A stretch of 64,000 nt of DNA, from the sequence record MN850636.1; one strand, written 5' to 3'. This document shows, piece after piece, positions 1 through 64,000 of this stretch (positions are counted from its first letter, which is position 1; the number at the start of each line of letters is the position of its first letter). This DNA is from Escherichia phage dune. A model generated the notes under the pieces. That model ran no database searches, had not been told where the DNA came from, and saw nothing but the letters and a program-made list of their open reading frames with translations. Position numbers and translations under genes: made by a program.

Positions 1-300
1 TTGAGCAACCTCTTTACGGTAATTTCTATATGTTGAGTAAGACTCATAAATCTCGTGATTGACTTCTGCCAAAGCACCCTCAACAATACTGTGAATATCA
101 TTTACTGAAATGAGTAAATTATTCTGCTTAGTGGACTTTACCAGAATCCTCATAAATGCTGACTCAAGAGCTTGGGTAACATCTGGTGGGAGTTCTTTAT
201 ACCCAACCCTATTAGCTGACTTTGTGACTGCTGCTAAAACTTTTTTGATATCAGGTTCTTCGAGTGAGCCATTCTTTTTAATAATCTGTACTTTGTTCAT
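1..300 (-). CDS. Partial CDS (5' end in window, runs off left edge); N-terminus MNKVQIIKKNGSLEEPDIKKVLAAV looks like an ATP-cone; possibly an RNR-family large subunit such as anaerobic NrdD
   Basis: Hand translation of minus strand gives 100 codons without stop; ATG at 298-300 with GGGG RBS 5 nt upstream; ATP-cone-like motif; adjacent to nrd genes. Confidence 0.4.
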   Translation of the reverse strand, partial: MNKVQIIKKNGSLEEPDIKKVLAAVTKSANRVGYKELPPDVTQALESAFMRILVKSTKQNNLLISVNDIHSIVEGALAEVNHEIYESYSTYRNYRKEVAQ

Positions 301-318
301 TATTGCCCCTTTACATGC

Positions 319-340
319 TAAAAAGGTCTCCGAAGAGACC
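319..340 (-). terminator. Rho-independent terminator (GGTCTC-TTCG-GAGACC hairpin followed by U-run on minus strand)
   Basis: Perfect 6-bp stem with tetraloop and flanking A-run on plus strand (T-run on minus). Confidence 0.5.
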
Positions 341-348
341 CTTTCATT

Positions 349-555
349 TTAAATCTTTTTAGAAAACTTCGAAAAGAGTTCTCTTAGTTTTTCAGTTATA
401 CCTAACTGTATCTCTAATATTTCAAAGATAACCCATAGTAACATAGCTCCAAACAATGAACCTTGTTCAAAGTCAGTAAATAGGTTAACAATAAGCATAC
501 CAATCACAATAGCTGGTGCATCAACAACCAAACCTTCCCAAAGGCGTTTAAGCAT
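349..555 (-). CDS. Small hydrophobic protein (68 aa), predicted membrane protein
   Basis: ORF track; hydrophobic segments AIVIGMLIVNLF and LFGAMLLWVIF. Confidence 0.4.
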   Translation of the reverse strand: MLKRLWEGLVVDAPAIVIGMLIVNLFTDFEQGSLFGAMLLWVIFEILEIQLGITEKLRELFSKFSKKI

Positions 556-790
556 TGTTCACCTCTGCCATAAAATTCTGTAGCGTCCCAACAGGCTTTA
601 GGTTTTGTCCATCAGTTTTCATGATGAATGGCATCTGACGAACTGGCATCTGTGCAATATCCATCAGGTCTGATAGCTCATAGTCCTGCCCTAACATTCT
701 CACAACATGGTCAATACCACGAGCTTTTGCAAAATTCTTTGCAGTCTCACACTGAGGGCATCCAGTTTTGGAGTAAATTACATAAGTCAT
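548..790 (-). CDS. Glutaredoxin/thioredoxin-like redox protein (NrdC/NrdH-like)
   Basis: 80 aa with CPQC active-site motif near N-terminus; immediately downstream of nrdB. Confidence 0.65.
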   Translation of the reverse strand: MTYVIYSKTGCPQCETAKNFAKARGIDHVVRMLGQDYELSDLMDIAQMPVRQMPFIMKTDGQNLKPVGTLQNFMAEVNNA

Positions 791-1923
791 TAAGGAACCT
801 CTAAAAATCCACTATTCAAATCATCTACAACAGTATTCAACAGGTACGCACCGTTCTGTTGCTCCTGATTAGCATTCTGCTCTTTATCAATTTCCATCTT
901 CTTAATCATATACTTTAAAGGTGGTTCTTTAGGAGCTACAAAATCTCTTGGAATGCCAAACATATCATACAGTGGGGCAGCATTATAGTAAACCCACTCA
1001 TGAAGAAGCTTTGTATTTAGGCCAACTACAGCACGTCCTTCGGAGAAGATATAATACGACCATTTCTCTTCACTTTCAACTACTTCATCTAAGATTACTT
1101 TAATCTCTGGAAGAATTTGTTGAAAAGCTTTCTGCCACTCATCATCTCTTAAAGTTTCTTTTAAAACTTCAATATCAATTTTAGTGTGAAGGATTTCATC
1201 AAGCATAATCTTCTGGACAGCTTGAGCAATACCCTGAAATTTATCTTGAGCATCAAGTGCAAAAGTACATGCAAAGGATGCCATAAAAGATATACCTTCC
1301 AGTGCAGTCACTGCAAATAGACCTTTCAGAATCACTTTATGGAAGTGTAAAGGGTCTTTGTCCAGAAGTGAATCACGAACATAATTCAGACGATAGTTTA
1401 TACCTTCATCCAGTAATTCTTCAAGAACACGATTCACAGTTTTTAATCGGTCTTGCACAGCAACATTCTGGTTAATCTCATCTAAGATTGTTTCAGGATT
1501 TTTAATACATTGCCTTACAATCTCTGAGTAAGTAAGAGCATGTAGGTTTTCAATCTCAGACTGCTTCATAATTGCAGTTGCATAAATATCATCAGAGATG
1601 AATGGTGCAAAGGCAAATGCTAAACTCTTAGCAACTTGGGTATCTGCTTCCCATTGCCACTTAAGAATCTCAAGCATTACACCTGACATTGATGCTGGTA
1701 CACTCTCAAAATCAAGACGTGATTGTTCAAAAGGGAACTCATCTTCTGACCAGTCTTGTGCTTTTTGTTGTTTATATAGCTCAAAGATTTTTGGGTAGTG
1801 CTTATTAAGTGAGTCAAATGTTTTTCTCTCACCACCTAAAAAGATTGGGTGTTGGTTAATCATAGTGTGATTTCTCCTTTCTTTATCATCTCTAAGGCTT
1901 GTTTTCTGTCTAAAACTTCCCAA
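790..1923 (-). CDS. nrdB: Ribonucleotide reductase class I small (beta) subunit
   Basis: 377 aa; ferritin-like R2 signature region (EGISFMASFACTFAL ... DEILHTKI); adjacent to nrdA. Confidence 0.88.
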   Translation of the reverse strand: MGSFRQKTSLRDDKERRNHTMINQHPIFLGGERKTFDSLNKHYPKIFELYKQQKAQDWSEDEFPFEQSRLDFESVPASMSGVMLEILKWQWEADTQVAKSLAFAFAPFISDDIYATAIMKQSEIENLHALTYSEIVRQCIKNPETILDEINQNVAVQDRLKTVNRVLEELLDEGINYRLNYVRDSLLDKDPLHFHKVILKGLFAVTALEGISFMASFACTFALDAQDKFQGIAQAVQKIMLDEILHTKIDIEVLKETLRDDEWQKAFQQILPEIKVILDEVVESEEKWSYYIFSEGRAVVGLNTKLLHEWVYYNAAPLYDMFGIPRDFVAPKEPPLKYMIKKMEIDKEQNANQEQQNGAYLLNTVVDDLNSGFLEVP

Positions 1924-2201
1924 TTTTCTTTGTTAAACATGTCATAAGGTCTTGCATAGATTTTACCATCTGCTGTAGAGATGTAAGAGACACCAGCGAC
2001 CCATGAGTCATCATTTTGTTTTATCATCATATCTGTGCTACTCACATAGTACAGCGTTTTCCGAGGTTTATGGAGCAAATATATGGGCCACTCATGATTT
2101 GCTATTAAATCTTTCATAGTTTCTCCAAAGTTAATTTTAGAGGGTCTTTTACGACCCTCGTAGTTATTAAAACTAAACACCACAACCCTCGCAATAAGCA
2201 T
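1860..2201 (-). CDS. Hypothetical protein between nrdA and nrdB
   Basis: ORF track only; overlaps nrdB start so true start may be internal. Confidence 0.35.
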   Translation of the reverse strand: MLIARVVVFSFNNYEGRKRPSKINFGETMKDLIANHEWPIYLLHKPRKTLYYVSSTDMMIKQNDDSWVAGVSYISTADGKIYARPYDMFNKENWEVLDRKQALEMIKKGEITL

Positions 2202-4407
2202 CTTGCAGTGCAGATTTACCTACACCAATGCGACTGTTAAGGTAGTACATGGTTTTCATACCTACTGAGTTGGCATAAATCATGTACTTCAAAGCTTGAG
2301 CCAATGATACCTTCTTAGACTTTGCATAGTCAACATAGAAATCTGAAGAGATAGCTTGACCAGTGAACTTTTGAACAATTGCATAACAATCAATCAGGTC
2401 AAAGGTGTCAATATCCCAAGCAATTTCATAGACATACTTCAACTCTTCGTAATCTGGAACAATAAACAGTACGTTACCAGTTGCAGACTTTTTAGTTAAA
2501 ATAAAGTCACGAATTGGATACAAGCCGTTTGTCGTATTAGTTGCCAGTGAAGAACTCTCATTAGGCATGTAAGCTTCTAATACAGAGTTACGGATTCCAC
2601 CATTTTCTTTAATACGTTGTGCTAAGTCATCCCAATCATAACGAAGTTTTGCATCATGCTTCTCATCAATCTTCCTGTTAGCTGTCTTTGGAGGAACCCA
2701 ACCTTCAGGATATTTAGTGAACTGCATATACTCAGGCACACCACGTTCTTTAGCAAGTCTTAAAGAAGCTTCGTGTAAGTAGTAAGAGTGCATTTCAGCA
2801 AGCTCATGAAGCTTCGTCTTACCTGCTCTTGAAGAGTAGTTCACGTAGTTTTTCGCAAGGTAATGAGCCACATTTGTAAGGCCAATCCCAACAGAACGAC
2901 GCTTCTGAACATGGTTACGCATCGACGGATACGGATAATCCATAAGGTCAATAACGGAGTCAACCATTGCAAGAGCATAATAAGCAACGTCAGCGTATTC
3001 ATCTTCTGAAATTCTCCCTGCAACCAAACTAGCTAGGAAGCAAAGAGCTACCTCACCATCCTCTTTCACAGCGTCATCTCTGTAAAGGTCTGTCTCTTTC
3101 TCAAAGCCATACACTGGCAACACAATTTCCATACAAAGATTTGACATCTTCAAAGGTTCTTTAAATGGTGTATGTGTGTTTGCATTATTTGTGAAGAATG
3201 GATACACACGGCCTGTTGCATAACGCTGCTGGATAAACAGTTTAGCAATTTCACGAGCCTTCACACGTCTGTGCTTGACACCTGAATGCACTGCATGACC
3301 AACTGCCATAGCAAACTCATCAGCAGATGCTGTGTAGAACATGTCATAGAGTTTTGGTGCATCTTTGTAAGAGAATAACAACCAATCTGTATCATACTGA
3401 ACACACTGCCAGAAATAATCGTTTGTGCCGAATGAGTAGTCCATCTCGTTAATACGTTTAGAAGGAACCGTTGTAGGGTGCTTCAAACGCAGTAAATCTT
3501 CAATCTGCGGGTCTAGAGCAGTGTAGAAGTTATTAGCTGAACCACCACGACTCTTCTGTTTGTTTGCCTCTACAGATGAACGTACAAGCTTGTAATAAGG
3601 TAGCTTACCCATGTGCTCAATAGTATTTTGACGGATACCATCACCAATAGTGCGAGTCTCCATCAGCATACCAATACCAGCTTGCTTTGTGGTCATATCA
3701 TAAGCAACCTTTGCAGCAATACCGAGAGACTCAGCAGTATCATTTGCCTTAATCAAACAGCATGACGCATAACCTGATTTAGTTGCTCTTAAACCATTTA
3801 AATAAGGCGTAGGAGCGTTAATCTTCAGGTCGGATAGGTAAGTGTACAGTTTGATAACATCTTGCAGTCTACGGTGCTTTGGTTGCTTCTCAAAGGCTTT
3901 CATAGCCATACCCATAAACATAAATTGTGGTGACTCAAACAGTCTTCCCGTTTTAATATCACGGATGCCGTACTTGTCTCTGAACTGTTTCAAGACTGCA
4001 TAACCGTAAGAGATATCTTTTGAGTGCACGATGTAACCTTGCAGGTATTCAAGCTCTTCCTGTGAATAATCCATCTTCTCCCAAAGTCCTGCTCTCTCCA
4101 TATTTTTAACGAAGGTAATCAGCGTAGGAACCTTAGTAAAGCCTCCAAAGGCTTCTTTGTAGATAATCCCTAGAAGTAGCCGTCCAGCCATATCTGAGTA
4201 CTCTTGAGTTTGTTTATCAACACAAACATCAATCATGGCTTGGTGCATCTCTTTTGTGGTGCATCCTTCATAAACACGTTTCATAGCTTCCATAGTGACT
4301 TCTGACCAGATAATTCCACGTTTATCTGCCCATGATGCCCACTTATTCAGTCTTTCTGGGTCAAAGCTTACTACTGTACCATTTGATTTTTTAATTGTCT
4401 TAATCAT
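2173..4407 (-). CDS. nrdA: Ribonucleotide reductase class I large (alpha) subunit
   Basis: 744 aa; N-terminal ATP-cone (TVVSFDPERLNKW), active-site NxCxE motif (SNLCMEIVLP), C-terminal Cys pair (CEGCGV). Confidence 0.92.
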   Translation of the reverse strand: MIKTIKKSNGTVVSFDPERLNKWASWADKRGIIWSEVTMEAMKRVYEGCTTKEMHQAMIDVCVDKQTQEYSDMAGRLLLGIIYKEAFGGFTKVPTLITFVKNMERAGLWEKMDYSQEELEYLQGYIVHSKDISYGYAVLKQFRDKYGIRDIKTGRLFESPQFMFMGMAMKAFEKQPKHRRLQDVIKLYTYLSDLKINAPTPYLNGLRATKSGYASCCLIKANDTAESLGIAAKVAYDMTTKQAGIGMLMETRTIGDGIRQNTIEHMGKLPYYKLVRSSVEANKQKSRGGSANNFYTALDPQIEDLLRLKHPTTVPSKRINEMDYSFGTNDYFWQCVQYDTDWLLFSYKDAPKLYDMFYTASADEFAMAVGHAVHSGVKHRRVKAREIAKLFIQQRYATGRVYPFFTNNANTHTPFKEPLKMSNLCMEIVLPVYGFEKETDLYRDDAVKEDGEVALCFLASLVAGRISEDEYADVAYYALAMVDSVIDLMDYPYPSMRNHVQKRRSVGIGLTNVAHYLAKNYVNYSSRAGKTKLHELAEMHSYYLHEASLRLAKERGVPEYMQFTKYPEGWVPPKTANRKIDEKHDAKLRYDWDDLAQRIKENGGIRNSVLEAYMPNESSSLATNTTNGLYPIRDFILTKKSATGNVLFIVPDYEELKYVYEIAWDIDTFDLIDCYAIVQKFTGQAISSDFYVDYAKSKKVSLAQALKYMIYANSVGMKTMYYLNSRIGVGKSALQDAYCEGCGV

Positions 4408-4425
4408 TTTCGAATCCTACAGATG

Positions 4426-4447
4426 AAAAGAGCCTCCGAAGAGGCTC
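4426..4447 (-). terminator. Rho-independent terminator (GAGCCTC-TTCG-GAGGCTC + U-run on minus strand)
   Basis: 7-bp perfect stem, tetraloop, A-run on plus strand upstream. Confidence 0.55.
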
Positions 4448-4453
4448 CGTAGT

Positions 4454-4786
4454 TTAAATCTTGAAAATTTGCTCATTCTGCCACATATCGTAAAACTTAT
4501 CACTTACCTTTGTGACTGAAGATGTGTGCATACAATTGACGAACCATGATATATTATTGCTCATAATAATTTCAAGCTGTTTTGTGACATCAAAATTCAT
4601 GTCTTCAACAACATAATTACCTCGCATCTTGCAAACAATTCTTCCAAACAAGATTGCACTTCTGCCTCTTCGGTCATCACAGTACATAACTGTGTCCCCG
4701 TGCTTAACATCTTGTCCGATACTATCAACACCTAATTTAGCACCTGAGATAATGTCATCATAAGATAGCTTTTTTGCTTTAGACAC
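4454..4786 (-). CDS. Hypothetical protein (110 aa)
   Basis: ORF track; tight spacing in minus-strand operon. Confidence 0.5.
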   Translation of the reverse strand: MSKAKKLSYDDIISGAKLGVDSIGQDVKHGDTVMYCDDRRGRSAILFGRIVCKMRGNYVVEDMNFDVTKQLEIIMSNNISWFVNCMHTSSVTKVSDKFYDMWQNEQIFKI

Positions 4787-5111
4787 GGTATTTCTCCAAG
4801 TTTCTTTTTAGATACAACCAACCATAGTCAGTCCTTTCTACACCCATAAAGAGTGGAGCCATCACAACTTTACCGAAAGTATTCCTGTGTTGGCAGATTT
4901 CAAAGGAATACTCTTTCTCAATATCAATCCCGTATTTGTACAGGACTGCTTTTAAAACTTGTTCATTGTCCAGAAGTGTATCTGGAGTCTCACCATATTT
5001 TTCTAGTAACGGGTCATTCATAAACACCGTCATAGAAATATTGTAGTTTGAGAAGTGGCTCTTCTGAGCCACACCCTCTTTATTAATGTTCTGTGAATCC
5101 ATTATAACCAA
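4779..5111 (-). CDS. Hypothetical protein (110 aa)
   Basis: ORF track; overlaps neighbours by few nt. Confidence 0.5.
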   Translation of the reverse strand: MVIMDSQNINKEGVAQKSHFSNYNISMTVFMNDPLLEKYGETPDTLLDNEQVLKAVLYKYGIDIEKEYSFEICQHRNTFGKVVMAPLFMGVERTDYGWLYLKRNLEKYRV

Positions 5112-5838
5112 CCCCTTTTAACCAGCACTTCAGGTTATTAGCATCATAATTCAGTTTCGGGTATGAGGTTACATGGAACTGCTCACCATCATAATAGACA
5201 ATATCTGCAATCCATAGTCCATTCTCTTTACAGAAGTCTTTATCTGCTTTAGAGGTAATTGGATTAACTTCTACAAAACCATCTACACCCAAATCCTTTA
5301 AGCTACCTACAATACCTTTGCAGATAACGCATGTCTCAGATACTACCACAAAAAGTTCTTGGCTTTCAAGCTCTACAATGTATTCACCAAGCTGTACTTT
5401 AGGGAGATTTGATTGCTTCATAATCTTCCCATCGGCTGCACGAACAATCGCATACCACTCTTTACCATCAACTACTGACATTCTGATAATACACTCTTGA
5501 CCAGTACGCTTTTCAATGTCTGCAAGACGTTTTAAAGCTTCTTCATAGTTATCTGTGTACTTCAGGTCATTATTATGGCAAACAGCTTTCATAGCACCGT
5601 TATGGTCATGTTGTGACAGATAAATCAAGCCGTCAAGAACATATTGTAAATCTGCCTGAGCATCCAGTGTCTCAATGGGGTCTTTCTCTTCAATTGCTTT
5701 TACAAGCTCTTTTGCTTCTTCAAGCATACACAGAGATTGAGATTTTAAAGATTCCCAATACTCATCACTGTAAGGTTGCTTTTGAGTGTTTCCACAACGA
5801 AGGTTCCAGTTTTTTACTGATTCTCTTGAGTTAAACAT
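5083..5838 (-). CDS. Hypothetical protein (251 aa)
   Basis: ORF track. Confidence 0.5.
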   Translation of the reverse strand: MFNSRESVKNWNLRCGNTQKQPYSDEYWESLKSQSLCMLEEAKELVKAIEEKDPIETLDAQADLQYVLDGLIYLSQHDHNGAMKAVCHNNDLKYTDNYEEALKRLADIEKRTGQECIIRMSVVDGKEWYAIVRAADGKIMKQSNLPKVQLGEYIVELESQELFVVVSETCVICKGIVGSLKDLGVDGFVEVNPITSKADKDFCKENGLWIADIVYYDGEQFHVTSYPKLNYDANNLKCWLKGVGYNGFTEH

Positions 5839-6077
5839 TCGGACTCCTTAAAATATTTGTTAACCTTTAGCTCTCGTGTTTCAATATACTCTAGATGCTC
5901 ACGTAGCTCTTGACGTTTAAGCATTAGGTGCTGCATTTGAGATTCAACAGCTTCAACTTCTTTAATTATTGACTCTCTAGCATTTGCAAGAACGCGCTCA
6001 AGTTCTTCAATCTTGCTGTCAACTTTTGCTACATGACTCACAGCTTTACTTTTGTTAAACATTTTATTCTCTCTCAA
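5814..6077 (-). CDS. Hypothetical coiled-coil protein (87 aa)
   Basis: ORF track; charged heptad-like sequence. Confidence 0.45.
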   Translation of the reverse strand: MRENKMFNKSKAVSHVAKVDSKIEELERVLANARESIIKEVEAVESQMQHLMLKRQELREHLEYIETRELKVNKYFKESECLTQENQ

Positions 6078-6083
6078 TAGTTA

Positions 6084-6584
6084 TCAAGCACAATTTGCTT
6101 TCATGACCTTATGGATTCTTTTTTCAGCATCTTCATAAGTTTCTTTAGTAATAAACTTAATTGCTGCAATATTGGCATTGTAGAAGAGTCTGAGCTTCGA
6201 GTCAATCCTTTTTGTCATTACATCGAACTTATGTTGAAGGTTTGCTTCACCATAAACTAGACCACCTTTTGTGTAGTAGGTTTGGATAATGTAAAAATCA
6301 AAAGATTCCTTTCCAAAGCTCTCAATATCTTTTTTAATATACTCAGAAGAAGTCTCGTAAGTCATCCAATCACTTTCCTTAGTAACTACCTTCTTCCGAG
6401 TCTTCCCAGCAACTTTTCTTTTGGTCACACTGTTAAGCTGTTTCTTACCCAAATAGTACTGTCCAGTCTTTTTGCAGTACACTAGGTAGACAAAACCAAA
6501 GTGCTTTGCTGGGTCAACTTCACCACATAGTGAAACCCAATGTCCATATTCAGGACAATTGCCAAAACCTTTTATTTTTCTCAT
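6084..6584 (-). CDS. Putative GIY-YIG-like homing endonuclease (weak)
   Basis: Motif FVYLVYCKKTGQYYLGKK resembles GIY-(10)-YIG; basic tail; located in a cluster with an HNH endonuclease. Confidence 0.35.
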   Translation of the reverse strand: MRKIKGFGNCPEYGHWVSLCGEVDPAKHFGFVYLVYCKKTGQYYLGKKQLNSVTKRKVAGKTRKKVVTKESDWMTYETSSEYIKKDIESFGKESFDFYIIQTYYTKGGLVYGEANLQHKFDVMTKRIDSKLRLFYNANIAAIKFITKETYEDAEKRIHKVMKANCA

Positions 6585-7081
6585 TCATAAGCTTCTCCGT
6601 GATTTGTAAACTCTTTATGGAGTTCTTCTCTTTTCTTTTTGACAACTAATTCAGCCTCAGCGATAGAGTCAAATAAACCTAGATGATAGCAAACTTTATT
6701 ATGCTTGACTTGTGCAGCCCATCTACCTCTTTGCTTATGGTAATATACACCCTTCACACCAGATTTATTATCTCTTCTTTTGGCTGCATTACAGTTATTA
6801 TCTGACCTGCTACACTCTCTCAAATTGTCGAACCAGTTGTCGTGCCTGATACCATTCTTATGGTCAACAAATTTTGGTAGGTATCCTTTCATATACAAGA
6901 ATGCCAGTCTGTGTGCTGCATATCTTTTCCCGAAGAGTTTTATGTAGATATAACCACTATGATGTTTAAGACCCGCTACTGAGCCAGCTTTGGCCTTACC
7001 TTTTCTATTAACTAACCAAGTAAAGACCCCTGTTTCGGGGTCATAGTGCAGGTATTCTTTAAGAGTTTGTTGGGTTAACAT
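6581..7081 (-). CDS. HNH homing endonuclease with C-terminal AP2-like DNA-binding domain
   Basis: HYDPETGVFTW N-motif, AHRLAFLY...VDHKNG...DN..NLRE (HNH_3-like), SGVKGVYYHKQRGRWAAQV (AP2-like); ORF track start 7105, ATG at 7081 more likely. Confidence 0.8.
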   Translation of the reverse strand: MLTQQTLKEYLHYDPETGVFTWLVNRKGKAKAGSVAGLKHHSGYIYIKLFGKRYAAHRLAFLYMKGYLPKFVDHKNGIRHDNWFDNLRECSRSDNNCNAAKRRDNKSGVKGVYYHKQRGRWAAQVKHNKVCYHLGLFDSIAEAELVVKKKREELHKEFTNHGEAYE

Positions 7082-8105
7082 TTGGTGTCCATCCATACTT
7101 ATCAAAAGTGAAATCGTCTTTCTTATTTCTTTCCTGATAAGCTAAGAAAAAGTGTTGCTGCATTAACTCTAAAGGTGTTCTGGTAATTGTTTGACCATCC
7201 CACGAGACATAAGTGTATGACTCTTTCTTAGCATAAAGCTCATAAATTGCATCAAGACACTCTTTGTAAGTGGTTTTACCTTCAAGGGCTTTCATTATAG
7301 TAACCTTACCAACACCCTTTAAACCGAAATAATTATCCGCATTATCACCAGCCACGGCTTGATAGCAAAGAAATTTAAAACCTACCCCAACTGTCTTCTT
7401 AGCTTTGGGTGTCGATTTTATTGGGCAATCCCAAATTTCACCAACGTTGTTATCAGCAATGAAAATCAAAGGTGACTTTTCATAGGTCATATCAATGCAG
7501 TAAGTCCCTTCAGCTTGGCGAAGGTCTTTATCAATACTCATCAAGGCAGCCTTTTTACCCATCTTTTCAGCTTTAGCAATAACGATAGAGTCAGCTTCGA
7601 ATCCATCAAGAATTAGCTTGAACTCTGGCCTTGACAGAAGATACTCGCGACAAGCAACTAAGTGTGTTGGTGTGACAGCATCTTTACGGTTACCTTGATA
7701 TTGGTGCTCAAGACCTTTAATGTCTTTATGTTTATGCACACCTTTCTCTGTTAAATAACCTACCCAAGTTCTTTCTTTACCAACAACCTTAAGCCATTCC
7801 TGAAGCACCTGTTGAGTAGCCATGATAGCTTCTTTTTCACTCTTAGCTTCTTTCCAAGTCTGTCTTTCCCATTCATCTTCATCAAATGTCAGGCCAAGCT
7901 CTTCCACAAGGATTCTCTGGTCTGCTAACCATCTTGCAGCATCTTTCGCATTATCAAACGAATCAGATTCTTCTGCTGTGAGTTTATTGACATATTTATA
8001 TTTTGCTTTCTCAACTACACAAGCACCTTTATAGGCAATACTGTCAGAGTCAATAAAAACATGTGTAACTGAATCGGGAAGTTTTGTTAATGTGTACTTC
8101 TCCAT
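7059..8105 (-). CDS. 5'-3' exonuclease / flap endonuclease (T7 gp6-like, RNase H-like)
   Basis: FEN-family acidic motifs: ILDGFEADSIV, SIDKDLRQ, AGDNADNYFGLKGVGK matching the gp6 pattern from memory. Confidence 0.7.
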   Translation of the reverse strand: MEKYTLTKLPDSVTHVFIDSDSIAYKGACVVEKAKYKYVNKLTAEESDSFDNAKDAARWLADQRILVEELGLTFDEDEWERQTWKEAKSEKEAIMATQQVLQEWLKVVGKERTWVGYLTEKGVHKHKDIKGLEHQYQGNRKDAVTPTHLVACREYLLSRPEFKLILDGFEADSIVIAKAEKMGKKAALMSIDKDLRQAEGTYCIDMTYEKSPLIFIADNNVGEIWDCPIKSTPKAKKTVGVGFKFLCYQAVAGDNADNYFGLKGVGKVTIMKALEGKTTYKECLDAIYELYAKKESYTYVSWDGQTITRTPLELMQQHFFLAYQERNKKDDFTFDKYGWTPNVNPTNS

Positions 8106-8121
8106 TATGGCTCTCCATATG

Positions 8122-8148
8122 AAAAAGCCCCATACTAAGTACAGGGCT
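8122..8148 (-). terminator. Putative rho-independent terminator downstream of SSB gene
   Basis: AGCCC/GGGCT stem with U-run on minus strand. Confidence 0.4.
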
Positions 8149-8167
8149 TTAAAGTAACTTTTAGAGA

Positions 8168-9025
8168 TTAGTCTTCTGTGTCGAAGTCTTCATCTTCTTC
8201 GTCATCTGGGTCTGGCAAATCTTCATCATCACCATCATCAGAAGTATTCGAAGATTTATGGTCTGTTGCGTCTTCTTCAGTGATTTCACCGTTATCTTCA
8301 ACACCATCAAGACCAAGCATAGCCAGTTCATCTTCATCCAGTTCAGGTTCACCATTAGCACCGTTACCACCAGTGTAAGGTACAAGGGTATCAATGATAA
8401 ACTGTTCCTGAATAGGTTTTGTCAGAACATTGTTCTCAAAAGTGTAGAAGTGAGTAGAAAGAATCACACTACCAAAAGAACCGTTACCAACTGCGATATC
8501 TGGATGAATTACATCATAGTTCTTGTCATCTTCATGTTTATCAGATGCTTGAGCTTTGATTTTCTTCATCGGCTGCTTAACAGCTACACGCTTACCATTT
8601 ACTTCTTCAATCAGCATTACAGGGAATGACTGTTTAGCTGTCCATACAGCACCATCTTTATAAGCTGCTGCACGACTTACTTTCAAGATGTAGTAAGTGT
8701 CTGCTTCAAAAGGTGGTTTACAACCAAACTTCTCTTCGAAGTCATCTGCATCAACTGCTTCAGTAGTAACTTTGTCCCAGCCTTCTGGGTTTTTCTTAGA
8801 CTTAGTAAACTCTTTAAACAGCTTGTTACCATCTTCTGCCAGAATTGACACACTGTAGTTACAGTCTTTGCCTGGGAATTTCTTATCAATAGACTTACCT
8901 TTCCCCGGACGTGGTGAAGTATTCAGGTAATAAAACCAGACATCTTTCAGCAGGTAACGCAGAGTTTGACGTTCAGTACCGTTGTATTTCTCTACCGGAG
9001 CTTTCATTTTAACAACTTTAGACAT
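8168..9025 (-). CDS. Putative ssDNA-binding protein with highly acidic C-terminal tail
   Basis: 285 aa; C-terminal 40 aa almost entirely D/E ending DEDFDTED; position between exonuclease and primase-helicase as in T7-like replication modules. Confidence 0.45.
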   Translation of the reverse strand: MSKVVKMKAPVEKYNGTERQTLRYLLKDVWFYYLNTSPRPGKGKSIDKKFPGKDCNYSVSILAEDGNKLFKEFTKSKKNPEGWDKVTTEAVDADDFEEKFGCKPPFEADTYYILKVSRAAAYKDGAVWTAKQSFPVMLIEEVNGKRVAVKQPMKKIKAQASDKHEDDKNYDVIHPDIAVGNGSFGSVILSTHFYTFENNVLTKPIQEQFIIDTLVPYTGGNGANGEPELDEDELAMLGLDGVEDNGEITEEDATDHKSSNTSDDGDDEDLPDPDDEEDEDFDTED

Positions 9026-9098
9026 TATTTAAACCTCTATCTCAATTTATGAAGAGTACCAATTCTAATTTGTTGATACTCTATTGTCAAATACTAAT

Positions 9099-9247
9099 TA
9101 CTGGAAGTTGTGCTTATCTTTAGAAGCTGCTTTACGTGCAGTTTTTCCAGTTCTTACACGTTTCTCTTCATAGTATTTTGCTGGTTTTCCAGCAGTGGCT
9201 TTTAAGGAATCCCCAAAAACTTTTTCAAATGCTTTAGAGTGTTTCAT
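9099..9247 (-). CDS. Small basic protein (49 aa), not in ORF track
   Basis: Hand translation MKHSKAFEKVFGDSLKATAGKPAKYYEEKRVRTGKTARKAASKDKHNFQ; GGAG RBS 6 nt upstream; ATGA stop-start overlap with upstream ORF. Confidence 0.5.
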
Positions 9248-9537
9248 GATATTCTCCGATATACTTGATATTCAAACACATTTTCTTTAATTATAAACAG
9301 CCAGCTAATATTATGCTGAGGCAGCGCAATGATGACTGTAATCATGCTCTGGTGGAAATCTTGTTTTATCTCAACTTCCCCATCGCATTTCATGTGGAGC
9401 ATTCTATAGAACCTATCAATCTTTGTCAAACACTCTTCCTGAAATTTATTTAAACTTTTTTCTTCAAAGAAGGGTGTGAACCCCTCTCTTTTATAACTAT
9501 CACTCAGTTTCAAACGGGCAGTCATCTGCATCCTCAC
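9244..9537 (-). CDS. Hypothetical protein (97 aa)
   Basis: ORF track; stop overlaps start of the 49-aa ORF (translational coupling). Confidence 0.45.
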   Translation of the reverse strand: MRMQMTARLKLSDSYKREGFTPFFEEKSLNKFQEECLTKIDRFYRMLHMKCDGEVEIKQDFHQSMITVIIALPQHNISWLFIIKENVFEYQVYRRIS

Positions 9538-11491
9538 TTAATACAGGTGGAATCGTTGAGCTTTGACGTTGTTCTTCAGTATAGACTTCACCAGTCTCAC
9601 GGTCAAACACTTCATCCTCATAATGAGGCAAAGAGTCATCATAATGGTCTTCAGCTTCACCAATACCAAACTGTTGACGAATATTTTCTGCTGCGCCATC
9701 AATGTCAACACCACATCCAGAAGCTTTAATAAGACGTCCTGTATCTGGATTATACCAAGTATGGCCAGCAATACCTGTTGACTTACCATGACGACGACAC
9801 TTAGTTAACTTGATTTTTGTCAAGTTTTTCTTAACTGGGTCTGGGTCAACCTTGTTACGCATTAACAGAATGTTATTCATAGAAATCTGAAAATACGCAC
9901 CAGAACCTTTGATATCCTCTTCAGAGATATCTCCACCTTCAGAGTTAGCTTTCTGACCACCTGCACTCTTACGAACGTGACATACGTTTACCTGCGCATA
10001 CTGGTAGCGTTTGCAACGACGCAATAGCTCAGACAAAACTTCTTCTTCATCCGTATCAGAACGTGACAGGGCTAACGTGATAGGGTCAAGAATGATAATC
10101 TTACAGTCTAAACTGTTAACAAGATAGTCAACAAACTCTAGCAGGTTATCTTGGTCAATTGCCCCTTGATGGTCAACGATATGGATACGACGGCCTTTAG
10201 ATAGTTCTGCGTGTGCTCCTTTTAATTCATCCCAATCCCGTTCATCATAAGGAATCTCAGAAATCTGCTTGCTCAGGTGGATTGCACAGAGCATCTCCAT
10301 CAACTCTTCATAGGTATCTTCTACAGGAATTACACCGATATTATAATCAGTTTCTTTCCAAGCTGAGTAAATCATCTCACGAGTGTAAGCTGACTTACCT
10401 ACTGAAGATGGTGCTGCAATAGTTGTAATCTCACCTAGACCATAACCACCATAAGTCAGCCTGTTCAAATCTCCGAAAGATTCTGGGAAAGGAATCAATG
10501 GAATCTGACCACGATTCTTCATTGCCTCAAAACCATCTGCAAAGTTCTTGATACCAGCAGGACAGTAACGAGGTGCATTGTAGATACGCTGCTTAAATCC
10601 TTCCAGAACTGTATCTTTCTCTTTATAGAACTTTGTCCACCACTCGTTAAGGTCTTTTACGCCTTCTGGATACTGGAATAAGCGAACCTTCTCAATAGGT
10701 AGGATACCAGCAGCCTCTTTGGTAGCTTTAGCACCTGCTTCATCGTTATCAAAGCACAAGTAAATCTCATCAAATGATGTGATGTACTGATAGTTGTCTT
10801 TGATAGACTTAATGTTTGCACCTGATGGAACAGATACGTGACAGTAATTCTTACGACGAGACTTGTCCTTAATCGCAAGAGAAGTCATATAGATTGCTGT
10901 CGCACATTCCATCTCACCTTCCCAGATGAATAGACGGTTACCACCTTCTGGAGCAATCCATGAACCGAACATTGCCAGTTCACCTTTAATGTCTCCAACA
11001 CCACCAGAAAAGTCTTTTAGCTTACCACGTAGGTGCTCTTTTGGATGGTCTTCTGGGTAACGGTGACGAACACGGTAACCAACATGTTCTAGCTTACCAT
11101 CTTCATTACGTTTGTAAGTTGGATAGAAATGTGCGTCAATTTCACCATCACTGTCAATGTCAACCTTGATACCTAAGCGTTCAAGGACTTTTGCAGGAAT
11201 CTTCCTGTCTTTCAAGTCCATTGCTTCTAGGTTTTCTTTTACATCGTCTAAATCCATTCCACGGAAAGTACGGTTTTTATTGTCTGAACCAGTAGAATAA
11301 GTGCTCACGATTTGTCCTTTATCAAAATCCCACTCTGGGAAACCTTTGTTACAACTAAAGCAAGTCATCGAATAAGAATCATCGTCATGATGATAGATTG
11401 AACCAGCATCTGATGAACCACAACGTGGACATGCGCAATGACCAACAAACTGACCAGCCTCTTTCAATTTACGACCTTTAGACATTAGCAC
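9500..11491 (-). CDS. Bifunctional DNA primase-helicase (T7 gp4-like)
   Basis: N-terminal Zn-ribbon CACPRCG...CFSCN, central TOPRIM-like region, C-terminal DnaB-like Walker A AAPSSVGKSAYT. Confidence 0.88.
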   Translation of the reverse strand: MLMSKGRKLKEAGQFVGHCACPRCGSSDAGSIYHHDDDSYSMTCFSCNKGFPEWDFDKGQIVSTYSTGSDNKNRTFRGMDLDDVKENLEAMDLKDRKIPAKVLERLGIKVDIDSDGEIDAHFYPTYKRNEDGKLEHVGYRVRHRYPEDHPKEHLRGKLKDFSGGVGDIKGELAMFGSWIAPEGGNRLFIWEGEMECATAIYMTSLAIKDKSRRKNYCHVSVPSGANIKSIKDNYQYITSFDEIYLCFDNDEAGAKATKEAAGILPIEKVRLFQYPEGVKDLNEWWTKFYKEKDTVLEGFKQRIYNAPRYCPAGIKNFADGFEAMKNRGQIPLIPFPESFGDLNRLTYGGYGLGEITTIAAPSSVGKSAYTREMIYSAWKETDYNIGVIPVEDTYEELMEMLCAIHLSKQISEIPYDERDWDELKGAHAELSKGRRIHIVDHQGAIDQDNLLEFVDYLVNSLDCKIIILDPITLALSRSDTDEEEVLSELLRRCKRYQYAQVNVCHVRKSAGGQKANSEGGDISEEDIKGSGAYFQISMNNILLMRNKVDPDPVKKNLTKIKLTKCRRHGKSTGIAGHTWYNPDTGRLIKASGCGVDIDGAAENIRQQFGIGEAEDHYDDSLPHYEDEVFDRETGEVYTEEQRQSSTIPPVLSEDADDCPFETE

Positions 11492-11678
11492 CTCTTCGTT
11501 GTAGTTCTGCCTTCAATCCATTTTCAATCTTGTCCAGTTCATGAATTTCATCTGCAATCTCTTTCCTTCGTGATTCAACTCTCTTAAGACGTTCAATCAT
11601 TACCTCATTGGAAAGAGATGAGAGTTCCACTAAACGGTGGTCAATAACTTTAAAATTGTCTTTTACTCTCATCTTCAT
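11478..11678 (-). CDS. Hypothetical protein (66 aa)
   Basis: ORF track. Confidence 0.4.
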   Translation of the reverse strand: MKMRVKDNFKVIDHRLVELSSLSNEVMIERLKRVESRRKEIADEIHELDKIENGLKAELQRRGANV

Positions 11679-11686
11679 TCTCTCTT

Positions 11687-12430
11687 TTAAACTTTAATGA
11701 TGGCTCTTAGCTTGTTCTCAAGGTCTGTAAGAGTACCATTATTATGAATAATGTCACGCTCATATTTGGTGGATAGCCCATTTTCTGAAACGTGTGATGA
11801 AACTTTGTCCACATTGTCTCTTTTTACTTCAATAGTCTGGTGTGCAAATCTACTCAGCCATTCAGCTTCAGAGTCAAATCTTAAATCACTGATTAAAACA
11901 AAACCATATTGATTTCTAAGTGAGCACATTTCATGGAATCTAACCATTCTTTTTTCAAGGTCTTTAGACCAGAACTTGTCGCCCATTACTTTACGGACAA
12001 CTTCAGTACCCCAAATCTGTTGAATTTGTCTTGATGAGAGTTTATACTTTTTGCTAAACCCCAGACGTGTCAATAGAGTCGGTTTAGCAACCTTCTTAAG
12101 CTCCATGATTAATCGTCCGGTTAATTCTGACATAAGCTTGAAGTCCATATGGTAACGTTCATCTCTGAAGGTGAACTCCATAGCTTCCGTAACTTTAAAC
12201 ATCAGTTCATGATATGATAAGTCAAAAACCTGTGGAGTCTCTTTAGTTTCACCGTACAGGTCATTCCAAGTCAAGTCAAATATCTTTGATGCAGATAGTT
12301 TAAGGTTGTCTGCAAAGGCCATTACTTCAACATTGTAGCCATACTCATCCTCTAAGATGTTCTTCACAATAGAACATGAGGTGTCTTTTCCAGAACGTGC
12401 CTTTCCAGTAAATGCGATAATATTACTCAT
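11687..12430 (-). CDS. Deoxynucleoside monophosphate kinase (T4 gp1-like)
   Basis: P-loop FTGKARSGKDT near N-terminus matching the dNMP kinase GxxRSGKDT pattern; 247 aa. Confidence 0.7.
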   Translation of the reverse strand: MSNIIAFTGKARSGKDTSCSIVKNILEDEYGYNVEVMAFADNLKLSASKIFDLTWNDLYGETKETPQVFDLSYHELMFKVTEAMEFTFRDERYHMDFKLMSELTGRLIMELKKVAKPTLLTRLGFSKKYKLSSRQIQQIWGTEVVRKVMGDKFWSKDLEKRMVRFHEMCSLRNQYGFVLISDLRFDSEAEWLSRFAHQTIEVKRDNVDKVSSHVSENGLSTKYERDIIHNNGTLTDLENKLRAIIKV

Positions 12431-12491
12431 TTTATCTCCATTAATTACTAAAAAGCCCCCAACTAAGGAGGCTTGTAAGATTTATAAAGAC

Positions 12492-13292
12492 TTAGTGTAG
12501 TTGCTCAGCAGACTCTTTTTCAGCCATAGCTGAGAGTTGCTTCACAAAATCATCACCGAAGTTAATGCGTAGTTTCTCTTCAATGATGGAAGCACCAATG
12601 TTCACCAAAACATCATTGATTGCTTGCATACTGACGCCACCAGTCATCTCTTCAATAAACTCAATACTCACACCCATCATCTGTGAAAGTTGGATTAGTG
12701 CAACGATATTCATCATCGTAGAGATAGCTGGAATCATCAGTGCAACTTTCACCTGAAGTGGTTCTATATCAGCTACAGAGTCATTTTCAACAGCTTCTTC
12801 CAAAGAATCTTTGGTTTGCTGGATAATTTCTTGGATTCGTGGGTTTAATTCTTCTACGCCCCAATCAAGTTTTTCATATCGTGAAAGTTTCTCTTCCATG
12901 CGCTTCTCAAGAACAGCCATAACAGCACTCGTTGATGAGATAAGCGTATCAATAATGAAATCAGTGTCCTTAGTCAGCAACAGCTCCTTATCTTCGTCTG
13001 ACATCCTGATATAGTCATTTCTCTGCATCTCATAAAAAATGAACTCTGCAAGAGCATCAACACCAACCGCAATAGATGCCAGAGCAAGTGTTTTGTCGCA
13101 AAGCATCATGTTAACCTGTTCTGCAAAAGCATCGTTATCAGACTTGTCTTTAGGCAGATTGTAGCTTGCAGGCATAAACTGTTCTGTATAGTTGTTACCA
13201 CGAAGAATCATAGCCATGCTTTCTACGGCATTGATTAAAAATGCTTCGTCAATACCTTTTTCTTCAAGCATCTTTTCTACATCGATATTCAT
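12492..13292 (-). CDS. Hypothetical protein (266 aa)
   Basis: ORF track. Confidence 0.5.
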   Translation of the reverse strand: MNIDVEKMLEEKGIDEAFLINAVESMAMILRGNNYTEQFMPASYNLPKDKSDNDAFAEQVNMMLCDKTLALASIAVGVDALAEFIFYEMQRNDYIRMSDEDKELLLTKDTDFIIDTLISSTSAVMAVLEKRMEEKLSRYEKLDWGVEELNPRIQEIIQQTKDSLEEAVENDSVADIEPLQVKVALMIPAISTMMNIVALIQLSQMMGVSIEFIEEMTGGVSMQAINDVLVNIGASIIEEKLRINFGDDFVKQLSAMAEKESAEQLH

Positions 13293-13293
13293 A

Positions 13294-13716
13294 TTATTTC
13301 TCTCTCAGTTGGTTAAGTTTCTTTCTAGAACATTTTAAGTTTTCAGATGAAGAAAAGTCAAGTGTCTTTTCAGAACGTGGATAATAGTGCCTATCCCAAG
13401 AAGTTTCAACATCGTTAATCAGTGACGCTAGATTACACAGGTCTGTACCACTTTGCAACCTCTTTTTAAGAGAATCTAGTAAAGCAACTGTGTCTTTAGC
13501 TTTACGTCTCGCTGTAGCAACATCTTTCATATGCTCAAATACAGAGCATTTTAAGTCATCTTCATAGTTTTCAGACAACTCTATTTCATGTTGTATATCA
13601 ACCATTCTCCTGTGATGGTGAGCATATTCCCGTTGAGCAGCAATGTCAAGTTCTTCCAACTTCTGCAAAGCTCTAACAAAGTCAGCTATGTCTGGGTGAA
13701 CAAACATTTTCTGCAT
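13294..13716 (-). CDS. Hypothetical protein (140 aa)
   Basis: ORF track. Confidence 0.5.
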   Translation of the reverse strand: MQKMFVHPDIADFVRALQKLEELDIAAQREYAHHHRRMVDIQHEIELSENYEDDLKCSVFEHMKDVATARRKAKDTVALLDSLKKRLQSGTDLCNLASLINDVETSWDRHYYPRSEKTLDFSSSENLKCSRKKLNQLREK

Positions 13717-13883
13717 GTAAGCCTCTTTTAAGTAACTATTAAGTTTTAATCTTTTATCTTAACGTATTCTATACGTTATACTTTAAAGCTTTTTAAAAGC
13801 TATTAAATAATCTTTTAAGAGTTTTAAAGTATCTGTATAGTTAAACTGTTAAGTAACCTTTTAAGTAAAAACCCACTTCGCAA

Positions 13884-13912
13884 AGATTAACACCTTGTCA
13901 AGTGTATTGTCA
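13884..13912 (+). promoter_or_regulatory. Conserved motif ACACCTTGTCAAGTgtaTTGTCAAC upstream of DNA polymerase operon (second copy at 56143)
   Basis: Near-identical 24-nt motif at the heads of two plus-strand gene blocks in divergent intergenic regions; TATAAT at 13923. Confidence 0.4.
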
Positions 13913-13973
13913 ACTTGCTTTTTATAATTTTTTGCAGTAATGTATGAGGTTAATGATTTTAGAGGGAGTAAAA

Positions 13974-16673
13974 ATGGAAAACGTAGATTTTAAGAACTTA
14001 CATTTAGTTGGTGATACAGAAACTGATGGTTTACTCCTTGAGTTCACTAAAGTTCACGTAATGGCTTTTGCAGACTATAAATCTGACGATGAAGAGCCAC
14101 CTGTATGGGTCTTCACAGATGAGCCTATCCTCGGTCACAAGTACACTAAGTACATTAAGGGTGGTTTACGTGAAGGTGTTGAGTTTGCGTTAAAGGCAAA
14201 ACGACTTTGTATCCATAATGGTCTCGGTTATGACTGGTGGGTTTTCAATCACATTGCACCGGATTTATGGAACTTTGATAATCCAAAATGTAAGCCGTGG
14301 AGTAATTTCTTTCAGGACTCTCTTATCCAGTCTCGTGTTCAGTGGATGGATAGACCAACTCCAAAGGGTTATAAAGGTGCTCATGGTTTGGCTGCATGGG
14401 GTGCTCGTGTTGGTGTTCGTAAGCCAGAGATTGAGCATTGGGGTGTGTGGAATGCAGAAATCTTCACTCGTGTTGTAGAAGATATTCGTATTAACGCCAA
14501 AACTAAACGGGCACTTGATAATGAGTATCTCAAGCTTAAGAAGTGTGGCATAGACACTTATGAAACCTACATGCGAGCTAAAGAAACATCTTTCTGGATG
14601 AGTCAACAAGCTATCAATGGTTGGAAAGCTGATAAAGAGCTTATGGAGTTCCATGTAAAGGAACTTGACAAGTTGACTAATGAGCTTGCTTCAGAGGTTG
14701 AACCACACCTTCCTCCAACTATTAAGACCAAAGGTAAAGTCACTGGAGAAGAGTTTGCAAAAGCTTGGAATGAGTATGTTGAAACATTTGGTCATGCAGA
14801 TGGACTGAAGAGAATTACCAAGTACCCTAAAACAAAGTATCGTCAGCAGGTACGTAACGGTGAGATGCAGACATACGAAATCAAGCCATTTGGTAAGCCA
14901 ACTACAAAGATTTTTAACATTGAAAAGAGAAATTGCTATACACCAACCAACTCTGTAACTGGTGAGGAGTACAAGGAAGGCTTTGTAGCAATGAAGGATG
15001 CTCGTGCAATTTGCAATGAGTTGAACGCAAAGATTGGTAAGAAATGCAAAGACTGGAAGCCAGTAAAAACAGTCAAAACTGTGAAGTACTATAACAGCCA
15101 CGTTGTTAACCACTTTGAGCTTGAGTCGAGTCGCTACACAGGTTTGATTGATGCACCATATACACCAATTGAGTTTGAAGTTTCCCGTATGACTCAGGTA
15201 GCAGTTGTTAAAGACTACTTGAAATCAGTTGGTTGGATTCCAGATGACTGGAACTACAAGAAAGACTCAGATGGTCGCCCTGTCAAAGTTTGTCGTTTCA
15301 AAGACAATAAAAAGATGATTACAAAACATCCTAAGTGGCAGGAAATGGTTGAGCGATGTGGTTTGAGCTATGTTGAACATGAAGGTGTACAGTACATCGA
15401 GCATAACTGGTCTGTGAAGAAATACACAGATTTGCTTGAACCTTGCTTAATCCGTACTTCACCAAAACTTACTGAATCATCTTATGATACGATTGAAGGT
15501 GAGCTTGGACAGAAGATTGCTAAGTACTATACTTTGATGCACCGACGCAGAACTATTGAGAACTCAAAGGATGATGAAAAAGGTTGGTTGAACCAGATTC
15601 GTCCTGATGGTCGCCTTAGTGCTGGTGCAATGGTATTTGGCACTTCAACTGGACGTATGACACAATATGGTATTGTAAACGTACCGTCTGGTGCTGCTGT
15701 CTATGGGGAACCAATGAGGGCAGTGTGGATTTGTGAAGAAGGTACTAATGTTGTCTCTGTAGACATGAACTCAGCCCAGCTAGTTCTCCTTTGTAACTTT
15801 ATGGGTGACAAAGACTTCACCAAAGCGGTAACGCAAGGTAAAGAAGAGATTGAGTTTATTCGTCAAGAAGATGGACGCTATTACTGCAAACATTTTGATG
15901 AGTACCTAAACCCAGAGATTGATAAGTACCTTCGCTATGACTCTGAGAATGACCTGTACGTTGTCTATTCAGGGACTGATGCACATACACTGAATAGTAT
16001 TTACTTTAGCTTGAATGATGAGCAGGATATCTTGACTTGTCGAGCTACTCAGGATGAGAATCTTCTTCATGAGATTAGCAAAGGTCGTAAGAAAGCTAAA
16101 AATGGTATCTATGCACTACTGTTCGGTGCAGGTGATGAAAAGTTTGCTAAAACTATTAAGGCAGCCACTACTCAGGAAGGTGCATTAACTAAACAGACTT
16201 ACTTTGTGCGTTTGCCAAAGATTAAGAAGCTGCTAGATGACTTGGAAGCTGACTACAAAGCAACTAAAAAGGCACTTGAAGAGGTGTTTGGTAAGACTGC
16301 TGCAATCTCTAAAGGGGGTTTTGTAAAGGTTGCTGGAGCTTGGTTGTGGTGTAAATCTCCACATAAGTTGTTGAATTATTTGCTCATGGGTTCGGAAAGT
16401 CAGATTCAGAACGAGGCAATTAACCTTGCTTGCCGTCGTATGATTGACGAAGGTTTGATGAAGTTGAACGGTCGCAAACCAGCTATAGGTGCTCGTTTAT
16501 TGTGCTCCTATCACGACGAGACGAGTTGGGAATGCCCAGAAAGTATGACGGCAGAGGTGAAGGCTGTCACTGATTGGTATTACGGGCAAGCCTCTAAGAA
16601 CTTAGGACTAAAGAGTGAAACACTGGTAACTGGTACTGGTAAGGTTGGTAAATCGTGGTTGGAAGTGCATTAA
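13974..16673 (+). CDS. DNA polymerase, family A (T7-like) with 3'-5' exonuclease domain
   Basis: Exo I motif VGDTETDGL; motif A VSVDMNSAQL; motif B KNGIYALLFGAG; motif C YHDE; ATG at 13974 with AGGGAG RBS (track start 13944 is upstream in-frame). Confidence 0.92.
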   Translation: MENVDFKNLHLVGDTETDGLLLEFTKVHVMAFADYKSDDEEPPVWVFTDEPILGHKYTKYIKGGLREGVEFALKAKRLCIHNGLGYDWWVFNHIAPDLWNFDNPKCKPWSNFFQDSLIQSRVQWMDRPTPKGYKGAHGLAAWGARVGVRKPEIEHWGVWNAEIFTRVVEDIRINAKTKRALDNEYLKLKKCGIDTYETYMRAKETSFWMSQQAINGWKADKELMEFHVKELDKLTNELASEVEPHLPPTIKTKGKVTGEEFAKAWNEYVETFGHADGLKRITKYPKTKYRQQVRNGEMQTYEIKPFGKPTTKIFNIEKRNCYTPTNSVTGEEYKEGFVAMKDARAICNELNAKIGKKCKDWKPVKTVKTVKYYNSHVVNHFELESSRYTGLIDAPYTPIEFEVSRMTQVAVVKDYLKSVGWIPDDWNYKKDSDGRPVKVCRFKDNKKMITKHPKWQEMVERCGLSYVEHEGVQYIEHNWSVKKYTDLLEPCLIRTSPKLTESSYDTIEGELGQKIAKYYTLMHRRRTIENSKDDEKGWLNQIRPDGRLSAGAMVFGTSTGRMTQYGIVNVPSGAAVYGEPMRAVWICEEGTNVVSVDMNSAQLVLLCNFMGDKDFTKAVTQGKEEIEFIRQEDGRYYCKHFDEYLNPEIDKYLRYDSENDLYVVYSGTDAHTLNSIYFSLNDEQDILTCRATQDENLLHEISKGRKKAKNGIYALLFGAGDEKFAKTIKAATTQEGALTKQTYFVRLPKIKKLLDDLEADYKATKKALEEVFGKTAAISKGGFVKVAGAWLWCKSPHKLLNYLLMGSESQIQNEAINLACRRMIDEGLMKLNGRKPAIGARLLCSYHDETSWECPESMTAEVKAVTDWYYGQASKNLGLKSETLVTGTGKVGKSWLEVH

Positions 16674-16683
16674 TGGTGACAAA

Positions 16684-17211
16684 ATGATTACACAAGAACG
16701 TTTAAAGGAGCTACTACACTATGACCCCGAAACAGGGGTCTTTACTTGGCTTCGTAGAGAGGGTGACTCAAGGGCTGTTAAAGTCTTTAATAGTAAGTAC
16801 GCAGGACAGGTAGCGGGGAGCATCCAGATTGACTCAACTGGTCATAAGCAGATTACTATCTATTTTGACAAGAAAGCACATAAAGCACATAGACTCGCAT
16901 GGCTGTACGTGTATGGTAGGCTACCGAAAGGTGTTATTGACCATATTAATGGGGACTCCCTTGATAACAGGGTTGTAAACTTAAGAGAAGCAGATGACTG
17001 CCAAAGTGCTTGGAATAAAAGCAAACTATCCACCAATAAATCAGGCTATAAGGGTGTAAGCCTGAAGAAGAAGTCTGGTAGGTGGGTTGCGCAAATAAGC
17101 TATAAAGGTAAAAAGATGTCATTAGGCTACTATGACACCCCTGAAGAAGCCCACAAAGCTTACTGTGAAGCTGCTATTAAACTCCACGGAGAGTTTGCAA
17201 AACTAAGTTGA
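16684..17211 (+). CDS. HNH homing endonuclease with AP2-like domain (paralog of 6581-7081)
   Basis: LKELLHYDPETGVFTWL, AHRLAWLY...IDHINGD..DNR..NLRE, SGYKGVS...GRWVAQI; starts 8 nt after polymerase stop. Confidence 0.82.
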   Translation: MITQERLKELLHYDPETGVFTWLRREGDSRAVKVFNSKYAGQVAGSIQIDSTGHKQITIYFDKKAHKAHRLAWLYVYGRLPKGVIDHINGDSLDNRVVNLREADDCQSAWNKSKLSTNKSGYKGVSLKKKSGRWVAQISYKGKKMSLGYYDTPEEAHKAYCEAAIKLHGEFAKLS

Positions 17212-17262
17212 CAAGGTACTCAGGGAAGAGTACCTTATACTGTATCTTGTATAGGAGGGCTT

Positions 17263-17472
17263 ATGAGCCACCGTGGAAGAACCCATGCAGCAATGATGAA
17301 AGGTGCTTCAAAGGAAACTATCAAGAACCGCAAGCAGAAGTTGTTTGAGAGAATGAACAGGTTAATTGACAATTCATCTCTTTCAGGTTCTGAGAAGGTT
17401 TTCTTGAAAGGTAATCTGAAAAGCATTGCACAAGAACTTATTGACATTGAGTATTGGAGACATCAAAAATGA
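17263..17472 (+). CDS. Hypothetical protein (69 aa)
   Basis: ORF track. Confidence 0.4.
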   Translation: MSHRGRTHAAMMKGASKETIKNRKQKLFERMNRLIDNSSLSGSEKVFLKGNLKSIAQELIDIEYWRHQK

Positions 17473-17681
17473 CACTTGCAGACGTTATCCAACAACTTCA
17501 TGATAACTGCTATACTCCAGAGTTGATTCAGGAGATGCTTATTGTAGTGATGCCTAGTAAGTTCGTAAAAGGTTTTAATAATGACTCTTTAAGGTCTGCG
17601 CATATCCTTATTGTTGATGGTAAGATTGCAAGGGACCGTACTGGAGTCCTTAAGGGCGAACGTATTAATATTAACCTCTGA
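17469..17681 (+). CDS. Hypothetical protein (~70 aa)
   Basis: ORF track; ATGA overlap with previous stop. Confidence 0.4.
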   Translation: MTLADVIQQLHDNCYTPELIQEMLIVVMPSKFVKGFNNDSLRSAHILIVDGKIARDRTGVLKGERININL

Positions 17682-17868
17682 ATATTGGAGATACCGAAAA
17701 TGAAACGCAAAGTTAAGTTTTTTAATTTATATGGAAGAGTTGGTAAAGGTTTTGACTGGCAACTGTTACGCTCAAATGTTAAAAGCAATGAATTAGCACC
17801 ACTTATCATTCATTATCGACGTACATACAGAGAAGTAGAGCATCGTGAACAGTAAACAGGGGTGTATT

Positions 17869-18105
17869 ATGTGGAAATCAGTAATTGCGCTTGGTGTTAT
17901 TTTTCTATCTGGCTGCAAACCTTCTTATGAAGATAAAAATGCTTCTTACAGCCTCCCACCAGAGATGCAAGATTGCAGAGTATACAAGTTACATGGTGAT
18001 GCTATAAGCAGAGATATTGTTGTTGTCAGATGTCCAAACTCCCAAACAACAACATCTTATAGCTATGGCAAAAATGGTCAATCACACACTACGGTTATTG
18101 AGTGA
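17869..18105 (+). CDS. Putative small lipoprotein
   Basis: N-terminus MWKSVIALGVIFLSGC: signal peptide with lipobox L-S-G-C; RBS AGGGGTG upstream. Confidence 0.5.
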   Translation: MWKSVIALGVIFLSGCKPSYEDKNASYSLPPEMQDCRVYKLHGDAISRDIVVVRCPNSQTTTSYSYGKNGQSHTTVIE

Positions 18106-18115
18106 GGGTTTCACG

Positions 18116-18322
18116 ATGGAAGTCCTAGTAAACTATATCTATTGTTATGATGTTGTTCACTCTACTACAACGGTAGCTCAACGTAACCCAATCGTCCCAC
18201 GAGAAGGTGAGTTGGTTCGCATTGATGGTTGGACTTACACTGTGGAAAGCATCATTCATAAGTTTGATGTTGCTGGTGATGTTCAAGTTATTGACGTAGA
18301 AATTGGTGGTAAGAGAAAATGA
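18116..18322 (+). CDS. Hypothetical protein (68 aa)
   Basis: ORF track with internal ATG after GAGGG RBS. Confidence 0.45.
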   Translation: MEVLVNYIYCYDVVHSTTTVAQRNPIVPREGELVRIDGWTYTVESIIHKFDVAGDVQVIDVEIGGKRK

Positions 18323-18486
18323 AATCTAAGCAAACAATGGCAGATGCAATCTTCACAGTACACAGTTTCGAAAGGTTGCGCATCAAAGATGCAAAGGATA
18401 CCCCAAAATGCGTTGTACATTTTATTAAAAGGCGTAGTAACATGTCCTATATGAAATCTGACAAAGGTGAGAGTACAAATGGATAA
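18319..18486 (+). CDS. Small hypothetical protein (55 aa), not in ORF track
   Basis: Hand translation MKSKQTMADAIFTVHSFERLRIKDAKDTPKCVVHFIKRRSNMSYMKSDKGESTNG; ATGA coupling with upstream stop. Confidence 0.4.
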   Translation: MKSKQTMADAIFTVHSFERLRIKDAKDTPKCVVHFIKRRSNMSYMKSDKGESTNG

Positions 18487-18697
18487 AGATAACAAATATA
18501 ATAACGCCGTCCTTACAGAAGATGGTGAGCTTGAAACATTCATTCTTCGTGTTGATGGTAAACTATTCCGGTGTCGTTGTGGGTCAAACTGTTTTCATAA
18601 ACCAGATAAAAATGACTTAGAGCTTTACGCATGTAATGCTTGCAATACTTGGTATCACTCAGAGGTTAAAAATGACAATTCTATACAAACAAAATAA
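18479..18697 (+). CDS. Putative zinc-ribbon protein
   Basis: CRCGSNC ... CNACNTW two Cys pairs; RBS GGTGAGAG. Confidence 0.45.
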   Translation: MDKDNKYNNAVLTEDGELETFILRVDGKLFRCRCGSNCFHKPDKNDLELYACNACNTWYHSEVKNDNSIQTK

Positions 18698-19772
18698 AGA
18701 TGGCTCTTTTAACGTCTGGTCATGCGTTGCTGTAGGTAACAAAGTTATTACAACCTACGGTAAAGAAAATGGCAAGATGATGTTTGAAGAGTATACAGCA
18801 GAACCTAAAAACATCGGTAAAAAGAATGAGCGTAACGCTGAACAGCAAGCTCTCTTTGAAGTTGCTGCTAAGTACAAAAAGCAAGTTGACCGCAAAGGTT
18901 ATGCTTACACAAAAGAGTCTGCACAGAATACTGAAAAGGCAGGTGTACAGCTTGCTCATGATGCTGCAAAGGTTAGCCACGCAAAGTATTTGAAGTTCCC
19001 TGCTGATGCTCAACCAAAACTTGATGGTGTACGTTGCAGAATTTCAAGAGATGCTGATTCAGTTAGTTTCACGGCTTATTCTCGTGAGAATACTGTTTAC
19101 AACGTTCCAGCAGAACTAATCCCAGATTTGCTTTTGCTGCTTAAATTACACCCGCAAGTTGAAGACTTTGATGGCGAGATTTATGCTCATGGTTGGGACT
19201 TAGAAGATATTGTATCTATGATTAAGAATGCTGACAATCCAGACCGTCACCTTCTTAAATTCTACTGGTATGATATCTGTGACAATTCAAAATCTTGGCC
19301 TGAGCGTCGTGAAGTTATTGATAACTCACCTATTGTTGAGCTTGGGGATGCCTGTAGAGTTGTTCCTGTACAGACTATCCGTGTAAATTCTTGGGAAGAG
19401 TTTGATGAAGCTCATGATAAGTGGGTTGAAGCTAAGTTTGAAGGTGCAATGTACCGTTCAATCTCTGAAGACTCATTCTATGAGTGTTGTCACCGTTCAT
19501 ACTTCTTGATTAAGCACAAGAAGATGCACACTGAAGAGTTTAAAGTGACTGGTGTAAAGACTGATAAACGTGGTCATGGTAAGTTCGTTGTAGAGACTCT
19601 TCCTAACGTCTTTGTAGATGTCTCATGGAAGACTACTCATGAGAAGAAACAGTATCTTGCTGAGCATCCTGATGAGTTTATCGGGAAACCTTTAACGGTA
19701 CAGTTCCAGAAGATGACTCGTAAGGGGTCTTTGCAGTTCCCTGTTGGGCTAGTTATACGAGATTATGAATAA
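18672..19772 (+). CDS. ATP-dependent DNA ligase
   Basis: Adenylation motif I KLDGVRC; size typical of small phage ligases; ATG 18672 with GAGGT RBS. Confidence 0.82.
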   Translation: MTILYKQNKDGSFNVWSCVAVGNKVITTYGKENGKMMFEEYTAEPKNIGKKNERNAEQQALFEVAAKYKKQVDRKGYAYTKESAQNTEKAGVQLAHDAAKVSHAKYLKFPADAQPKLDGVRCRISRDADSVSFTAYSRENTVYNVPAELIPDLLLLLKLHPQVEDFDGEIYAHGWDLEDIVSMIKNADNPDRHLLKFYWYDICDNSKSWPERREVIDNSPIVELGDACRVVPVQTIRVNSWEEFDEAHDKWVEAKFEGAMYRSISEDSFYECCHRSYFLIKHKKMHTEEFKVTGVKTDKRGHGKFVVETLPNVFVDVSWKTTHEKKQYLAEHPDEFIGKPLTVQFQKMTRKGSLQFPVGLVIRDYE

Positions 19773-19778
19773 AAGTTG

Positions 19779-19806
19779 TTGACATAGAAAATTTGGTGAG
19801 TATACT
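19779..19806 (+). promoter_or_regulatory. Sigma70-like promoter (TTGACA-16 nt-TATACT)
   Basis: Consensus -35 at 19779-19784 and -10 at 19801-19806, immediately after ligase stop. Confidence 0.5.
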
Positions 19807-19836
19807 GAGCAGCATAAACCAACGGGTACTCACCAG

Positions 19837-19875
19837 CATCACTTAAGAGTCTTTTAAAAGGGTTTTTAAGTGATG
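19837..19875. repeat. 10-bp inverted repeat CATCACTTAA(N19)TTAAGTGATG (copy 1)
   Basis: Palindrome seen directly; near-identical copy at 21366-21404. Confidence 0.6.
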
Positions 19876-19882
19876 TGTAGCT

Positions 19883-19956
19883 CGGTCAGGTATGGTGCGG
19901 TGGTGTAAGGTGGTGTCAGGTGTAGTATGGTGCTGTGATGTGAGGTATGGGTAGTT
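19883..19956 (+). repeat. GT-rich tract of short GGT-containing repeats (region A, tract 1)
   Basis: ggtatggtgcggtggtgtaaggtggtgtcaggtgtagtatggtg... Confidence 0.6.
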
Positions 19957-19982
19957 AGTCTCAGCTACATTAAAATGAGACT
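19957..19982 (+). repeat. Hairpin family member: AGTCTCA-gctacattaaaa-TGAGACT
   Basis: 7-bp stem; loop shared with 21339-21366 copy whose stem differs by compensatory changes. Confidence 0.65.
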
Positions 19983-20019
19983 CACCTTTTTAAAAGGCCT
20001 TTTAAGAGGGTCTTTTAAT

Positions 20020-20079
20020 GAGGTGGGGTGGTGTAAGGTGGTGTAAGGTCTGGTTCGGTGTGTCGCGGTAAGGGTGGAT
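20020..20079 (+). repeat. GT-rich tract (region A, tract 2)
   Basis: ggggtggtgtaaggtggtgtaaggtctggttcggtgtgtcgcggtaagggtgg. Confidence 0.6.
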
Positions 20080-20105
20080 GGTAGTAGCCACGTTAAAAAT
20101 CTACC
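20080..20105 (+). repeat. Hairpin family member: GGTAG-tagccacgttaaaaat-CTACC
   Basis: 5-bp stem with related loop. Confidence 0.5.
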
Positions 20106-20163
20106 AAGTTTCTAAAGAGTCTTCTGTTGAGGGTTCTTTACAAACAACTTAACAATCAACTAA

Positions 20164-20769
<606 letters not shown>

Positions 20770-20771
20770 TT

Positions 20772-21212
20772 ATGAATACAAAAGCATTAGCAGCAAAGTT
20801 CAGTTACGGTGACACTGTATCACATTCTGAGATGGACACCTTCTTAGGTATTGTGAAGCCAACTTATCAAGGTGACATTGTTAAGTACGAAGATGAAATG
20901 AAGGCTTACGCACTGACACGGTTAAATCGACTTGAGAAGTTTATTGAGAAGCTTCTTAAAGAAGAGAAGATTTATCTGGTTGCTTCAATGGGTGTTGGTT
21001 ATCGTGTGGTTGAACCTAAGCATCAAGCAACTATTGCAAAACGCAAAATGTCTGGTAAAATTGGTCGTGCTTTAAAGCAAGCCACTCAAGCGATTGAGAA
21101 TGTGAACACTATGGCGCTTAGCCATCAAGAACGTTCACGACTGATTGAACAGCAAAACCACTTAGCTGCTATGAAAGCTAACATTAATAAGCAACGTAGA
21201 AAACCTTTCTAA
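20772..21212 (+). CDS. Hypothetical protein (146 aa), second gene of repeat-flanked cassette
   Basis: ORF track. Confidence 0.55.
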   Translation: MNTKALAAKFSYGDTVSHSEMDTFLGIVKPTYQGDIVKYEDEMKAYALTRLNRLEKFIEKLLKEEKIYLVASMGVGYRVVEPKHQATIAKRKMSGKIGRALKQATQAIENVNTMALSHQERSRLIEQQNHLAAMKANINKQRRKPF

Positions 21213-21223
21213 GTTGACTAGGT

Positions 21224-21246
21224 AGCCTCTTCGGAGGCTCCTTTTT
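21224..21246 (+). terminator. Rho-independent terminator (AGCCTC-TTCG-GAGGCT + TTTTT)
   Basis: Perfect stem, tetraloop, T-run; same hairpin core as 4430-4447. Confidence 0.6.
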
Positions 21247-21259
21247 AAAAGGTCTTTAA

Positions 21260-21336
21260 ACAGGGTCTTTTAATGAGGTACGGCGCGGTTAGGTAAGGTC
21301 TGGTAGGGTAGGGTGAGGTTTGGTAAAGTGCGGGTA
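21260..21336 (+). repeat. GT-rich tract (region B, tract 1)
   Basis: ggttaggtaaggtctggtagggtagggtgaggtttggtaaagtgcgggtag. Confidence 0.6.
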
Positions 21337-21338
21337 GT

Positions 21339-21366
21339 TAATCGGAGCTACATTAAAATCCGATTA
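21339..21366 (+). repeat. Hairpin family member: TAATCGGA-gctacattaaaa-TCCGATTA
   Basis: 8-bp stem; loop identical to 19957-19982. Confidence 0.65.
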
Positions 21367-21404
21367 CATCACTTAAGAGTCTTCTAAGAGGGTTTTTAAG
21401 TGAT
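21366..21404. repeat. 10-bp inverted repeat CATCACTTAA(N19)TTAAGTGATG (copy 2)
   Basis: Palindrome seen directly. Confidence 0.6.
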
Positions 21405-21406
21405 GT

Positions 21407-21470
21407 TCGGTAGGGTCTGGTAGGGTAAGGTCTGGTCTGGTAGGGTCTGGTAGGGTGAGGTATGGGTAGT
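21407..21470 (+). repeat. GT-rich tract with tandem GGTCTGGTAGGGT units (region B, tract 2)
   Basis: tagggtctggtagggtaaggtctggtctggtagggtctggtagggtgaggtatgg. Confidence 0.65.
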
Positions 21471-21471
21471 T

Positions 21472-21497
21472 AGTCTCAGCCACATTAAAATGAGACT
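21472..21497 (+). repeat. Hairpin family member: AGTCTCA-gccacattaaaa-TGAGACT
   Basis: 7-bp stem, same stem as 19957 copy. Confidence 0.65.
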
Positions 21498-21539
21498 TAC
21501 CTTTTTAAAAGGTCTTTAAACAGGGTGTTTTAATAAGGT

Positions 21540-21599
21540 GCTGTATGGTGGGGTAAGGTAGGGTTAGGCGAGGTCAGGTGAGTTTTGGTATGGAAGGAT
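21540..21599 (+). repeat. GT-rich tract (region B, tract 3)
   Basis: gctgtatggtggggtaaggtagggttaggcgaggtcaggtgagttttggtatgg. Confidence 0.55.
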
Positions 21600-21625
21600 G
21601 GCAGTAACCTTATAAAAAATCTGCC
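21600..21625 (+). repeat. Hairpin family member: GGCAG-taaccttataaaaaat-CTGCC
   Basis: 5-bp stem with A-rich loop. Confidence 0.45.
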
Positions 21626-21644
21626 AAATAAGCTATAAAGTCTG

Positions 21645-21673
21645 TTGACAAGTCAGGTGTTATAGCTTATTTT
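21645..21673 (+). promoter_or_regulatory. Possible sigma70-like promoter (TTGACA-17 nt-TATTTT)
   Basis: Consensus -35; weak -10 at correct spacing; precedes ORF 21718. Confidence 0.35.
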
Positions 21674-21717
21674 TATACTCAACGTAATACAAAATTTAAT
21701 ATAACTTTGAGGTCATT

Positions 21718-22101
21718 ATGAAAAAGATTTTATTAGCTGCTGCAATGGTTATGACAATGAATTTACCAGTCAATGCAACAGAACTTCCAAATGTGGACTT
21801 GTCAGGTGTTCCAGAAGATACTTGCCAGATTGTAAAAGGTGTTGCTCTGGCTAATGGTGAGCTACTTAAACCAATCTCTGAAGAGTCTTTGACAGAGATG
21901 ACTGATAAGGTAACTGACTACCAATATCGTGTTCTTGCAGAGTATTTCCTGCAATCTGCAAATATTAAAGAGAAGCACCATGACGATATTGATGTACAGG
22001 CTATGCTTAACCATCGTATCCAGTTTAAAGAAGATTTGATGCAAAAAGCTATGTACGGTGTTGAGTATTTCTTAGAAAACAGAAGCTGCACAGGTATTTG
22101 A
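21718..22101 (+). CDS. Predicted secreted/periplasmic protein (127 aa)
   Basis: N-terminal signal-peptide-like MKKILLAAAMVMTMNLPVNA. Confidence 0.5.
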   Translation: MKKILLAAAMVMTMNLPVNATELPNVDLSGVPEDTCQIVKGVALANGELLKPISEESLTEMTDKVTDYQYRVLAEYFLQSANIKEKHHDDIDVQAMLNHRIQFKEDLMQKAMYGVEYFLENRSCTGI

Positions 22102-22102
22102 T

Positions 22103-22315
22103 ATGGCTCTTAAAAAGTTACATCCCAGAAGCGGTTATGGTAAGATAATTGACGATACAGACGGCTTTACAGTCTTTACAGTTATCTGTCAAGATGATTC
22201 ACAGATTGAAAAGGCTCTTGATGATTATCTTAACGATGAACGTGAAAAGGTCAGAGCTACAAACATAGACTCATTAATTGATACTTCACGTAAACGGAAG
22301 AAGAAAGATGAATGA
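22103..22315 (+). CDS. Hypothetical protein (70 aa)
   Basis: ORF track. Confidence 0.45.
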   Translation: MALKKLHPRSGYGKIIDDTDGFTVFTVICQDDSQIEKALDDYLNDEREKVRATNIDSLIDTSRKRKKKDE

Positions 22316-22607
22316 GGTTTTTGACCCTTATGCCCCACAAGATGATTGGGAGGCTGATAGAGAGGCTGAAATGGAGAGTTATATTTGTCCAATGGATGTA
22401 GACGAAATGAGAGACTTCGTTGCACATCGTTTTAAGAGAGAGATTAAATCCAGAGGTCTTTCTCAAGAGCAAGTTGCTAAAATTTGTGGTATCTCTCAGG
22501 CTCGTGTATCCAACATAATCCACCTCACTGGGAATGTTTCCCTTGAGTATATGTTGGAAGTATGTGAAAAATTTGGTGTTAATTTTAATTTAAGGTTGGC
22601 AGATTAA
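22308..22607 (+). CDS. Putative helix-turn-helix DNA-binding protein
   Basis: RGLSQEQVAKICGISQARVSNIIH resembles XRE-type HTH; ATG 22308. Confidence 0.5.
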   Translation: MNEVFDPYAPQDDWEADREAEMESYICPMDVDEMRDFVAHRFKREIKSRGLSQEQVAKICGISQARVSNIIHLTGNVSLEYMLEVCEKFGVNFNLRLAD

Positions 22608-22608
22608 T

Positions 22609-22968
22609 ATGAAACGTGAAAACATTATCCACTCTGAAAACTTCGCATTAGGTTTTTATGGTGTACCTACTCACCTTGAAAAGTATTATGGTGTAAAAAT
22701 TCTTTCCAATCTCATTATGGCTTACAAAGATGGTAAGATTAAGCATACTGAGAAGAAACGTGTCATGGGCTATATGGCTGTAGGTTCAGCAATCTCGAAC
22801 ATTAAGCTGGAAACAACTAGCAGTCAGATTGTGAAAGACCACTTCATCAAAGAGCTTTACCAGAATCTTGATGGTGTAAATGTTCAGGCTGTTTGGCTGG
22901 ATGTTGACGGTCATAACTACACGAGTTTTGTTTTCAAAAACGATGACATTAAGTGTCTGTTCCCATAA
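22609..22968 (+). CDS. Hypothetical protein (119 aa)
   Basis: ORF track. Confidence 0.5.
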   Translation: MKRENIIHSENFALGFYGVPTHLEKYYGVKILSNLIMAYKDGKIKHTEKKRVMGYMAVGSAISNIKLETTSSQIVKDHFIKELYQNLDGVNVQAVWLDVDGHNYTSFVFKNDDIKCLFP

Positions 22969-22981
22969 TAGGTGATTAACT

Positions 22982-23497
22982 ATGATTGATGTCTACTTAC
23001 AAGATGCTCATGCAGATTTCCTTAAAGAGATGCTTAAAAAGTTTATGGCTTCACAGTATGAGAATGAAGCATCTTTTAAAATAGTTACATGTGGCGACGA
23101 AGCTGGTTTTGTTGAGATTGAACATGAAGGTACTGGAAAGACTGTTTGTAAGCTACCTGATAGTATGTTCTCTAGTGCATTCTTAACAAAGACTAGTATA
23201 AATGTTAAGCTTGTACCGCAGATTGAAACATACTCTGGTACAGATTATCCTAAAGGTTTTAAGTCATTGATGAAGTACTTCTTAGATGACTTTGTAGGTA
23301 ATCTTCTGAGGGAGGTAAAAGAAAGTCGTACAGTGTTAACTGTAGAGAACATGGGAGGAACTATCAAGGTCACTTCTGACTGTTTTGTTATGAGCCTCTT
23401 CGACTTCGTTCCTAAGAACTTTGATGGTATTCTGGATGAAGAAGATGACTGTGTAGACTTTATATTGGTTCTTGAGCCAGTTTTTGAGGTTAAATAA
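22982..23497 (+). CDS. Hypothetical protein (171 aa)
   Basis: ORF track. Confidence 0.5.
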   Translation: MIDVYLQDAHADFLKEMLKKFMASQYENEASFKIVTCGDEAGFVEIEHEGTGKTVCKLPDSMFSSAFLTKTSINVKLVPQIETYSGTDYPKGFKSLMKYFLDDFVGNLLREVKESRTVLTVENMGGTIKVTSDCFVMSLFDFVPKNFDGILDEEDDCVDFILVLEPVFEVK

Positions 23498-23758
23498 ATG
23501 AAAATTGAACACTGCTATGAGTCTGATGGAACACCTATCCGATGTCCACATTGTGGGTGTACAGACTTACAAGGTGAAGTAAGTGAAATAGTCAACGGTC
23601 ATATTGCTGAAGAAAGTACCCGATGCACAGGGTGTAATGAAATTATCGCTTTCTGGGCTTATGGTTCATACCAACCCTCTCCACATTTTATCTACCATCG
23701 TAGTAAAGTTGTGAAGAGTGTCATCAACTGGTTCATTAAGAGAGGGTTTACAAAATGA
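23498..23758 (+). CDS. Putative zinc-ribbon protein (86 aa)
   Basis: CPHCGC ... CTGCNE. Confidence 0.45.
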   Translation: MKIEHCYESDGTPIRCPHCGCTDLQGEVSEIVNGHIAEESTRCTGCNEIIAFWAYGSYQPSPHFIYHRSKVVKSVINWFIKRGFTK

Positions 23759-24300
23759 TTAAGCTAATATTTGCAAGTGGTGAAAACGGTGAATTTGGTA
23801 CTCCAACTGGTATGCCGTGGCCTCGACATAAACAGGACATGCAAGAGTTTAAGAGACTCACTAAAAATAACTTAGTAGTCATGGGTAATGAGACTTTTAA
23901 GACTCTGGGTAGTAAACCTTTACCAGAACGTGCAAACCTCATCTTAACAAATTCTGTACCATACTTAGGCATAGACTTTGGCAAAGATGATGTAATGTAT
24001 GCTAAAGCCAGTAAAGAGTCATTTGGAGCATTTTTGAAGTATCTTGATAGCTCTATTGATGAAGATGTCTTTGTAATTGGTGGTGCAGGTATCCTTGTCA
24101 ATGCTTTACCGTATGCTAGTGTGGTGTTCCATACTGTTTTCCATAAAGTTACTGAAGAGGCCACTGTGCATTTACCTTTTGAAAACTTCTTTGAGAAGCT
24201 GTATGATAACCGTGTGTTTACAAAGGTACAGTCAAAACCATCAGAGGATGGTAAAGCAACTTTTGAAATTTATGTTCCACAAGTAAAAGGACACTTTTGA
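23755..24300 (+). CDS. frd: Dihydrofolate reductase
   Basis: IFASGENGEFGTPTGMPWP ... VVMGNETFKTL matches the DHFR N-terminal signature; directly upstream of the thymidylate synthase homolog. Confidence 0.78.
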   Translation: MIKLIFASGENGEFGTPTGMPWPRHKQDMQEFKRLTKNNLVVMGNETFKTLGSKPLPERANLILTNSVPYLGIDFGKDDVMYAKASKESFGAFLKYLDSSIDEDVFVIGGAGILVNALPYASVVFHTVFHKVTEEATVHLPFENFFEKLYDNRVFTKVQSKPSEDGKATFEIYVPQVKGHF

Positions 24301-24301
24301 T

Positions 24302-25201
24302 ATGTCACAAGCAGATACAAGTTACAAAAATATCCTGAACCATGTTTTATCAGTCGGTGAACTGCGTACTACACGAACTGGAGATGTTATCTCTGCATTT
24401 GCTCCACCTAAGTTTCGTTTTGATATGCGAACTGGTTTCCCGCTCTTAACATCTAAACAGGTGTTTACACGGCAAGTTATTGGGGAAGCTTTATGGTTCC
24501 TGAATGGCGAGAATAAACTTGGTGAACTCCGTTACCGTACTTGGGGTGAAAATGATGGAGAACGCTGGACTATCTGGTCAGATGATTTTAAACGCTGGTT
24601 AAGTTCTAACTATTCTTCTGAACAAGACTGGTTAGAAGATGCAGGCGGGAGAATCTACGGGGTTCAGTGGAGAAACTTTGAAGGTCATAACGGTTGTGTT
24701 GTAGACCAGCTAGAGACCTTAGTAACGAAGATGAAGGGTGATATCACAGACCGTTACATGCTTGTGAATGCTTGGAATGCAGCAGATATTGCAGCAAACT
24801 CAATGGCTCTAGCACCTTGCCATGTTCTGTTTCAGATTTATATTACTAACGAGGGTGAAGTTGACTTACAGTGGTATCAGCGTTCAGTAGACACCTTTTT
24901 AGGACTTCCGTTTAATATTGCATCTTATGGTTTTATTCTGGAAGTTCTTTGTAAGATGACTGGATACACTCCACGGTACTTGATAGGTGTCTTTGGAGAT
25001 ACTCAGATTTATCAGAATCATATGAAGCAGGTTTATGAACTGATGAACAATGAAGAGTTCCATGCACCAACTTTTGAGATTGGTCTACAACTTAATACTT
25101 TAAGTGACCTGAAACATCTTACTGCAAGTGACTTTATCGGTGGAATTAGTAACTACCAACATGCAGGAAAGATTGAAGCACCTTTGTCAGTAGGTAAGTA
25201 G
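24302..25201 (+). CDS. Thymidylate synthase family protein (ThyA/Td; hydroxymethylase alternative not excluded)
   Basis: Catalytic-Cys region LAPCHVLFQIY and YQRSVDTFLGLPFNIASYGF match the ThyA signature from memory. Confidence 0.8.
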   Translation: MSQADTSYKNILNHVLSVGELRTTRTGDVISAFAPPKFRFDMRTGFPLLTSKQVFTRQVIGEALWFLNGENKLGELRYRTWGENDGERWTIWSDDFKRWLSSNYSSEQDWLEDAGGRIYGVQWRNFEGHNGCVVDQLETLVTKMKGDITDRYMLVNAWNAADIAANSMALAPCHVLFQIYITNEGEVDLQWYQRSVDTFLGLPFNIASYGFILEVLCKMTGYTPRYLIGVFGDTQIYQNHMKQVYELMNNEEFHAPTFEIGLQLNTLSDLKHLTASDFIGGISNYQHAGKIEAPLSVGK

Positions 25202-25204
25202 AAA

Positions 25205-25245
25205 CAAAAAAGGCTCCCGTAAAAAGGAGCCTTAAAATTTTATTT
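25205..25245. terminator. Bidirectional rho-independent terminator (GGCTCC-loop-GGAGCC flanked by A-run and T-run)
   Basis: Between convergent genes thyA-like (+) and 25240-25611 (-). Confidence 0.55.
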
Positions 25246-25611
25246 TTCAGTATTCTTTGTGTTCTTTTCAGTAATAGCTTGGAGGGCTGATACTGATTGA
25301 GCCAGATTGTTAACACTATCAGAGAATTTATCAAGAGTCTTAGTAAGCTTTGCATTCTCTCCCTTAACATTCTCTAACTGGACTTTCTGGTTCTCCATCC
25401 CTAGCTGAAGCAGCCTCATATCAGACTGTAAATCACGAATAGCTGAATAATTACTTTTGGAATAATTATCTAGCTGCTGTAACTTTGTTGTAATAGACAC
25501 TTCTTGCTTACCATCCGAGACTTGCATGGTGGTATACATCCCAATAACACTAAAAATACCAACTACAATTGCACCAATATTGTTTTTAAAAGCTTCCTCT
25601 AGCCACTTCAT
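25240..25611 (-). CDS. Membrane-anchored coiled-coil protein (123 aa); possible tail-associated or lysis-associated protein
   Basis: N-terminal TM helix IGAIVVGIFSVIGMY followed by heptad-rich region. Confidence 0.45.
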   Translation of the reverse strand: MKWLEEAFKNNIGAIVVGIFSVIGMYTTMQVSDGKQEVSITTKLQQLDNYSKSNYSAIRDLQSDMRLLQLGMENQKVQLENVKGENAKLTKTLDKFSDSVNNLAQSVSALQAITEKNTKNTEK

Positions 25612-25805
25612 TTATTCTCCCCCTTAAAAGCTTTTTCTAAGTTATCTACGAACTCATCATCAATAGGTGTGTCTGTTTTACTCGCAAGATATCTTGCAAG
25701 CTTAAAGAACACTTTCTCAATCATGTATTCACTTAGAAGGGATAAAATGAGTTTCCAGAAGAAGCTACCTAGATTTTTTAGAAGAATTGCTAGGATTGTA
25801 GGCAT
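25608..25805 (-). CDS. Small hypothetical protein (65 aa)
   Basis: ORF track; hydrophobic N-terminus. Confidence 0.4.
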   Translation of the reverse strand: MPTILAILLKNLGSFFWKLILSLLSEYMIEKVFFKLARYLASKTDTPIDDEFVDNLEKAFKGENK

Positions 25806-25884
25806 TTAATCACCTCATCAGCCAAGATGGTGAGAATACCCATAAAGAATATTAACACCATCTTAACAATCAGTCAACAAGGGA

Positions 25885-28236
25885 TTAAGCAGTTCTTACC
25901 CAAGCCATTAACTTGTAGAACTGGTTAGTAACACTAAATGCTGAACCAGAACCTGTACCACCAGTGTTACCACTAACTGTATGGCTGTGAGCACCAATAC
26001 CAACACTGTGAGCATGGTTACCAGCAGAAGCAGCAGTACCACTTACAGAGTGGGTGTGGTCACCACCCCCATCAGTGTAACCCGGACCTGTACCGATTCT
26101 ACCACCACCACCACCAGAATAGTGTGTAGAGTTCTGACCAATCCACGAGATAGCGTGGTTGTGGTGACCAGCAGATGAAGTAGAGCCACTTACAGAGTGA
26201 GTGTGAGCACCAGTCGTGTTAGTGTTTTTTGTTCCGTAGTCAAAAGATGAAGTGGTAGCAGAAAAACTGTGAGTGTGTGAAGGCAAGTTCCCAACAGCTA
26301 ACGTCACAGAGTCTGAACCACCAGTTGTAGCAACATCTGAACCATTTGCTGCTGCAATTCTGATAGTTCTACCAACACCATTGTTAAGGTACGTCCAAGT
26401 TAGACCAGGCAGTGCTGTATTAGGGTTAACATTACTGTTAAACCACGTTACAATACCTACTGGGTAGATTTTATTAAGGTCTGTAGAGTCACTTACTGCC
26501 TGTGCAATCTTCTGGTCAGTTTCTGCTTTAGTGTATGCACCAAGCTCTGAAGGGGTTGGCTTCTGTGCTTCTGTGTAAATCTTAGACCACTTAGCTTCAA
26601 AGCCTTTACTATCTACAGATGTTCTGTACCACATCCCACCGTTCTTATACTGGAACTTTAATTGCGCACAGGCAGTAGAAGAGTTAACCCCCTGATACAT
26701 TTGAAACACAAGTGCTGTGTAATCAGCATTTGTTGAGGTTACATTATATAAGCCTGTTTTAGCGTTCCATGCCACACCATCTGCATTCTGCTCTGTAGCT
26801 TGTCCTGTAGAACCTGCAACCATGAATCTCTGATTAGCTGCTGACTGAGTGAAGTATCTAGCATCTAAGTTAGACCAATCAGAAGGTTTTACCTGTCCAG
26901 TAATCTGTAGAGATTTAGACAGAAGAACTTCGTCAGCTAAATCGAGTCTTGCACCAGTCAAGTAGTTATGGAATGATGCCGTACCAGAACCATTAGTACC
27001 ACAACCGATAAACCACTTATTTGTGTTATCAGTATTCTTACCAACAATGTAAGAAGAATTATTCTGAGCCTTGCTGTAGATTCTTAATGCTTCACCATCA
27101 GATTGAATATTCTGCTGTAAAGTGAATGTGTTAGCTTCATTCTTCTTAGCAAGATTTGCGTATGAACCGATAAGAACATAACGAGAGTCAATGTTAGTCC
27201 AATCAGAAGGTTGAACTTGACCAGTTACAGTTAGTGTTTTATTGATATTAACACTTGTTCCTACAGTAATCTTGCCACTAGTTTTGTAGTTTTCTAGAGC
27301 TACGTTATCACCTTCGTTACTATTACCAATGTACCATCTTTTGACACCTGCGCTATCAATCGCTTTAATGTACAATGGTTGTGCAGCATTGGCATTCTGT
27401 AGCCTAATTGCTTCACCATCTTTTTTGAAAACACTCAGTTTGTTGAATGTGTTAGAGCCACTAAAAGTATTATCCGCAGCTAGCTGCGCAAACCTCTGAT
27501 TAGCAACTGTCTGAGTGAAGTATCTAGCATCTAAGTTAGACCAATCAGATGGTTGAACTTGACCAGTGATTTGAAAAGTTCTGTTGACTGACACCAAATT
27601 TTCAAGAATACCAATTGAAACACCAGTCTTTACATTCGACAATACAAGAGCATTTGAGTCTCTGTTATCATTGCCAAAATACCATCTACTAGTTCCATCT
27701 GCATCTCGACCACGAATACCTAGTGGCATACCCTGTGTGTTATTCTTAACAATAAGTGCTTCATTATCAGATAGGATGGTTTGAGTACCTCTAAAGGTGT
27801 TATTTACAGCCAGTCTTGCATATCTTGCATCATTCTCTTCATTAGTTCTCATCCCAAGTTCATTAGGACTTGGCTTATTCAGGGTATGATAAACGGTTGC
27901 AGACCTTGAAGCATCTGCAATAGTTAGTCTAAGGCCGTTTGCGTTGATTTTAAAAGTCTTTAAAACATCCCCCATAGTAATCTCAGAAGAACCTGTAGGG
28001 TCAAATACTGCCTTACCACCATAAAGTAGCTTGACAATTCCTAAGTCACCCGTCATAGTGCTACCAGCAATCTGAACAAATCTTTCTAGTTTAAAAGATG
28101 CTAAGAAGTCTTGATAGGTCATTCGACGGTCTTCATCACCCAGCATTTCAGGTCTCTTTTTAACCCTGACATGAAGAAGGTCGTCTGAACGAATTGTATC
28201 AATTGAGTTTAATTCACTCAACTTGTAATCTGCCAT
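25885..28236 (-). CDS. Long tail fiber protein with three internal ~110-aa repeats and His-rich HxH C-terminal tip
   Basis: 783 aa; repeated QITGQVQPSDWSNLDARYFTQ module x3; C-terminus HTHSVSG...HNHAIS...HSHTVSG; ends ...AWVRTA like neighbouring fiber. Confidence 0.75.
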   Translation of the reverse strand: MADYKLSELNSIDTIRSDDLLHVRVKKRPEMLGDEDRRMTYQDFLASFKLERFVQIAGSTMTGDLGIVKLLYGGKAVFDPTGSSEITMGDVLKTFKINANGLRLTIADASRSATVYHTLNKPSPNELGMRTNEENDARYARLAVNNTFRGTQTILSDNEALIVKNNTQGMPLGIRGRDADGTSRWYFGNDNRDSNALVLSNVKTGVSIGILENLVSVNRTFQITGQVQPSDWSNLDARYFTQTVANQRFAQLAADNTFSGSNTFNKLSVFKKDGEAIRLQNANAAQPLYIKAIDSAGVKRWYIGNSNEGDNVALENYKTSGKITVGTSVNINKTLTVTGQVQPSDWTNIDSRYVLIGSYANLAKKNEANTFTLQQNIQSDGEALRIYSKAQNNSSYIVGKNTDNTNKWFIGCGTNGSGTASFHNYLTGARLDLADEVLLSKSLQITGQVKPSDWSNLDARYFTQSAANQRFMVAGSTGQATEQNADGVAWNAKTGLYNVTSTNADYTALVFQMYQGVNSSTACAQLKFQYKNGGMWYRTSVDSKGFEAKWSKIYTEAQKPTPSELGAYTKAETDQKIAQAVSDSTDLNKIYPVGIVTWFNSNVNPNTALPGLTWTYLNNGVGRTIRIAAANGSDVATTGGSDSVTLAVGNLPSHTHSFSATTSSFDYGTKNTNTTGAHTHSVSGSTSSAGHHNHAISWIGQNSTHYSGGGGGRIGTGPGYTDGGGDHTHSVSGTAASAGNHAHSVGIGAHSHTVSGNTGGTGSGSAFSVTNQFYKLMAWVRTA

Positions 28237-28282
28237 TATAAATTTTCCTCTTAAAAGGGGCTATACAGCCCCTGTAAAGAAA

Positions 28283-29431
28283 TTAAGCTGTTCTCTGCCA
28301 TACATACAATACGAAGGATGGCTGTTCAACACTAAATGCTTGACCAGAACCAGTTGTGCCAGTTGTGCCAGAGTGCGAATGCTCACCTGCTCCGGTTACT
28401 GTCACTGTTGCTGAGTGGTTGTGGGAACCAATTGCAACAGAATGGCTGTGAGCACCAATCCCAACTGTGTGATTATGCGCACCAATTGCTACAGAGTGAG
28501 TGTGGTTATTAGCTGTTGTCAGTGTAGCTCTTGGGTCATAGCTTGCCCCCTCAACCGATAAACCTCTCCAACCACCATCAGCATAACCACGATTAATGAA
28601 TGTTGTTTGTGTTAAACCAGCGGCACTGGTTGTTCTGTTACCATAGTCGTAAGTAGATACAGTTTTGGTTCCATAGTCAAATGTTGTAGTCCCTTTAGTA
28701 CCATAGTCAAAAGCACTGATAGATGCCGTTGCACCATGAGTGTGACCACCACCAGTGACATACACTGAGTGAGTATGTGCAGGAATGTTGTTAACTGTCA
28801 GTGCAGTAGTCTGCGAACCAAACGTTGAACCAACTGGCCTAGAAGCACTATCATAACCTACAAGTGCTCTTCCTTTTGAAACTAACTCCCAAGTACCTCC
28901 ACAAATTAAATATGTAGAAGGGTTTGCAGGATTCATAGAGAGATGGATAGTACCTACTGGATAAGAAGCCTGAACAGCCTTGTACAAGTTATTTACTGCT
29001 CTTGCTGTAGCATACTTATCTGCATCCTCATTATAAAGGTTAGATGTCACCCAGTTCTGAACATTACTTAACCCAACCTGTGCCTTAGTGGTGTTGTGTG
29101 GGTTGCTCTTATCATCAATATGTTGTTGAATAAGATTATTAACCTCTTCTGAAGACATAATCTGTAGATTTGCTCTTGCCTCAGCTACATTAACAATGTC
29201 TGATAAGTTATTTTCAGCAACTAACTGTAGAGCATTAATAACGTTATCTAAACCAATTTGTGTCTTAGTAACACCATGAGGATTATTTCTTAGGCTTGAG
29301 TGTGGGGCAAGTAATTGCTCAAGAGTACATCTCTTATCCTCGATACCCTGTTTAAGATGGAAGATATCACTAAGGTCAATTGGTAAGGCTGCTTGAGGCA
29401 AGGCACTAATTTGAATTTCACCTACTGCCAT
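28283..29431 (-). CDS. Tail fiber protein with phage-fiber repeats and His-rich HxH C-terminal region
   Basis: 382 aa; NPHGVTKTQIGLDNV / NPHNTTKAQVGLSNV repeats; HTHSVAIGAHNHTVGIGAHSHSVAIGSHNHS; ends ...VWQRTA. Confidence 0.75.
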   Translation of the reverse strand: MAVGEIQISALPQAALPIDLSDIFHLKQGIEDKRCTLEQLLAPHSSLRNNPHGVTKTQIGLDNVINALQLVAENNLSDIVNVAEARANLQIMSSEEVNNLIQQHIDDKSNPHNTTKAQVGLSNVQNWVTSNLYNEDADKYATARAVNNLYKAVQASYPVGTIHLSMNPANPSTYLICGGTWELVSKGRALVGYDSASRPVGSTFGSQTTALTVNNIPAHTHSVYVTGGGHTHGATASISAFDYGTKGTTTFDYGTKTVSTYDYGNRTTSAAGLTQTTFINRGYADGGWRGLSVEGASYDPRATLTTANNHTHSVAIGAHNHTVGIGAHSHSVAIGSHNHSATVTVTGAGEHSHSGTTGTTGSGQAFSVEQPSFVLYVWQRTA

Positions 29432-29433
29432 TA

Positions 29434-37452
<8,019 letters not shown>

Positions 37453-37453
<1 letters not shown>

Positions 37454-37692
37454 TACATTTTTCCTGCTCTTCTAAGTTCGTTGTAAGCAATTTCCTCTTT
37501 ATACGACCTCTGAATTTCAAGAAATTGTCTCAATGATAATAAATCAGAGAATGTCATAGCAAAGAGTTGGTCAAGTGTTTCTTTACACCCTTCCATACCA
37601 TAAATAGCAAGCACAAATTTCATCTCGTCTGCTTCTTCATAGGTTGCCTCTACAGCAGCATCAGTTAGTGGTGTCTGTAGAGTGTTACCCAT
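37453..37692 (-). CDS. Tail assembly chaperone frameshift extension (T-like part of G/GT)
   Basis: In -1 frame relative to upstream chaperone ORF; reachable by slip at TTTTTTC. Confidence 0.55.
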
Positions 37693-37694
37693 GT

Positions 37695-38093
37695 TTACTG
37701 AGAAGTTAGGCTTTTGAAAATGCTTGCTTCGAAAAAACTTCCGAAGTTTGCCTCCAGCGCAAATGCTAAGTAATCAATAAATTCACCGTAGTTTGCTTGG
37801 AAGTACGTATCAATATTAAGTGGGAAGTCATCAACAGTTGCCCCTTGAAATAACAGGGTTGCCATCTCTTCAAGGTTAATTTCTTCAATTCTGTCAAAAC
37901 AAGCTTCAACAAGTTCTTTAAATGGAACCATTGGAGCTTCTTTCTTACCCTTGTCAGTCAGACTTGATAGCATCTGTGCAAAGGTTGGAACAACAATTTT
38001 ACCCAACTTCATAGACATCTTAATACCATCTCTTGCCCCAAGCAGAACGATATTTACTTTCTTACCATTAATTACTCTAGATTCTGTTTTCAT
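37695..38093 (-). CDS. Tail assembly chaperone (G-like)
   Basis: 132 aa between tube and tape measure; slippery heptamer near 3' end. Confidence 0.6.
   Translation of the reverse strand: MKTESRVINGKKVNIVLLGARDGIKMSMKLGKIVVPTFAQMLSSLTDKGKKEAPMVPFKELVEACFDRIEEINLEEMATLLFQGATVDDFPLNIDTYFQANYGEFIDYLAFALEANFGSFFEASIFKSLTSQ
37736..37742 (-). other. Programmed -1 ribosomal frameshift slippery site T_TTT_TTC
   Basis: Minus-strand AGT TTT TTC in frame of chaperone ORF; -1 shift reads ...RSKHFQKPNFSVNMGNTLQ... into downstream ORF. Confidence 0.6.
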
Positions 38094-38122
38094 TGTGATT
38101 CCTTAATACTTTTAAAAGAAAC

Positions 38123-38153
38123 AAAAAAGGGGAAGACCTTTTAAAGTCTCCCC
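38123..38153 (-). terminator. Rho-independent terminator after tail tube gene
   Basis: GGGGA...TCCCC stem followed by U6 on minus strand. Confidence 0.5.
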
Positions 38154-38166
38154 CTTATAGGATTTA

Positions 38167-38613
38167 TTAAACACTTGACGCTGGAATTGTAGAAGTGTAA
38201 TCTAACTTCTCACAACCAAAAATCCAAGTTTTAGAGTTCTGGTCACGACCAAGTTCAATCTGTGGTAACTCCTGCAACCAAGCGTTAATACCAGTTGCCA
38301 GAACAGAGCCTGATGGGTCGTAGATTACGAAGTTAGAAGAGATATCTTCTTCAAGTTCCATATTGTCTTGTTTAGCTTGAATTGCAGAAAGCATCTGGTT
38401 AGAGAGAGAAGTCTGCATTAACTCAATCTCAATAGTACCTGTCTTGTCTGCATTTCGTGTCAGAGCAACCTGACCACCTGCACCAACAACTGGTGTCACA
38501 AGTGGTGATGTTCTCTGTAGACGCAAGAATGAGTCTGGAGCAAAGCCTTCAATAGCAATGCCGTTCCAGCTACATACAACGTCTTTAGGGGAATATTGCT
38601 GATACATAGCCAT
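38167..38613 (-). CDS. Putative tail tube protein
   Basis: 148 aa directly downstream of sheath candidate and upstream of chaperone pair. Confidence 0.55.
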   Translation of the reverse strand: MAMYQQYSPKDVVCSWNGIAIEGFAPDSFLRLQRTSPLVTPVVGAGGQVALTRNADKTGTIEIELMQTSLSNQMLSAIQAKQDNMELEEDISSNFVIYDPSGSVLATGINAWLQELPQIELGRDQNSKTWIFGCEKLDYTSTIPASSV

Positions 38614-38628
38614 TCCAATTTACCTCTA

Positions 38629-39981
38629 TTATTCGTAAGCCACTGTACCTTTCAAGTCAACATCCAAGATAGCCCCTGCTAAGATACCTGCGAAGGTAAC
38701 GTCTTTCAGGATACGAGCTTTCTTGTCTGCTAAAGCAACTTGAGAGGCTTTAGGAACATTAACTGTGTAAGATGACAGGAAGTTTCTGTTGACTGCTCTT
38801 TGCAGAGAGGTTTCAATGACTTGACGAATACGGGTAATACCAGTATCATCATAAGTAATCTTACCACCCTTCTGGTTAATTAGCAAGTCTCTCAGAGAAG
38901 TTTTCAGGTCTGATTCCAACCAGTCAACACCACGGACGATATCAATCCATTCCCCACCAGAAGTAATCCCTCTACGAACCACTGGAACACCACCATCAAG
39001 GTCAATAAAGTTACAGTGACGTACATCTAAAGCAGACTTCTGAATACTTGTCAGAGGTCTCTGATTAGATGGTTGTAGAGAAGCTGCTACGCCAGTTAGC
39101 TGAGCATTACCCCAAGCAATTGAGCCTGCATCATATGGAGCACCATAAGCAATGTATGCCATCTCTGGATAATCCTCTGCTGCTGCGTGATGCCACAAGC
39201 AAACTGTACGAGTGTACATATTCTTAGCAAGCTGTGCTGGAACATCATTTGCACTGGCTAATTCTGTACCTTGCAGGGCTGTTACATCGGAGTTAGCTGT
39301 AAAGAAGATTTTCTTACGAGCCTGAATCTCAGAAGCCATTGCTAAGACAAACTGTTGAGTTCTGTCTTCTGCTGCAATGAAATACCAGTCAGTAGAGTAA
39401 GCTTCGATAGCTGCCAGAGCAGTTGCTGCTGTATCGGCAGTTGTACTTGCAATATATACAGTCTGTGCTGTGGTTGTTACTTTCACAAAGTCATTATCAC
39501 CAGCTTTGGTAATAATCATTGTGGCAGAGCCATTGCTACCAGTTACATTCACAGAAACCTTATCTTTGATTGTTGGGTCAGCTTCAATCTGTGTTTTAAA
39601 CTGTTGCAACACGTTTTCAGCAGTGTCTGAATCTTGTGCTGTGTACTGGTATGGTTGAGAAATTCCACCACCAACAGCTACAGTAATTGAGTAGTCTGTA
39701 CTTTCGGTAACGGCATCAGGAATTGATACAGTGTACTGCATAGCGCGTCTACCGATATAAAGCTGAGTTACTTTAGGAGTCTGACTCCAAAGTTGTTTAG
39801 CAGCCTTATATGCAGCAGTATTCTCATCGAAATCTTCAGCAACTTCAGTTAAGGAAGTGTAACCACGTACTCTTTCTTCAAAGTTATCTGTTGAAGCTAA
39901 GAATAGTGGCAAACCAAAACCTTCTCTTGTAGTTCCTGCGGTGTTCAATGTAATATCTACATTAACAATTGGATTCCACAT
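38629..39981 (-). CDS. Putative tail sheath protein
   Basis: 450 aa; position before tube gene; contractile-tail gene order. Confidence 0.55.
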   Translation of the reverse strand: MWNPIVNVDITLNTAGTTREGFGLPLFLASTDNFEERVRGYTSLTEVAEDFDENTAAYKAAKQLWSQTPKVTQLYIGRRAMQYTVSIPDAVTESTDYSITVAVGGGISQPYQYTAQDSDTAENVLQQFKTQIEADPTIKDKVSVNVTGSNGSATMIITKAGDNDFVKVTTTAQTVYIASTTADTAATALAAIEAYSTDWYFIAAEDRTQQFVLAMASEIQARKKIFFTANSDVTALQGTELASANDVPAQLAKNMYTRTVCLWHHAAAEDYPEMAYIAYGAPYDAGSIAWGNAQLTGVAASLQPSNQRPLTSIQKSALDVRHCNFIDLDGGVPVVRRGITSGGEWIDIVRGVDWLESDLKTSLRDLLINQKGGKITYDDTGITRIRQVIETSLQRAVNRNFLSSYTVNVPKASQVALADKKARILKDVTFAGILAGAILDVDLKGTVAYE

Positions 39982-40581
39982 TTATTTTACCCCTTTGGAG
40001 TCTACATCTAGATGGATAGTATATTCTGGTGGCTCTTGTCCTTCTTCATAAACCAACTCACCATCAACAATGACACGCTCAATAATACTTCCACGTTCAT
40101 CCTTCAGGACTGAGTTTTTTACAAGAGTTACAACAAGAGGTGCAGAATTTTCGAAATCTGTATTGAGATAAGTATAATCATTTGGGATTGCTCCAGTATC
40201 TAGTACTGTAGCTCCTGTCTCTTCAAGGATTAAATCTCTGACTGAACTCATCTCTAATCGTTGTTTAAGCTCAAGCATAATACTGTGAGCACCTTTACCA
40301 TTCACCGTAATTAATACTGGAATCTGAAAAGCAATTCTGTAGCAAACTACATCATCCTCAACAAACTTATCAAGAACCCAACCATAAGGTGTTGCAGCAT
40401 CTTGACAATATACAGTGATAAATGGCTGGTCAGGTTTTAAACCTTTGTCATTTGAGTTATCAGAAGGGTAAGCTCTAATTACGTTTGGTCTATTATTTTT
40501 ATCACGAGATAATCTGTGACCAATAACATCCACTAAGGTTCTAACTAGACCTTTTTCAAGTTCTGCTGTTTCTAACTGCAT
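39982..40581 (-). CDS. Putative head-tail connector/tail completion protein
   Basis: Synteny between capsid and sheath genes. Confidence 0.4.
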   Translation of the reverse strand: MQLETAELEKGLVRTLVDVIGHRLSRDKNNRPNVIRAYPSDNSNDKGLKPDQPFITVYCQDAATPYGWVLDKFVEDDVVCYRIAFQIPVLITVNGKGAHSIMLELKQRLEMSSVRDLILEETGATVLDTGAIPNDYTYLNTDFENSAPLVVTLVKNSVLKDERGSIIERVIVDGELVYEEGQEPPEYTIHLDVDSKGVK

Positions 40582-40957
40582 TCATTTTATCCCTTCTAAT
40601 AATGATATATTCATAATGGGACGTATGGGCTAATTGCTGTGACCAATCCATAGTCATAAATACTTCATACTCATGACCATCAATCATAACAATATCAGAC
40701 TCATTCCACTCTACATCATCTGAAGTTCTAAGTTTATATGTGGTATACAGGATTCTTGTATCGGTAAGTCTGATACCTTCCGGTAAAGCAATCTGTGTAC
40801 CATTCTTTACAGAACCTTTGATATATGGCTGGATATTACCTTTACAGTTAACCTCTACAATATCTTGTGAAGCTACCCAATCACCATCATCATTGTAATA
40901 ACCGTCTTCAGAGACTTTACGCTTTACTACAAAGCTGTGTCTGTTTAAGAGTCTCAT
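40556..40957 (-). CDS. Putative head-tail joining protein
   Basis: Synteny. Confidence 0.4.
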   Translation of the reverse strand: MRLLNRHSFVVKRKVSEDGYYNDDGDWVASQDIVEVNCKGNIQPYIKGSVKNGTQIALPEGIRLTDTRILYTTYKLRTSDDVEWNESDIVMIDGHEYEVFMTMDWSQQLAHTSHYEYIIIRRDKMNAVRNSRT

Positions 40958-41436
40958 TTCTTAATACCCTTCTTAGTAGAAATTTTATAAGCAAGGTTAT
41001 CTCTTAAGTCACCTGTCTCAACAAGAGGTGCGTTAAAGCCTTTTTTCTTGACTGTGGAAGGTGCGTTAGGAGGGAGGATAGCAGAATTACCAAAGCCCCT
41101 TTTAATTGCCTTTTGAGCATTCTTTGCAAATGCTTCTAAGGTATCTGAAGGGTCTGTGTTGAGACTGCTAAGTTGCTTATATAGATTCTTCTTAGTCTGC
41201 TCTAACAAGGTCTGTTTGGTTAGCATCATAGTGATTTCAAACAACCTACGATATACTTTACCAGAAGCTGAAGGAACACCAATAACTTCTTGTAAATACA
41301 TTAAAGCAGGATAAGAAAAACCAGAGCTATGTTGACCTTGTTCTTGAAAATACCCAACTTGAGCATTAGCCGTTTGCAAGTTCTTCATAGCCCCGACTAA
41401 TTTTGCTCTAGCGGGGTGAATAACCCTTTTAACCAT
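40954..41436 (-). CDS. Putative head-tail joining protein
   Basis: Synteny. Confidence 0.4.
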   Translation of the reverse strand: MVKRVIHPARAKLVGAMKNLQTANAQVGYFQEQGQHSSGFSYPALMYLQEVIGVPSASGKVYRRLFEITMMLTKQTLLEQTKKNLYKQLSSLNTDPSDTLEAFAKNAQKAIKRGFGNSAILPPNAPSTVKKKGFNAPLVETGDLRDNLAYKISTKKGIKK

Positions 41437-41885
41437 TATTCATCTCGCTCGATAATAAATACGCCATTAACACGGTTGCAGTAATCTCTGCCTTCGTATC
41501 TGGCAGCATCACCATATTCTGTGTATTTCTTGACAGAGCAAGGATTCTGACGACGCATGTCAATATCACACTGATTAATACCACCTGCATAGGGTAGTCC
41601 TGAAACAGAGCTTTTAACAAGGTCATCATAAACAGCTTTCAGAGATTTGAATCTGGAAGAGTTACGTAAATAAACACCACCAACCTTCTCATCTCCCATC
41701 TTGGCTACTTGAAAGAGTAAATATTTAAGAGCTTTGATGGCTGCTTTCTTTTCATCCTTTCCAGATTCTAGATAGAACCACTCTAGCACAGACTGCTCAA
41801 TAAGAATTTCATCATTATTAGTGTCTGTGCAGAGGATTCTTACTCTATCAAGAGGGTTATTGGCTGGGTCGCCTGTATAACACAT
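41436..41885 (-). CDS. Putative head completion protein
   Basis: Synteny. Confidence 0.4.
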   Translation of the reverse strand: MCYTGDPANNPLDRVRILCTDTNNDEILIEQSVLEWFYLESGKDEKKAAIKALKYLLFQVAKMGDEKVGGVYLRNSSRFKSLKAVYDDLVKSSVSGLPYAGGINQCDIDMRRQNPCSVKKYTEYGDAARYEGRDYCNRVNGVFIIERDE

Positions 41886-41906
41886 TCATAACCCTCCTTA
41901 AGAATA

Positions 41907-43013
41907 TTATTCGCCTTTAGCGTCAGCGCGAACATCTACCAGCAACTGAGGACGAGTACAGTATGGCAGCATGTAAGAGTGAGCTTCGAAGTCAATACCT
42001 TCGTCACGGTCTTTTTCGTATTCGAATACGTACAGTTCCTGACCAAGTGTATTTGCGTAACCCATCTTAGGACATGGACCATATGCAACTTCGAAGATGT
42101 TGTTAGCTTCACCAAGCATAGATACGTTAGGGAAAGCATGACCCACACCAACAGTGTCTGCTACGCTGTCAATGCTCACCAGAGTGTGAACCTTACCACG
42201 CTTGTCTTTGAACTTACCGTTGTACTGGACAAACTTAACACCACCGTAGTAGAAAGTGTTCATATGAGCCTGAACGCCGTCAGCACCACCAGTTCTCAGA
42301 GAACCAGTAATCTGTTGCCAAGCCAGTGGAGTCTGCTGTGCAAGATAAGCGTCACGAATCTTAGGATGCTTAACCAGTTTGCTGAAGAATACACGGTCAA
42401 CAACTACGTGAATTTCTTCACCGTTGATTACAGTGCCAGTCTTAGCTTCGTCTTCCATGTGCATACGCAGTTCTTCAATAGAAGCGTCGATGTCAGCATT
42501 AGGATTGTCAAGGTCGAAGTGAATAGTCTTCTTCTCAACGTCGAACTGCTTGTACAGGTCAGCATACAGAGTACCACGAGCATCGACAACTTTACCCTTC
42601 AGAGCTTGCATAAACAGGAACTCACGAGTAATATCGAACTTGGTACGAATCTTCATCAGCTTCTTAGCACGTACTACAGCTTCAGTAGTCAGTTCGTTTG
42701 CAGTGCCTGGCTGACGTACACCCTGAATCTCATCAGGAGTAATGCTTTCAACTTCTTTGAAGTACATCATTGGGAAGCTGATTTGACGAACACGCTCAGG
42801 TGCGCTAGTCTCTGCTTTACGGCTATCACGGTCTACCGCATCAAGCAAGCTAACATCCCAATCAGTCAAGTCCATAAGGAAAGTAGTTTGGGTGATTGGT
42901 GCTGAACGGAACAGACCTAAGTTGGAAATATACCCATAAGTATTTGGGATAGACTGGACTTCACCAGTCAGGTCAGCAAGGAAAAATCTGCTTTTTTCAG
43001 AATTAGTCAACAT
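41907..43013 (-). CDS. Major capsid protein (lambda gpE-like family)
   Basis: 368 aa; C-terminal region resembles Phage_cap_E family; order decoration-capsid after protease/scaffold. Confidence 0.7.
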   Translation of the reverse strand: MLTNSEKSRFFLADLTGEVQSIPNTYGYISNLGLFRSAPITQTTFLMDLTDWDVSLLDAVDRDSRKAETSAPERVRQISFPMMYFKEVESITPDEIQGVRQPGTANELTTEAVVRAKKLMKIRTKFDITREFLFMQALKGKVVDARGTLYADLYKQFDVEKKTIHFDLDNPNADIDASIEELRMHMEDEAKTGTVINGEEIHVVVDRVFFSKLVKHPKIRDAYLAQQTPLAWQQITGSLRTGGADGVQAHMNTFYYGGVKFVQYNGKFKDKRGKVHTLVSIDSVADTVGVGHAFPNVSMLGEANNIFEVAYGPCPKMGYANTLGQELYVFEYEKDRDEGIDFEAHSYMLPYCTRPQLLVDVRADAKGE

Positions 43014-43046
43014 TGTAAAATTCTCCAGAATGTCTTATTATTGTTA

Positions 43047-43424
43047 TTACAGGCCAGTTGGTACGAAATCAATACCTTTAGCAGCCAGAGCTGCCTTAAC
43101 ACTATCAGCATTAACACTTGCTTCAAGAGTAAGCATGTCTTTCAGTTCTGCATCGCGGTAGATACCTACCACTTTCAACTGACCATGATAAGACAGTTGT
43201 GAGTCTGCGTAGAAGTTAACGATACATACAGAGTCAGCCTGAGCTTCTTCCCCTGCTGCAACTTTAGTACCGTCTGCTTTCAGAACTTCACCTACACGGT
43301 ATTCTGTTGAAGCAACTGGAGTGTACTCTTTACGAGAGTGACCTGTTGGGGTAATCTGTTCCCAAAGAATGATATCATTCAGAGGTTCTCTTTTACCTAA
43401 CTTAGTAAAACCTTGATATGCCAT
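43047..43424 (-). CDS. Putative head decoration protein
   Basis: 125 aa immediately upstream of capsid gene (lambda D-E arrangement). Confidence 0.45.
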   Translation of the reverse strand: MAYQGFTKLGKREPLNDIILWEQITPTGHSRKEYTPVASTEYRVGEVLKADGTKVAAGEEAQADSVCIVNFYADSQLSYHGQLKVVGIYRDAELKDMLTLEASVNADSVKAALAAKGIDFVPTGL

Positions 43425-43435
43425 TATTGTGTTCC

Positions 43436-44782
43436 TTATTTGATAAGAGATTTTAGAGCATTCTGGAGAGCCAGTTTGCGTTGTTCAGCGGTGTCTTCGG
43501 AAGCATTCTTAGCTGGTTCTTTTTCTTCTTCAACCAAATCAGCTTCGCCGTCATTACCCACTTCTTCCATAGCATTGGAATGTTCAAGAACAGCACCAGC
43601 GGTTTCTTTCAGCTTGGTGATTTCTGATTCTTTTTCTTCCATTGCAGAAGCATGGGACGCGATAGTTTCATTAAGTTTCTGGTTAGCACCTTCCATAGCA
43701 TTCATAAACAGAACACTCAGAGGGTTATCAAGACCAGCACCTAAAATAGTCGTTGCAGCTTCTTTTGCATCAAATCCAAAAGCTTCAGCAGAAGCAGAAA
43801 TCTTATTAGTCAAATCTGACAAAGCAGCTTCCTGTTCTTTAGCTTTCATTTGAGCAACCTGAAGACGCAAAGCTTCTAGTTCTTGCTTTTCTTGTTCAGT
43901 CATTTCTTCACCTGAATTGTTAACGTTTAAACTTACAGGAGCCTCTTCAGAACCTTGTAAGTAATTTAAGAAATCATCTTGAGACATGATTGAGTTAATT
44001 AAACCAAGTTCAAGAGCTTCCTGAGCAGAATAAACATTCGCCTCAGTATTCTTTACAGCTTCTTCAGAGAGATTACGAGATTCGGCTACAAAACCTGTAA
44101 AGGTTGCGTAGGTATCATTAATTCTCTTTTGAAGTCTTTCTTTGCTTTCTTCTGAAAGTGCTTGGAATGGTGAACCCATACCTTTAAACTCACCAGCTTT
44201 GATGACGTTAATTGTTACGCCATTCTTTTCAAATGCTTTAGTTAATTCCTGATGAACCATAATTACACCAATAGAACCAACATCTGCATCTGGTGATGCA
44301 ATAATTTCTTCAGCAGAAGATGCAAGAGCGTATGCAGCGGAACAAGCGAACTCATCTACATAAGCAATAATTTTCTTTTGGCCTCTTGAAGCCATAATGT
44401 GACGTGCTAATTCAAAGCAACCTGAAGCTTCACCACCACCAGAATCAATGTGCAGAACAATAGTCTTGATTGACTCATCTGCCAAAGCTTCGTCAAAGCC
44501 TCTACGCAAACCTTCATAAGAGCTTAATCCACCTGTACACATTGCATCAATGAATGTCATACGATGGGTTAAACCACCCATAATAGGGATAATAGCAATA
44601 TCATCTTTCACTTTTAAAAGACTTCTTGCTTCACCTTTGGGTTTATCAAAGTTTACTGCTGCTTGGACATCACCCAGCAATCTGTTATTCACATAAGTTG
44701 CTGCTGAGTGAGCTAATGATTCAGTGGCTAGTAAAGGTTGGTTGAATAATCTATCAGCAAGTCTGAAGATATTCGAACTCAT
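43436..44782 (-). CDS. Prohead protease (S49/ClpP-like) fused to scaffold-like C-terminal coiled coil
   Basis: SppA-like region IVLHIDSGGGEASGC...SAAYALASSA; Glu/Lys/Ala-rich helical C-terminus. Confidence 0.7.
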   Translation of the reverse strand: MSSNIFRLADRLFNQPLLATESLAHSAATYVNNRLLGDVQAAVNFDKPKGEARSLLKVKDDIAIIPIMGGLTHRMTFIDAMCTGGLSSYEGLRRGFDEALADESIKTIVLHIDSGGGEASGCFELARHIMASRGQKKIIAYVDEFACSAAYALASSAEEIIASPDADVGSIGVIMVHQELTKAFEKNGVTINVIKAGEFKGMGSPFQALSEESKERLQKRINDTYATFTGFVAESRNLSEEAVKNTEANVYSAQEALELGLINSIMSQDDFLNYLQGSEEAPVSLNVNNSGEEMTEQEKQELEALRLQVAQMKAKEQEAALSDLTNKISASAEAFGFDAKEAATTILGAGLDNPLSVLFMNAMEGANQKLNETIASHASAMEEKESEITKLKETAGAVLEHSNAMEEVGNDGEADLVEEEKEPAKNASEDTAEQRKLALQNALKSLIK

Positions 44783-44793
44783 TTTTACTCACC

Positions 44794-45126
44794 CTATTTG
44801 TTTAAATCTACAGAGACTGAAGAGATAACATAGATACCTTCTTCAGCAAAGAATTGAGGTTTGCTAAGAGCACCAGTTGCCACGCATTTATCGTTAGCAT
44901 CCCACAAGCTATAGTGTGAGACCGTTGCAGAAGCTGGAACAGTAATGTTAACTGTGTCTTCTGAGGCAATTAAGCCATTATCCGGTTCAGAAAAATAAAT
45001 AGCCACTGGCTGAGTAACCTTATTTGCTGTAGGGTCTGCCGTTGGGTCTACATTGTGTAAAATAATAGTCGTTGGGGTTAGCGTGGCGAGGATTTTATTC
45101 TTACCATCAATAGTTAATGTTCCCAT
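44794..45126 (-). CDS. Hypothetical protein (110 aa)
   Basis: ORF track. Confidence 0.4.
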   Translation of the reverse strand: MGTLTIDGKNKILATLTPTTIILHNVDPTADPTANKVTQPVAIYFSEPDNGLIASEDTVNITVPASATVSHYSLWDANDKCVATGALSKPQFFAEEGIYVISSVSVDLNK

Positions 45127-45626
45127 TAATTAAACCTTACTTTTTGTTTAAGGACTGTTGAATGGTTACCAGATTCATCTACCACATTTACAATCATATC
45201 ATAAACTTTACCTTTGACAAGTACTTTGTAATCATTTTGTGAAAAAATGTACTCAAGTCTGTTTGTTTCTTTATTAACTGTCATTGGAGATTGAAATGCA
45301 GTGTTAAGGGTAATGAAAGCGGCTTCAATGCTATTAACATTGATACGTTTATTCTCGCAGTTATATAACTTTACACCCAAAAGGCATGAACTGTCAAATG
45401 GAATTTTAACAATTTCACTACAATTTCCTGAAATAAACGGTTTTCCACTCATTGGAGCATCAAGTAACCTGCAAATAGTGAAAACGTCAGAGGTTCCACC
45501 ATCACTTACATAACCTGAAAGGCTGACCCTTGAGCCAGCCTCTACAGATAATTTGTCAGTGATAATAAGAACACCTCTATACGAATGCACTCGTGTAGCA
45601 TTTGAAATAGAGATAACTTCAGCCAT
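45126..45626 (-). CDS. Hypothetical protein (166 aa)
   Basis: ORF track. Confidence 0.45.
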   Translation of the reverse strand: MAEVISISNATRVHSYRGVLIITDKLSVEAGSRVSLSGYVSDGGTSDVFTICRLLDAPMSGKPFISGNCSEIVKIPFDSSCLLGVKLYNCENKRINVNSIEAAFITLNTAFQSPMTVNKETNRLEYIFSQNDYKVLVKGKVYDMIVNVVDESGNHSTVLKQKVRFN

Positions 45627-47101
45627 TATTTATTTGCCTTATTTGCTGTGCTTGGGTCTTTTGCTGAAGGTGTCTTTGCAGTGCCTTCTCCAGCAGTCTT
45701 ATAACCATCTCCTGAACGGCTTTGGCTATTTGGAGAAAGCTTTTCAGATACTGGCTGAGACTCATCAGCAGGAGGAAGACCAATATGCTCTCTAAGCTTG
45801 TTAGATAGCTCTTTGTCAACTTCCAAAGCACCTACTGCAACAGTCTTCTGAATATAAGAACCAATTGCTTCAAGGTCTGGAGTTTCGATATCATCATATG
45901 TGATTTGTACATGTTCTTCATCATCCCACATATTAAGAGCATAAGTCTGTGCAACTAAATCACGGTTAATTACGTTCTTAATTTGCTTCAGCAGAATATC
46001 TACTGACATTGCTAGTAAGCTTGTCTTAGAATCTGCAAGAGAGAATGAACCATATTTTGACTGACCCATTGCAAGAACATCTGACATAAATGCCATCATA
46101 ATCTGCTTGGAATATCTGTCAATAATAGAACCTGTATCGTATGCTTTAGCACCCTGTCTAGAAACTAATGAGAACTCAAAAATATCCTCTTTAGTATCTG
46201 GGTCGATATATCTAGGCCAGATTAAACCTGCTCTATCATTAGCAATCATATCGTTCACAACAGTTTTGCAGTATTGTACGAATGCTTTCTTTTCAGGTTC
46301 TGCATTTTCATCCAGATAGTCTGGTGGTAAACCAATCTTCGGCATACCTACCAAGTCCCTTGAAACACCAACAGCTTCGTACTCTTCAATCTGAACTTTA
46401 TACTTCCACGGTACATAAGCATTAAGTAATGGTGAACGACCTTCTGGGTTTCCATATTCATCGTCATACTTAAACAGCATGAATTTAGCTCGTGGAAGTT
46501 TTCTTGTCAGTGGTCTTTCTCCGAGATTAATTGCTCCAGCAATATGTGAAACATTTCTCAGATTCTGTCTAACACCAGTAACTTTTCTAAAGTCTTCGTC
46601 AAAGTACCACTTATCAAGCGTTGACTGATTTCTGATTGGTAATTTAGCCCATCCAATTAGACCATCATCAAATTTTGACTGGTACTTTCCTTTCTTACCC
46701 TGACGTTTCTTATAAACTTTCTCGTTAACACAGAACCCATAAGTGCAGAATGACATTACAGAGTTAATAAAATCTGCCCAATCATGCTCCATGTCATCCA
46801 TTAAAGAATTAAAGAAGTCTGCTCTTTCAAGCATTTTAGGGTCTTGCTCTTTTCCCTTTGGAGGTACGAATCTCCAGTTGACTTTTCTGACAAACATCTT
46901 AATAATATTTACAGATGCTGCTACAGCAGGGTCACGCATCATTAATTGGAAAGTTTTAATACTTTCAGGGAACCTTAGTGCCTGACGAGGTTCTTCATAG
47001 ATTCTACCATTCTTAACCTTCAGACCCAAAGAACCTACTTCACCCATTCTGAATGGTGGTAAGCTTTCTTGTGTTTCTGTAATATCTGCCATTCTTCTCA
47101 C
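45626..47101 (-). CDS. Portal protein
   Basis: 491 aa directly downstream of terminase large subunit. Confidence 0.7.
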   Translation of the reverse strand: MRRMADITETQESLPPFRMGEVGSLGLKVKNGRIYEEPRQALRFPESIKTFQLMMRDPAVAASVNIIKMFVRKVNWRFVPPKGKEQDPKMLERADFFNSLMDDMEHDWADFINSVMSFCTYGFCVNEKVYKKRQGKKGKYQSKFDDGLIGWAKLPIRNQSTLDKWYFDEDFRKVTGVRQNLRNVSHIAGAINLGERPLTRKLPRAKFMLFKYDDEYGNPEGRSPLLNAYVPWKYKVQIEEYEAVGVSRDLVGMPKIGLPPDYLDENAEPEKKAFVQYCKTVVNDMIANDRAGLIWPRYIDPDTKEDIFEFSLVSRQGAKAYDTGSIIDRYSKQIMMAFMSDVLAMGQSKYGSFSLADSKTSLLAMSVDILLKQIKNVINRDLVAQTYALNMWDDEEHVQITYDDIETPDLEAIGSYIQKTVAVGALEVDKELSNKLREHIGLPPADESQPVSEKLSPNSQSRSGDGYKTAGEGTAKTPSAKDPSTANKANK

Positions 47102-47108
47102 CTAGCTA

Positions 47109-48710
47109 TCAACGTCTAAGCCCCTCATATGGGTTTCCTCTCACTAAGTCTGTGTGAGCACCCATTGATGGTGGCTTGAATAATTTAACTTCGTTAAGAC
47201 TGTTGAAAGCATCACTGGTAGCATCAACTTGGTCATCTTTAGTTTTGCCATCACCACAAAAGCCTTCAAGCTCTTGGAAATAAGCTTCGTTCCAACTACC
47301 TCTCAAAACTTTTACAAGTCCAGCTTCAGAAGCAGCAGAAAACCCCGCAAATCGGGTAACTTTATCTTTATTTGTTGGTTTAGCTCTTGCACGATAGCCT
47401 TTCTCGGCAAGTTTCCTGATGAGGGATGTTGCGTAGGATTTACCAGCAGCGCCTGGGTCTTGAGGGATAAAAATACCAGTTCGCTTACCGTCACTTTCAG
47501 CAGTCAAATTAATTTGTGTTTCGACTCCAGAGGGTCTATCTCTAAATCTTACTACATCAATGATATAATAGCAACCGTCTTTTTTAGATTTACCCATCTT
47601 AACACCTGCTGTCCAGTCTGGATTAGGGTTAATTTCAGATGGTAAAGTTGCTGCTAAGTCCCATGCTCTAACATCAAATACATCCTCTGGGAGTGAATCA
47701 ACAATTTCACACCATTGTCTTTGCCAATAGTTTGAACCTTCTGCACGAGCCTTCCAGTTACCGAAACGAAGTCTTGCAACGTTTACAGGGGTGTTGTTTT
47801 CCAACTTACCACGGTACTTAGGTTCTAAGAAGTCAAGAATTGGGTTATCATCAATCGTACCAGAGATGAAGGTGTATGTTTGAGGAATCTCAAGAGGGAA
47901 CATTTCAAGAATCTTGTCTCTCTCCCAATCAGAAACCATCACACCATCATTCATTACATACCAACGAATACGACCACACTTTTCAGGGTCTGGATAGCCT
48001 TCTTCGTCTAAGAATGGTTCTACCCAATCATAAATAAAGTGGTCTCTGTCTGGGTTCATGGAAATCTTCATGTATGAATCACCTTCAGCGCCAGAACGTA
48101 GACGGGTTTGTAGGTATGAAATCTGTGAAGCAGAGAAGTGTGTACCTTCGTCAAAGTAAATAGCTGAGTATTCAATACCCTGATGACCTTCAGCGTGCTT
48201 TTCAAGTTCTAGATAGGTAAACTTGATAGTCGCCCCAGAAGGGAATGTGATAGTCATTTTCTGCTCATGAGGAATCCCACCAAACTTACCAAATAGTTTC
48301 TTTGCAGCAGGCCATAAACCACCTTGTAACTGTGTTGTATTTCGACGGAAATATACAGCATTATAGTTAGGGTCTTCAATAAATCTTAAAGAGTCCATTA
48401 ACAATGCAGCAGTTTTACCAGCACCAGCAGCACCACCATAAAGAACCAAGTCAGCATTAGTGTTTAAAAAGACCTCTTGAGAACCCGGTTGAGGGGCTAC
48501 ATAGTTCTTATCAGTCATCAATTTAAAGATAAGGCGAACTTGGTCTGGTGTGTATCTTAATAAAGTCAGAATTTGAGTTGGAAGGAATTTAGAGGGGTCT
48601 TTACCGAATGATTTGATAATTTCTTTTACTTCATCAGAAAGCCCCAACTCTCCAGCTAGGACTTTCCTAACATCTTCCACTCGCTTCTGCTTAACAGCAT
48701 TTAAGTCCAT
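47109..48710 (-). CDS. Terminase large subunit
   Basis: Walker A VLYGGAAGAGKT; C-terminal nuclease-like region; ATG 48710 with GGAGGTG RBS (track start 48725 is TTG). Confidence 0.88.
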   Translation of the reverse strand: MDLNAVKQKRVEDVRKVLAGELGLSDEVKEIIKSFGKDPSKFLPTQILTLLRYTPDQVRLIFKLMTDKNYVAPQPGSQEVFLNTNADLVLYGGAAGAGKTAALLMDSLRFIEDPNYNAVYFRRNTTQLQGGLWPAAKKLFGKFGGIPHEQKMTITFPSGATIKFTYLELEKHAEGHQGIEYSAIYFDEGTHFSASQISYLQTRLRSGAEGDSYMKISMNPDRDHFIYDWVEPFLDEEGYPDPEKCGRIRWYVMNDGVMVSDWERDKILEMFPLEIPQTYTFISGTIDDNPILDFLEPKYRGKLENNTPVNVARLRFGNWKARAEGSNYWQRQWCEIVDSLPEDVFDVRAWDLAATLPSEINPNPDWTAGVKMGKSKKDGCYYIIDVVRFRDRPSGVETQINLTAESDGKRTGIFIPQDPGAAGKSYATSLIRKLAEKGYRARAKPTNKDKVTRFAGFSAASEAGLVKVLRGSWNEAYFQELEGFCGDGKTKDDQVDATSDAFNSLNEVKLFKPPSMGAHTDLVRGNPYEGLRR

Positions 48711-48731
48711 TAAGCACCTCCGCAAATAGAA

Positions 48732-48932
48732 TTATTCAGAGTCTGTAGCAGTCTCTTCTTTCTTAACTTCGAACTTTGCATCAACAGCATCAAGAAGTGC
48801 ATCCATAGAGGCTTCTTTGATATCAATACCTGTTGCTACAGATAATCTATCTGCAATTGCCATGATAGTGTTCTGCATAAATTCTAGCTTTTTGTTAGCT
48901 TCATAAAGTTCTTTATAAACGGCCTCACTCAT
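48732..48932 (-). CDS. Small hypothetical protein (66 aa) upstream of terminase
   Basis: ORF track. Confidence 0.4.
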   Translation of the reverse strand: MSEAVYKELYEANKKLEFMQNTIMAIADRLSVATGIDIKEASMDALLDAVDAKFEVKKEETATDSE

Positions 48933-49062
48933 TATGTTTTCTCCAAATAATTAACCATGTTTCTCCTTAAAAAAGACGGCACAGAGACCGTCAAGGAGAA
49001 ACCACAATGTACGTCAGAGACATACTGTATAAGCCTTCTTATAAAGTATAACTCTGTAAAAA

Positions 49063-49125
49063 AGCCCTGTCTAAAAATACTCTTCGGTAGCGAAAGGAAG
49101 AATACTTATAGCAGGGCATTATTAT
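49063..49125 (-). terminator. Candidate terminator of tRNA operon
   Basis: GCCCTG/CAGGGC outer stem enclosing TCTTC/GAAGA inner stem, followed by U6 on minus strand. Confidence 0.4.
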
Positions 49126-49154
49126 TATTTTAATTGAGAGAGAGTAAAATAACT

Positions 49155-49230
49155 TGGAGAATCCGAAGGGACTCGAACCCTTATAAACCTGTTTTGCAGA
49201 CAGGCACATATCCATTTCTGTCACGGATTC
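49155..49230 (-). tRNA. tRNA-Cys (anticodon GCA)
   Basis: Hand-folded cloverleaf: 7-bp acceptor, T-arm aaggg-TTCGAGT-ccctt, anticodon loop cuGCAaa, CCA encoded. Confidence 0.75.
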
Positions 49231-49234
49231 AAAT

Positions 49235-49327
49235 TGGAGGAAGATACCAGACTTGAACTGGTACACCGATTTCTCAGCTACTGGCAGTTTAGCAAACTGC
49301 TCCCTTACCTTTTAGGGTTAATCTTCC
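49235..49327 (-). tRNA. tRNA-Ser (anticodon GCT), long variable arm
   Basis: 93 nt, 7-bp acceptor, anticodon loop uuGCUaa. Confidence 0.7.
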
Positions 49328-49328
49328 A

Positions 49329-50063
49329 TTATTTCTGTAATGCGCTCTTCATTTCTGGTGTTGCAATAGTGTCAATCACACCAGTTTTACAAGCATCGTC
49401 AAACCAGTCTGGTAAGATACCTGCTAAGAACCCATTGATATTCGTTTTAAGGTACTCTGCAATAAGGGCAGCTTCTTCTTCAATCATCTGCACAACTTCA
49501 TCTGCATAAGCTGTAATCTTTGAAATACCTTCATTAATCTTACTGACAGCTTGGTTAGCTAAATCAGAAACAGTATCAAGACCCTTATCAATAGCATCTT
49601 GTAAGTCACTTAACACACCATTAACACTATCTAGTGTACTGTTCATCATGTCAATAGCTTTTTGACCATACTCTGTAGCAACACCCATGATACCACTGAA
49701 TGGTGTACAACCAACTTGTTCTCCTGCTGCACCCATAACATTGGAATACCCCTTTGCTACCTGCATACGTGATGAAAACTCATCAATAGATTTTTGACCG
49801 TAGTCTGTCAGAGTTTTAGTAGTTGCTGTAGTGCTTGTAAGGCTTGTTGTAAAGCTGTTTAGAAGGACTGTTGTAAGTCCAGCAGCAACAAGTTTCTCCT
49901 TCATTGTAGGGTCTGTTACAGAACTAATAGAGCTTACAAGTGATGTAGAAGCAGCTACGGTTCCACCGAGAACTGCTGCACCAGTAATAAGCGGGTTAGA
50001 GAACCCTTTACCAGTTTTTAAGAGATTAAAAATCTCCTTACCTTGTTCTGTCATCTCTTTCAT
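49329..50063 (-). CDS. Hypothetical protein (~244 aa) embedded in tRNA array
   Basis: ORF track; ATG 50063 after AAAGGTG RBS avoids overlap with tRNA-Phe. Confidence 0.5.
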   Translation of the reverse strand: MKEMTEQGKEIFNLLKTGKGFSNPLITGAAVLGGTVAASTSLVSSISSVTDPTMKEKLVAAGLTTVLLNSFTTSLTSTTATTKTLTDYGQKSIDEFSSRMQVAKGYSNVMGAAGEQVGCTPFSGIMGVATEYGQKAIDMMNSTLDSVNGVLSDLQDAIDKGLDTVSDLANQAVSKINEGISKITAYADEVVQMIEEEAALIAEYLKTNINGFLAGILPDWFDDACKTGVIDTIATPEMKSALQK

Positions 50064-50079
50064 TAAGCACCTTTGAAAT

Positions 50080-50156
50080 TGGTAGCCCAGTGGGATTTGA
50101 ACCCTCTTCTCATGTTTTTCAGACACGCGCTTTAACCATATAAGCTACTTGGACTA
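50080..50156 (-). tRNA. tRNA-Phe (anticodon GAA)
   Basis: Anticodon loop cuGAAaa; acceptor with one G-U. Confidence 0.6.
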
Positions 50157-50161
50157 TAAAT

Positions 50162-50237
50162 TGGGGTGACCTACGGGAGTCGAACCCGTATAGACCATGT
50201 TCACAGCATGGGTCATTACCATTTATGATAAGGCCAC
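50162..50237 (-). tRNA. tRNA-His (anticodon GTG)
   Basis: Anticodon loop cuGUGaa; perfect anticodon stem. Confidence 0.7.
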
Positions 50238-50267
50238 ATTTAAGGACTCTCGTAAGAACCCTTAGAA

Positions 50268-50344
50268 GTGGCAGCGGCATAAGGATTTGAACCTTAATCG
50301 GACAGCTTCAGAGACTGTTGCATTGCCAGTTATGCTATACCGCT
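50268..50344 (-). tRNA. tRNA-Gln (anticodon CTG)
   Basis: Anticodon loop cuCUGaa. Confidence 0.65.
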
Positions 50345-50349
50345 AAATT

Positions 50350-50429
50350 TGGTACTCCATATCGGATTCGAACCGATACATAACACAGATTTTAAGTCTG
50401 GCCTCTCTGCCAATTGGAGTAATGGAGCA
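50350..50429 (-). tRNA. tRNA with Leu anticodon TAA, short (~7 nt) variable loop
   Basis: Acceptor and T-arm good; anticodon loop cuUAAaa with 4-bp stem; 80 nt. Confidence 0.5.
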
Positions 50430-50430
50430 T

Positions 50431-50506
50431 TGGCGGGGGATGTTGGAATTGAACCAACTTCTTCGATTTCAAAGACCGAGGTTTTAACCTTGTAAACTAA
50501 TCCCCT
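50431..50506 (-). tRNA. tRNA-Gln (anticodon TTG)
   Basis: Anticodon loop cuUUGaa; D-stem guuu/aaac. Confidence 0.7.
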
Positions 50507-50514
50507 TTAAATCT

Positions 50515-51072
50515 TTACTTTCTCAGTGGATGAATAAAGAATGCCAACATAACTCTTTCCCTTGAGAATGCTCTTTCTTCTGGGACAACACTTTTAAGTT
50601 TCCATCCAACATAAATTCTCCAGTAAAACTGTTTACCAAAGACTTTAATTGACGGAATAAAAGCGAATAATCCCCAAGCATTGTTGTTCCACATTAGGAG
50701 ATAACCTGTCTGATTATCTTCAGGGTCAGAACTTACGTTGATATTACCTTTCCACTTAGTAACATCTTTTACATCTCTTCCTAATACATGGTAAGAGAAG
50801 TTATAAGCTTTGTTTCTCCAGAGCCATCCGACTCTCTGCATGTAGACACCCAGCTTACCAATCTTTCTAATCTTAGCCCATCTTTTAACGTGGCCTTCAT
50901 CACCATCAATTGGGTTGTCATAGGTCTCCATCCATCTGAATCCAAAAGGTAGATGTCCTTTCTTCTCACTGTAGAATGGAACTACGAAAGGTGCTAAGAT
51001 GACTGCTAGGGTTGCTGCAAATGGTTCTAGTAAAGCTAAGAAAATCCATGAAGCGTACTTCAAATATCTCAT
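50515..51072 (-). CDS. Hypothetical membrane protein (185 aa) embedded in tRNA array
   Basis: ORF track; N-terminal hydrophobic helix; flanked by tRNAs. Confidence 0.5.
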   Translation of the reverse strand: MRYLKYASWIFLALLEPFAATLAVILAPFVVPFYSEKKGHLPFGFRWMETYDNPIDGDEGHVKRWAKIRKIGKLGVYMQRVGWLWRNKAYNFSYHVLGRDVKDVTKWKGNINVSSDPEDNQTGYLLMWNNNAWGLFAFIPSIKVFGKQFYWRIYVGWKLKSVVPEERAFSRERVMLAFFIHPLRK

Positions 51073-51081
51073 TAAATAGCC

Positions 51082-51159
51082 TCTTTAAATTGGTGTTCCA
51101 AGACGGATTCGAACCGTCACTAATACAAGGTTTGAGCTTGCATCCTCTGCCAATTGGGA
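51082..51159 (-). tRNA. tRNA with Leu anticodon CAA, short variable loop
   Basis: Perfect acceptor, T-arm gacgg-TTCGAAT-ccgtc, anticodon loop cuCAAac, A73; 78 nt. Confidence 0.55.
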
Positions 51160-51161
51160 TA

Positions 51162-51235
51162 CTGGAACATGGTACTCACTAAAGGACTTGAACCTTTTTC
51201 TTCATCTTGTAAGGGTGGTGTTTTACCATATAAAC
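51162..51235 (-). tRNA. tRNA, probably Val (anticodon TAC); weak anticodon stem
   Basis: Acceptor, D- and T-arms fold; loop cuUACaa. Confidence 0.45.
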
Positions 51236-51244
51236 TAAGCGAGT

Positions 51245-51300
51245 GTGAAAGAGGTCTGAAGTTGTGCCGCTAACTCAACTCCGTGGAATTTGTTACGGTC
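51245..51300 (-). repeat. Member of GGTCTTC-motif structured repeat family (CTGAAG...CTTCAG stem)
   Basis: Shares ACGGTCTTCAG 3' motif with 53148-53812 copies. Confidence 0.4.
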
Positions 51301-51339
51301 TTCAGTTGACACCAGCGGTCTTTCACTTGACCTCTGAAT

Positions 51340-51415
51340 TGGTGCTCCCACAAGGATTCGAACCCTGATAAGTTGCTTACAAGGCAACCGTAATAGCCAA
51401 TTATACGATAGGAGC
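51340..51415 (-). tRNA. tRNA-Thr (anticodon TGT)
   Basis: Anticodon loop cuUGUaa, perfect anticodon stem. Confidence 0.7.
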
Positions 51416-51422
51416 ATTAATT

Positions 51423-51497
51423 TGGAGCATCCAGAGGGAATCGAACCCTCAACCTCAGTTTGGAAGACTGTAATTTTCCCGTTTAAACTATGGATGC
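51423..51497 (-). tRNA. tRNA-Gly (anticodon TCC)
   Basis: Anticodon loop cuUCCaa; perfect acceptor and T-arm. Confidence 0.7.
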
Positions 51498-51503
51498 ACT
51501 AAT

Positions 51504-51578
51504 TGGTGGAGTCACTGAGAATTGAACTCAGTTCCCAAGTTTGCAAAACTCGAATTTTAACCATATAAACTATGACCC
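51504..51578 (-). tRNA. tRNA-Ala (anticodon TGC)
   Basis: Anticodon loop uuUGCaa; G3:U70 pair in acceptor stem (alanine identity element). Confidence 0.8.
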
Positions 51579-51584
51579 CATTTT

Positions 51585-51660
51585 TGGTACAGGTGGAGGG
51601 AATTGAACCCATCGTCTTACTGATTAAGAGTCAGCCGCATAACCATTTTGCTACACCTGC
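51585..51660 (-). tRNA. tRNA-Lys (anticodon CTT)
   Basis: Anticodon loop cuCUUaa; paralog of 52809-52884. Confidence 0.6.
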
Positions 51661-51667
51661 ATTAATT

Positions 51668-51745
51668 TGGTAGGAGACAAGGGATTCGAACCCTCAAACA
51701 CCAACTTCTAAGGATGGTAGGTTTACCAATTACCGTCAATCTCCC
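51668..51745 (-). tRNA. tRNA with Leu anticodon TAG, short variable loop
   Basis: Anticodon loop cuUAGaa; acceptor 7 bp incl. 2 G-U; A73. Confidence 0.5.
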
Positions 51746-52001
51746 ATTAAATCTTTTTAGAGAACTTCTAAGAACCTGAGCAACAAGGTTCCACAACAAG
51801 CGACTAATAACCTTAGAAGCCCTCTAAAAAGACCTAAATAGGTCTTTGCATAGTCTTGTTTAATCCGGTGACTAGAACCTTTGGAGAGCTTGATATTATC
51901 TCTTCTCCGTGACACCTACTAGGTGCTTTGACAGTGTACGACAATACACGAGGGATAAACCGACAATGCGAACAAGCATGGACGGAGTAAATCTTATTAG
52001 G

Positions 52002-52089
52002 CGGTAAGTAAAGGAGTCGAACCCTCACCGTATCTCTACAGTGGCAACAGTTTTCAAGACTGTTTGGCTGCCATTAGCCGCTACCTACC
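52002..52089 (-). tRNA. tRNA-Ser (anticodon TGA), long variable arm
   Basis: 88 nt; perfect anticodon stem acagu/acugu, loop cuUGAaa. Confidence 0.7.
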
Positions 52090-52102
52090 CCTAATAAGAC
52101 TT

Positions 52103-52185
52103 TGGCATGGGACGGAGGAGTTGAACCCCTTTGAAACGGTTTTGGAGGCCGTTGCTCATGCCTTAGAGTCTTAACATCGTCCCAT
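52103..52185 (-). tRNA. tRNA-like, possibly Trp (anticodon CCA), enlarged D region
   Basis: Perfect 7-bp acceptor, T-arm, loop cuCCAaa; atypical 83 nt. Confidence 0.45.
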
Positions 52186-52327
52186 ATTATAATTCGAAGC
52201 TTACCCTGTTATCTCAACACTGTCAAGCTTCTTCTCAGATTATTTACATGTTCTGGAAAACATGAGATACAGACCACCTCCCTACAGGAAGACCCGCTAA
52301 GGCCGTCTAAGTAATCTGCTAACTATT

Positions 52328-52403
52328 TGGTACACCCTACAGGATTCGAACCTGTAACTAACGATTTAGAAGACCGTTGCTCTATCCAATTGAACTAAGG
52401 GTG
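52328..52403 (-). tRNA. tRNA-Arg (anticodon TCT)
   Basis: Anticodon loop cuUCUaa; perfect T-arm. Confidence 0.7.
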
Positions 52404-52650
52404 CATTATCTTTAAAGACTCTCTTAGAAAGCCCTTAAAGATGCCCACCTTATTAATCATACCGTGGGCGAGTACGCCAAATTCTTTGATGAGGGATTGG
52501 AAGACCTCACTGGTGTTTAGCCTATCAAGCTACTGCCAGAAAAACATTGTCGTTTGCATTTATTTTAAATTTGCAAAATAGACGCTACGCAACGAAAACT
52601 AAGGTTACTATAAAGTAGTCACATCTCAATGTCAACAACTTTATTGAAAT

Positions 52651-52726
52651 TGGTACTGGTAGGTGGAATCGAACCACCGATGTTCCCTTATCAGGGGAGT
52701 GTTATAACCTTCTTAACTATACCAGC
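52651..52726 (-). tRNA. tRNA-Ile (anticodon GAT)
   Basis: Anticodon loop cuGAUaa. Confidence 0.65.
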
Positions 52727-52727
52727 T

Positions 52728-52804
52728 TGGAGGTTCAGATGGGAATCGAACCCACATTCATAGGGCTTATGAGACCCTTGCATTACCTTATCTGCGACTG
52801 AACC
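52728..52804 (-). tRNA. tRNA-Met (anticodon CAT)
   Basis: Anticodon loop cuCAUaa; perfect acceptor. Confidence 0.65.
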
Positions 52805-52808
52805 ATAT

Positions 52809-52884
52809 TGGTAGAAGTGGAGGGATTCGAACCCATCGCCTGTCAGATTAAAAGTCTGCCGCATCACCATTCTGCTACACTTCC
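52809..52884 (-). tRNA. tRNA-Lys (anticodon TTT)
   Basis: Anticodon loop cuUUUaa. Confidence 0.6.
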
Positions 52885-52892
52885 ATTAAATT

Positions 52893-53020
52893 ATCTTTGT
52901 AGATAAGCTACCCAGACTTGCTTAAGGTCTGTAGCGATGTGCCTTTTTTGGGTTTAAATCTAGAATTTACCCATTCACCCTTTGTGGTCGCATACTCACA
53001 AGTAAGCTTAATAACTTATC
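52893..53020. repeat. Structured tRNA-free element bounded by perfect 13-bp inverted repeat CTTTGTAGATAAG / CTTATCTACAAAG
   Basis: Inverted repeat at 52895-52907 and 53006-53018 enclosing CAGAC/GTCTG hairpin. Confidence 0.5.
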
Positions 53021-53085
53021 TACAAAGGTAATTACCAGACCGTTGTTTATCATCTTAAGTGCTACCATTACACCAACTCGACATC

Positions 53086-53160
53086 TGCCGAGTGAAGGAA
53101 TCGAACCTTCGCCTTTTCTTTACCAGAGAAATAGATTGTTTAAGTTTTGCTGTAAACGGC
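53086..53160 (-). pseudogene. Degenerate tRNA-like gene (Thr-like, anticodon GGT) with weak acceptor stem
   Basis: Perfect T-arm (gaagg-TTCGATT-ccttc) and anticodon arm (uuucu-cuGGUaa-agaaa) but only 5/7 acceptor pairs and poor D-arm. Confidence 0.4.
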
Positions 53161-53169
53161 CTTCTGTAA

Positions 53170-53250
53170 ATTTGTTGAGCCAGACCAAGTTTTAAATTTT
53201 CAAAATTAAATTGGCTTGAAAATATCATACGTTCTTGCTGAATTTGGTCT
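53170..53250 (-). ncRNA. Structured repeat element copy 1 (AGACCAA...TTGGTCT stem; conserved TTGCTGAAtttGGTCTTCTG)
   Basis: 7-bp terminal stem; shared 30-nt motif with copies at 53584 and 53738. Confidence 0.45.
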
Positions 53251-53321
53251 TCTGCTCCTTTAAAGAATACTCGTAAGAACTCTTTAAGGGAGGGGCTAAA
53301 TAGCCCTCTCAAAATTGGCGG

Positions 53322-53398
53322 CTACGATGAGACTTGAACTCACATCATCTCCCGTGACAGGGGAGTATTTTCTCCAGTTAAACTACATAGCCTTTATT
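53322..53398 (-). tRNA. tRNA-Asp (anticodon GTC)
   Basis: Perfect anticodon stem cuccc/gggag, loop cuGUCac. Confidence 0.7.
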
Positions 53399-53403
53399 GG
53401 TGT

Positions 53404-53491
53404 GCCGTGTAGGAGTCGAACCTACCGAGTCTCAATGACAAGGGATTTACAGTCCCCACCGCTACCATCTACGGGATAACGACACATTTAA
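53404..53491 (-). tRNA. tRNA-Tyr (anticodon GTA), long variable arm
   Basis: 88 nt; loop cuGUAaa; perfect T-arm. Confidence 0.65.
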
Positions 53492-53499
53492 TTTGGCGG

Positions 53500-53576
53500 T
53501 TAGTCAGGGATTCGAACCCTGTGCCATTCGCTTAACAGGCGACCGCACATACCTTATGTGCTTCCTAACCTTAATA
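53500..53576 (-). tRNA. tRNA-Asn (anticodon GTT)
   Basis: Anticodon loop cuGUUaa; perfect T-arm caggg/ccctg. Confidence 0.65.
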
Positions 53577-53583
53577 CATTGCC

Positions 53584-53646
53584 AGACCGTGTTTTTTCTT
53601 TTATCCGCAAAAAAGTATTTTGTTGCTGAATACGGTCTTCTGCAAA
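53584..53646 (-). ncRNA. Structured repeat element copy 2 (AGACCGT...ACGGTCT stem)
   Basis: Stem carries compensatory AA/TT -> GT/AC change relative to copies 1 and 3. Confidence 0.45.
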
Positions 53647-53648
53647 AT

Positions 53649-53725
53649 TGGAGGCGGGTGCAGGAGTCGAACCTGCCGATACCATGCTAATGAGACATGT
53701 GAGACGCCCTTTCTCTATACCCGCA
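53649..53725 (-). tRNA. tRNA with anticodon CAT (second Met-type; initiator or Ile2 possible)
   Basis: Loop cuCAUua; U1:C72 mismatch at top of acceptor stem. Confidence 0.55.
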
Positions 53726-53737
53726 ATTCTTAATGAC

Positions 53738-53812
53738 CAGACCAAATCTCTTCTTTGTCCGATTTACCTTCAGATGAATAAGATTAAGTTTGCTGTAATT
53801 GGTCTTCTGTCA
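53738..53812 (-). ncRNA. Structured repeat element copy 3 (AGACCAA...TTGGTCT stem)
   Basis: 7-bp terminal stem, conserved TTGCTGTAATTGGTCTTCTG. Confidence 0.45.
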
Positions 53813-53819
53813 AAACTGG

Positions 53820-53897
53820 CGTTCCAGAAGGGATTTGAACCCTCAGATATCCACTTTGAAAGAGTGGTGACTATACCATTTTGTCTACTGGAACATT
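53820..53897 (-). tRNA. tRNA-Glu (anticodon TTC)
   Basis: Perfect acceptor and anticodon stem ccacu/agugg, loop cuUUCaa. Confidence 0.7.
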
Positions 53898-53904
53898 AAT
53901 TTGG

Positions 53905-53981
53905 TCTCTGTTGGAGGACTTGAACCTCCGGCCTTACCGCCCCAAACGGAACGCTCTACCAAGCTGAGCTAAACAGAGATA
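53905..53981 (-). tRNA. tRNA-Pro (anticodon TGG)
   Basis: Perfect acceptor, canonical D-arm GCUCAGCUUGGUAGAGC, loop uuUGGgg. Confidence 0.75.
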
Positions 53982-54142
53982 AACTTTTCAAACTCTATGT
54001 AACCACTTTAACATTATTTTTTAGTGGTTGTCAAGAACTTTTTTAAAATATTTTTCAGTATCTTAGAAAAGCTCTCATTTCGTTTCTATGTAGAACATAT
54101 TAAAGGGTATTAAACACATTGTCAATACCCTTTTAAAACTTT

Positions 54143-55558
54143 TTACCAGATGTAACGGTCAATCATTACTGCTTTGAGCATTACACTGATTGGGTCAAAC
54201 TTCTCACCACCAAGCAGAGCTTTTAAAGTAGCTGGAGAGAAACCTGATACCATTGCTACACCGTTATCCTTAACAGATACTTCGCAAGTACCATTACGGT
54301 TTGCTAAGTACCAGAATACCAGTTGTGGCATCTTATATCCAGCTTTTTTGTACTTACTACGAATTTCTTCAAAGTTTGTACGACCGTTAGCTCCATCAAC
54401 CTGATTGAACTCCATATCGGAGAAGATGATAAGCTTACTTGGCATATCTTTCTGAGTCAAGTTGTTTCTTTTACCTGTTTCAAGAATGCGGTCAAAAGCT
54501 GCTTGTAAGTTAGTTGAGCCATATTCAACGTGTCGCATCACCTGACGATGACGGTTTCGTAAATCACCGCTCAGTTCGATGAAGTGAGGGTTTGTTGAAT
54601 AAACCATTAACTCATTCTTAAAGCAACCTGTATTGCGTTCTGCTACATACAAGGCAAGTGATACACCAATATCCAGAGCAGTAATGGAGCCAAAATTCAC
54701 CCAAGACATTGAACTTGATACATCAGACATACACAAGATGTTTTCACCTTCTGCCATCCAGTTTGGTAGTGCTTTCCACTGCTCATTAGCAACATCTGCA
54801 TTACCATACTTGACAGATTTAATCACATCGTATGGGTAAACAGCACCAGCGTTAATCTTAGTCTCACCTTTTGATAAGGACTCGATGTAAGCTTTGTAAC
54901 GCTCTCCATCTTTACGGTTAAACAGTTTTTGGTAACGTGCAGCAGCAAGTGAAGGAATCTTACTGTAGTCAATCTTACCAAACTCATTAGCAGAGATTTT
55001 TTGCTCAACTGTATCAGATAGTGCAGACAACAGTGTGCGGTACTCTTTCTCACTCAAGTTGGCAAACTTGCAGAAACGTTTTACAAACTGCTTATGACGT
55101 GGTTTGACTCGTGGTAACCACTTAGCCGCCAAACCTGCTGTTGCAGGGTCTAGTAATGCTGCTTCTAAATGTTTGAAGGCATCTGTCTCGAAACGAGTAC
55201 CTACGAAGATTTTGAAGTCATCAAAACGACCAAGTTCTGCAATCTTATCCATAATGCGAAGAACCTGCATAGACTCTAAAACTTTGTCTTCAATCGCTTG
55301 AAGCAAAACAGTTCTGAAGGCTTTACGCTCACCCATACCTTCTCGTACATCTCGCATATGCAGTAAAATACGAACTGCAACATCAACATCCTCACGCAAA
55401 GCTTTGTAGAACAGGTCTGGTAAGATTTCTACATTGCTACGGCTTGAACCAGCAGCTTTGTAAAAGTCCACAAGAGCAGACATTGATGAAGTATGGTTTA
55501 CAGCACCATTTTCAGTTCGACCTGCATGAAGGTGCGCATGTTTAAATAATTCGCTCAT
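54143..55558 (-). CDS. vWA-domain protein with MIDAS motif (alpha-helical N-domain + C-terminal vWA); TROVE/Ro60-like architecture possible
   Basis: 471 aa; DxSxS MIDAS in CMSDVSSSMSW, downstream LIIFSDMEF beta-strand/Asp; heads the tRNA operon on the same strand. Confidence 0.65.
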   Translation of the reverse strand: MSELFKHAHLHAGRTENGAVNHTSSMSALVDFYKAAGSSRSNVEILPDLFYKALREDVDVAVRILLHMRDVREGMGERKAFRTVLLQAIEDKVLESMQVLRIMDKIAELGRFDDFKIFVGTRFETDAFKHLEAALLDPATAGLAAKWLPRVKPRHKQFVKRFCKFANLSEKEYRTLLSALSDTVEQKISANEFGKIDYSKIPSLAAARYQKLFNRKDGERYKAYIESLSKGETKINAGAVYPYDVIKSVKYGNADVANEQWKALPNWMAEGENILCMSDVSSSMSWVNFGSITALDIGVSLALYVAERNTGCFKNELMVYSTNPHFIELSGDLRNRHRQVMRHVEYGSTNLQAAFDRILETGKRNNLTQKDMPSKLIIFSDMEFNQVDGANGRTNFEEIRSKYKKAGYKMPQLVFWYLANRNGTCEVSVKDNGVAMVSGFSPATLKALLGGEKFDPISVMLKAVMIDRYIW

Positions 55559-55639
55559 ATTTTACTCTCTTCTCTCATTTGTTGTTTGATGTGACAGACT
55601 TTAGAGCAACTTTGTAGAGTCTGTCAACACCTTTTAAAA

Positions 55640-56011
55640 TTATTTTTTGAGAGTCGCTACAGCAGAGAACGTTGGTTTGTTATCTGTCTGTGGCTGACCA
55701 CCATTATCAGGGGTTTTCTTAGTGTCTGCTGCAAGTGCTTTCATCTCACCTGCTGAGTGAGTAAAGATGGTTTTACCGACCTCAATCATACTCTTGATGG
55801 TTACGTCGTCTGTGTTTAACCCGAACTCTGCAAGCTTAGCAGCGTCCCTTGTAACAATCGCCTCAAACAGTTTTGCAGCAAACTCAGCAGAATTATCAAT
55901 GGTCAGTTGAGCTTTTACAAGTGAGCTTTTGTTACGAGAGCCTTTTGGTCTTCCAGATGGGTTTCCAGATTGGCCTTTTTTAAACTGGCCTTTGTTTGTT
56001 CTGTTTTTCAT
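55640..56011 (-). CDS. Hypothetical protein with N-terminal KGQSGNPSGRPKGSRN motif
   Basis: 123 aa; conserved GNPxGRPKG-type basic N-terminus. Confidence 0.5.
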   Translation of the reverse strand: MKNRTNKGQFKKGQSGNPSGRPKGSRNKSSLVKAQLTIDNSAEFAAKLFEAIVTRDAAKLAEFGLNTDDVTIKSMIEVGKTIFTHSAGEMKALAADTKKTPDNGGQPQTDNKPTFSAVATLKK

Positions 56012-56142
56012 TGGTATGCCTCTTATAAGACCTCTTAAAAGGCTTTTAAGATAAAAGATAGATATCCAGAAAGATATCTGTTTAAATAGCCTTTTTAGAG
56101 GAACCTTTTAAGTTATCTTCTAAGTATTTATAAGCCTACACC

Positions 56143-56170
56143 TTGTCAAGTACTTTGTCAACAACTTTTT
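56143..56170 (+). promoter_or_regulatory. Conserved motif ACACCTTGTCAAGTactTTGTCAAC (second copy of 13884 motif)
   Basis: Located in divergent intergenic region upstream of plus-strand block starting 56261. Confidence 0.4.
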
Positions 56171-56260
56171 TAACTTGCAATAGTTCTTGACTTGTTGTAT
56201 GGATTACTGTACCATCTTACTTAAAGCTGTAGGTCTGCCTTGTTCTACAAAGGAGACTTA

Positions 56261-56422
56261 ATGAGAAAATCAAATAAACCGAAGAAAGGTAAGAATACCA
56301 ATCACTGTAAGGAATCAAAAAGGGTAGAATTAATCTACTATTCGTCCTCTGAAATTGGTCTGTACCTGTTCTTTCAAAATTACAGAAGACAAGAGGATTA
56401 TCTATGTGTAGTTCCCAATTAG
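56261..56422 (+). CDS. Small hypothetical protein (53 aa)
   Basis: ATG 56261 preceded by AAGGAG RBS. Confidence 0.35.
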   Translation: MRKSNKPKKGKNTNHCKESKRVELIYYSSSEIGLYLFFQNYRRQEDYLCVVPN

Positions 56423-56637
56423 AAATCGCAGATATTATAGATTTATATCAAACTGCAAAGAGTCATGGCTATATAACCTCAATTGGAAAGAATAGTCACT
56501 ATGATGCTTTGACTGGAATGTATTTCAGGGCAATGGCTCAATCTAGTGAACAACACTTAATGGTTTCTTCCAGTGAGTTTACTTCGTTTCTCTATTGCAG
56601 CAAAATTATAAATCGCAGGAGAACTGAAAAATGTTAA
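56404..56637 (+). CDS. Hypothetical protein (77 aa)
   Basis: ORF track. Confidence 0.4.
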   Translation: MCSSQLEIADIIDLYQTAKSHGYITSIGKNSHYDALTGMYFRAMAQSSEQHLMVSSSEFTSFLYCSKIINRRRTEKC

Positions 56638-57221
56638 CAGTAAGTTTTAATTACAATAGTGATGGCTCTGTATCAATTAATTCGCCATATGCAAATGACC
56701 TACTTAAAGAGCTAGTCAATCAGTGTGATAGAGGTCTTCACTATGTTCAAAATTCTTTTAAACAGAAAACTATTGCTAATAACTTGATGCGTGTAACAGT
56801 GACGGCATCGAATCCAAATTATGACTTTGATAGTGAAAGTCCGTACTCATTAGTTGCGCTTGGAGAGAGCAGCCAATTCAAACTTGTTTGCCACGACTCA
56901 GAAACATTCCTTAAGGTATTTTCAAACCTTATCCATAATAATAAGTACAGCTACGTTGATGGTAGTGTAAACTTCTATCCAGCAAATTATACATGTTTGT
57001 TGGTTGATAATATGAGAAAAAGTAAGCAAGAGCCTACGGAAATTTCATTTGATGTGAACTCTAGTCCAGACGCAGAAACAAGTAAGAACTTTGATATGAG
57101 TTACGCATTGTCACTTAGTAAGAAATCCGAGTTCATTGATTATGTCAATGGATTTGGTTTTAAGTTTGATGAGAGTATGAATCTTAAAAAACTTAAGAAC
57201 CTACTTAAGACCAAAGCTTAA
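56631..57221 (+). CDS. Hypothetical protein (196 aa)
   Basis: ORF track. Confidence 0.5.
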   Translation: MLTVSFNYNSDGSVSINSPYANDLLKELVNQCDRGLHYVQNSFKQKTIANNLMRVTVTASNPNYDFDSESPYSLVALGESSQFKLVCHDSETFLKVFSNLIHNNKYSYVDGSVNFYPANYTCLLVDNMRKSKQEPTEISFDVNSSPDAETSKNFDMSYALSLSKKSEFIDYVNGFGFKFDESMNLKKLKNLLKTKA

Positions 57222-57231
57222 GTGTGAATAG

Positions 57232-57250
57232 GGGCTGATGCCCCTTTAAC
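57232..57250 (+). terminator. Putative rho-independent terminator (GGGGC-TGAT-GCCCC + TTT)
   Basis: GC-rich 5-bp stem; short T-run. Confidence 0.4.
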
Positions 57251-57268
57251 TATTTATAAGGATATTTA

Positions 57269-57640
57269 ATGAAAGCTAAGAGTGCAAAAGACTTTTATTG
57301 CTTCCTACAATCCTATATCAATTCCGTGCAAAATGGTGAAAGGTACAACCTTAATGATGTTATCCCAACACCTTTGACATGGAGACTCAGTAAATGGCCT
57401 GAAGAAGATATTACACCAACAAGCGAACAACGCACCTACAAACCTGAAATCAATATTCCAAACTCTGAGAATCTACTATATCCAATGTTCCATATTGTTG
57501 GTCTTGGAAGATTCCTTATGGATATCCAGTATGTAATTGGTAAAGGTTATAAGGTTAAAGGTATTGTTGTTGGTGATGTATCTCCACACCACAAAGGTTA
57601 TTTTAGACTAAACGCACATTTAGAGGCTAAAAAGAAATGA
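57269..57640 (+). CDS. Hypothetical protein (123 aa), paralog of N-terminal domain of downstream Ig-like protein
   Basis: Alignable by eye with residues 1-125 of 57637-58770 product (KxKxxxDFxxFxxxxIxxVxxGxRY... MDxQYxI). Confidence 0.5.
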   Translation: MKAKSAKDFYCFLQSYINSVQNGERYNLNDVIPTPLTWRLSKWPEEDITPTSEQRTYKPEINIPNSENLLYPMFHIVGLGRFLMDIQYVIGKGYKVKGIVVGDVSPHHKGYFRLNAHLEAKKK

Positions 57641-58770
57641 TTAAAGCAAAGACTTACCCAGACTTCAAAGAGTTTGTGAAGGGCTTCATTGCAAACGTAA
57701 AGGCTGGTAAGAGATATGATTTTAGAACATATCAAGAGGCTATTTTACCGCTTACCTACAGTTCGTATTGGCCTGAAGCTGATATTGCAGAAGTCGATGA
57801 GTTTGACTACAAACCAGACTACAAAGTTCCATTTAGTGATGAGTTGCTTTACAGCATTGGTGCTCAAATGAGAACTTCTGACTTCTTCATGGACTTACAA
57901 TATGCAATTATCAATGGTAAAGACGTTGACACAATTTATTGTGAATGGCTGGCAAGAGTTAAACCATTCTCAATGTTGAATGCTAAGTTGAAGGATGCTA
58001 TCAAGCCACCAGCAATCACTCAGCAACCAACCAATCAAACAGTAAATGAAGGTGGTACGCTTACCCTAAGTGTTATTGCAACGAATGCCACTGGATATCA
58101 ATGGAAAAAGGATGGAGAGGATATTCCTAGTGCCACCTCTGCAACTTATACAAAACAGTCCGTAGTACCTTCTGATGCTGGCTCATACACTTGTGTTGTA
58201 TCTGGAGAGGCTGGAACAAGTGTTACCTCAGATGCGGCAACAGTTGCTGTTAATGCACTGCCTGTGATTACACAGCAGCCTTCTGGTCAGACTGTCAATG
58301 AGGGTGGAAGCATTAACTTGGAAGTGACTGCAACAGGTGCGACAGGTTACCAGTGGAAGAAAGATGGCTCTGACATTCCTTCAGCTACAAATGCTACCTA
58401 TAGCAAGTCTGGTGCTCTGCCAGCAGATGCAGGCTCATATACTTGCGTTGTAACAGGTGCGGGTGGTGCAGTGACATCTAATGCTGCTGTAGTAACTGTG
58501 AACGCACTTCCAGTAATTACTCAACAGCCAACCAATCAAGAAATCAATGAAGGTGAGACCTTAACGCTGAATGTTGTGGCAACAGGTGCGACAGGTTACC
58601 AGTGGAAGAAAGGTGAGGAAGACATCCTCGATGCAACTACTGCAACTTACACCAAAGAAGGTGCGACCGCTGCTGATGCAGGAAGCTACACCTGTGTAGT
58701 TACTGGTGCAGGTGGCTCTGTAACATCTAATGCAGCAACAGTTACAGTTAACCCAGCAGGGGAGGCGTAA
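57637..58770 (+). CDS. Protein with three tandem immunoglobulin-like domains
   Basis: Three ~82-aa repeats ITQQPxNQxVNEGxxLxLxVxATGATGYQWKKDGxDIPxATxATYxKxxxxxADAGSYTCVVTGAGGxVTSNAAxVTVN. Confidence 0.7.
   Translation: MIKAKTYPDFKEFVKGFIANVKAGKRYDFRTYQEAILPLTYSSYWPEADIAEVDEFDYKPDYKVPFSDELLYSIGAQMRTSDFFMDLQYAIINGKDVDTIYCEWLARVKPFSMLNAKLKDAIKPPAITQQPTNQTVNEGGTLTLSVIATNATGYQWKKDGEDIPSATSATYTKQSVVPSDAGSYTCVVSGEAGTSVTSDAATVAVNALPVITQQPSGQTVNEGGSINLEVTATGATGYQWKKDGSDIPSATNATYSKSGALPADAGSYTCVVTGAGGAVTSNAAVVTVNALPVITQQPTNQEINEGETLTLNVVATGATGYQWKKGEEDILDATTATYTKEGATAADAGSYTCVVTGAGGSVTSNAATVTVNPAGEA
58003..58745 (+). repeat. Three tandem ~246-bp repeats encoding Ig-like domains
   Basis: Direct DNA repeats beginning cagca(a/g)cc...gtcaatga(a/g)ggtg. 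Confidence 0.7.
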
Positions 58771-59234
58771 TGCAACTCTCAAGAAAAGGTTTAGATGCTA
58801 TTAAGTTCTTCGAAGGTCTGGAGTTAGAGGCTTACGAAGATTCTGCCGGAATCCCAACAATCGGGTATGGGACAATCCGTATTGACGGAAAACCTGTTAA
58901 GATGGGTATGAAGATTACCGCTGAACAAGCTGAACAGTATCTTCTCGCAGATGTTGAAAAGTTTGTTGCAGCAGTGAACAAAGCCGTCAATGTTCCAACT
59001 TCTCAGAATGAGTTTGACGCACTTGTAAGTGAAACATACAACATTGGTATCACAGCTATGCAGGATTCCACATTTATCAAGCGCCACAATGCTGGTAATA
59101 AGGTGGGTTGTGCAGAAGCTATGCAGTGGTGGAACAAGGTTACAGTCAAAGGTAAGAAGGTCACTTCAAACGGACTGAAAAACAGACGTAGAATGGAAGC
59201 TGACATTTATCTTGACAGTGTATACCCAAAGTAA
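58770..59234 (+). CDS. Endolysin, T4-lysozyme-like (GH24) muramidase
   Basis: Catalytic-region motif FEGLELEAYEDSAGIPTIGYG; 154 aa. Confidence 0.85.
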   Translation: MQLSRKGLDAIKFFEGLELEAYEDSAGIPTIGYGTIRIDGKPVKMGMKITAEQAEQYLLADVEKFVAAVNKAVNVPTSQNEFDALVSETYNIGITAMQDSTFIKRHNAGNKVGCAEAMQWWNKVTVKGKKVTSNGLKNRRRMEADIYLDSVYPK

Positions 59235-59245
59235 TATCTTCATAG

Positions 59246-59268
59246 GCTCCTTCGGGAGCCTTTTTTAT
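59246..59268 (+). terminator. Rho-independent terminator (GGCTCC-TTCG-GGAGCC + T6)
   Basis: Perfect stem, tetraloop, T-run directly after endolysin stop. Confidence 0.6.
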
Positions 59269-59285
59269 TTTCTAAGGAGAAAACT

Positions 59286-59684
59286 ATGAAACTTTGGGCT
59301 AGTGACTTTGGGACTTTTAAGTACACTCGTAATGGCTCGCTTGTACGCATTGTCGGGAACAATGTGGTTTCAAGAGGTGACAAGGTATATACACGGTTTA
59401 CTGTAGAGCTTGTTGAACTGTCACCTATTGAGTCTGTGAACAATGGCCTGTTCAAGTTTGAGACTTACAATGTCAACGAACATGGACAATTCAACCCTCT
59501 CGGTGAAAGTGGACTTGATATTATTTCAGAGCACCCATTGACAAAAGAGCAACTTGCAAGTTATTATAAAACTGTTCTGGAAAGGCAGTTAGCAACACAT
59601 GAACAAGAAGCTAACTATCATTTACAACATTGCGAAGCTTTAAGAGCAAAAATCGAACAAGCAGAGAGAGGTTTCTATGAATAA
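59286..59684 (+). CDS. Hypothetical protein (132 aa)
   Basis: ORF track; AGGAGA RBS. Confidence 0.5.
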   Translation: MKLWASDFGTFKYTRNGSLVRIVGNNVVSRGDKVYTRFTVELVELSPIESVNNGLFKFETYNVNEHGQFNPLGESGLDIISEHPLTKEQLASYYKTVLERQLATHEQEANYHLQHCEALRAKIEQAERGFYE

Positions 59685-60066
59685 AGAGATTCAAGTAAAA
59701 GTTGACACTTTTGGCCATGATGGCCGTGAAGACGCTGGTCTTGCTGATGCAGTAATTTTTGAGTGTAATGGTAATATCAGCCTTCGTTTTACAGGCTCAG
59801 GTAGCACACTACGTAGGATGCGAGATGATGCAGATGGCTGCCCTGTATTTGGTTGGTATGACATGGAGTTCCCACTTTATGCAATCCATTATCCAGATGG
59901 TGGGGAAGATTGGACAACTCAATCAATCCGTGATGAGCTTAACGGTATTCCAGTTGAGCAAGAAGAGCAAGAGCCTGTTGAACTCACCTTCACTTTTATC
60001 AAAGAAGAGAAAGTTGGTGATTTGTCTGTAACTGAAGCAATTCAAGTCTCACAGGTTATTCGTTAA
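59677..60066 (+). CDS. Hypothetical protein (129 aa)
   Basis: ORF track. Confidence 0.5.
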   Translation: MNKEIQVKVDTFGHDGREDAGLADAVIFECNGNISLRFTGSGSTLRRMRDDADGCPVFGWYDMEFPLYAIHYPDGGEDWTTQSIRDELNGIPVEQEEQEPVELTFTFIKEEKVGDLSVTEAIQVSQVIR

Positions 60067-60359
60067 TGAGTAAAGTACAGGTTGTTTTCCCTATTTGTGA
60101 CTTCTCACTAGAGCGTGAACTTGACCTGTACGAAGAAATTACTGACGAAATCATCTGGTCTGTTGTAGAAGAGGCTATCAAGAAGCTGTATGGTGGCCTC
60201 TTAAACCCATCAAGTAAAAAGCTCAACACTAAACAAGTAGCTGATACGTACACTGCATACGATGCCTACAACAAGCCTTTTGAAAATACCTGCTTTGACC
60301 TTATGGTAGGTAATAATAAAGTCAACTATTTCTTCGTCAGAGAGTTTAACGATGAGTAA
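60066..60359 (+). CDS. Hypothetical protein (97 aa)
   Basis: ORF track. Confidence 0.45.
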   Translation: MSKVQVVFPICDFSLERELDLYEEITDEIIWSVVEEAIKKLYGGLLNPSSKKLNTKQVADTYTAYDAYNKPFENTCFDLMVGNNKVNYFFVREFNDE

Positions 60360-60696
60360 GCTCCATGTCACAGTGTACAAAAACTTCTCAGATATCAAAG
60401 AGTCTTTAACAAATAAGCTTGACTTACAACGTAAAAGACTCTTTTTAATGTACGATATAGACAACTACAACCATCCTAAAGAGTTCAACTACAAAGATGG
60501 TACAAAGGTTGTTGAGTTTGAAGATTCTGTGACGGTGTATGTCAAATATGACTTACCAGCAAAGTACATAGGGATGTTAGAGTATTACATATTCAAACAT
60601 ACAGGTATGCGTGGTGAAGCTGTCAAGATATCTTCTATAGAAGTTTTTGAGAAACCTAACACACAACTTAAAAAGTATTTAATGAGGAAACTGTAA
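60352..60696 (+). CDS. Hypothetical protein (114 aa)
   Basis: ORF track. Confidence 0.45.
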   Translation: MSKLHVTVYKNFSDIKESLTNKLDLQRKRLFLMYDIDNYNHPKEFNYKDGTKVVEFEDSVTVYVKYDLPAKYIGMLEYYIFKHTGMRGEAVKISSIEVFEKPNTQLKKYLMRKL

Positions 60697-61277
60697 TGTC
60701 CGAAGAGCAACAGGATATCATTCCACAAGTAACATTAGTCCAACATTTTGGAAACATTGAAGGGTGTGTTGCACTTTTTCAACCGAGTATCAATTCCCCT
60801 GCAAAAGTTTGCAAGTTGACTATGAATGTTAATAACATTAGTGTCTGCCTTGTTGATGAAGTCCAGTACTTCAAGTTTAATGACAGAGAGGTTGATGCTG
60901 CACTATTGAAGTACCGAGCAAGCCTAGAAAAAGACATCGACCACAAAGAACTTGTAACACTGTTTGGTGACCTTCACAAGCTTCTTGAAAAGGTTATTAA
61001 GCGCACATATTACATGAACAATGGTTCAATCATCACCACTTTGATTTCACCATGTATTTCAGAGCCAATTTTAACTGATGATGGTGGATACTACGTGGTA
61101 GCATCAGCAGATTCTGATTGGTGGATGAAGAACACAGCACTTAAAACAGTGATTGATGCTATCCGTGAACACATCCCTTCATTCAGCCCGTGGAAAGGTA
61201 AAAGTGATGATTTCATTGCACTATTGAGTGAAGAGAGTAACAAGCGCAGTGCATTACTGCCTAAAAAATACTCTTGA
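60696..61277 (+). CDS. Hypothetical protein (193 aa)
   Basis: ORF track. Confidence 0.5.
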   Translation: MSEEQQDIIPQVTLVQHFGNIEGCVALFQPSINSPAKVCKLTMNVNNISVCLVDEVQYFKFNDREVDAALLKYRASLEKDIDHKELVTLFGDLHKLLEKVIKRTYYMNNGSIITTLISPCISEPILTDDGGYYVVASADSDWWMKNTALKTVIDAIREHIPSFSPWKGKSDDFIALLSEESNKRSALLPKKYS

Positions 61278-61360
61278 CCGAGTATACAAAACTGATTATG
61301 ATGGGAGCTATCGAGAGGTAGTTCCCTTTTTAGTTTCTAGAGAAGAGACATGGTAAAAGA

Positions 61361-61579
61361 ATGAAAAAGTTAACTACAGTTGAAGATTACTACAAACTTT
61401 CCCTGTTAGAACAGTATCGCAGAAGCCAGAATATCAGAAAATGCTATGGTAAGTACGCTGAAGGCGATTTTTACCATTGCTATGATGCAGATTTAAAAGG
61501 CGTAACACCTAGAGGGAAAGTTCTGCAAAGATTTGTTGACCTTGAATGGAACAAACGATTGAGAGGGGTTGGGAAATGA
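61361..61579 (+). CDS. Hypothetical protein (72 aa)
   Basis: ORF track. Confidence 0.4.
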   Translation: MKKLTTVEDYYKLSLLEQYRRSQNIRKCYGKYAEGDFYHCYDADLKGVTPRGKVLQRFVDLEWNKRLRGVGK

Positions 61580-62079
61580 TTTACGAAGAAAGATACAAAA
61601 TAGATTACCAGAAGACTGGTCATCATGTCTCCCTAAGAGTAACAAAACCAAATGGAGATACCGGTATCATAGCACATTTTGGTGGTGATTACTGGTACGG
61701 TACAGGTTGCTTTGAAGGCTACAGTCAAGAATACTTGAAAGCTTTCTACAGAGACTTTACAAACGACTACAACAGAGTTGTTGACGAAAAGAATAAGTGT
61801 ATTAAGCATGAACACCATGCCAGAGGTTGCCTAAGTATTGTTATGGTACTGGCGTTCTTCTTAGCCATGTTACTGGCAGTATCAGCAATTAGCTGCATAG
61901 CTCAAGATTTGACAATTACACAGATTACTACAAAGATACATGATATCTGGTACTTGTATGCTGTTCCTTTAGCTGGTATCATCATCTCACTAATGAGGTT
62001 CAGAGTTCATAAGAAACGACTTAAGGGTTCTGAGGTTAAACTTGAAGAGGTAAGTAAAGAATGCAACCTACAATTATAG
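61546..62079 (+). CDS. Hypothetical membrane protein with two predicted TM helices
   Basis: Hydrophobic segments LSIVMVLAFFLAMLLAVSAISCIA and YLYAVPLAGIIISLM. Confidence 0.45.
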   Translation: MEQTIERGWEMIYEERYKIDYQKTGHHVSLRVTKPNGDTGIIAHFGGDYWYGTGCFEGYSQEYLKAFYRDFTNDYNRVVDEKNKCIKHEHHARGCLSIVMVLAFFLAMLLAVSAISCIAQDLTITQITTKIHDIWYLYAVPLAGIIISLMRFRVHKKRLKGSEVKLEEVSKECNLQL

Positions 62080-62155
62080 CTGTATGTGTTCGTTTTGCAA
62101 TCGCTGAAATGATTAACAAGGTAATCTTAAAAGATGCCTATGGAGAGACTAAGTA

Positions 62156-62380
62156 ATGATTAAGACACCTGTACCAATTTTTGGATTTCCTTCTATAGAA
62201 GAGTTCAAAGTTTATCTTGACAAAAACTTCTATAATGAGCAACCTGTAACGCTTCTGAAGAGTGACTTATCAGAACTTCTTGATATGGTTATCAAGGCAA
62301 CTTCTGAGAAGGAACCTGAGCAGAAAGCTGAGAAGAAGACTAGCAAGAAATCCGATAAGAAGACTGAAAAGTCTGAGTAG
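62156..62380 (+). CDS. Hypothetical protein with Lys/Glu-rich C-terminus (74 aa)
   Basis: ORF track. Confidence 0.4.
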   Translation: MIKTPVPIFGFPSIEEFKVYLDKNFYNEQPVTLLKSDLSELLDMVIKATSEKEPEQKAEKKTSKKSDKKTEKSE

Positions 62381-62434
62381 TAACTTGAGGGGGTTACTCG
62401 ATAGCCCCTTTGTAGAAACTTAGAAGGTAGCGAA

Positions 62435-62863
62435 ATGAAAGAGCATGTAGGTAAAGAGCTTGACATTGTAGATGCAAAGACACAGAGGTATATAGCTACT
62501 GTTAAGTTTCTTGGAATTAGTGATATGAGTGATGGTTATCCTCTCAACTGCATAGTACTAGACAAATTTAAGGTTTGTGGTATTAATTTTAATGAGGATA
62601 ACTTTATAAGCTTTGATAAGGACGGTTTCTGGCGTGGTAAGAGCCACCCTCAGGCAAATGAGTTTGATATGCGTCTAGTAATACCACAAAAAGGTAACCC
62701 ACAAAACGTAAAAGATATCCTTGTAGAAGCCTATGAAGAAGGTATAATTGATATTGTGCATGATGTTGAAAAAGCTTTAAAGCTTGTTATGCCACATTTA
62801 GAATCTGGAAAGCTGACTTTAGAGATGCTTAATAGGGTTATTCGGAGAGCTTATGAAGGTTAA
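62435..62863 (+). CDS. Hypothetical protein (142 aa)
   Basis: ORF track. Confidence 0.5.
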   Translation: MKEHVGKELDIVDAKTQRYIATVKFLGISDMSDGYPLNCIVLDKFKVCGINFNEDNFISFDKDGFWRGKSHPQANEFDMRLVIPQKGNPQNVKDILVEAYEEGIIDIVHDVEKALKLVMPHLESGKLTLEMLNRVIRRAYEG

Positions 62864-63317
62864 AGAGATAGTACAAAGAGCAATGCTTGACAACTCGACT
62901 AAAGATGAGATGTACACAGAAATCTGTGATAAGTTGAACTGTTCAAGACATGCTGCTAAGATTCTTGTACATTGTTTTATTTGGGAATGTTCAGAAGCTT
63001 ATATGAAACACGTAGCTTTTGAGAGTTCTCATTTACTCGGTGATGCAAAAATAGGTGTAGCACTAAAAGAGCCTGAGATGAAAACAGTACCTAAAGTTGG
63101 TAATGTGTATAAACTAAAAAATTTTATTACAGGCGAGATTGTTGCAGAAGGTGAAGTGCAACAGGTTTATCATGATGGTAAATATCTGTTTAAGATATTC
63201 GAGTATGATAGTCGTTACAGACACTTATGTGGGATTACATTTTTAGTTTCAGAAGATGACCTCATCAAGAACAATAGTAATAAATTCGCAGTACCAGAAT
63301 ATCAAGTTTTACGATAA
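62853..63317 (+). CDS. Hypothetical protein (154 aa)
   Basis: ORF track. Confidence 0.5.
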   Translation: MKVKEIVQRAMLDNSTKDEMYTEICDKLNCSRHAAKILVHCFIWECSEAYMKHVAFESSHLLGDAKIGVALKEPEMKTVPKVGNVYKLKNFITGEIVAEGEVQQVYHDGKYLFKIFEYDSRYRHLCGITFLVSEDDLIKNNSNKFAVPEYQVLR

Positions 63318-63330
63318 TGGTGTGATAGAT

Positions 63331-63879
63331 ATGGAAAAAGATAACTTAAAAGATGTTGAAGGTAACTATCTAGTACTTGACTGGAGTGATGTTCGAGAAG
63401 CACTCTCCGAAGAAAATCTTGACTGGTTCGAACAAATTATCTTTGCAGTACGGCATAACAGAGAAGTTGAAAATGGTAAAGAGCCACTTGAAGGAATCTT
63501 TGTAGAAAGGTCTTATCCGTTCTATGAAGACACTTTACAGAAAGTTAAAATGTACTTTAAACAGAAGAACCGTAAAGTGGTCACTATGGTATCTCTTGGT
63601 GGACAGAGTATGTCTGTGATGGAAGATATCAACCCTAAGAGACCGAGCAAAGGTGTCTGTATAAAAATCACAGGGCATGAAGAGTATATCTCAGTGGACG
63701 ATTTTAGTGCATTCTGTAATGGCTCTTGTGTCTTTAATGGTTTTCACTATGATATCCGAGTGTACCCAATCAAGGGAGATGATATCATGATGCAGATATT
63801 CGATAACAACAATGGATTTACTCATTTTTATCAGACAACCAAGTCATCATTAAAAACAGTTCTGGAAACACTGATTTAA
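63331..63879 (+). CDS. Hypothetical protein (~182 aa)
   Basis: ORF track; internal ATG after previous stop. Confidence 0.45.
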   Translation: MEKDNLKDVEGNYLVLDWSDVREALSEENLDWFEQIIFAVRHNREVENGKEPLEGIFVERSYPFYEDTLQKVKMYFKQKNRKVVTMVSLGGQSMSVMEDINPKRPSKGVCIKITGHEEYISVDDFSAFCNGSCVFNGFHYDIRVYPIKGDDIMMQIFDNNNGFTHFYQTTKSSLKTVLETLI

Positions 63880-63889
63880 AATATCTTAA

Positions 63890-63917
63890 GAGCCTCCTTA
63901 ATTGGGGGCTTTTTAAT
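63890..63917 (+). terminator. Putative rho-independent terminator
   Basis: AGCCTCC...GGGGGCT imperfect stem followed by TTTTTAATTTTT. Confidence 0.4.
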
Positions 63918-64000
63918 TTTTATAAAATTTTATCGGTTGTCCCAACCTCTGGGTCACCATCATATGTGAATAAAATATCTACCCTTCTTAACAACCTTCT

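What the first reader, a model, noticed from the sequence alone, without database searches (positions are those of the whole stretch)
53086..55558. vWA/MIDAS protein heading a tRNA operon that contains non-tRNA structured RNA-like repeats: candidate Ro60/Y-RNA-like module
The 471-aa product of 54143-55558 has an alpha-helical N-terminal region and a C-terminal vWA fold with a clear MIDAS DxSxS motif (MSDVSSSMS). It sits on the same strand directly upstream of the 26-tRNA array, and within 1 kb downstream the array contains at least three ~65-80 nt structured elements that are not tRNAs. That architecture and placement are reminiscent of Ro60 (TROVE + vWA) with its tRNA-like Y RNAs, which would make this a phage RNA-surveillance or tRNA-handling module. 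The homology is not established here; it is inferred from domain order and genomic context only.
Basis: partly seen in the sequence, partly recalled or inferred. Interest (0 to 1): 0.75.

Follow-up and report, generated by a model that had tools for sequence, protein, structure and literature searches.

The report
Phage Ro60-like protein with partner RNAs
A FelixO1-type phage encodes a ring-shaped Ro60-like protein next to four small non-tRNA RNAs hidden in its tRNA array, and these RNAs carry the same signature as the unexplained Class I RNAs of social amoebae.

Summary

Four non-tRNA elements lie on the same strand between the first tRNAs: E1 53734-53812, E2 53579-53645, E3 53177-53257, E4 53032-53169. 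All share a covarying 7-bp terminal helix, an invariant CAGCAA three bases after it, and an invariant G after the 3' strand. E4 also carries a permuted tRNA-like core, as bacterial YrlA does.

A model built from these RNAs finds the same element beside DUF2828 genes in 77 of 145 distant phage and MAG loci. All 103 hits are on the gene's strand. It finds none in T5's tRNA region or elsewhere in this window.

A 2024 preprint already noted the Ro60-like fold and guessed at Y RNAs for the 97%-identical Bas63 gp130, which counters the Ppl defence. What is new here is the identification of the RNAs themselves. Their motif differs from canonical Y RNAs. They match Dictyostelium Class I RNAs (AAG start, UUACAGCAA, CUG end). 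RNA binding and function remain untested.

The parts
54143..55558 (-). Gene for a 471-aa Ro60-fold protein: DUF2828 helical ring plus DUF7788 vWA domain with MIDAS D279-x-S281-x-S283, T349, D381
55598..55627 (-). Promoter-like site upstream of the gene (TTGACA-18-TAAAGT)
   Evidence: Consensus scan only; site counts in the region do not exceed shuffles.
54005..54125 (-). Two promoter-like sites (54125-54097, 54034-54005) and a 12-bp hairpin (54133-54102) between the gene's stop codon and the first tRNA
   Evidence: Suggests the tRNA/RNA array can be transcribed on its own.
53734..53812 (-). E1: short Y-like RNA. Outer 4-bp stem, AGA/G internal loop, 7-bp core helix 53805-53799 with 53745-53739, CAGCAA at 53795-53790, invariant G at 53738. 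Lies between tRNA-Glu and tRNA-Met.
   Evidence: R1 score 48.3 bits. Rfam Dicty_Class_I 19.7 bits.
53579..53645 (-). E2: short Y-like RNA, CAGCAA at 53628-53623, between tRNA-Met and tRNA-Asn
   Evidence: Folding z-score -3.2. R1 score 49.8 bits. Rfam Dicty_Class_I 26.7 bits, E 0.078.
53177..53257 (-). E3: short Y-like RNA, CAGCAA at 53240-53235, after tRNA-Asp
   Evidence: R1 score 41.5 bits.
53032..53169 (-). E4: long Y-like RNA. Same terminal helix and CAGCAA (53152-53147), enclosing a circularly permuted tRNA-like core: anticodon-like arm 53131-53115, T arm 53110-53094, loop-closed acceptor stem 53093-53076, D arm about 53074-53058.
   Evidence: Fold. Partial Rfam tRNA hit at 53093-53143, 26.8 bits. 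R1 score 29.1 bits. The core is conserved and the acceptor stem covaries in 9 sequences from 6 lineages.
53316..53978 (-). The six tRNA genes interleaved with E1-E3: Pro 53902-53978, Glu 53817-53894, Met 53649-53725, Asn 53494-53570, Tyr 53398-53485, Asp 53316-53392
   Evidence: ARAGORN and Rfam. E1 and E2 sit 4-8 nt from the neighbouring tRNAs, so tRNA-processing nucleases would release them.

Best explanation
This is a phage version of the Ro60/Y-RNA ribonucleoprotein module. The gene encodes a divergent Ro60-type ring, a HEAT-like helical toroid plus a vWA/MIDAS domain, which Pfam files under DUF2828+DUF7788. The four neighbouring RNAs are its cognate partners. They are transcribed with the tRNAs and cut out by the tRNA-processing enzymes (inferred from the 4-8 nt spacing). 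The protein would recognise their shared module: a 7-bp terminal helix, the single-stranded UUA-CAGCAA that follows its 5' strand, and the unpaired G after its 3' strand. This module takes the place of the GGUCCGA / GNCGAA site of canonical Y RNAs. E4 additionally presents a tRNA-like body (T arm, D arm, closed acceptor stem), as bacterial YrlA does. That body would let the particle engage tRNA-binding enzymes or an exoribonuclease. During infection the particle acts on structured RNA, or on host factors, in a way that helps the phage. The one experimentally known output is that the orthologous protein neutralises the Ppl defence system. Shown here: the fold, the MIDAS motif, the RNA architecture and covariation, and the genomic linkage. 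Inferred: physical binding, processing, and what the particle does.

For: RNAs. The four copies share the architecture. In 23 seed elements from 9 lineages all 7 helix pairs covary while CAGCAA and the 3' G are invariant. In 70 independent non-seed hits the helix is 99.8% paired, with 178 double-change cells against 45 in shuffles and 36-43% pairing in slid controls.

Linkage. The model R1 hits 33 of 65 IMG/VR loci and 44 of 80 GTDB loci that encode 33-47% identical homologs. All 103 hits are on the gene's strand, mostly within a few hundred nt of the gene. It finds nothing in T5's 48-kb tRNA region (best 13.9 bits) and nothing elsewhere in this window.

tRNA-like members occur in 6 lineages. 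Two relatives score sub-threshold on Rfam YrlA directly after the gene: 39.6 and 39.8 bits, E about 1e-5.

Experiment from the literature. Bas63 gp130 (97% identical) counters Ppl (PMC11482910).
Against: No direct evidence exists that the RNAs are stable transcripts or that the protein binds them. Pfam TROVE does not match at E<=0.1, and the N-terminal ring shows no significant profile-profile match to TROVE. Homology of that part therefore rests on structure alone. The Rfam Y_RNA and YrlA models do not detect the window's elements. The canonical Ro-binding motif is absent. gp130 alone rescues T7, which has none of these RNAs, on a Ppl host. At least that activity therefore does not need the phage RNAs. 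About half of the distant loci gave no R1 hit within the flanks searched.
Confidence: 0.65

Rival explanations
1. The protein works alone as a protein-level inhibitor of a host defence such as Ppl, for example through its vWA/MIDAS face. The neighbouring RNAs are irrelevant to that function, and the Ro60-like fold is an evolutionary leftover.
For: gp130 expressed from a plasmid, or inserted into T7, restores T7 plaquing on a Ppl host without any Felix-type RNAs (PMC11482910). The MIDAS residues are invariant.
Against: This does not explain why the CAGCAA RNAs track the gene, on its strand, across phages of Actinobacteria, Firmicutes, Proteobacteria, Campylobacter and MAG contigs. It also does not explain the conserved basic residues of the ring. 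Host RNAs could substitute in the T7 experiment. The two views are not exclusive.
Confidence: 0.3
2. The elements are cis-acting sites on the messenger or precursor RNA, such as autoregulatory operators or processing and stability signals, rather than stable trans-acting Y-like RNAs.
For: In most MAG loci, and in the Campylobacter, Listeria, Enterococcus and Sinorhizobium phages, the elements lie just upstream of the gene. In Vibrio phage ValKK3 one copy overlaps the ribosome-binding site and the ATG of the DUF2828 gene itself (L003 3961-4009).
Against: In this window and all Ounavirinae the elements lie downstream of the gene. They are separated from it by promoter-like sites and packed between tRNAs like extra tRNA units. 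Several per locus, one with a tRNA-like body, is the Y-RNA pattern (rsr-yrlB-yrlA). Canonical Y RNA genes are also co-transcribed with rsr. This rival still implies binding by the protein.
Confidence: 0.15
3. The elements belong to the tRNA array and not to the protein. They would be spacer or processing structures, tRNA-gene remnants, or decoys for tRNA-targeting nucleases, and the adjacency to the DUF2828 gene would be incidental.
For: They are embedded in the array, and E4 looks tRNA-derived. T5 also has unexplained stable RNAs among its tRNAs (annotation).
Against: LeBron, Krypton555 and Staphylococcus phage 6ec have three elements beside the gene with no tRNA array around them. T5's array has no R1 hit. 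The rest of this phage's own array (49155-52884) has none.
Confidence: 0.07
4. E4 is a circularly permuted tRNA gene that matures into a working tRNA-Thr(GGU).
For: E4 has all four arms in permuted order and a 7-nt anticodon-like loop, CUGGUAA.
Against: The anticodon-like arm is not conserved. The loop is CUUAUAA in Sf16, the arm is a different hairpin in HP1, and it is absent in FBKp34, LeBron and Krypton555. The T arm, D arm and closed acceptor stem are kept throughout. No permuted-tRNA maturation pathway is known in bacteria (my knowledge).
Confidence: 0.03

Closest known systems
Bacterial Ro60 (Rsr) with YrlA/YrlB or Yrn1 Y RNAs (Salmonella, Deinococcus; Chen et al. 2014, PMC4201824)
   Same: A ring of helical repeats plus a vWA/MIDAS domain. 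Several small RNA genes sit next to the protein gene on the same strand. One RNA has a tRNA-like T arm, D arm and loop-closed acceptor stem, and the others are shorter. Each has a terminal helix joining its 5' and 3' ends.
   Different: The protein is DUF2828/DUF7788 rather than Pfam TROVE, at 11-16% identity. The conserved RNA motif is UUACAGCAA instead of GNCGAA(N)G. The RNAs are interleaved with real tRNAs. E4 keeps an anticodon-like arm. The Rfam YrlA model does not detect the window's RNAs.
Thermus phage phiLo Ro60 with Yrl1/Yrl2 (PMC12135203; PDB 9KOP, 9L5Y), and the TROVE proteins of mycobacteriophages, CcrColossus, Bacillus phage G and jumbo phages (PMC7824862)
   Different: Those proteins are TROVE-domain proteins with CGAA-motif RNAs. 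This is a separate and much larger phage family: 709 phage records carry a homolog. It has its own RNA signature.
Bas63 gp130 (PhageMaP preprint, PMC11482910)
   Same: The same gene, at 97% identity and in the same position before the tRNAs. The authors noted the structural similarity to Ro60 and proposed Y RNA partners.
   Different: They guessed that some annotated tRNAs are the Y RNAs. The candidates found here lie in the unannotated gaps (L017 10070-10910), where Bas63 carries two small opposite-strand CDS annotations. The RNA motif, its spread across phages and the Class I resemblance are not in that paper's text as read here.
Dictyostelium Class I RNAs (Rfam RF01414; Kjellin et al. 2021, PMC7919456)
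   Same: Size of 42-80 nt. A short covarying helix joins the 5' and 3' ends. The start is AAG and the end is CUG(U). The conserved single-stranded motif (C)UUACAGCAA follows the 5' strand directly, and the rest is variable and A/U-rich. RF01414 is the best Rfam family, apart from tRNA and YrlA matches, for 7 phage elements in three phage lineages (17-27 bits, 5 of them at E 0.02-0.08).
   Different: All hits are below Rfam's gathering score (41.5). The linker between helix and CAGCAA is 4 nt in Dictyostelium and 3 nt in phages. Class I RNAs are eukaryotic, have their own DUSE promoters, are reported as unique to dictyostelids, and have Rnp1A/CIBP as their known binder. No DUF2828 link has been reported.
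Stable RNAs in the tRNA region of phage T5 (RNA1, RNA2 'tRNA-like', RNAI, RNAIII and others; annotation of NC_005859)
   Same: Non-tRNA stable RNAs of unknown function interspersed with phage tRNAs.
   Different: T5 has no DUF2828 gene among the tblastn hits and no match to the CAGCAA model.

Membership tests
Ro60 / TROVE protein family | Match to the Pfam TROVE domain model (PF05731) | tested here: not met
   hmmscan at E<=0.1 returns only DUF7788 and DUF2828. Genuine Rsr relatives carry PF05731+PF25045.
Ro60 / TROVE protein family | Helical-repeat ring followed by a vWA domain, superposable on solved Ro60 structures | tested here: met
Ro60 / TROVE protein family | MIDAS motif DxSxS...T...D in the vWA domain | tested here: met
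   D279, S281, S283, T349 and D381 are invariant in 36 homologs.
Ro60 / TROVE protein family | Sequence homology detectable by profile-profile comparison | tested here: inconclusive
   hhalign of A2 against TROVE alignment A6 gives 90.7% probability, E 1.3e-6. It covers only profile columns 231-455 (last ring helix plus vWA). The N-terminal ring is not aligned.
Ro60 / TROVE protein family | Binds Y RNA or misfolded RNA | not testable with these tools
   Needs biochemistry. Only genomic linkage is shown.
Bacterial Y RNA, YrlA type (Rfam RF02553) | Score at or above the family's gathering threshold (69 bits) | tested here: not met
   None of E1-E4 is matched by YrlA at E<=10; the one weak YrlA match in the scanned stretch lies elsewhere in the array, at 50094-50216, 19.6 bits. 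Relatives reach 39.6 bits (FBKp34) and 39.8 bits (LeBron) directly after the gene.
Bacterial Y RNA, YrlA type (Rfam RF02553) | tRNA-like domain (T arm, D arm, loop-closed acceptor stem) inside a terminal helix, encoded next to the Ro60 gene | tested here: met
   E4 fold. Consensus of 9 sequences from 6 lineages shows a conserved GGUUCRAnUCC T loop, a D arm and a covarying acceptor stem.
Bacterial Y RNA, YrlA type (Rfam RF02553) | GNCGAA(N)G motif near the 5' end (proposed Ro contact; PMC4201824) | tested here: not met
   The position is occupied by UUACAGCAA, invariant CAGCAA in 23 seeds, where it was required by the scanner. In 70 independent hits each CAGCAA position is conserved in at least 68 of 70.
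Dictyostelium Class I RNA (Rfam RF01414) | Score at or above the gathering threshold (41.5 bits) | tested here: not met
   E2 26.7 bits and E1 19.7 bits. FBKp34 25.2, 23.6 and 15.5 bits. Staphylococcus phage 6ec 22.4 bits twice.
Dictyostelium Class I RNA (Rfam RF01414) | Short covarying terminal helix, AAG start, CUG(U) end, and the 11-nt motif CCUUACAGCAA next to the 5' strand | tested here: met
   Phage consensus is a-AGG-nnnn-UUA-CAGCAA...nnnn-CCU-G. The helix covaries. A PSSM built from phage elements only scores Class I RNAs at 13.5-17 bits on the 5' block, with 0 of 300 shuffles as high. Nine of the 11 motif letters are shared, and the linker is 1 nt shorter.
Dictyostelium Class I RNA (Rfam RF01414) | DUSE promoter about 60 nt upstream; dictyostelid host | tested here: not met
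   This is a phage of enterobacteria, where sigma-70-type sites are the relevant signals. Shared ancestry therefore cannot be claimed from these data.
Pfam DUF2828 + DUF7788 | Scores above the curated cut-offs for both models | tested here: met
   102.2 bits (cut-off 29) and 146.2 bits (cut-off 27.1). Same result for the LeBron, FBKp34 and ValKK3 homologs.
Ppl counter-defence protein gp130 of Bas63 | Orthology to the tested protein | tested here: met
   458 of 471 residues identical, with the same neighbours. The anti-Ppl activity itself was not tested for this phage.

The most novel reading that the evidence does not exclude
The CAGCAA-module RNA is an ancient, cross-kingdom partner of DUF2828-type Ro60-like proteins, and the Class I RNAs of Dictyostelium are its eukaryotic members. 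Class I RNAs have been abundant and developmentally regulated but of unknown function since 2004, and were thought unique to dictyostelids. On this reading they are Y-RNA-like cofactors of a DUF2828 protein. DUF2828 occurs in plants and mimivirus-like sequences. [quoted passage not shown] The high-scoring Arabidopsis candidate that Kjellin et al. dismissed (CM score 40) would be another member.
Probability: 0.3. Interest if true: 0.9.

Novelty: new variant of a known kind. Interest (0 to 1): 0.72.

Why it matters
Ro60/Y-RNA particles are a classic but still poorly understood RNA-surveillance system, and Ro60 is a human autoantigen. This result extends that system in four ways.

1. It gives DUF2828, a very large uncharacterised family, a concrete and testable RNA ligand with a defined recognition module. 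Homologs occur in 709 phage records and in MAG contigs assigned to many bacterial phyla (and one archaeal), and the family is reported from plants and giant-virus-like sequences.

2. It shows that the unannotated gaps in phage tRNA arrays hold a conserved class of non-coding RNAs. Current annotations miss these RNAs or overwrite them with spurious small CDSs.

3. It supplies the missing RNA component for a protein already shown to defeat the Ppl defence system. That makes the mechanism of counter-defence addressable.

4. It offers the first lead from outside the dictyostelids on what Class I RNAs might do.

Tried and rejected
- Sequence searches of PDB with the protein and with its family profile found nothing relevant. 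NCBIfam and PADLOC gave no hit.
- hhalign against human Ro60 alone was weak (46.8%, vWA domain only). I then built a TROVE alignment from Rsr relatives.
- An Rfam scan of seven distant loci together (66 kb) lost the weak Class I hits to the filters and E-value scaling. Small-window scans were needed. The Bacillus phage scan gave only a 17.4-bit partial hit.
- I could not establish whether Dictyostelium has a DUF2828 protein, or what DDB_G0281243 is. The afdb50 fold library was unavailable. Avesson 2011, Aspegren 2004 and the Sim 2020 review are not held. Motif-string searches of the truncated Dictyostelium proteome files in the Kjellin supplement found only an unrelated Ras/Sec23-like vWA protein. 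The protein search tools list only the top hits, which are all phage.
- A functional permuted tRNA was considered for E4 and rejected, because its anticodon-like arm is not conserved.
- A mobile-repeat origin (MITE-like or homing-endonuclease-associated) was considered and rejected. The elements sit at the same positions in related phages, always on one strand, and their helix covaries.
- The outgroup Class I candidates of Kjellin et al. other than ath_can_1 score 15-33 bits in very large genomes and were not taken as evidence.
Full report
**What the window is.** The region is 96-99% identical to FelixO1-type coliphages, 99.0% to Escherichia phage fjerdesal. Annotators call the gene under study 'vWFA protein', 'DUF2828 family protein', 'hypothetical protein' or, in RefSeq, 'RNA-binding protein'.

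**The observation.**
- The ORF at 54143-55558(-) encodes 471 aa with the stretch CMSDVSSSMSW.
- ARAGORN finds 25 minus-strand tRNAs between 49155 and 53978. Rfam confirms 23 of them at gathering score.
- A search for the repeated words seen in the intergenic sequence located four copies of CAGAAGRCC ... GGTCTGG on the minus strand, between or just after the first six tRNAs of the array, and none on the plus strand there.
- With their outer stems the elements are E1 53812->53734, E2 53645->53579, E3 53257->53177 and E4 53169->53032.
- All four fold into the same frame: a 4-bp outer stem that differs in every copy (UGAC/GUCA, UUGC/GCAA, GAGC/GCUC, UUAC/GUAA), an AGA/G internal loop, a 7-8-bp core helix, then U-N-CAGCAA, a variable A/U-rich middle, and the 3' strand GGUCU followed by G.
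- E4 encloses a T arm (GAAGGUUCGAUUCCUUC), an acceptor-like stem closed by a tetraloop, a D arm and an anticodon-like hairpin, in circularly permuted order. Rfam's tRNA model matches part of it at 26.8 bits.
- Promoter-like TTGACA sites precede the gene and also lie between the gene and the first tRNA. A single operon is therefore not shown.

**The protein.**
- Pfam gives DUF2828 (N-terminal part) and DUF7788 (C-terminal part), not TROVE. PHROG 850 labels the family 'RNA-binding protein'.
- An alignment of 36 homologs down to 42% identity has invariant D279, S281, S283, T349 and D381, which is a full MIDAS motif. It also has a string of invariant Arg and Lys residues in the helical part.
- The AlphaFold2 model is confident (pLDDT 88.8, pTM 0.88).
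- In Foldseek against PDB, the eleven best hits are all Ro60 or TROVE proteins aligned over the whole chain: Xenopus and human Ro60, Deinococcus Rsr, and Thermus phage phiLo Ro60. Every later hit is a lone vWA domain.
- I rebuilt Rsr's sequence from a PDB alignment, collected its relatives and aligned them. Profile-profile comparison with this family gives 90.7% probability, E 1.3e-6, over the last ring helix plus the vWA domain. The N-terminal ring is similar by structure only.
- Conclusion: a Ro60-fold protein of a family that Pfam keeps separate from TROVE.

**The family and its neighbourhood.**
- tblastn finds homologs in 709 phage records: Escherichia, Salmonella, Mycobacterium (annotated 'Ro-like RNA binding protein'), Vibrio, Listeria, Staphylococcus, Campylobacter, Enterococcus, Bacillus and others.
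- In eleven distant lineages the gene lies beside tRNA genes or arrays in most cases. In the Listeria phage an RtcB-type ligase is 1.3 kb away.

**The RNAs elsewhere.**
- A simple scanner looked for a helix of at least 6 bp, up to 5 nt of linker, CAGCAA, 18-150 nt, and the complementary strand. It found 1-5 intergenic elements beside the gene, on its strand, in nearly every one of those lineages. In Vibrio phage ValKK3 only a weak copy was found (R1 19.9 bits, E 0.12). The four orthologous elements are present in other Ounavirinae.
- Twenty-three short elements from nine lineages align cleanly. They show a 7-bp helix, a 3-nt linker (mostly UUA), invariant CAGCAA and an invariant G after the 3' strand.
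- All seven pairs covary, with 63 double changes against 17 in shuffles. The scanner required a helix, so the pairing percentage there is partly circular. The fixed register and the invariant G are not.
- The covariance model R1 finds only E1-E4 in the 64-kb window. Across 201 kb of window plus loci it gives 47 hits, all on the gene's strand. It finds nothing in 48 kb of phage T5 that holds 25 tRNAs and no DUF2828 gene.
- On loci that played no part in building the model, R1 hits 33 of 65 IMG/VR loci (39 hits) and 44 of 80 GTDB genome/MAG loci (64 hits). All are on the gene's strand, and most lie within a few hundred nt of the gene.
- In 70 of these independent hits the helix is 99.8% paired, with 178 double-change cells (45 in shuffles) and 36-43% pairing when the partner is slid. 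This alignment is fitted to the model, which favours pairing. The slid controls and the double changes carry the argument.
- The consensus of the independent hits is a-A-G-G-n-u-n-s UUA CAGCAA a ... s-n-a-n-C-C-U G.

**The tRNA-like members.**
- Nine long elements from six lineages share the terminal helix and CAGCAA, a near-invariant T loop, a D arm, and a loop-closed acceptor stem that covaries.
- Rfam's YrlA model scores two of them at about 40 bits (E about 1e-5), directly after the gene in Klebsiella phage FBKp34 and mycobacteriophage LeBron.
- Each locus thus has one tRNA-like RNA and a few short ones. This is the pattern of rsr-yrlB-yrlA loci described by Chen et al. 2014 (PMC4201824).
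[quoted passage not shown] Here it is UUACAGCAA.

**What was already known.**
- Phage TROVE proteins with Y-like RNAs are documented in mycobacteriophages, CcrColossus, Bacillus phage G, Thermus phage phiLo and jumbo phages.
- Most relevant is the PhageMaP preprint. [quoted passage not shown] It also reports that deleting g130 sensitises Bas63 to the Ppl defence, and that gp130 alone rescues T7 on a Ppl host.
- Bas63 gp130 is 97% identical to the window's protein.
- Bas63 has the same four elements, in gaps that carry no RNA annotation and two small opposite-strand CDSs.
The actual RNAs, their recognition module and their distribution are new as far as the held literature shows. DUF2828 appears in five papers and PF11443 in none, and none of these concern RNA.

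**The unexpected resemblance.**
- Apart from tRNA and YrlA matches, the best Rfam family for the short elements is Dicty_Class_I_RNA. This held in four small-window scans. Scores were E2 26.7 and E1 19.7 bits, FBKp34 25.2, 23.6 and 15.5, and Staphylococcus phage 6ec 22.4 twice, with an exact CUUACAGCAAU. A Bacillus phage gave only a 17.4-bit partial hit.
- All are below the family's 41.5-bit threshold, with E-values of 0.02-0.08 after correction for 4227 families.
- Kjellin et al. 2021 define Class I RNAs as follows: 42-65 nt, a short covarying helix joining the ends, a conserved start AAG and end CUGU, and the 11-nt motif CCUUACAGCAA next to the 5' strand, with the rest variable. They report no Class I genes outside Dictyostelia.
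- The phage consensus from independent hits carries the same conserved letters in the same places. One difference is the linker: 4 nt (CUUA) in Dictyostelium and 3 nt (UUA) in phages.
- A weight matrix built from phage elements only scores Class I RNAs taken from the paper's supplement at 13.5-17 bits on the 5' block. That is the range of the phage seeds themselves, and 0 of 300 shuffles reach it.
- The preprint version of the paper lists the proteins pulled down with Class I RNA DdR-21: GuaB, NdkC, CIBP/Rnp1A and DDB_G0281243 'of unknown function'.
- I could not obtain that protein's sequence or test whether dictyostelids have a DUF2828 protein. DUF2828 is reported from plants and mimivirus-like sequences.
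- This is a lead, not a finding. It could reflect common descent, horizontal transfer via amoeba viruses, or convergence on a common binder.

**Mechanism and confidence.**
- Best supported: a Ro60-type ring that binds the helix-UUACAGCAA-G module of RNAs released from the tRNA precursor, with the tRNA-like member acting as an adaptor, as YrlA does.
- The only experimental output is Ppl counter-defence, which the protein can deliver without the phage RNAs in T7. The RNAs may therefore regulate, target or extend the protein's activity rather than being required for it.
- Speculation from my own knowledge: PHP-domain enzymes include the 5'-3' exoribonuclease RNase AM, so Ppl might act on RNA. This is not tested.

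Noticed in passing
L001 7003-7116 (Klebsiella phage FBKp34); L008 5895-6015 and 6025-6137 (Cronobacter phage S13): Over-long 'tRNAs' (113-121 nt, with encoded CCA) carry an insertion between the D arm and the anticodon arm. The insertion is a hairpin followed by UUUACAGCA or UAUUCAGCA. This is the same module as in E1-E4, but closed by a loop while the acceptor ends are open, so it is the circular permutation of the E4 layout.
   Followed up: partly
L003 3961-4009 (Vibrio phage ValKK3): A copy of the module (GACAUU-UUA-CAGCAA...AAUGUC-AG) spans the ribosome-binding site and the ATG of the DUF2828 gene itself. This suggests autoregulation of translation in that lineage. The R1 score is only 19.9 bits (E 0.12).
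   Followed up: partly
L005 2428-2979 (Listeria phage LMTA-34): A ROOL RNA match (88.5 bits, just under the 99.1 gathering score) lies about 1 kb upstream of the DUF2828 gene, among tRNAs. An RtcB-type ligase and a tRNA amidotransferase lie downstream.
   Followed up: no
window 51745-52000, 52089-52328, 52404-52651, 52884-53032: Four further gaps of 150-255 nt in the tRNA array have no tRNA, no R1 hit and only weak Rfam hits (tmRNA_permuted 29.2 bits at 52525-52709; tRNA-Sec-like 23 bits at 52109-52183). Their content is unexplained.
   Followed up: no
L017 10749-11023 (Bas63 bas63_0137, bas63_0138) and similar small CDSs in other Felixounavirus records: Small hypothetical CDSs annotated on the opposite strand overlap E3 and E4. 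They are probably annotation artefacts over RNA genes.
   Followed up: partly
L016 10285-13950 (phage T5, NC_005859): T5's tRNA region carries annotated 'stable RNAs with unknown functions', two of them called tRNA-like. They do not match the CAGCAA model, so they are a different, still unexplained set.
   Followed up: partly
window 55640-56011 (-): A 123-aa DUF5681 protein sits immediately upstream of the Ro60-like gene. The pairing is kept in a 63%-identical relative (L015 3575-3946) and across Ounavirinae.
   Followed up: no
window 50515-51072 (-) and 49329-50126 (-): Two protein-coding ORFs sit inside the tRNA array: a 185-aa DUF7338 protein and a 265-aa ORF. The 5' end of the second overlaps tRNA-Phe (50080-50155).
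   Followed up: no
Kjellin et al. 2021, Supplemental Table S4: The Arabidopsis candidate ath_can_1 (UGUUUUC-AUUACAGCAAUCAAAC...GAAAAC-UG) scores 40 with the authors' Class I model, as high as genuine Class I RNAs. It was dismissed for being alone in its genome. Plants have DUF2828 genes.
   Followed up: no
L110 2715-2873 (Pacearchaeota MAG contig, 425 kb) and L128 4509-4566 (Nodosilinea chromosome CP089923): The gene and its RNA module also occur on an archaeal MAG contig and on a complete cyanobacterial chromosome. Whether these are prophages was not checked.
   Followed up: no

What the first reader, a model, noticed from the sequence alone, without database searches (positions are those of the whole stretch)
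53086..53160. Degenerate tRNA-like gene overlapping the repeat motif
A perfect T-arm and a perfect anticodon arm (anticodon GGT) are followed by a poorly paired acceptor and D region, and its 5' portion coincides with the conserved TTGCTGTAAACGGCCTTCTG motif. This suggests the repeat elements may derive from duplicated tRNA 5' regions, or that this is a decaying tRNA.
Basis: seen in the sequence. Interest (0 to 1): 0.4.

Follow-up and report, generated by a model that had tools for sequence, protein, structure and literature searches.

The report
Phage Y-RNA with permuted tRNA mimic
What looked like a decaying tRNA gene is the tRNA-shaped core of a conserved small structured RNA of the Y-RNA (YrlA) type, one of four stem-closed RNAs that this Felix-O1-like phage carries in its tRNA operon just downstream of a Ro60-like ring protein. 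It offers an E. coli phage in which to test what Ro60/Y-RNA particles do.

Summary
The T arm (53094-53110) and the hairpin with loop CUGGUAA (53115-53131, minus strand) are real. The "poor acceptor and D region" comes from assuming normal tRNA order. The missing halves lie just 3' of the T arm. ACUCGGC-AGAU-GUCGAGU forms a perfect 7-bp acceptor hairpin (53093-53076), followed by U8 and a canonical D arm (53073-59). The order hairpin, T arm, closed acceptor, D arm is that of YrlA, the tRNA-mimicking bacterial Y RNA.

The acceptor stem covaries across three Ounavirinae genera, while the "anticodon" loop drifts (CUGGUAA, CCGGUAA, CGGUAA, CUAUAAA). The repeat motif is not a tRNA 5' region. It is the 5' strand of a closing helix plus a conserved UUACAGCAA. 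The same module closes four RNA units in the operon.

About 1 kb upstream on the same strand lies a 471-aa DUF2828/DUF7788 protein. Its predicted fold matches only Ro60/TROVE proteins over its full length. Its Bas63 ortholog gp130 is a reported Ro60-like anti-defence protein.

A covariance model built only from RNAs next to DUF2828 genes in unrelated phages finds this element as the top hit in the window (45.6 bits). UUACAGCAA-plus-T-loop loci carry DUF2828 genes 37% versus 3% of the time.

Verdict: a divergent YrlA-like Y RNA. Binding to the protein is inferred, not shown.

The parts
53032..53169 (-). Unit D: the complete stem-closed RNA that contains the tRNA-like domain (the finding).
   Evidence: The MFE and RNAalifold folds give a closing helix around a multi-way junction. 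96% of cells pair, against 43-50% in the slid controls. Model R1, built from other phages only, matches 53057-53156 at 45.6 bits, E about 2e-6.
53166..53169 (-). Closing helix H1, 5' strand UUAC. It pairs with GUAA at 53035-53032.
   Evidence: Predicted by RNAalifold. H1 differs between units but is always complementary: UGAC/GUCA, UUGC/GCAA, GAGC/GCUC, UUAC/GUAA.
53163..53165 (-). Conserved 3-nt internal loop AGA, opposite the single G at 53036.
   Evidence: Invariant in all four units and in all Ounavirinae relatives examined.
53156..53162 (-). Closing helix H2, 5' strand AGGCCGU. It pairs with ACGGUCU at 53043-53037.
   Evidence: 7/7 pairs. The variants AGACCGU, AGGCCGU and AGACUGU are all wobble-compatible on this strand only. 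One A-C break occurs, in L067.
53147..53155 (-). Conserved single-stranded motif UUACAGCAA, directly 3' of the H2 5' strand.
   Evidence: Invariant in alignment A2. It is present after the closing helix in units A-C and in RNAs next to DUF2828 genes in unrelated phages. Loci with this motif plus a T loop are enriched for DUF2828 genes.
53115..53131 (-). Anticodon-arm-like ('V') hairpin UUUCU-CUGGUAA-AGAAA, 4 nt upstream of the T arm.
   Evidence: Read from the sequence. The stem is conserved in most relatives, but the loop varies: CCGGUAA, CGGUAA, CUAUAAA, CUAUGAA. In the Mordin group a different hairpin replaces it. Many distant homologs have a 7-nt CU-NNN-AA loop with a different middle triplet.
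53094..53110 (-). T arm GAAGG-UUCGAUU-CCUUC.
   Evidence: Read from the sequence. Invariant in the relatives of alignment A1, which were collected by BLAST and not by T-arm sequence.
53076..53093 (-). Acceptor-stem hairpin ACUCGGC-AGAU-GUCGAGU: 7 bp closed by a 4-nt loop.
   Evidence: Three of the 7 pairs show changes on both sides across genera, and 99% of cells pair. Loop variants are AGAU, AGGU, AGAG, a UACG-type tetraloop, and GCCAAACA.
53059..53075 (-). U8-G9 followed by the D arm GUGU-AAUGGUA-GCAC (contains A14, G18 and G19).
   Evidence: Read from the sequence. Conserved in all relatives; only loop position 20 varies.
53032..53043 (-). 3' strands of the closing helix: ACGGUCU (H2), G, GUAA (H1).
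53177..53257 (-). Unit C: GAGC-AGA-AGACCAA-AUUCAGCAA ... UUGGUCU-G-GCUC, enclosing an A/U-rich hairpin. It has no tRNA-like domain.
   Evidence: Fold; 11/11 closing pairs in all relatives.
53579..53645 (-). Unit B: UUGC-AGA-AGACCGU-AUUCAGCAA ... ACGGUCU-G-GCAA, lying between tRNA-Met and tRNA-Asn.
   Evidence: Fold. In relatives H1 changes UUGC/GCAA to UUAC/GUAA, with a G-U intermediate.
53734..53812 (-). Unit A: UGAC-AGA-AGACCAA-UUACAGCAA ... UUGGUCU-G-GUCA, lying between tRNA-Glu and tRNA-Met.
   Evidence: Fold.
54143..55558 (-). Gene for a 471-aa Ro60-like protein (Pfam DUF2828 + DUF7788). It sits immediately upstream of the tRNA operon on the same strand and is the presumed protein partner.
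   Evidence: Pfam and PHROG 850 'RNA-binding protein'. AlphaFold2 model with pLDDT 89. The top 11 Foldseek PDB hits are all Ro60/TROVE proteins over the full length. The MIDAS residues are invariant. It is the ortholog of Bas63 gp130.

Best explanation
The element is the tRNA-like domain of a phage-encoded Y RNA of the YrlA type. It is a tRNA-derived module whose chain enters and leaves between the D arm and the anticodon-like arm, so it is circularly permuted at about position 26/27. Its acceptor stem is closed by a short loop. A conserved helix with an AGA/G internal loop clamps its two ends, followed by single-stranded UUACAGCAA.

It is one of four RNAs with the same clamp (units A-D), co-transcribed with the phage tRNAs.

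Inferred steps:
- Processing of the flanking tRNAs (RNase P and 3' trimming) releases the units.
- The clamp plus UUACAGCAA binds the phage's own Ro60-like ring protein, encoded about 1 kb upstream.
- The tRNA-shaped domain (elbow, 7-bp acceptor stem, anticodon-like loop) recruits or occupies a tRNA-recognising host factor. It may itself be cut by RNase P, as Mycobacterium smegmatis YrlA is.
- The particle thereby modulates the protein's role in RNA metabolism or counter-defence.

Shown here: the anatomy, its conservation and covariation, homology to RNAs next to orthologous genes in other phages, and the Ro60-like fold of the neighbouring protein.

Not shown: expression, processing, binding and function.
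For: - **Anatomy.** A perfect T arm, a 7/7 acceptor hairpin, U8, and a D arm with A14, G18 and G19, in the order hairpin-T-acceptor-D. This is the V-T-AS-D order described for YrlA (PMC4201824).
- **Selection for structure.** Across 15 distinct sequences from three genera, 96.2% of cells pair against 43-50% for slid partners. Three acceptor pairs show double compensatory changes (UA/AU/CG, GC/UA, GU/UG/UA). No shuffle reached the observed covariation score, 0/500.
- **Independent prediction of the closing helix.** RNAalifold finds it without guidance. All Ounavirinae units have 11/11 closing pairs, whereas chance copies of the 5' motif elsewhere reach only 7-10/11.
- **Neighbouring gene.** The DUF2828/DUF7788 protein gives a confident model. 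Its only full-length PDB matches are Ro60 proteins: Thermus phage phiLo, Xenopus, Deinococcus and human, E 4e-8 to 3e-6, TM 0.51-0.63.
- **Published ortholog.** Bas63 gp130 (bas63_0130, same position) is reported as Ro60-like and as a counter to the Ppl defence. The authors guess that 'some tRNA genes ... are possibly Y RNAs' (10.1101/2024.10.10.617714).
- **Same architecture elsewhere.** It recurs beside DUF2828 orthologs of 42-51% identity: L167, two elements found by the scan plus a third read by eye; L171; L174, two; L017.
- **Control for the descriptor.** The same descriptor also picks up elements beside canonical TROVE Ro60 genes in L116, L081 and L047.
- **Rfam YrlA (RF02553).** It scores the L174 and L167 elements at 41-52 bits, E 1e-5 to 8e-9, as high as or higher than the TROVE-associated phage ones.
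- **Independent model.** R1, built from six non-Ounavirinae RNAs only, finds window 53057-53156 as its best hit. The score is 45.6 bits, E about 2e-6, full length with UUUACAGCAA aligned. That is 14 bits above the best tRNA-dimer junction.
- **Co-occurrence.** 43 of 115 loci holding UUACAGCAA followed by a T loop carry a DUF2828 homolog, against 3 of 93 control loci. Odds ratio 18, p = 3e-10.
Against: - There are no expression, end-mapping or binding data for any of these RNAs.
- The Rfam YrlA model gives no hit on the window's own element even at E <= 10. The related elements it does hit stay below its gathering score of 69 bits.
- The canonical Ro60-binding motif GNCGAAN0-1G is absent. Here the conserved sequences are CAGAAG... 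and UUACAGCAA.
- The protein is related to Ro60 by predicted fold only. There is no PDB sequence hit. hhalign against one TROVE-type phage Ro60 aligns only the vWA part, at 31% probability.
- Bas63 gp130 alone, expressed from a plasmid or from T7, is sufficient to counter Ppl. That activity therefore does not require these RNAs.
- Only 17 of the 44 permuted elements in the survey had a DUF2828 gene within the few kb of DNA held.
Confidence: 0.7

Rival explanations
1. A tRNA mimic that works independently of the Ro60-like protein. For example, it could act as a decoy or sponge for host tRNA-targeting nucleases, toxins or tRNA-modifying and processing enzymes. Alternatively it could be an extra RNase P 'punctuation' site in the polycistronic tRNA transcript.
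For: - It has a 7-bp acceptor stem plus a T arm, the determinants of RNase P recognition cited in PMC4201824.
- Many distant homologs have anticodon-like 7-nt loops of the form CU-NNN-AA with varied triplets.
- It is embedded in a tRNA operon.
- gp130 works without the RNAs against Ppl.
Against: - This reading does not explain why the same closing module and UUACAGCAA motif also close three units that have no tRNA-like domain.
- It does not explain the 18-fold enrichment of DUF2828 genes beside such RNAs.
- The anticodon-like loop is not conserved within the Ounavirinae: C33 in most members, a 6-nt loop in some, and a different hairpin in the Mordin group.
Confidence: 0.15
2. A circularly permuted or split tRNA-Thr(GGU) gene that yields a decoding tRNA. 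This would require RNase P cleavage of the acceptor loop, CCA addition, and joining or stable association of the ends.
For: - All four arms are present with a perfect acceptor stem.
- The Mordin group encodes G-CCA directly after the 3' acceptor strand.
- M. smegmatis YrlA is cleaved by RNase P and receives CCA.
- tRNAscan-SE calls a 129-nt tRNA-Thr-GGT here in the ASO1B GenBank record.
Against: - U33 is replaced by C in most Felixounavirus members, and several have a 6-nt loop.
- ESh22 and L087 have a different triplet, and the Mordin group has no anticodon arm.
- The SUSP2 group closes the acceptor with a stable UACG-type tetraloop, leaving only 2 nt between positions 72 and 1.
- No CCA is encoded in this window.
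- No bulge-helix-bulge motif or intron halves flank the element. I know of no bacterial pathway that circularises such precursors (my own knowledge).
Confidence: 0.05
3. A decaying tRNA pseudogene, or the remnant of a tandem tRNA pair (3' half of one copy plus 5' half of the next).
For: - The sub-threshold tRNA score of 26.8 bits.
- No ARAGORN call.
- Drift in the 'anticodon' loop among relatives.
- Tandem duplication is a plausible evolutionary origin for the permutation.
Against: - Compensatory changes keep the two 'halves' complementary across three genera.
- The T and D arms are invariant while the flanking sequence diverges.
- The same permuted architecture, with unrelated stem sequences, occurs in distant phages and is found by an independent model.
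- Junctions between real tRNA neighbours score 14 bits lower, with mismatched acceptor pairs.
Confidence: 0.03
4. Small protein-coding genes, as annotated in some records. Examples are wV8 gene 48 and Bas63 0137/0138 on the plus strand, and the 85-aa minus-strand ORF at 53055-53312.
For: ORFs of 36-85 aa exist on both strands, and some are annotated as hypothetical proteins.
Against: - Relatives differ by indels of 1, 2 and 4 nt inside these ORFs: a 6-nt versus 7-nt loop, and acceptor loops of 2, 4 or 8 nt.
- Substitutions follow base-pairing rules, not codon positions.
Confidence: 0.02

Closest known systems
YrlA (Rfam RF02553), the tRNA-mimicking Y RNA bound by bacterial Ro60 (Rsr). Known in Salmonella, Mycobacterium smegmatis and 22 phages that have TROVE proteins (Chen et al. 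2014, PMC4201824).
   Same: - The order V, T arm, closed acceptor-like stem, D arm, with both RNA ends forming a long stem.
- tRNA-type conserved nucleotides: U8, A14, G18-G19 and UUCGA in the T loop.
- Encoded within 4 kb of, and on the same strand as, a Ro60-type protein.
- More than one Y-like RNA per locus.
- The Rfam YrlA model recognises sister elements in L174 and L167 at E 1e-5 to 8e-9.
   Different: - The partner protein belongs to Pfam DUF2828/DUF7788, not TROVE/vWA_Ro60.
- There is no GNCGAAN0-1G motif. The conserved features are UUACAGCAA and, in Ounavirinae, an AGA/G internal loop.
- It has a full anticodon-arm-like hairpin and a 7-bp acceptor stem, where the Rfam consensus has a 4-bp through-stem and a 6-bp acceptor-like stem.
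- It is embedded in a tRNA operon.
- The window's own element is not detected by RF02553.
Bas63 (Escherichia phage JohannRWettstein) gp130, reported in the PhageMaP preprint 10.1101/2024.10.10.617714.
   Same: It is the ortholog of the window's 54143-55558 protein and occupies the same position upstream of tRNA-Pro. It is reported to be structurally similar to Ro60, and the authors suggest that Y RNAs hide among the tRNA genes.
   Different: The preprint does not identify any Y RNA. It suspects annotated tRNA genes, whereas the candidates found here lie in 'intergenic' stretches or under small annotated ORFs (bas63_0137/0138). gp130 alone suffices against Ppl.
Thermus phage phiLo Ro60 with Yrl1 and Yrl2 (PMC12135203).
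   Same: A phage-encoded Ro60 with two adjacent Y-like RNAs, each a stem flanking a large internal loop that bears a conserved motif. It is among the best structural matches to the window's protein (9kop, 9l5y).
   Different: The phiLo RNAs carry the CGAA motif, lie upstream of the gene, and are not described as tRNA-like. The protein is a recognisable TROVE homolog.
Circularly permuted tRNA genes of the red alga Cyanidioschyzon merolae, and two-piece (permuted) tmRNA genes of alpha-proteobacteria (my own knowledge).
   Same: In the gene order, the 3' half (T arm plus 3' acceptor strand) precedes the 5' half (5' acceptor strand plus D arm).
   Different: The algal genes are processed through bulge-helix-bulge motifs into canonical decoding tRNAs. 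Permuted tmRNAs carry a tag reading frame and pseudoknots. Here there is no such motif, the 'anticodon' is not conserved, ARAGORN finds no tmRNA, and there is no room for a tag frame.

Membership tests
Canonical tRNA gene | A colinear cloverleaf (5' acceptor, D, anticodon, T, 3' acceptor) that is recognised by tRNA finders. | tested here: not met
   ARAGORN makes no call among its 25 tRNAs. Rfam tRNA gives 26.8 bits, below 29, over model positions 7-64 only. The 5' acceptor strand and D arm lie 3' of the T arm.
Canonical tRNA gene | A conserved 7-nt anticodon loop with U33 and a stable anticodon among orthologs. | tested here: not met
   Observed loops are CUGGUAA, CCGGUAA (the majority), CGGUAA, CUAUAAA and CUAUGAA. 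The Mordin group has a different hairpin.
YrlA / bacterial Y RNA (RF02553) | A tRNA-like domain in the order (V)-T-acceptor-like stem-loop-D, with the RNA's ends forming the stem. | tested here: met
   The architecture is as described in PMC4201824.
YrlA / bacterial Y RNA (RF02553) | Encoded within about 4 kb of a Ro60 ortholog, on the same strand. | tested here: met
   The gene 54143-55558 (minus strand) ends about 1 kb upstream of unit D. Its model matches Ro60 structures over the full length. Caveat: by Pfam it is DUF2828/DUF7788, not TROVE.
YrlA / bacterial Y RNA (RF02553) | The GNCGAAN0-1G motif in the 5' strand of the Ro60-binding stem. | tested here: not met
   The 5' strand reads UUUACAGAAGGCCGUUUACAGCAA, with no GNCGAA. 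The nearest resemblance is CAGAAG.
YrlA / bacterial Y RNA (RF02553) | Scores at or above the Rfam gathering threshold of 69 bits. | tested here: not met
   There is no YrlA match in the window at E <= 10. Sister elements in L174 and L167 score 41-52 bits, and TROVE-associated phage elements score 37-46 bits.
YrlA / bacterial Y RNA (RF02553) | Physically bound by Ro60. | not testable with these tools
   This needs immunoprecipitation or gel-shift experiments.
   Model R1, built without any Ounavirinae sequence, gives 45.6 bits and is the top hit. For the motif and its context.
Two-piece (permuted) tmRNA | A tag reading frame with a resume codon, pseudoknots, and an alanine-type acceptor (G3-U70). 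| tested here: not met
   ARAGORN, which searches for tmRNA, finds none. Only about 15 nt separate the D arm from the closing helix. Pair 3-70 is C-G.
Permuted tRNA gene that matures into a decoding tRNA (C. merolae type) | A bulge-helix-bulge junction, circular intermediates, and a conserved anticodon. | tested here: inconclusive
   The anticodon is not conserved. The junction is an 11-bp helix with an AGA/G loop, not a bulge-helix-bulge. Intermediates cannot be tested here.
Ro60 / TROVE protein family (for the neighbouring gene) | A HEAT-repeat ring plus a vWA domain with a MIDAS site. | tested here: met
   Foldseek gives full-length matches to Ro60 only, at probability 1.00. DxSxS (D279, S281, S283), T349 and D381 are invariant in 43 homologs. 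Sequence-level membership in Pfam TROVE is not met.

The most novel reading that the evidence does not exclude
The RNAs next to DUF2828 genes may be complete, circularly permuted tRNA mimics, opened at position 26/27. In different phages their anticodon-like loops (CU-NNN-AA) display different 'anticodons': GUU, GCU, UAG, GGA, GUA, UAA, GAU, GCA, UCU, CCA, UUU, and GGU here. Held on a phage Ro60-like ring, they would act as decoys, sensors or delivery handles for host enzymes that recognise particular tRNAs. Such enzymes include anticodon nucleases and other tRNA-targeting immunity factors, which would tie the tRNA operon, the Y-like RNAs and the reported anti-defence activity of gp130 into one counter-defence module.
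Probability: 0.15. Interest if true: 0.85.

Novelty: new variant of a known kind. Interest (0 to 1): 0.62.

Why it matters
Ro60/Y-RNA particles occur from bacteria to humans, where Ro60 is a major lupus and Sjogren autoantigen. The purpose of the tRNA-like domain of bacterial Y RNAs is still unknown.

If this reading is right, the Felix-O1 group carries a compact Ro60-like/Y-RNA system. That group includes typing and therapy phages and the genetically tractable Bas63. The system consists of one protein gene and four small RNAs in the tRNA operon, in a host (E. coli K-12) that, to my knowledge, lacks its own Ro60. Binding, processing and phenotype could therefore be tested cleanly.

The result also does four other things:
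- It gives concrete candidates for the Y RNAs that the Bas63 study only suspected.
- It links the widespread, uncharacterised DUF2828/DUF7788 phage family to a recognisable RNA partner with its own signature, UUNCAGCAA.
- It explains a recurrent annotation problem, in which this stretch is variously called tRNA-Thr with a 129-nt span, hypothetical ORFs, or nothing.
- It shows that gaps in phage tRNA clusters can hold non-tRNA structured RNAs.

Tried and rejected
- **Permuted group I intron.** I considered intron halves flanking permuted exons, which would circularise the tRNA. There is no G immediately before the 3' 'exon', and no intron family appears in Rfam at E <= 10. The same flanks also close units that have no tRNA part.
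- **Two-piece tmRNA.** ARAGORN finds none, and there is no room for a tag frame.
- **Repeat motif as a sigma-70 promoter** (TTGACA/TTTACA at its start). No usable -10 hexamer is present, and the scan does not list these sites. The G-U-compatible substitutions argue for RNA pairing.
- **K-turn at the AGA loop.** The opposite strand lacks the G-A pairs a K-turn needs.
- **A 4-bp stem CUUA/UAAG closing the junction** (MFE fold). It is not conserved in SUSP2 or Mordin.
- **Rfam YrlA on the window.** No hit.
- **PDB sequence search with the protein.** Only chance hits to uridine kinase, at E about 1.
- **hhalign of the DUF2828 profile against one TROVE-type phage Ro60.** Weak, and limited to the vWA domain.
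- **Literature searches.** 'Felixounavirus + tRNA-like', 'permuted tRNA + bacteriophage' and 'DUF2828' returned nothing relevant. Two Ro60 reviews were not held in the library.
- **MAFFT alignment A4, which included the closing helix.** It misaligned helices of different length, so model R1 was built on the core only, using A5.
- **DUF2828 contexts without a permuted element.** Vibrio phage phi-pp2 (L169), L173 and L175 showed none with my descriptor.
- **Yersinia phage P778 (L166) and L122.** By my reading of the sequence (only L122 was folded), these instead carry normal-order tRNA-like RNAs with a large insert in place of the anticodon arm.
Full report
**Context.** The window is a Felixounavirus (Felix-O1-like myovirus), 99.9% identical over this region to Escherichia phage fjerdesal. 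A cluster of 25 tRNA genes lies on the minus strand at 49155-53978. The finding sits in the 431-nt gap between tRNA-Asp (ends 53316) and tRNA-Lys (starts 52884).

**Checking the observation.** So is the hairpin UUUCU-CUGGUAA-AGAAA at 53131-53115, with GGU in the anticodon position. The interval overlaps the motif TTGCTGTAAACGGCCTTCTG (53147-53166), which has 3 matches at up to 3 mismatches against 0 expected. ARAGORN does not call a tRNA here. The Rfam tRNA model gives only a local match of 26.8 bits, below its 29-bit threshold.

The 'poorly paired acceptor and D region' is an artefact of assuming the usual order of parts. Immediately 3' of the T arm the sequence reads ACUCGGC-AGAU-GUCGAGU-UG-GUGU-AAUGGUA-GCAC. 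The 3' acceptor strand pairs 7/7 with a 5' acceptor strand across a 4-nt loop. U8 and a textbook D arm with A14, G18 and G19 follow. All four tRNA arms are therefore present and intact, but the gene order is anticodon-like hairpin, T arm, closed acceptor stem, D arm. Most of this lies outside the coordinates given.

**Is it conserved?** The spacer is present in 251 phage records. I aligned it from Felixounavirus, Suspvirus and Mooglevirus, then from 15 distinct versions of the element, including IMG/VR contigs.

- The T and D stems never vary.
- The acceptor hairpin changes by compensation:
  - ACUCGGC/GUCGAGU in Felixounavirus;
  - ACACGUU/GGCGUGU in the SUSP2/Sf19 group, closed by a UACG-type tetraloop;
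  - ACCCUUC/GAAGGGU in the Mordin group, whose loop GCCAAACA encodes G-CCA.
- For the named structure, 96.2% of cells pair against 43-50% when partners are slid. Three acceptor pairs have changes on both sides. No shuffle reaches the covariation score, 0 of 500.
- The 'anticodon' loop is not held: CUGGUAA here, CCGGUAA in most Felixounavirus members (C at position 33), a 6-nt CGGUAA in several, CUAUAAA and CUAUGAA in two Mooglevirus-like contigs. The Mordin group has a different 5-bp hairpin.

This pattern excludes a decoding tRNA under normal constraint. It also excludes a decaying pseudogene. Indels of 1, 2 and 4 nt among relatives rule out the small ORFs that some records annotate across this stretch. 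Two GenBank records label the region tRNA-Thr. In ASO1B the feature is a 129-nt tRNA-Thr-GGT called by tRNAscan-SE.

**What the repeat motif is.** RNAalifold, with no guidance, pairs the two ends of the element. UUAC pairs with GUAA (H1). An internal loop follows, AGA opposite a single G. Then AGGCCGU pairs with ACGGUCU (H2). Directly after the H2 5' strand comes single-stranded UUACAGCAA. The 'repeat' is exactly H1 + AGA + H2 + UUACAGCAA.

The same module closes three more units in the operon:

| Unit | Coordinates | Closing module |
|---|---|---|
| A | 53812-53734 | UGAC-AGA-AGACCAA ... UUGGUCU-G-GUCA |
| B | 53645-53579 | UUGC ... GCAA |
| C | 53257-53177 | GAGC ... GCUC |
| D | 53169-53032 | UUAC ... 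GUAA (contains the finding) |

H1 and the variable end of H2 differ between units but are always complementary. Across relatives every unit keeps 11/11 closing pairs. Substitutions are either compensatory (unit B UUGC/GCAA to UUAC/GUAA, with a G-U intermediate) or wobble-compatible on this strand only. Chance copies of the 5' motif in unrelated contigs find at best 7-10/11. Only unit D holds a tRNA-like insert. The repeats are therefore not tRNA 5' regions.

Units A and B begin 3-4 nt after one tRNA and end 8 nt before the next. Ordinary tRNA processing would therefore release them (inference).

**The architecture has a name.** The order V hairpin, T arm, closed acceptor-like stem, D arm, with the RNA's two ends forming a stem, is that of YrlA. 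YrlA is the tRNA-mimicking Y RNA bound by bacterial Ro60 (Rsr), described by Chen et al. 2014 (PMC4201824). Those authors found YrlA within 4 kb of Ro60 genes on the same strand. They also showed that M. smegmatis YrlA, which has a 7-bp acceptor stem, is cut by RNase P and receives CCA.

**The neighbouring gene.** In Citrobacter phage Mordin the gene directly upstream of the tRNA operon is annotated 'vWA domain and DUF2828'. The window's ortholog (54143-55558, minus strand, 471 aa) matches Pfam DUF2828 + DUF7788 and PHROG 850 'RNA-binding protein'. It has no PDB sequence match.

An AlphaFold2 model from 43 homologs is confident: pLDDT 89, pTM 0.87. Its top 11 Foldseek matches in the PDB are all Ro60/TROVE proteins, aligned over the full length. 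They are Thermus phage phiLo Ro60, Xenopus Ro, Deinococcus Rsr and human Ro60, with E 4e-8 to 3e-6 and TM 0.51-0.63. All lower hits are isolated vWA domains. The MIDAS residues are invariant. At sequence level the link to a TROVE-type phage Ro60 is weak: hhalign gives 31% probability over the vWA domain only.

This Ro60 likeness is already in the literature for the ortholog Bas63 gp130 (bas63_0130). The PhageMaP preprint (10.1101/2024.10.10.617714) reports three things. It is structurally similar to Ro60. It counters the Ppl defence. It does so even when moved alone to a plasmid or to T7. The authors guess that some annotated tRNA genes might be Y RNAs but identify none.

**Does the RNA go with the protein elsewhere?** I looked up divergent DUF2828 homologs (42-53% identity) in their contigs.

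- Permuted tRNA-like elements lie right beside the gene, on the same strand, in four contexts:
  - L167: two found by the scan, and a third, with a 14-nt loop, read by eye.
  - L171: one.
  - L174: two.
  - L017: one.
- Each is preceded by UUNCAGCAA directly after the 5' strand of a closing helix of unrelated sequence.
- L167 also has units without a tRNA-like insert, as the window does.
- As a control on the descriptor, its other hits in randomly collected viral loci lie beside canonical TROVE + vWA_Ro60 genes (L116/L126, L081, L047). These are known-type phage YrlA loci.
- Rfam's YrlA model (RF02553, threshold 69 bits) scores the DUF2828-associated elements of L174 and L167 at 41-52 bits, E 1e-5 to 8e-9. 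That is as high as or higher than the TROVE-associated phage ones at 37-46 bits. It does not detect the window's own element.
- A covariance model built only from six non-Ounavirinae DUF2828-associated RNAs (A5, R1) finds window 53057-53156 as its best hit in all 64 kb. The score is 45.6 bits, E about 2e-6, full length with UUUACAGCAA aligned. That is 14 bits above the best junction between two real tRNAs.
Of the 115 new loci, 43 (37%) contain a DUF2828 homolog within the few kb held. Among control loci chosen by a T arm alone, 3 of 93 (3%) do. Odds ratio 18, p = 3e-10.
- Forty-four of the 124 matches are followed by the acceptor hairpin and D arm.
- Not every DUF2828 context has a permuted element. 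By my reading of the sequence, L122 and L166 carry normal-order tRNA-like RNAs with a (C)AGCAA-bearing insert in place of the anticodon arm (L122 folded). L169, L173 and L175 showed nothing with my descriptor.

**Mechanism.** Shown: a conserved, covarying, permuted tRNA-like RNA module. It is homologous to RNAs that accompany DUF2828 genes, and it lies about 1 kb downstream of a Ro60-fold protein.

Inferred by analogy with Ro60/Y-RNA systems (PMC4201824; PMC12135203, where phage Ro60 and its Yrl RNAs bind host PNPase):
- the clamp helix and UUACAGCAA bind the ring protein;
- the tRNA-shaped domain engages a tRNA-recognising factor or is cut by RNase P;
- the particle tunes the protein's activity.

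Against a strict requirement for the RNAs: gp130 alone counters Ppl.

Many distant homologs keep a 5-bp hairpin with a 7-nt CU-NNN-AA loop 4-5 nt before the T arm, and the middle triplet differs between them. This leaves open a decoy or sensor role aimed at anticodon-recognising enzymes.

**Novelty.** YrlA-type RNAs and phage Ro60 are known, and the Ro60 likeness of the Felixounavirus protein has been noted. In the literature I could search, I found no report of the following:
- the Y-like RNAs themselves;
- their distinct signature (UUNCAGCAA instead of GNCGAA, a complete anticodon-like arm, a 7-bp acceptor stem);
- their tandem placement inside a tRNA operon;
- their association with the large DUF2828/DUF7788 family.

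I rate this a new variant of a known kind.

Noticed in passing
window 52889-53033 (minus strand): 'Unit E' is a 145-nt element closed by a 22-nt-arm inverted repeat (AAUUACCUUUGUAGAUAAG... / ...CUUAUCUACAAAGAUAAUU). It lies directly between unit D and tRNA-Lys. The stem covaries with the SUSP2/Mooglevirus group (UUUGCAGUGAC/GUUACUGCAAA), while the interior is largely replaced apart from AUUCUAGAUU. It lacks the AGA/UUACAGCAA module.
   Followed up: partly
window 53260-53284, 52411-52435 and 50239-50263: A 25-nt direct repeat family (TTTAAGGACTCTCGTAAGAACCCTT-like, family D12) occurs three times in the tRNA cluster. Each copy forms a small hairpin on the minus strand. Its function is unknown.
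   Followed up: no
window 53290-53310 (minus strand): A G+C-rich hairpin, GAGAGGGCUAUUUAGCCCCUC, lies right after tRNA-Asp. It is conserved in all genera aligned and is not followed by a U run.
   Followed up: no
window 55640-56011 (minus strand), and L166 5558-5917: A DUF5681 protein gene sits immediately upstream of the DUF2828 Ro60-like gene both here and in Yersinia phage P778. This may be a conserved gene pair.
   Followed up: partly
window 53398-53485 and 53649-53725: ARAGORN calls tRNA-Tyr and one tRNA-Met here. Neither reaches the Rfam tRNA gathering score in the whole-window scan, which lists 23 matches against ARAGORN's 25.
   Followed up: no
window 21297-21450 (plus strand): Five copies of GGTCTGG fall within about 150 nt, some only 5-15 nt apart. 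This is probably a short coding repeat and is unrelated to the RNA units.
   Followed up: no
L122 69-190 and 196-313; L166 about 9010-9160 and 8145-8215: Next to other DUF2828 genes there are normal-order tRNA-like RNAs. In these the anticodon arm is replaced by a 65-100-nt insert carrying (A/U)CAGCAA, or AGAAGCAA in L166. Yersinia phage P778 also has a stem-closed UUACAGCAA unit. The L122 and L166 8145-8215 elements were folded. The L166 element at about 9010-9160 was read by eye only.
   Followed up: partly
L008/L009/L121 (Mordin group), L081 and L117: Some permuted elements encode NCCA directly after the 3' acceptor strand, inside the hairpin loop (GCCAAACA, GCCAACUU, UCCAACCAU). RNase P cleavage would leave a ready-made CCA end in these, as observed for M. 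smegmatis YrlA.
   Followed up: partly
window 54097-54125 and 54005-54034 (minus strand): Two sigma-70-like promoters (10/12 matches each) and a terminator-like hairpin (54133-54102) lie between the Ro60-like gene and tRNA-Pro. The tRNA and Y-like RNA operon may therefore be transcribed separately from the protein gene.
   Followed up: no
L099 (minus-strand coordinates 7425-7479 and 7568-7623) and L117 6834-6890: Three further strict permuted tRNA-like elements have no Ro60 or DUF2828 gene in the DNA held. In L099 the neighbouring ORF is a DUF7873 protein.
   Followed up: partly
L167 8213-8288: In the multi-locus Rfam scan, the tmRNA model RF00023 gave a sub-threshold match here: 31.6 bits against a gathering score of 47, listed E-value 5.2e-9. 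It lies just after the first tRNA, downstream of the DUF2828 gene.
   Followed up: no

Follow-up and report, generated by a model that had tools for sequence, protein, structure and literature searches.

Organization of the locus

The window analyzed here is the whole 64,000-nucleotide stretch of DNA from Escherichia phage dune (record MN850636.1). In the region studied, it is 99.2–99.4% identical to Escherichia phages fjerdesal, Tribble, and wV8, and the region matches 239 phage records, nearly all of them from Felixounavirus and its relatives; the phage of the window is a Felixounavirus.

Two ORFs were found exactly as given in a preliminary description of this DNA, which was made from the sequence alone: 57269–57640 (+, 123 aa) and 57637–58770 (+, 377 aa). 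Their junction is ATGA, with overlapping stop and start codons, and the stop codon of the longer ORF in turn overlaps the start codon of the third gene of the unit (TAATG), which lies directly 3′ of it and encodes a 154-aa endolysin (Pfam Phage_lysozyme, 9e-41). The unit is bounded by two hairpins (Table 1). The upstream one coincides in position with a rho-independent terminator annotated in the RefSeq record of wV8; it was not called by the consensus terminator scan and hence is considered weak. The downstream one is also annotated in wV8. The sigma-70 promoter scan gave no candidate in the interval from the upstream hairpin to the 123-aa gene, and overall it found fewer sites than in shuffled sequence (4 vs 8.8). 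The gene of the major capsid protein lies on the opposite strand at a distance of ~14.6 kb. Thus, both the proximity to the endolysin gene and the position outside the structural module, as initially described, are confirmed, the latter point having also been made for a close relative (PMC12609058).

Table 1. Features of the locus, the capsid protein gene, and the decayed copies of the short gene. Coordinates are those of the window unless another locus is named.
Feature	Coordinates	Strand	Description or basis
Terminator hairpin	57231..57246	+	Short G+C hairpin aggggctgatgcccct, then weak T-tract; upstream edge of the unit
Ig-less CapBD paralog (predicted)	57269..57640	+	Homology, predicted fold, dN/dS
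CapBD of Hex-Dec (aa 1–121)	57637..57999	+	Residue-for-residue alignment with 9ncf_S and 9c2d_S
Ig-like domain 1 (aa 125–208)	58009..58260	+	Pfam Ig_3, best stretch 124–189
Ig-like domain 2 (aa 209–291)	58261..58509	+	Pfam I-set, best stretch 209–285
Ig-like domain 3 (aa 292–377) and stop codon	58510..58770	+	Pfam Ig_2, best stretch 292–371
Endolysin	58770..59234	+	Pfam Phage_lysozyme
Strong intrinsic terminator	59244..59271	+	7-bp stem with 5 G-C pairs, then T-run; end of the unit
Major capsid protein (368 aa)	41907..43013	-	99% identity to the capsid protein of Felix O1 (tblastn)
Decayed paralog remnant	L003 (REP7) 2308–2501; L023 (SP116) 2308–2501		

On the other side of the upstream hairpin, a 196-aa protein is encoded (56631–57221, +; wV8 gp43, phrog_4034), annotated without a function. 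A gp43-like gene lies immediately upstream of the Hex-Dec locus, that is, the locus of the 377-aa protein, in every Ounavirinae genome examined, its counterpart in Erwinia phage phiEa21-4 being gp39 (28% identity). The gene of a 471-aa protein with Pfam domains DUF7788 (1e-42) and DUF2828 (4e-29), called “RNA-binding protein” in the RefSeq record of wV8 (54143–55558, -), directly adjoins the large tRNA cluster of the phage. Directly upstream of the capsid protein gene, an intact 125-aa ORF (43047–43424, -) occupies the place where Bas63 encodes its beta-tulip “Dec” trimer; in the RefSeq record of wV8, its counterpart is split into two CDS under the label “tail protease,” probably due to a frameshift or an annotation error.

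The 377-aa protein and its capsid-bound homologs

Three Pfam families match the 377-aa protein, each in three stretches, namely, Ig_3 (1.7e-33), I-set (2.5e-26), and Ig_2 (1.5e-25), and no Pfam match was obtained for its first ~120 residues or for the 123-aa protein. The three Ig-like domains had been described as near-identical; their number stands, but in pairwise comparisons they are only 71–72% identical in amino acids and 64–67% in nucleotides. Due to this divergence, the repeats are not detected by Tandem Repeats Finder at the DNA level, and the domains are old duplicates.

The protein is 100% identical to gp41 of wV8 and matches phrog_3995 (E 2.9e-209). Among PDB sequences, it aligns from residue 1 with chain S of 9ncf (“Immunoglobulin-like domain protein,” 460 aa, E 6.9e-288) and with chain S of 9c2d/9c3a (“Putative tail protein,” 372 aa, E 8e-169). 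The names in use are Hex-Dec for Bas63, gp20 for Sf14, gp36 for Felix O1, and gp41 for wV8; here we call the protein Hex-Dec.

Its N-terminal anchor, CapBD, has been defined in two structural studies (PMC12609058, PMC11821841). According to the cryo-EM structure of the T=9 capsid of Bas63, Hex-Dec is tightly bound at the centers of the facet-edge hexamers, no density is seen at the other hexamers, the four Ig-like domains are disordered, and the gene is >10 kb outside the structural module (PMC12609058). Similarly, gp20 of Sf14, identified by mass spectrometry, binds only the pentamer-proximal hexamers, where Arg79 and Arg107 of its anchor form salt bridges with Asp221 of the capsid protein; the Asp221 residues of the true three-fold hexamers are displaced (PMC11821841). 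In Felix O1, gene 36 (ORF79, 294 aa, two Ig domains) adjoins the lysin gene 35, and its 31.6-kDa product has been detected in CsCl-purified virions (14 peptides, 44% coverage); transcription of ORFs 36 and 37 peaks at 60 min, and that of the lysin gene at 25 min. A literature search found neither further or earlier mass-spectrometry papers on the Sf14 virion nor later publications on Felixounavirus decoration proteins.

The features characteristic of Hex-Dec are all found in the window: homology to CapBD, Arg79 and Arg107 in the 377-aa protein, Asp221 in the capsid protein (D in the motif KIRDAYL), three Ig domains in a family that has one to four, and a locus adjacent to the endolysin gene. 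Judging by these sequence features, ORF 57637–58770 is the already known hexamer-center capsid decoration protein of Felixounavirus, its location on the capsid being that reported for its homologs, with which it is nearly identical in sequence.

The mechanism has been shown in relatives and is inferred for the phage of the window. The 121-aa CapBD would insert as a monomer at the center of every pentamer-proximal hexamer, of which a T=9 head has 60, and would be held there by the salt bridges between the two arginines and Asp221, and the three acidic I-set Ig domains would reach outward as a flexible fiber. By analogy with Hoc, this fiber most likely provides weak adherence to surfaces or glycans, or modulates aggregation of particles. 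Production of the protein would be late, from the three-gene unit comprising the 123-aa gene, Hex-Dec, and endolysin, set between the two terminator hairpins and outside the structural module.

Two other readings of the 377-aa protein were considered. If the labels in most GenBank records are taken literally, it is a tail protein or the major tail subunit: “tail protein,” “putative tail protein,” and “HK97 major tail subunit” are found in many records, including those of wV8 and Felix O1, and the PHROG major-tail families phrog_158, phrog_853, and phrog_3575 do match it. However, these matches cover only the Ig region (~aa 96–208), with no tail-tube fold; residues 1–121 have no match to a Pfam tail family and correspond to the CapBD of solved structure; the true sheath and tube genes sit in the structural module; and in the cryo-EM structures of two close relatives, the protein is located on the hexamers of the capsid (PMC12609058, PMC11821841). 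Moreover, the label of wV8 gp41 descends from Felix O1 NP_944848, and the authors of the Bas63 study, who observed one to four Ig domains across the genus and the incorrect tail-protein label that most genomes carry, consider it an annotation error (PMC12609058). The tail-protein annotation was therefore rejected on the basis of the capsid location in cryo-EM and the Ig-only PHROG matches, and we see practically no chance of its being correct. The other reading, close to that of the preliminary description, is that of an Ig protein absent from the virion, early or associated with lysis, which binds to the surface of the host and is encoded together with the endolysin. It takes into account the translational coupling of the two genes, the distance from the structural module, and the ability of Ig domains to bind carbohydrates, but is highly improbable in view of the homologs, which are present in purified Felix O1 and Sf14 virions and have been resolved on the capsid, and of the late transcription in Felix O1. 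In phiEa21-4, a terminator separates the Hex-Dec homolog from the endolysin gene, and hence the linkage to endolysin is positional rather than functional.

These data also settle what can be retained from the preliminary description. An Ig-domain protein outside the virion is contradicted by the capsid decorations seen in Bas63 and Sf14 and by the mass-spectrometry detection in Felix O1 and Sf14, and the supposed “early” block by the 60-min peak of Felix O1 genes 36 and 37. The suggested surface-binding role fares better, as it would coincide with the Hoc-like function proposed in both structural papers (PMC12609058, PMC11821841). As for the observation named there as decisive against the hypothesis, a standard capsid decoration with a homolog in the structural module of relatives, its first half is what was found, whereas the second is not, since the relatives have the gene at the same endolysin-adjacent locus. 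The practical outcome of identifying Hex-Dec here is a corrected annotation, as most database records call this structurally solved capsid decoration a “tail protein.”

The Ig-less paralog

The main feature of the locus is thus already explained in the literature, and the residual novelty lies in the 123-aa product of ORF 57269–57640, whose equivalents are wV8 gp42, Felix O1 gp37 (ORF81, 97.6% identical), VpaE1 gp40, bas63_0125, and phrog_4463 (E 1.2e-79). Its earlier description as a duplicate of the N-terminal domain of the larger protein is borne out by BLASTP: it is 38% identical to residues 2–100 of Hex-Dec over 101 aa (E 4e-17). The two PHROG families cross-match over ~119 residues (E 1e-16 and 3e-15), and the paralog also matches the CapBD of 9NCF chain S (residues 2–117, E 1.5e-11). 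The AlphaFold model built from a family-wide alignment (pLDDT 77, pTM 0.77) has only two matches in PDB, 9c2d_S (TM 0.74–0.76) and 9ncf_S (TM 0.71), with no other match at E below 1. The family-wide alignment is essential, as the model based on close orthologs only had pLDDT 52 and was discarded. The paralog is therefore predicted to adopt the anchor fold of CapBD.

The paralog is intact, at 122–124 aa, in ~232 out of 252 matching phage records, which represent Felixounavirus, Mooglevirus, and Suspvirus (70–99% identity). Comparison with ten diverged orthologs gave dN/dS of 0.10–0.19 (about 0.14) at dS up to ~1.6, as expected for a selected protein; for comparison, the values are 0.03–0.06 for CapBD and 0.04–0.11 for endolysin. 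Thus, the paralog is under purifying selection. The alignment has 59 invariant columns, including an 18-residue block, LLYPMFHIVGLGxFLMDI. The gene is decayed in ~19 of the 252 records. REP7 and SP116 share the same remnant, with the start codon lost, ~220 bp deleted internally, and frameshifts, and hence it likely reflects a single loss event inherited by one sublineage and demonstrates that the gene is dispensable. Taken together, the paralog is a functional but dispensable protein.

The capsid-contacting residues are not retained. Both arginines are missing: the position of Arg79 is taken by an invariant Gly, and that of Arg107, by His or Gln; in the basic-x-K-P-[FY] motif, KP[FY] is replaced by [KR]GY. 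An apparent charge inversion (pI 9.3 for the paralog vs 5.0 for CapBD) was dropped from consideration, as pI ranges from 5.1 to 9.3 across orthologs.

Among virion proteins, the paralog does not appear in the Felix O1 list, which retained only proteins with at least 25% coverage, nor, according to the main text of the VpaE1 report, among the three extra VpaE1 virion proteins; small proteins are easily missed in such proteomic data. It is not mentioned in either cryo-EM paper (PMC12609058, PMC11821841), though Bas63 encodes bas63_0125; a binder of low occupancy could be hidden by icosahedral averaging.

Several explanations of the paralog compete. It could be a second, minor capsid decoration occupying sites not used by Hex-Dec, e.g., the 20 true three-fold hexamers, or an Ig-less hexamer cap. 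The complete predicted CapBD fold, purifying selection, and late co-transcription with Hex-Dec in Felix O1 are consistent with this, as are the vacancy of the true three-fold hexamers, left empty by Hex-Dec due to the displaced Asp221 (PMC11821841), and the different set of residues that the paralog has at exactly these contact positions. On the other hand, the remaining hexamers were devoid of density in both cryo-EM studies (PMC12609058, PMC11821841), the proteomes of Felix O1 (at the above coverage threshold) and VpaE1 (in the main text) do not list the protein, and the gene has been lost in the REP7/SP116 lineage, so that we regard a minor decoration as unlikely. We assign a considerably lower probability to a decaying duplicate devoid of function: the pseudogenes of one lineage, the absence of the paralog from Erwinia-type relatives, and evolution about twice as fast as that of CapBD would fit decay, but it is disfavored by the sequence conservation and selection, that is, by the frame kept intact in three genera, the low dN/dS at considerable dS, and the invariant block. 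An unrelated new function is a further rival to a role off the virion. Our best guess, of low confidence and purely inferential, is that the paralog acts off the virion in a role tied to Hex-Dec or capsid assembly.

The paralog is a stand-alone Ig-less copy of CapBD and owes its origin to a tandem duplication that took place in the common ancestor of Felixounavirus, Mooglevirus, and Suspvirus; under the off-virion reading, it would not stably decorate the mature virion but may take part in assembly, either as a partner of Hex-Dec or as its competitor. A more far-reaching possibility, that the paralog is functional as a second ligand, of either the capsid lattice or Hex-Dec itself, e.g., a transient cap or chaperone that steers where and when the decoration binds, is put forward only tentatively, and we would sooner expect it to be wrong than right. 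If true, it would explain why Hex-Dec is present on only 60 out of 80 hexamers and would give a Hoc-like decoration protein a regulatory partner not described before. Modulation of decoration occupancy by the paralog, if confirmed, would add something new, though small, to the biology of capsid assembly, and it could be relevant to the engineering of Felix O1-like heads for phage display. For the account as a whole, comprising the identity of Hex-Dec, its mechanism, the gene unit, and the interpretation of the paralog, our confidence is high.

Comparison with related and analogous decoration proteins

In the 33 loci compared, the order gp43-like gene, paralog, Hex-Dec, endolysin is constant, and Hex-Dec falls into length classes of 210, 294, 377, and 461 aa, corresponding to one to four Ig domains. 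In the two-, three-, and four-domain forms, the last Ig domains are orthologs of each other (95–99% identity), and the single Ig domain of EC6 is an apparent chimera of domains 1 and 3 (81 and 88%, respectively), which fits changes in copy number via recombination between the repeats. Erwinia phage phiEa21-4 has the same gene order and a 204-aa single-Ig homolog (“conserved structural protein”), with no paralog at this locus.

A profile search against 1.84 billion representative proteins yielded only 12 clusters at E ≤ 1e-3, and hence CapBD is a narrow, lineage-specific anchor. Its fusion partners are I-set/Ig_3 domains, Big_2, a Lys/Ser-rich tail, or none. One distant homolog from the profile search (P0060, 153 aa) has no Ig domain and ends in a Lys/Ser/Asp-rich, probably disordered C-terminal tail, which represents another way of using the anchor. 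A tblastn match to CapBD (aa 1–93, 30% identity, E 1e-6) was also found at 42196–42474 of OK283618.1, the 87-kb record of Listeria phage LPML1; it is either a distant relative of CapBD outside enterobacterial Ounavirinae or a sign of a mislabeled record.

The closest known system is Hex-Dec of Bas63 (Escherichia phage JohannRWettstein), a member of the same protein family from a phage of the same genus. The CapBDs are ~97% identical, in both proteins tandem I-set Ig domains come after the N-terminal anchor, and the locus has the same order of paralog, Hex-Dec, and endolysin, whereas the Bas63 protein has four Ig domains (460 aa) compared with three in the window (377 aa), the extra domain being internal. 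Shigella phage Sf14 belongs to another genus, Mooglevirus; its gp20 also has three Ig domains and an N-terminal CapBD, of 118 aa, and the residues Arg79, Arg107, and Asp221 are conserved in the window, but the CapBDs share ~85% identity, with greater divergence of the Ig domains.

More distant similarities concern only the Ig part. The Ig domain of T5 pb10 (PDB 5LXK and 8ZVI) is detectably similar (E 4e-12 and 6e-12), but pb10 has a single such domain, and no similarity of pb10 to CapBD was observed either in sequence or in the fold search with the paralog model. The PHROG families of Hoc-like head decorations (phrog_2973, phrog_4069, phrog_3945) match the Ig region only (aa 121–370).

T4 Hoc itself offers the nearest functional parallel. 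Like Hex-Dec, it is a monomer at hexamer centers with an acidic string of Ig-like domains projecting from the head, is dispensable, and has a proposed role in adhesion or aggregation. The tandem Ig-like domains are seen directly in the sequence of the 377-aa protein, and their display on the capsid surface would be expected from its homologs. Unlike Hex-Dec, with its N-terminal anchor, Hoc is anchored by the C-terminus, so that the domain order is reversed, and its anchor has a topologically distinct fold and no sequence similarity (PMC12609058). Thus, despite the different anchors, the 377-aa protein likely works like Hoc, while its sequence places it outside the Hoc family.
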